Shown: positions 1 to 18,550 of the stretch, one piece after another
Layout: each line of letters opens with the position of its first letter
How positions within the stretch are numbered: position 1 is the first letter of the stretch
NCBI GenBank assembly: GCA_051294375.1
Contig: JBJCIZ010001459.1
Coordinates: 1 to 18,550, forward strand
Source of the DNA: Paraspadella gotoi
Taxonomy: Eukaryota; Animalia; Chaetognatha
Length of the DNA: 18,550 nucleotides
Reading direction: 5' to 3'
Notes under the pieces: model-generated
Told to the model about the DNA's origin: nothing
The model's database searches: none
What the model saw: only the letters and a program-made list of their open reading frames with translations
Program-made: the position numbers and the translations under genes

Positions 1-1100
1 TTAAACAAAATCTAATTTCTCTACCTTTGACTCCCGAACCAGAAGCGGCCTCAACGTGAATCTGTCGCGCCTACTACGAAATTACAGGCGTCGAATTGCG
101 CGCCGGTTTCGCGTTCGTCTTTCCCTTCGCGCGCCAGTTAACGTCGTCTGTCAAGTCGTCGTCGTCGCTCTTCATCGATCTCGCGCTCAAAGAAATTGCT
201 CGTCGTCCCGTCGTTCGTCGTTCGTCGTTTCGTCGTTGTCGTCCTTCCAACCCTCGACCGACGACATTCTCGACGACTACAAGACCGACACAAAAACCGA
301 CGGCGTCGGCGCCAGAGACGCTCGTCTCCGGCGAGTCGCCGCGACCTCTTCCGCCGCGACGACCGAGTTCGCCCCAACCTTCATCGAACCGGTCCTCCTT
401 CCCCCGACAACCCTGTGGTAGGATTCCTTCAAGTACATGTCGGTCTCCCTCAACCGGCCTCGACAGATCGAACATGAGCGGTTGGCCCGAGGGCGCGCGG
501 CTCCGACCCGGAAAGTGAAGGGGCGCCCGAGATACGGGGATAGGAATGACGTACTAAGCGGACGTAGCGGCGCGTGAACCGCGGGAAGCTGAGTAATAGG
601 AGCGATAACTGTAGCGGGTTGCCTGTTGTTATGCTGGTGGATATTGATGATGATGATCAGGTGGTAGTGCGGGTTTAGTCGCCTGCGGGCGATTGTGCGG
701 CGGCGGCGGCGCGGCGGGCTGCGGGTGGTTTTAATTTGATCGCCGTCGCCGCCGTCGCCGTCGGCGGTACTGAACTTCCGGCGGTGGACGGGTAAGGGGC
801 GTAGGGAGTAGGCCCGGCGCCGTTTTTGGCGGCGGGAAAAGCGCCGCCACCGCCGAAGTTATGCTCGTGCGGCGGTGGTTGGGCGGAGATGCGTGTCGCT
901 GCAGCCGCTGGATCGTCGTAGGCGAGGGGTAAGGCGGTTGGGTAAGGGGCGAGAGGGTAATGGGTGGCGATGCGCGGGAGGTGGGTCGGGATGTGGAAGG
1001 CGGTGGAGGACCGGGGGTGGAAGGTTAACGTCGGCTCGTCGATGTGGAGGAGAACTGTTAAGGTAGGAGCGGTTGGGGTTGGCATTTGTATCAGTTTCTT

Positions 1101-1105
<5 letters not shown>

Positions 1106-1194
<89 letters not shown>

Positions 1195-1200
1195 CCTCTC
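1106..1200. repeat. (CT)n microsatellite, interrupted
   Basis: Direct inspection. Confidence 0.95.
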
Positions 1201-1315
1201 ACCGTGGCCTCCTTCCTCCTCTTCTCCTTCTGGCGGATCCAAATGTCTTCTCGCGTCGTCGTCGTTCGTTCGTCCGTCGCTCACGCTGGAGTCAGGCCGA
1301 GTTTTTGCAGCTGAA

Positions 1316-1347
1316 GGAGGAGGAGGAGGAGGAGGAGGAGGAGGAGG
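1316..1347. repeat. (GGA)n microsatellite
   Basis: Direct inspection. Confidence 0.95.
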
Positions 1348-1658
1348 GAAAACGTATTGGAATTTATTTGTTCAGGTTTTAATTGTCCTTGTTATCGATA
1401 CCTTTAGGTGAATAATTGTTTGTCACTTTTAAGTTAACCGGTTTTTTTCGATCGAATATGTCGCTTCAATTGTGAGTTTTCTTCGTATCAATTTTGATGT
1501 TAAAAAATTGTAAAAATACATCGTCGATTATGTTTCGGAATTTGAAGATATGATAATTATGTTATAATAATAACCTTGTGTTAAATCCCTTCTTTCGTTG
1601 TGTTTTGATTAATAGAAAAGAGTTTATATTTTGTGTTCCAACAACGATTGTTTTTATT

Positions 1659-1730
1659 TCTTTTAGAAACGTACATGTTAAAGCTGATGAAGGCCGAAAT
1701 CAAAGCCGAAAACATGTATTTTCTAAAAGA
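1659..1730 (+). ncRNA. Hammerhead-ribozyme-like motif within an inverted repeat
   Basis: CTGATGA (1684-1690), A, GGC/GCC stem II, GAAA (1708-1711), then palindromic ACATGT. Flanked by the complementary pairs TCTTTTAGAAA/TTTCTAAAAGA and TACATGTT/AACATGTA. Helix I is weak or absent. Confidence 0.4.
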
Positions 1731-4700
1731 AAAAAAAAACAATCGTTTGTTGAACAAAATATCAAAACTCTTTTCATTAATAAATAACTATAATTAATTT
1801 AAATACAAATGCTTCACTCATCACTCCATCAATACAACCATTATTTGTCCAGACTGACCCTTCCTCACTTGCAACGGCCTCCTTCAGCTGCTTCACTTCC
1901 TCCTGCAGCGCCCTGAGAATCTCTGCGCTGCTTTCCCTGCGTTTGAGGCTGCCGCGCTCTTTGCGCGCTTTCCCTGCGCGCTGGTTCGTGGGCGCTCTTC
2001 GGTCCGCGGCGCGTCGTCGTTTCTTGCTGGAATCGATTCCGTCGCGGTTCGGAGTCACGGCCGGGCGTCGTTGTGTCGTTTCCGTCGATTAGCCCGTGTT
2101 GTTGTTGTTTGTGTAATAGCGTCGCGTTCAGGTTTTAATTATTTCGACGTTGTTGTTGTTGAGATTCTCTCGTTGTTGTTGTTGTCTGTTTGTTCTTCCG
2201 ACGGGCGTCATCGAGACGCCTCGATTGTCCGACTTCCCTCGAACCACGAATCCGCTGTCTCGTCTCTCCTCGCTGAAGGCCGCGGGAGGAACGCCGAAGA
2301 GGCGACGACGGCGGCGGCGGCAGCGGCGCGGCGACGATGGAGACAATTTCCGAATCGGCGGAGAGCGGCGACAAGCGGCCGTCGTTTCCGGGCGAAAAAG
2401 CGCGTCGCCGGAGAGGCGCCGTTCCCAGGCGCGCCGCGACTCGGTTTAGATGGACGGCGTCTGTCGCGTCCTCGGCGCCGTCGTAATTAGTTTCGCGCGG
2501 TCGAATGGCGGCGCCACTCGTTCGGTGAAGATGCGCGCGATTCGAGGGAATCGAAAATCGAGGGTCGAGGGGCGAGGTTGGAGTTGTGGGGGGGAAGTGG
2601 GAGGTTATAAACGGGAAGGGGGGTAAGGGTAACGGAGAGGGGGGAACAGTGGGTAGGGAGTTAGGATTAAGAGATAGGAGGAGAGGAGAGGAGGAGGAGG
2701 AGAAAGTCATTGGAAAATTATTTATTTTTTCAGGTTTTAAATGTTTAATTTGAGTTTGGTAAATTAATCCATTGAGTTACATTGTATATACATATTTTTC
2801 GTTGTTAAAAGGCAGGTCAACAACAATAAACAATAACAAACAACATCAATCACAATTAATAACAAACCAACACAACACAGCAACAATACAACTATCAATG
2901 ACAATAACAACAAACAACAAAACACCAACGAAAAAACAACCAAGATTACTTAAAGTCGCTTACTGTGCATTATCTCTCTTTCCTCTCCACCATCCACTTC
3001 TTCCTCGTCCCCTTTCCTCTCCTCCTCTCCTTCCTCCGTCTTCCCTCCTCCTCTCCAGCTCGTTCTTCAGGACTGAATCCCTCGGTTTCGCCCTCCAGTT
3101 CGTTCGTCGACGTCGCGCCGCGGCGCGATGGATCTAAAAGGCTGCTGCTGGGGTCCCTGGCAGGGTGTGATGCGCGGCGGCGCGCTGACCTTGATGCCAG
3201 CAATACGGTTGTAGCTGTCGTGCTGCTGTTGCTGTTGTTGGCCAGTACAGTTGTGCATTGATGATACTGGGCGCGGCTTGCGGCCAGCGGCGTGTCGCGG
3301 ACAACGGACGAGGGGGAGGCGAGGATGTCGGTCAGCGTGATGAGCTCTCGACGTCGATCCGTCCTCATCGGCGTCGTCGTCGTCGGCTGCGGCGGATACG
3401 GCGCTGCGGGCGTCGAGGGCTTCTGCCGGCGCCGGGTACGTGCCAGCGTGGCGTGGGCGAGGCGAAAGTCAGTTGTATAGATGATTTGGATCGAGTTTTG
3501 GCGAAATCCGACAGGGGATTTTCTGGCGCTAGGGGCTTTTTTGGCTGGTAAGGGTTGGAAAGGGAAAATGTGAGGTAGTTAAAAAATACTTTAAGTCAGT
3601 TGTTCTCTTATAAAACATTATTCATTTATTAAGTAAATCCTCTTCTTTTGAACAATTAGTGTTTTTACGACATTTAAAAATCGAAAGGATTCCATAGTCA
3701 ACGGGCGCAAAACATTTAAAACAGAACGAGTTTACCCAAATTTCAACCCAAGGTTGAATCATCACTGAGTCCCCAAGTTGGAATTCCACAAATGCAAATC
3801 GGGAATGAGTCGGAAACAGTTTTTTCAAAAAGTGACCAATTTTCAGCCTTAAATTTAGAGATTACTAAAACATTTTTTTAATTATGAAGATTAGGTGAGG
3901 GGGATAAGGGATAAGGTTAGTTTTAAGGATTAAGGTCAAGTTAAAAATATATTTTCTGTTAAAGATAGTCCAACGATTATGAACAGAAATGAGCGGCTTT
4001 CGGAAACAAAGTGCCCAGTTCTAAGTCGCGTTGAACAAGAACGATCAGAGGGAGAAAGACTAGGAAAGAGGAAGAGAAGAAGGAAGAGAAGACAGTAGGA
4101 AGAGGAAAAAGACTTTTGCGTGTTCTTCGTCTTGAAAAATGATGACGAAGAACTTTCCTCGACATCGTCAACATTGAATCGGTTTATTTCGGATTTCATG
4201 GCGTCGAGGGATTTGGTGGCGGAGATGAGAAACATTTATCAACTTTTCTTAAATTTTCTTTTTTTTTTCTTTGGCTCTTTTCTTATTGGGTTTTTATAAT
4301 TTTCTCCTTTCAATTTACAACTTTCTAGACTCTCTGTCTTAGATTATTATTCCCTTCCACCTTTCTCTCTCTCTTCCTCTTCAGTCTTTCTTCTCCCTTC
4401 TCCTTACCTCCCCCCTCCCTTCTTCCACTTCCCTCCTCCCACCCACCACTCACCTTCCTCCCCTCTCTTTTCCCTTCTTCCTTCGTCCTGGTGGTCGCCG
4501 CTGGTTGGAATCCTCGTACCGCCGACAGACCTCCCTCCTCCTTCCTCTTCCTCCCTTCCGCCCGAGATCTTCCGTCCGCACGACTCCGAGAACGCGTTGG
4601 CGGCGTTCCTGTGGGCGTCGTCCTCTATTTCGGGAGTCAGAGTTTGTATCGCGCCCATCGAAGTCGGCGCCGTGAAGTTCGAGGAGCTTGGCGAGGAGGT

Positions 4701-4959
4701 CGTCGGGAAGAATTTCGTCGACGCCCGAGGAGGACGGCGAGGATCCTCAAGGTGTGGTTCGAGGAGATTTTGGGCCGACCGAGACGAGTTTAAGGAGGTC
4801 TATGCTGGAGGAATGCTCTGTCCAGCGAGACTGAAGGAATGATGAAATTGCATTATTTTAGGGTAAAATATTTTGGATACATAGAATTCAATTAAATAGA
4901 TAGAATTGCGATTGATATAATGATAGATAGATAAGTCCGAAAACCGATAACATTGGGTC

Positions 4960-5063
4960 ATTGATTGTATTGTCGATTGATTGATGATTGATCTGAATTG
5001 ATTGATTGCTTTGATGCATTCTGATTGATTGATTGACTTGATTGATTACTTTGATTACTTGAT
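4960..5063. repeat. Degenerate (ATTG)n tract
   Basis: Recurrent GATTGATT units with interruptions. Confidence 0.8.
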
Positions 5064-5465
5064 TCCATTTCCTCCTCAAAAACCTCACCCCAGAAGAGTC
5101 CTCCACTCCATCGTCGATCGAGTTGGCCCGACTTCTCGAAGAGACGTTCATCCTGACGGCGTCCGGTTTCGACCGCCCTCTTTGGCCGCCTCCACCTTGA
5201 CGTGGGCGTCGTCGATCGCTCTTTCAGGCGGAAGAGTCGCTTCCAAAAGTCTTTCCGGAGATCGAACCTCCTCGTCCGACGCCGGCGACGTCTTCGCGCC
5301 GCTTTTTATGCGGCGGAGCTTCGAGGGTGGTCGGCCTGGAGCACAAGGCATTTCCTTGATCTGGCTTGATTGATTTATATTTATATATTCATTCACTTAT
5401 TTTATAGGTTTTTCTTTCTTTTTTTGATAATTGCAATTTTTTTTCCTGGCGTTTCTCATTGTTTA

Positions 5466-6117
5466 TGCGGCCATTTGAACGAACGATTTCCATTGCAAAA
5501 ATTATTCATCCACACCGGAATGGAACCCGGGACTCAAGGCTGGGGACACCAGAAGATGACGCTCCTGGCCAACAGGCGGCCACATATTTGGATCTCAAGA
5601 TGTTCTATATTAAAACTTTAACTCATCACTGAAACCTTTTGTTTACCAAATAATTCAACTTAATCTACAAAAGATGTCTCCTGGTTGTAAATCATTTGTT
5701 CCCTGATTGTTACTTTTATCTTGATTGCTGACTTAATATTCTGCCTGTTTTTAACTCTTGATGAGAAGACTCTTTTTAAATACATTAATTCTTATCACAA
5801 AAGACTGATAATATTTGTTTTACTTCATCATCAAATGTAATTAATACATTAGTCAAAGATGAAAAACATCAATTGAATCAAAGAATTTATTAATTCAAAC
5901 AAATCAATTAAATCGATAAACAAAGTCAATGGAATCTCATGAGACTAATCTCAATATTAATGTGGATCAAATTAATAATTGGTATCTCGTGCACCCTTTC
6001 CCTGCAACGTCTTTAATCTCAGAGACTTATCTCATGGTGCAACGTCTTAGCAACGTGTCACTGAAGTTGTCACGCCCTCCGTCACGCTGTGGCCCAACTC
6101 CGATGGCGAGCCACACA
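5466..6117 (+). repeat. 5' LTR of the Gypsy element (~652 bp)
   Basis: Begins TGCGGCC and ends GCCACACA immediately before the TGG of the PBS. Boundaries are defined by end-to-end alignment with the reverse complement of 17072-17747. Confidence 0.88.
5557..5614 (+). promoter_or_regulatory. Putative LTR U3 promoter (TGACG element and TATA-like box)
   Basis: TGACG at 5557 and TATATTAAA at 5606-5614. The inverted copy reads TGACGT (17656-17661, minus strand) and TATATAAA (17603-17610, minus strand) at the homologous positions. Confidence 0.4.
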
Positions 6118-6130
6118 TGGTGAGACCGAC
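6118..6130 (+). other. Primer-binding site (probably tRNA-Trp type)
   Basis: TGGTGAGACCGAC directly follows the LTR. TGG complements the tRNA CCA end, and the rest resembles the TGGTGACCCCGAC tRNA-Trp PBS used by CsRn1-type elements. tRNA identity is not verified. Confidence 0.75.
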
Positions 6131-6297
6131 ATCGAACTTACCCAACGTTCAAGTGGAAAATTCAGTGGATCCCTACCTTTTCCAAGGTGAGATTGGGTGG
6201 GGGATTGGGAAATTAAGTGAGTTGCCATCCAATCTTCTCACACCTTCCCTCTCTTCTTTTTCCACTCCATGTCATTCCGACGGAGTACAAGGCATCG

Positions 6298-7398
6298 ATG
6301 AGCGGCTCCAATCTCCGCTCGCGTCTCCGCTCCGCCCAACGCGACGCCGAGGCCGAAGATCAACACAACGAAGCGATTAGACTACAAGTCCCTTTCGGAT
6401 TCGGCAGGGGGCGGCGCTCCCGGTCCATCTCACCGGCGTCAATCGACACTGCACCTGCATTCAATTTCCAATCCAACGGCAGCCAGGATTTTGAGGACGC
6501 CGACATGGCGACCGACCGACAGACCACCGGAGCCGCCACCAGGGACCTCAGAGATGAAAATGATGAACTCCGTGCTGCTCTTGCCACTGCAACGCGCGCT
6601 CTCGAAAGAGTTTCCAACAGGAAACCAGAATTGCCGGATTTCGACTCCAGCAATATCGAAATTTGGATAAAGCGCGTCGAAGCCGCGTACTCGAGAGCGG
6701 GAATCGTCAATCCAAAGAACAAGTTTGCACACTTAGAATCTAAAATCGGAATAAACGTCGATCCCACGATTAACCAGTACCTTTACGGCGAAACAACTGA
6801 AGCAACATGGAGCCAGTTCATCGGATACCTGCGTAAGGAGTACGGCCTTACCAGGCGGCAACAGGCCGCCAATCTGCTGGACGCCCTCGACGTTGACGGC
6901 GCAAAGCCGTCAAAGATGCTTGCGCAACTCGAGGAAAAGACTAAAACTCTTACTCTTGATGACGTACGGAAAGAGAAAATCCTCCGGGAACTCCCCAACG
7001 AGATTCGCCGCCAACTGGAGGACAAAGCAGACGACGTAAGTGCCAGCGAGCTTTGTCAATTGGCGGACCGTCATTACGACAATGAAGGCAATCTAAAGAT
7101 TCGCCAATCGTCCTCACTGGTTAGCAACATTGACCAGAAACGCCGTGAGCAATACGATTCGGACTCGGACGACGACGACACCGTCAATGCAGTCAACACT
7201 CGCTACCGCAAGCCGTTCAATAGCAAGCGACGACACCAGCCAGTCTCAAAGGGAAAAAGCAAGCCCAAATTGACGACACTGTGCGCCAAACATGTCAAGT
7301 TCGGCGATGAGGCATGGTCCTGCGACCTGGGCTGTGCAAGATATGAGGAAACGCAAAAGAAAAAGGAGGGAAACTCCAAAGGGGGACGCCGCAGGTGA
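6298..7398 (+). CDS. gag: Gag polyprotein (~366 aa from the first in-frame ATG)
   Basis: Contains ELPDFDSSNIEIWIKRVEAAY...KFAHL, resembling the LPxF...W..xVE motif of invertebrate Gypsy Gag. C-terminal C-X2-H-X9-C-X3-C knuckle (CAKHVKFGDEAWSCDLGC, 7282-7335). Lies between the PBS and pol. The ORF track start at 6217 is a non-ATG codon. Confidence 0.9.
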   Translation: MSGSNLRSRLRSAQRDAEAEDQHNEAIRLQVPFGFGRGRRSRSISPASIDTAPAFNFQSNGSQDFEDADMATDRQTTGAATRDLRDENDELRAALATATRALERVSNRKPELPDFDSSNIEIWIKRVEAAYSRAGIVNPKNKFAHLESKIGINVDPTINQYLYGETTEATWSQFIGYLRKEYGLTRRQQAANLLDALDVDGAKPSKMLAQLEEKTKTLTLDDVRKEKILRELPNEIRRQLEDKADDVSASELCQLADRHYDNEGNLKIRQSSSLVSNIDQKRREQYDSDSDDDDTVNAVNTRYRKPFNSKRRHQPVSKGKSKPKLTTLCAKHVKFGDEAWSCDLGCARYEETQKKKEGNSKGGRRR

Positions 7399-7429
7399 AC
7401 GCCGTCCCCCAGGAGCCAACTCACTCACC
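7368..7429 (+). promoter_or_regulatory. Programmed -1 ribosomal frameshift signal (slippery site plus stem/pseudoknot)
   Basis: G GGA AAC (7368-7374) is in the gag frame. A 6-nt spacer is followed by a perfect 8-bp stem GGGGGACG (7381-7388)/CGTCCCCC (7403-7410). Loop GGTGA can pair with TCACC (7425-7429). pol is in the -1 frame and open from the slip site. Confidence 0.85.
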
Positions 7430-10400
7430 GGCATCCAATGATCTGCTATTCATACGCGACGCTGGAGACAAAACAAAGTGGCTTGTAGATGGCGGAGCGC
7501 TACTATCCATTGTTCCCCCAACTTCACAACAACGAAGCCAAGGACCTGATCCATCCATGAAGCTTCAAGCAGCAAATGGATCCCCAATCGCTTGCTATGG
7601 GACAATGGATAGAGTGGTACAACTAGGAGACAGGAAATTCAATTACCAATTCGTCGTCGCCGACGTCAGACAAAATATCCTCGGCGCCGATTTCTTAGCC
7701 GAAAATTTCCTGGCTCCAAATCATCGAGACGGTCTTCTGTTAGATCTGAGAGATTACTCGACCATTGCCGCTTCAATGGCTACAGAAACATCCGCCCATG
7801 TAAACTTTGTCGACCGAAAAGGCGAGAAGTACTACAAGCTACTTGAATCATTCCCTTCACTCTCCACGCCTACTTTTGAACTCAAGGCACCCAAGCATGG
7901 CGTCACCCATTCTATCCCAACAGAAGGACGCCCATGCCAATCACGGGCGCGACGCCTTGATCCGGAAAAATTGGCTGTGGCAAAGCGCGAACTGGAAAAA
8001 ATGGTTTCTCTTGGAGTCGCGAAAAGAGGCAAATCAGAGTGGTCGTCGCCACTCCATGTAGTCGCCAAACCTGACGGCGGATGGCGCTGTTGTGGCGACT
8101 ACAGGCGCCTGAATGCTCAAACCATAGAGGACCGGTATCCGGTGAAATTACTCACAGATTTCAATTCGCAACTTGAAGGTAAAACTATCTTCTCCAAAAT
8201 TGACCTTCTGAAAGGTTATCACCAGATCCCAGTGGATCCAAAAGACGTTCAGAAGACGGCGGTAATAACACCTTTCGGATTATATGTTTTCCCACGCTGC
8301 CCGTTTGGTTTGAAGAACGCAGGACAAGATTTCCAGCGTCTAATGGACGAAATCTTGGGGGATATTCCCCACACGTTCGTTTATCTGGATGACATACTCG
8401 TGGCATCATCGTCTCCAGATGAACACATGCAAGATCTTGAGAGAGTTTTCAAGGCATTGGATGAAAACGGATTGGTAGTGAATACCAAAAAATGCCTACT
8501 CGGACAAGATTCTCTTGAGTTTCTGGGTTTCTTAGTGGATAAGAACGGCGTCCGCCCATTGCCAGAAAGAGTGCAAACGCTCAAAGAAACAACTCGACCC
8601 ACGTCCATCAAAGAGCTACAACGCTTTTTGGGTATGATCAACTACTACCGTAGGTTCATACCTGGAGTAGCTCATCGATGTGCCCCTCTTTACGAAGCAC
8701 TTAGTGGAAAACCCAAAGCGTTAGAATGGACAGACGACTGTGAAAAAGCATTCGAGGCGATAAAAGAAGGCCTCATCTCAGCAGCACTACTGCACCATCC
8801 ACGCACAGGAGCCCAGCTCTGTGTAACAACAGACGCTTCCGATAACGCCGTAGGCGCCGTTCTGGAACAACGGGGCCCTAAAGGATGGGAACCGCTGGCT
8901 TTTTTTTCAGCCAAATTAGCCAAAAACCAGAAACTCTGGCCCCCGTTTGACAAGGAACTCTACGGCGCTTTCCGAGCTGTGCGGCATTTCCGCCATTGGG
9001 TAGAGGGTCGCGCATTCACCCTCTACACAGATCACCAAAGCCTGGTCTCGGCAATCCGCAAGAAGGCGGAGCCTCAAACGGTCAGACAGTCGTATCAGCT
9101 ATCAGTAATAGCCGAGTTTACTACAGACGTGCGCTATCTCAAAGGCAAGGCGAATGTAGTCGCTGATGCCTTATCGCGTCCCAACACTTCGTCAGCGCCA
9201 TCAATAGGAACTAACGACACTGAAAACGAGGCTAAGACCAACTCGACAGCTGCAGCAACTCCTGCAGCAACATCAGCCGCAGAAGGAGAGCAACAAGCTG
9301 AAGAAAAACAGAGGCAAAGCATCAAACCGAATCGCCTGGAAGACGTCAACGCCGTCATCTCATCTCTAACCAATTTCGAAATTGATTTCGAACAGATGGC
9401 GCGTGAGCAGACGCTTGACGCCGACTTCCAGAAAATCGCAGAAGACGCCAGATCTGGACTCAACTTCAGAAAGATACGCGTAGGCGACCAGGAGCTGCTG
9501 GCCGACGTTTCAAATGGCCCGGCAAGACCATTTGTACCAGCATCCTGGCGGCGAAAAATCTTTGATGTAATCCACGGACTAGGTCATCCAGGAATCGACG
9601 CGACAAGAAAGGCGGTAGCGGCAAAGTTCGTTTGGACAAACATGCGTCAGGACGTCAGCAACTGGGCGCGAGATTGTGTAGATTGCCAAAGGGCAAAAAT
9701 TACAAGACACGTAGTACCGGAGATTGGGGAATTCAAAATTCCGCCACGCCGTTTTCAGCATATAAATCTCGATCTCGTCAAGATGCCGAAATCAAACGGT
9801 TTTTCTCACCTGCTTACCATCGTTGATCGTTTTTCAAGATGGCCTACAGCGATCCCGATACACGATACTCTCACGCCTACAATCCTTGACGCCCTCAGTC
9901 TCAACTGGATTAGCACATTCGGTACGCCAGCGGTAATAACCACAGACAGAGGAAGTCAGTTTAACTCGACTTTGTGGCGCCAGTTGATGAAGCATTGGGG
10001 CATCAAGCACCAGATGACAACGGCGTATCATCCACAAGCTAATGGCCTCGTCGAAAGGTTCCATCGAAGATTAAAAGAATCACTCATGGCATTAGTTAAG
10101 GGGGAACGAGAGAGATGGTTTTGGAAATTACCATTAACTCTCTTGGCAATTCGAACTACAGTAAAGGAAGATGTTGGAGCATCAGCAGCAGACCTGGTCT
10201 TCGGCGAAGGTTTGAGCGTACCTGGCAGCCTACTTGGCGACGCCCAAGTTGACAACAACTCATTAAACCAGCAACGTCGATCACAACTTTCGAAATTGAG
10301 AATCGAAGTCGCTCGACTCCAACCGACGCCTACTTCAGCTCATCAGCAGCCAACAATACATCTCCCAGCGAATCTAGATTCTGCCCAGTACGTATTTGTC

Positions 10401-10727
10401 CGACGAGCAACTGTACAACCTCCTCTAGTGCCTCCATACGAGGGACCCTACCGTGTAATAAATCGTAATGGATTAAACATGACAATCGAAATACCAAGTA
10501 CGGGACGCGAGACCGTAAACATAGCCAGAGTCAAGCCAGCTTGGGTGAGTAACGAGGAACTGGATGTCGAGGAACTTGAACCACGCCCGAAGAAAGCGCC
10601 TGGCCGTCGACCAGGCCTCAGAACAAGGCAAACGGAAAGTGAGGAATGGAATCGCGAATCGAAATGTAAGCCGAGGATAAACGCGAGAATGTCGGTGGAA
10701 TGTCAATATGGAGAATCTTGCAGTTAA
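7395..10727 (+). CDS. pol: Pol polyprotein: aspartic protease, reverse transcriptase, RNase H, integrase (expressed as Gag-Pol by frameshift at ~7374)
   Basis: PR: WLVDGGA and ILGADFL. RT: WRCCGDYRRLN, PFGLKNAG and YLDD (8382-8393). RNase H: TDAS, DKEL, TDH, ADALSR. Integrase: HHCC (HGLGH...CVDC), D,D35E core (NLDLV, TDRGSQF, GLVERF) and GPY motif (YEGPY). The last ~30 codons may be non-element read-through. Confidence 0.97.
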   Translation: MNAVPQEPTHSPASNDLLFIRDAGDKTKWLVDGGALLSIVPPTSQQRSQGPDPSMKLQAANGSPIACYGTMDRVVQLGDRKFNYQFVVADVRQNILGADFLAENFLAPNHRDGLLLDLRDYSTIAASMATETSAHVNFVDRKGEKYYKLLESFPSLSTPTFELKAPKHGVTHSIPTEGRPCQSRARRLDPEKLAVAKRELEKMVSLGVAKRGKSEWSSPLHVVAKPDGGWRCCGDYRRLNAQTIEDRYPVKLLTDFNSQLEGKTIFSKIDLLKGYHQIPVDPKDVQKTAVITPFGLYVFPRCPFGLKNAGQDFQRLMDEILGDIPHTFVYLDDILVASSSPDEHMQDLERVFKALDENGLVVNTKKCLLGQDSLEFLGFLVDKNGVRPLPERVQTLKETTRPTSIKELQRFLGMINYYRRFIPGVAHRCAPLYEALSGKPKALEWTDDCEKAFEAIKEGLISAALLHHPRTGAQLCVTTDASDNAVGAVLEQRGPKGWEPLAFFSAKLAKNQKLWPPFDKELYGAFRAVRHFRHWVEGRAFTLYTDHQSLVSAIRKKAEPQTVRQSYQLSVIAEFTTDVRYLKGKANVVADALSRPNTSSAPSIGTNDTENEAKTNSTAAATPAATSAAEGEQQAEEKQRQSIKPNRLEDVNAVISSLTNFEIDFEQMAREQTLDADFQKIAEDARSGLNFRKIRVGDQELLADVSNGPARPFVPASWRRKIFDVIHGLGHPGIDATRKAVAAKFVWTNMRQDVSNWARDCVDCQRAKITRHVVPEIGEFKIPPRRFQHINLDLVKMPKSNGFSHLLTIVDRFSRWPTAIPIHDTLTPTILDALSLNWISTFGTPAVITTDRGSQFNSTLWRQLMKHWGIKHQMTTAYHPQANGLVERFHRRLKESLMALVKGERERWFWKLPLTLLAIRTTVKEDVGASAADLVFGEGLSVPGSLLGDAQVDNNSLNQQRRSQLSKLRIEVARLQPTPTSAHQQPTIHLPANLDSAQYVFVRRATVQPPLVPPYEGPYRVINRNGLNMTIEIPSTGRETVNIARVKPAWVSNEELDVEELEPRPKKAPGRRPGLRTRQTESEEWNRESKCKPRINARMSVECQYGESCS

Positions 10728-11182
10728 GTTAAGCGCGAAAAATGGAGGATTTCGGAGCAAAAAAAAAAAGTTATGTTCCGAAAAAACAAAAACAAAAAAA
10801 TAATTTCTTCGTCGCTTTGCGCTTTCAACTCCCAGACTTTCCTCAATCCCACCCAGTTGTCCCTTTTCCATGTTTTTTCCCTTTTCCTTCCATTTCATTT
10901 TCACTTCTTCCTTTCTCCTTCCATTTTTCTTTTGTTTTAGTACTTCTTTTCTCTTAAAATATTTTTGAGTTTTCATTAATTGACGACAGAAATAACGCAA
11001 GAAAAAAAAGAATTTGAGCGGTAACTACGCCTTGTTAAAAAAATATCTTACTATATTGTTTTGGTTCTTCATCGATAGCTTATAAGATTATTTAATTTAA
11101 TATTTAATATTTAATTTAACAACAACACGAACTCTCAATAAAGAAAAAATACATTGGATCGATGGGCGGTATATTCAAACCG

Positions 11183-11213
11183 CCACGTCACATCGTCAGC
11201 CAATCCATTGGCT
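11183..11213 (+). promoter_or_regulatory. Putative U3 promoter elements of the miniature LTR (CACGTCA and inverted CCAAT pair)
   Basis: CCACGTCA at 11183-11190, then AGCCAAT-CC-ATTGGCT at 11198-11213. Similar sequence is present in the second LTR. Both lie upstream of the ribozyme. Confidence 0.4.
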
Positions 11214-11276
11214 CAGAGGGAAACACCATCCAGGGCGTAGTGTTCCATGTCCACAGTCCAACGACTTTCCCTCTGC

Positions 11277-11356
11277 GTTGCAAAGCGAGGACTCCTAGGT
11301 AACCGCGCCAGTGACTGGAGGCGTGCACTGAGGGTCGGAAGCCCCTAAAAGCCAAC
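11277..11356 (+). ncRNA. Twister ribozyme candidate, type-P5 permutation (copy 1)
   Basis: P4 AGGG/CCCT encloses loop TCGGAAGC (twister-type UNNNAAGC loop). TAA-CCGC-GC gives the U^A cleavage site (11300/11301), P2 and the T2 GC. P3 is CAGTG/CACTG and P5 is GTTG(G)C/GCCAAC. The T1 partner is partly eroded in this copy. Confidence 0.65.
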
Positions 11357-11413
11357 AGTGAAGATGCCCCCATTCCCAATGGCGCATCAAGGCAACCGGC
11401 TGTTGCCATAAGT

Positions 11414-11422
11414 TGGTGAGCC
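11414..11422 (+). other. Primer-binding site of the miniature element
   Basis: TGGTGAGCC lies 3 nt after the 5' LTR. It shares TGGTGAG and a downstream ATCGAA with the Gypsy PBS region at 6118-6137. Confidence 0.7.
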
Positions 11423-11444
11423 TCTATCGAAACGCAACCTTCTA

Positions 11445-11541
11445 GGTACGCTACGACAAACGCTATGCCCTGCGACTTCGGGTACGCTGACGACAAACGC
11501 CTGATGCCCTGGGGTACGCTACGCAAAAGCGGCCTGTGCCC
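11445..11541 (+). repeat. Three tandem ~30-36-nt units inside the miniature element
   Basis: Units start GGTACGCT at 11445, 11481 and 11513 and continue ACG(A)CAAA..GC..TGCCC. Confidence 0.85.
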
Positions 11542-11634
11542 ACAACTCGCACCTCTCTCTCTCTCCCATATGTAACAGTTTGTCGACACCTCTCAGGCTG
11601 AGGATACCTGAGTGATGTCTTGGCCCGGGGATCC

Positions 11635-11890
11635 TGTGGCGTTATTATTCAGAACCGCGCCTCACGTCCACCATCCGTCAGCCAAATCCATTGGCTCAGA
11701 GGGGGAACACACCATCCCAGGCGTGTGTTTTCATCCACAGTCTAACGACTTCCTCTGCTTGGCAAAAGCGAGACCGTCCTAGTGGTTAACCGCGCCAGGA
11801 CTGGAGGCGTCACTGAGGTCGGAAGCCCTAAAGCCAACGTGAGATGCCCCATCCCAATGGGCATCACAGGGCAACCGGGCTTTTGCCATA
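11635..11890 (+). repeat. 3' LTR of the miniature element
   Basis: Starts TGTGGCG after GGGGATCC and ends TTGCCATA. Direct repeat of 11163-11410. Confidence 0.88.
11759..11838 (+). ncRNA. Twister ribozyme candidate, type-P5 permutation (copy 2)
   Basis: In order: TTGGC (P5), AAAA, GCG (P2'), AGA-CCG (conserved GA plus T1 strand pairing loop CGG), CC-TAGT-GG (P1), T^AA (11787/11788), CCGC, GC, CAG-GAC/GTCACTG (P3), AGG-TCGGAAGC-CCT (P4), AAA, GCCAA (P5'). Confidence 0.7.
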
Positions 11891-11921
11891 ATACCAACTA
11901 ATGTTTCTTTCTTTCTTTCAG

Positions 11922-11966
11922 TCAGCTTCAGCGATTTCCCAACCCTACGATCGTTATGAGATTAAA
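11922..11966 (+). other. Possible 45-nt host exon
   Basis: CTAAT branch-like motif (11898-11902), pyrimidine tract, CAG acceptor, 15 open codons (SASAISQPYDRYEIK), then a GTAAGT donor at 11967. Confidence 0.3.
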
Positions 11967-14900
11967 GTAAGTCTTATTAATATATTTAATTTGATGAAAG
12001 TATTTCCTTTTACCCGCCTATTTTGTTTTTTTTTTTAGTTTTCCGCTTAAATGTTCCTAGTTTTCCTCTTTCCTGGTGTTTTACTTATTAGATCTGATGA
12101 TTTTCTTATTATTTTCCTTTACATATTAGTTTGTCTCGCGTCATCTTTTTTCTTCCGTTTCTTTTTTCTACTTAATTTTAAGAATGTTTTTTATTGTTTG
12201 TTCCTGCGTACTACATGAGCAATTACTTGTAAGGAGACAGATTCTTAGAATAAGGCTAAATTGAGATGAGATTTTCATCAATCTCATTTTCAAGTGGTGG
12301 TGGTCATTTTTGGGTCCAATTGATTTACGTTGAGTGCCACTTCTTTTATAAACATTAAGAAAGTTATTTATTTTTAAAAAAATTCTCCCTATAGTTCTTT
12401 TTTCTTTATTTCCTCTCGCTCCCCAGAGTGTCGCCTCCTTTAGTTTTTTTTTCTCCGTTACATAACCAAATAACTTCCATCATCTCTCCGTCATACAGTT
12501 TTTGAGTCGGTGGAATGAGACTAAAACGACTTTCGCTCGAAGGAGAATGGAAACCTTCTTTCTCATAAAATCCGTCTCAACCAAAAATGAAAAAAAAAAC
12601 TAAAAGAAAAAACGGGTTTGTCCTTCCGTAAATAACTTTATCCTGCGCCCATCATTCCCTTCTGTCGCCATCTGCTCTCGCAAATACTGTGTCACTGTTT
12701 TTTGTTTTTTTTTCAACAGATTGTGTTCCTTTTCTCTATTTTGGTTAGAAAGGTTTTTGTTCCTTTTTTGTTTTTCTCTGTATTTAGAATTTATTGGTCT
12801 TTGTTTTTGCTTCTTTTTTTTTAGGTTATTTCGTGGTTATTTAATAAAATTTATATTTATATAAGTATTAAAAATAAGTATTCTCTTCCCGTTGGGGATT
12901 TAACTCCTGTCGAGTTATTGACGATGTAGAACTTGAAAAACTCAAATTCCGAACCCTTGTGAAATATCAAAAAAAAATTTAAAAGGTTGCCTTTTAAACG
13001 TGCTTCATTTAAGTGTAGTAATTGATTTTTTTTTTTTAATTCTAGTTTTCCGAAACGAACAGACCGTTAACACTTAAATTTTTCAAAACGTAAGCGGTTT
13101 CTTTTTCTTTTTTTCAGCTTTCATTTTTTTAAACTTTCGTTTTTCAACGAAATTAATTTTTTTCACATCTCTTTTCCACCGAATTACATTAAAACTGCAT
13201 TCGACCTTCGAGATTTTTCCGATTTTTCCGCTAAAACGTTAACATCTTTTTCGTTTTTTTTTTACTTATTAACTTTATATTTTTTAACGTGTTGTTCCCC
13301 AATTATTATATAATAATTTAATAATAATAATTAAAAATAATAATAGGTAATAATGATAAAAATAATAATAGATCATTAGATAGAATAATAATAATTAGAA
13401 TAAGGTAATTCCAATAATTTTAATTGGTTTTATGCCTTTCTATTATGATCAGTAAAAAAAAAAAATTGACAAATTTCTGTCTATGACTTAAAAAAAAAGA
13501 GGCAATGCCTGAGTATAAATGTTAGCGTTACCATAATGATAGTATTTACTTTTTTTTTCGATTTGCAAGTTTTGGTCTTGACTAAAAAAAAAATGGCAAT
13601 GGCCTAGTGTAATGATAATATTCATCATGATTTTTCATTGATATATTTAATAAAAATTTTTTTCCCCATTCCTACCTAGTTATTGATCAATTCAATCCGA
13701 AAGTTTCCTGTTCGCTTGTTACAGGTTTGTTTAATTCTATTCATACCCTGGTTTTCATTTTTAAAACACTTTAACAGAGGGATATTCATAGTTTGCTCAA
13801 AATCATTGAATTTATTTTTTCTATCCAAGTATATTAGTATGAATGATTAGATATATTCTTAGTAAAGGGAAAATAAAGGACTAGCCTCTGCTTCCCTTAA
13901 CTCCTCTCGACCGAGTCCCACGATTCTCGCCCGCGACTCTCCTCAACGCCCTCTCCAGTCTCCACGCCTCCCGCGTCGACTCTCCCCCTCCTCCTCGAAA
14001 TCTTTCGCCTCCCAGAGGAAATCGTCCGGTGTGCCTTTGAGAGAGATTGAGAGAGAGAGCGGCGTTAAACAGCAGACTTGACAAGCCGAGCGCAAAAATC
14101 GTCTCTAATTAAATCGCGCGTCGACCAATCGAATTTCTTTTTTACCATAATAATGATGATGATGATATGATGGATGATTACTGTTGATATTAAAGATGTG
14201 ATGATTGTTGTGATAACGCTGATATAACGATGATGTTGATTTATGATGAATACTATGATACGATAATTTTGTTGTGAATTACGATGATAATAAGGTGTGT
14301 GATTATGACGAAGACAACGATGGTGTTAATTTTGATAGTTTGAGCAAAATATTAACGATGGTGAGTGATGACCGAAAATTGCTGTTGTTGACGATGACGA
14401 TTCTTGAAAATGATTTTGTAGTCGTCGTCGTCATTGTTTTCTAGATTTGACTTCAAACTTCGGAAGAAAAACAATCAACCGACTTTCCTCTTTCTTTTTT
14501 TTTTTTCTTCTCTTAATCACGAGTTCATTAAAGTCGATGTGGACAAATTTCTTTTTCATCTCAGAGTTTTCTTTATTCCTCGTTCTTCTTTCTTTTTTTC
14601 CCTTCCCCCCCGGCCCATCTCCCCTCTCTATTTTTTATCTTTTTTTCTTTTCAGATTCTGACTCCCACATCACTCTTTCTTTCTCGCCTCAGATTCGAAG
14701 GCCTTTTCAGTCCTCACTCATATTCTCGCTTTTCAATTTCCTTTTTATTCCCTGAGGAATTTTTTACTAATTGTAATGATTATATCATGATTCTTCATTA
14801 ACACATAATTATAATCGCCATCATAGTGATCATACCATCACCGCTCATCACAACCATCATCTAAATCCATCATCACAATAATCATCATTATCAATCTTTC

Positions 14901-15942
14901 TCTCAGCAACGCATCATAGATGGATCATGATCATAACCATCACCATCAACAACCATCCATTTGTCATCATAATCATCATATCATATCATCATTCCTCGTC
15001 ATCATGTCATGCATCACGGACTGAGTTTCCCAGATCCTTTTCTTTTTCCTCACTTGTCGAAGTCTGTCAACCAAAGTTCTCCTTCTCTTTCTCCTTCTCT
15101 TTCTCCTTCGTCTCTTTTCCCTTGCTCCGCCTCCTTCTAAAATTGGCAGAATTTTTTTGAGCGAATTCAAACTCACCTGAATTGTTTTTAATGTGACGAG
15201 ATATTGGTATATAATCTTGTTTATTTCACAGATCACTAATAAATGTACAATGTACATTGTACATCATGAAATATCTACGCGATAGAAATAAGTAGAGGAC
15301 TTCAGAATAGCCAATCCAGTGGCTACTTAAACATTAATAGCGTTAATCGTTATTATTACTTAAATTGTTTACCCCCCCCCACCATCTCTCAACCCTTTCC
15401 CCCACCTTCCGGATCGACAGCAACATCGAGAGAGGTTCTACTTCAACGGTCTCGAGGAAAACCAACTACGAAGTCTTCGTCACTTCGTCCGTCAATTTCG
15501 GTCTCCTCTGAGTCCGCGCCTCGGTCAAGATTGCCTTCAACACCGATCCACGGGTTGGCAGAGAAACTGGGGGTGGGGAGGGGTGTTCGGAGGTCGGTCG
15601 GTCGGTCTTTCGAGATTAAACAATGGAGAGACGATCGTCTTTGGAGAGTTTGAAACTGTTTGTAAATTGTAATCAGCTGAATTCAGTGGGATAAATCAGA
15701 TCCGTTTCCGTTTCTCTCTTTTGCCATTGTGGCAAGAGTGAAGTATTTGTGCCTTTTTCAATATCTGTTCCCGCTAGGGGGTTCGATTTTGACGGACAGT
15801 TGGATTAATTAACAGATCCGTTCGTTCGTCATTTTGAACGAAAGCGGAGCGTGAAAATAAAAATTTCTTAAAAAATTTAAAAAAGGAGGGATGCTTGAAT
15901 GAATTTCCGTAGGAGCTTAAAATCATAGAATTTCAGTATAAT

Positions 15943-15976
15943 CTCTCTCTCTCTCTCCTCTCTCTCCTCTCTCTCT

Positions 15977-16007
<31 letters not shown>

Positions 16008-16021
16008 TTCTCTCTCTCTCC
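15943..16021. repeat. (CT)n microsatellite, interrupted
   Basis: Direct inspection. Confidence 0.95.
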
Positions 16022-16292
16022 TTTCATTATCATCCAATCAAGTTCCTAACTTGGCAAGGTTTCTTATAAGAAGGTTACGAGTGTCGAATTCCACGCGGCG
16101 CGGAGCCAACAATTCCCGCAACTTGTGTCCAAACGACAAAGTAATTAGAGTTGGTTTTCTAAGCGGCTTTTCCTAAATGAAAATGCCGGAGACGAAGAAA
16201 AATAAAAACGTCTTCCTTCTCATTGAGTCGCTCATCCTTAATTTTTTGTTGATTTTCTCCTCTCGCACTTTAGTCCTCTTTTTTGACTCTCT

Positions 16293-16326
16293 TCTCTCTC
16301 TCTCTCTCGCTCTCTCTCTCTCTCTC
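16293..16326. repeat. (CT)n microsatellite
   Basis: Direct inspection. Confidence 0.9.
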
Positions 16327-17071
16327 CAGTTTAGCACCGAAAGGTCGCTGGTTCCACTTGAAAGATCAAGATCATTTTCAGTATAAAAAAAAATGGGTAA
16401 AAATCAATCGAGGCAAAGCAAGGGTGATTGTAACAAATTCCTAATTTAAAAATTACTAATCGACAAAGAGAAGATGAGAGGAATGGATATCTCTGTCGTT
16501 CTTTCTACTGAATATATGTCGGGAACTAACTCTTTGTGGAATCGCGAATAAACTTGTTTAATTATTCTCAACTCGTCTGTGTATAATTCCTATATCTTTT
16601 TCTAGTTATGAGTTTTTAATACCCCAACCAATCAAAAGATCTAATCTTCTCCCATTAATCCTTTTTTTTCAAATGATTTCCATATCACCCTTACCTTTTT
16701 TCTCTCCTCTCCTTTCACCCGCTCAACCACACCAATTCCCCACCCTTGCACCCCGGTCTTCCACACCCACACCCCACAGCGAAGCGCACGACTCCCACCG
16801 CTTCCCTGGGACGACGCCCGGGCACTTGAGCGCGGCCGAGATCCGATCCTCTGCGTGGTCATCGTCCCTGTGGAGGGAATCCCATCCTCTACTTTATCCA
16901 CAATGGTGACGAATTCGAGCTGCAGCCAATGGAGCCCCAAGTACATCGCACAATGCCGGAGAACCAAATGATACAGGGTAAGTGGAACCAACACCTCAAA
17001 ACAACCAGACGAAATGGACGAGTACATTATTTTATATTCATTGGGATTTATCATTTTATTAATTTAATATA

Positions 17072-17747
17072 TGTGTGGCTGCCATTCGGAGCTTGGGCCA
17101 CGGTGACGGAGGGCGGACAACTTCATGACACGTTGCTAAGACGTTGCACGATGAGATAAGTCTCTGAGATAAGACGTTGCAGGGAAAGGGTGGCACGAGT
17201 ACAGATTATTATTTGATCCACATTAATATGATATTAGTCTCATGGATTCCATTGACTGTTGTTTATCGATTTAATTGATTTGTTTCGAATTAATAATTCT
17301 TTGATTCAATTGTGTTTTTATCTTTGACTAATGTATTAATTACATTTTGAGCTTGTGCATATCAAGTTAGTAACAAAACCAATGAAAACTCATCATTTTG
17401 CAATGTCTATAGGTAGTGATAAGATTTAACTATTGTTCTTAAAAGAGTCGTTCTTGTCATCAAGAGTTAAAACAGGCAGATATTAAGCAGCAAATCAGAT
17501 AAAAGTTAAACAGATCAGGGAACAAATGATTACACCAGGAGACATCTTTATGTAGATTAAGTGAGATTTTTGGAAACAAAGGTTTCATGTGATGAGTTAA
17601 AGTTTATATAGAACATTCTTGAATCCAAATATGTGGCCGTGGCTGGTTGGCCAGGACGTCAGTCTTTGGTGTCCCAGGCTTGAGTCCGGTTCCATTCCGG
17701 TGTGGTAATAATTTTGCAATTGGAAATCGGTCGTTCAAATGGCCGCA
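17072..17747 (-). repeat. Inverted copy of the Gypsy LTR (solo or displaced 3' LTR, ~676 bp)
   Basis: Its reverse complement aligns end to end with 5466-6117. There is no PBS at its 3' end, and AGGGGCA precedes its 5' end on the minus strand. Confidence 0.9.
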
Positions 17748-18550
17748 TGCCCCTGTTTGAAATTATTTAAATATTAGTTTCAATAGAATGTTGTCGGTCC
17801 ATTTGAGTAAGTTTGTGTCATATATAAATAATAAATAATTAATAAATATGGTATATATTGGTAGAACATTCGAAATAGACTATTGACTGACTAACACTTA
17901 AAAATCGTAAAATTCAAAAATTTTTAAGAATTGAGAGAGAGAAAAAAAAAATACAACGAAATATATATAAAAAATTATACAAACAAATAAATGGTTCTCA
18001 GCAGTTTTGGAAATTTTTGCTGGGAGAGAATAGAGGAAGTACAGCTTCGGCTGCTGATTATCCAACATCGTTTTCATTTTTGTTGTTGTTATTGTTGTTT
18101 CGGATTGTTGTCGGCGCAGGCATTTCCTTTAGTACTATGCGTAAAAGTTGGGCGATGGTTGTTGTTTGTTATTTTTGTGGGATTTGTCTGTCATCTGTGA
18201 TTGTCTTGTTGTGTTGTTAGTGTTGTTATTGTTGCAGATCGTTTGCATTTTGTTCGGGGAGTTATTTCTCCGTTGCTGCTCGGAAATCTTTTACGCGTTG
18301 GCTCATTGTTTTGATTTTCGAGATTGTTTGTTGTTGTTGTTCTCTTTTTTTCCATTTGATGATGGATTTGTTGCGCGTGGAGGGCTTGGAGAAGAGGAGG
18401 CGGAAACGAGAGAGGTGAAGGTGGAAGGGGAGAGTCGGGGAGGGGGAAGGAGGAGTTCTGGAGGGGGAGAGGAGGAGAGGAGGAGTAGGGAGGAGGGAGG
18501 AGGAGATTCGGCGCGTTGATTTGATGAGCAGTTTTCGCCAGTTGTTGGCG

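Follow-up and report, generated by a model that had tools for sequence, protein, structure and literature searches.

Within an 18,550-nt stretch of Paraspadella gotoi DNA, hereafter the window, a short non-coding repeat pair raises the question of whether an animal genome carries an LTR retrozyme, and one cut by a twister-type motif. Our preferred reading, to which we assign a probability of about 0.6, is that the locus holds one copy of a non-coding mini LTR element working as an animal LTR retrozyme, cut by twister ribozymes, circularised, and copied by a CsRn1-clade Gypsy element. All features lie on the forward strand unless stated otherwise.

A repeat search within the window recovered direct repeats at 11156-11411 and 11629-11891, with 79.5% identity (E 8e-43). 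The whole element measures 728 nt (11163-11890) between LTR termini TG... and ...GCCATA, and the limits first claimed for it coincide with these termini. Its 5' LTR (LTR1, 11163-11410, 248 nt as assembled) has termini in agreement with loose ends of public contigs placed at the 3' LTR (LTR2, 11635-11890, 256 nt as assembled), which is itself defined by the repeat pair, the termini and the contigs. Between them lies a contig-covered non-coding interior of 224 nt (11411-11634). It opens with a putative primer-binding site (PBS) of tRNA-Trp, CsRn1-like type, TGGTGAGCC, at 11414-11424, 3 nt past LTR1, and closes with a weak G tract, GGGGA (11627-11631), 3 nt ahead of LTR2, as putative PPT. The interior also contains a 32-nt tandem repeat of 1.9 copies (11480-11541), and contigs show an interior variant 85 nt shorter that skips from 11520 to 11606. 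Folding predicts a 6-bp hairpin at the 3' end of LTR1 (11391-11407). The longest ATG frame of the element is 73 aa and a 134-aa stop-to-stop frame is without a Pfam hit, so that we find no credible ORF in the element. The architecture of the original prediction, LTR-PBS-short interior-G tract-LTR without coding capacity, therefore stands, and the element has the layout of a plant-type LTR retrozyme: non-coding, with two LTRs, a PBS and a PPT, the last being short. Its GC content is 56%, as against 26-29% in the flanks. The 4-bp target-site duplication is not clean, since ATAC abuts the end of LTR2 (11891-11894, the possible right copy) and the left-hand ATAC (11149-11152) sits 10 nt upstream of LTR1.

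Contigs from four public DNA runs, belonging to one study with at most two samples and one organism, were compared with 11135-11895. Matching contigs numbered 2042, 2254, 1937 and 3165 in the four runs, a depth that does not equate to copy number. Loose ends pointed towards the LTR start in 95-113 contigs and towards the LTR end in 53-67, and their majority lines run on into AT-rich sequence, with ATAT beside both LTR termini. The left loose ends have a median length of 16-18 nt and the LTR start is 23 nt away, which means that the flanks are reached by some of these ends only. Contigs as long as 1666 nt match an LTR segment and nothing else; none in the four runs spans the entire element. If the sequenced organism belongs to the same species or is closely related to it, the element is a member of a dispersed, high-copy family, and the varied flanks among some 2000-3000 contigs in each run contradict a unique local duplication. 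The same contigs bear on the reading that the repeat pair is such an immobile duplication, or that its twister likeness arose by chance, which we hold to be very improbable for this and for further reasons given below.

Aligned with each other, the two LTRs show 9 mismatches and 33 gap events, and the other repeat pair of the window shows 39 mismatches against 70 gap events. Among the 12 of 193 indel entries that were listed, an extra base at 11325 is absent from 96-99% of contig depth in all four runs; less clear are 11783 (absent in 43-86%) and 11786 (absent in 14-76%). Because gaps outnumber mismatches and several window indels are missing from most contig depth, the differences between the LTRs, mostly indels, are likely assembly noise, and the LTRs more alike than they appear. 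The stretch is probably poorly polished long-read sequence, single-base indels being the main difference between repeat pairs throughout the window; such noise would be patchy, since the neighbouring 3.4-kb pol frame is intact. The copy at 11163-11890 may have lost its activity, private decay being possible, or its faults may be those of the assembly only.

Each LTR contains a twister-like motif in type-P5 order, and the pairings were judged on these two copies. In LTR2 (motif 2, 11759-11837, predicted cut 11787/11788) the core can be followed helix by helix: P5 (11759-63/11833-37, 5/5 pairs), P2 (11768-71/11790-93, 3/4 pairs), the conserved G-A (11772-73), T1 (11774-76/11820-22, 3/3 pairs), UAA (11787-89), T2 (11794-95/11825-26, 2/2 pairs), P3 (11796-11815, 3+3 pairs) and P4 (11816-18/11827-29, 3/3 pairs), together with a U-NNN-AAGC loop. 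A 7-bp hairpin is predicted downstream of it (11843-11865). In LTR1 (motif 1, 11277-11356, predicted cut 11300/11301), P2 (3/4), T2 (2/2), P3 (5+2) and P4 (4/4) are intact, and UAA, G-A, the GC/GC of T2 and loop 4 are kept, the G-A in a shifted register. As assembled, the 3' strand of L1 and T1 is damaged there, leaving T1 with 2/3 pairs in a shifted register, and the P5 5' strand is one base shorter than in LTR2. Contigs do hold a GA-CCG strand at the damaged place (at a loose end that precedes 11298, in 40 contigs of one run). UAA starts at 11300 and 11787, at the same offset and on the same strand, and the loop-4 octamer is identical. The claim that both LTRs share one twister-like fold thus stands for position, strand and the full core of LTR2, and in part only for LTR1 with its incomplete, shifted T1.

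The strand order matches that of the type-P5 twister (RF02684), namely P2-3', G-A, T1', P1, UAA, P2-5', GC and P4, and the U-NNN-AAGC loop and the A at the end of P2 beside the conserved G are likewise shared. The pairings in LTR2, and the descriptor match reported below, uphold this assignment of strand order. T1 is CGG/CCG in LTR2 where the Rfam consensus has CCC/GGG, two pairs being altered on both sides, and a contig variant at 11791 leaves the P2 pair there intact as U-G. At the first position of P2, LTR2 and the contig majority line have C.A; an A opposite this position is also present in the Rfam P5 consensus. The same C.A occurs in one of the nine loci with twister hits that pattern scans with the canonical T1 returned (9 of 16 loci, 6 P5 and 3 P1), a set used for comparison only. 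That locus (L029, 149-209, reverse strand), from a Planctomycetota MAG, is a natural type-P5-like twister with a P3 insertion, scoring 30.6 bits, below the gathering score.

We then described the motif strictly, with the conserved letters fixed and pairing demanded; this descriptor was written after the sequence had been seen, and its spacings were fitted to it. It matched once in the window, in LTR2 (11768-11829), and in none of 5000 shuffles of the element or 200 of the window, relaxed versions matching 2 and 7 of 5000; these figures are optimistic because the spacings were chosen post hoc and the descriptor was applied only to the window, the element and their shuffles. Covariance models did not follow suit. 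The Rfam listing, which reports only the best overlapping match per clan, contained no twister across the whole window at E ≤ 1 and none on LTR2 alone at E ≤ 10, and no Twister-P5 (RF02684) match appeared in any run. Twister-P1 (RF03160) matched 11296-11364 at 19.9 bits (E 0.19), with a gathering score of 67.2, so that on this check, proposed with the original prediction, nothing reached the gathering threshold. Probably the P5 model misses the motif because of the features that set it apart from RF02684: in place of the 8-bp P1 hairpin it has a 7-8-nt palindromic segment, a 7-bp P3 has been added, and T1 is swapped to CGG/CCG. Minimum free energy folding of the two ribozyme stretches was no better than that of shuffles (z +0.63 and +0.30).

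A chance resemblance would account for the non-significant covariance match and for a descriptor fitted post hoc, and a motif-only pattern did match 20 unrelated metagenome loci. Against it, six helices and the conserved loops stand in the correct order, the strict descriptor matched none of the 5000 shuffles of the element, and the PBS, the A box described below and the LTR termini are in register. Pattern scans with the CGG/CCG T1 returned one viral and 20 metagenome loci, of which 20 were compared part by part and one (L006) was left out as its match lay at the locus edge; relatives of the element were not found in these viral and metagenome contigs. The CGG/CCG loci were considered as relatives and set aside as chance matches: only one of the 20 (L002) has three P2 pairs, none shows BLAST similarity, and Rfam finds nothing in them.

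The low Rfam scores, well under threshold, would also suit a fossil, left behind when a SINE or the 5' end of a non-LTR element brought a ribozyme into a TRIM LTR; the motif would since have lost its activity and been carried along as a passenger. Kojima's proposal that Helenus heads came from SINE insertion into a TRIM LTR (PMC10886601) offers a route for this, and RTE elements have twisters at their 5' end, the one genomic role for twister met in the accessible literature (PMC8501958; PMC7761336). We judge this reading improbable. UAA, G-A, GC/GC, loop 4 and the doubly changed T1 are all intact in LTR2 and, where contigs cover them, in the family, and RTE-linked twisters are tabulated as type P1 and not in P5 order (PMC8501958). 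The Perere-3/RTE variants (Liu et al. 2021, PMC8501958) do resemble the present motif as twisters of animal retrotransposition in which a weak P1 is tolerated; they are single type-P1 ribozymes at the 5' end of autonomous non-LTR elements, whereas here two permuted twister-type motifs lie in LTRs.

P1 is the least conventional part of the motif. A 6-nt palindrome, CCTAGG (11294-11299), stands in LTR1 where the P1 hairpin is expected. As RNA, CCUAGG has a computed self-duplex energy of -8.0 kcal/mol and forms no monomer hairpin, so the LTR1 palindrome pairs between molecules only; in LTR2 as assembled P1 has 2/3 pairs. P1 may be formed by a strand swap between two copies through the CCUAGG palindrome, giving a dimer, and we put the odds of this somewhat below even. 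Otherwise, P1 would be a 2-bp stem closing a 4-nt loop within one copy; a minimal P1 suffices for twisters (PMC8501958). A literature search, in which subscription papers were poorly covered, found no natural dimeric twister.

Upstream of the motif, each LTR has a Pol III A-box-like sequence, TGGCTCAGAGG, at 11209-11219 in LTR1 and 11692-11702 in LTR2; these are the only matches to TRGCNNARNGG on the forward strand of the window. Compared with the Helenus A box, TRGCY..YGG, the TRGCY part agrees in both LTRs and the Y before GG does not. The B-box-like motif is weak in both LTRs and only 31-32 nt on from the A box; in LTR1 (11240-11252) it reads TGTTC rather than GGTTC, and its distance from the start of the A box is a short 31 nt. 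The canonical GTTCRANNC has no match, and ARAGORN finds no tRNA. The original prediction had overlooked this putative promoter, whose A box ties the element to Helenus TRIMs.

Helenus TRIMs (TRIMp3; Kojima 2024, PMC10886601) are short TRIMs with an A box in the LTR and a PBS of a kind common with Gypsy elements; they also have a PPT, and our 728 nt falls within their size range of about 0.3-1.3 kb. They have a tRNA-like B box with GGTTC, whereas this element has a weak, close B box and then the twister-type motif. It thus fits Helenus in part only, the A box being present and the B box doubtful; Pol III transcription of Helenus is itself described there as unvalidated. The nearest counterparts that we saw in the accessible supplement are the gall-wasp Helenus-2_SyJa and Helenus-2_SyUm, with a tRNA-Trp PBS, an LTR start of TGTGG, and A and B boxes. 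By eye only, we noted in both Helenus-2 LTRs an apparent type III hammerhead after the B box, its loops complementary to each other over about 12 bases. In the accessible text of PMC10886601 the word 'ribozyme' occurs only in a reference and 'twister' not at all, with no ribozyme mentioned in Helenus. Six twister-type 9-10-mers matched the accessible supplement twice, both times in interior hairpins near the PPT, a search that other Helenus ribozymes could escape.

This kinship gives shape to a rival in which the element is a Helenus-like TRIM mobilised by linear LTR strand transfer. The twister would then be real and either slow or at work in the 3' LTR only, as a 3'-end former replacing a T run, and no circle would arise as intermediate. 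On the Helenus model (PMC10886601), Pol III would begin close to the A box and continue as far as the end of the LTR, leaving a long R region, and because of it no ribozyme would be needed. With its stunted P1 and its C.A pair, the motif could also be slow to cut. Wasp Helenus LTRs in the supplement mostly have a T run right after the B box, and this LTR lacks one; the absence of a T4 terminator between 11196 and 11727 nevertheless carries no significance, as 1008 of 2000 shuffles have one. Two further points argue the other way. Being copied from one template, both LTRs would be cut alike, and a double cut deletes R; moreover, plant elements of the same layout form circles (PMC4918200). We therefore regard linear transfer as unlikely, yet as a stronger contender than the fossil. 

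The preferred reading, a twister-cut retrozyme, also calls for a helper, and a candidate lineage adjoins the element. A CsRn1-clade Gypsy, not part of it, lies directly upstream at 5466-10727, with a 5' LTR of about 650 nt (about 5466-6115), a PBS, TGGTGAG, at 6118, a gag frame (6217-7398) and, overlapping it, a pol frame (7347-10727) with RT, RNase H and integrase. Its LTR recurs 11 kb further on as a second, solo copy in inverted orientation (about 17074-17747, reverse strand), and no 3' LTR of this Gypsy was found in the window. LTR1 was considered for that role and rejected, the Gypsy 5' LTR being unrelated to it in sequence. CsRn1 hallmarks, including the PBS 5'-TGGTGAG/CCCCGT/A-3', have been described (PMC2582038; PMC3630058), and the neighbour shows them in its motifs, with a CX2HX9CX3C (CHCC) Gag motif, GPY in the integrase and the tRNA-Trp PBS. 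The original proposal of a CsRn1-type helper lineage thereby gains a concrete candidate. Among the best 120 Pol relatives the only named protein is from a cestode, and Gag relatives in Atlas are Gag-like clusters mostly without taxa; none of 29 frames compared with Pfam gave a hit.

What the two elements share is confined to their ends. The Gypsy LTR reads TGCGGC...GCCACA and the element's TGTGGC...GCCATA, the LTRs being otherwise unrelated; the PBS regions align weakly, a similarity equalled by 8 of 1000 shuffles, and no long sequence is shared. Because it is without a 3' LTR, the adjacent copy probably marks a lineage and is not itself the working helper, and its adjacency to the element may be chance.

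Under the retrozyme reading we infer transcription, cutting, ligation and trans-mobilisation as likely steps. With good probability, transcription by Pol III would begin a short way ahead of the A box in LTR1 and run through both LTRs; we are slightly more confident still that intact family copies would self-cleave at U^A in each LTR. The predicted cuts are 487 nt apart. The doubly cut unit, free of terminal repeats, would likely be closed into a circle by a host ligase, by analogy with hammerhead retrozymes, for which RtcB ligation forms part of the published model (PMC4918200; PMC7229834). A tRNA-Trp would prime the CsRn1 reverse transcriptase at the PBS, and going round the circle would restore both LTRs. 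From the ends that the two elements have in common, TG(T)GGC...GCCA(C/T)A, the helper integrase would then recognise the copy and insert it at ATAT-like sites. Published retrozyme circles are highly self-paired (PMC4918200; PMC7229834). The predicted 487-nt circle folds at -152.7 kcal/mol with 59% of its bases paired, and 28 of 100 shuffles do as well, an ordinary stability that speaks for linear transfer.

Plant LTR retrozymes (PMC4918200; PMC7761336; PMC5680766) share with the element the non-coding LTR-PBS-interior-PPT-LTR layout, a small self-cleaving motif per LTR and Gypsy dependence (both predicted here), and a GC content above 55%. They measure 1-1.5 kb with a unit of 600-800 nt, whereas this element has 728 nt and a predicted unit of 487 nt. 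They carry type III hammerheads and a tRNA-Met PBS; here we find a twister-type motif, a tRNA-Trp-type PBS and a Pol III A box, in an animal. The hammerhead core CTGANGA...GAAA is absent from both LTRs, and lacking it the element is no member of the plant type. Metazoan non-LTR retrozymes (PMC7229834; bioRxiv 10.64898/2026.07.22.740005) are alike in being animal and in having ribozyme pairs that excise a unit RNA (predicted here). Their ribozymes are dimeric and their RNAs circularised by RtcB, both of which are only proposed for our element; they differ in that their hammerheads are of type I and sit in tandem repeats, linked to Penelope-like elements, that have no LTR, PBS or PPT. Elsewhere in the window, 1605-1784 forms a long AT-rich hairpin (fold z -6.2 for 1660-1740), at whose top CTGATGA at 1684, followed by GAAA about 25 nt on, makes a hammerhead-like core. 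Rfam gives no hammerhead in that stretch, only sub-threshold matches, mostly to microRNA hairpins; the hairpin is possibly a Penelope-type remnant.

LTR retrozymes are described as mainly plant elements with type III hammerheads, and animal retrozymes as non-LTR hammerhead repeats (PMC7761336; PMC7229834); a 2026 preprint, in its accessible part, still assigns LTR retrozymes primarily to plants (bioRxiv 10.64898/2026.07.22.740005). Our search, again with poor coverage of subscription papers, found no twister-based and no animal LTR retrozyme, in agreement with the original prediction that no such twister family had been described. The element is likely an animal LTR retrozyme with a twister-type motif. 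The same prediction had called this class convergent, a view that is not established: because the Helenus-2 LTRs seem, by eye, to share this layout and to hold a hammerhead in it, an exchange of ribozymes inside a single lineage is as plausible as convergence. More speculatively, and with considerable doubt, we envisage a hitherto unrecognised class of Pol III-headed animal LTR retrozymes that would parasitise CsRn1-clade Gypsy elements and could exchange their ribozyme, a type III hammerhead serving in Helenus-2 and a twister here. The twisters of the two LTRs would form a strand-swapped dimer through a palindromic P1, delaying the cut until the unit is fully transcribed. If so, the element would provide the first dimeric twister known from nature and add a new source of circular RNA in animals.

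If the Helenus-2 hammerhead is real, the literature already contains an animal LTR retrozyme that went unnoticed, and the Paraspadella element is its twister counterpart. If the retrozyme reading is true, more hidden ribozymes would be predicted in published TRIM libraries, as Helenus-2 appears to show, twister would gain a second defined job, and the family would offer a small, abundant system for testing circles as true intermediates. It would also mean that the circle-based route of LTR retrotransposition is independent of ribozyme class and of plants.
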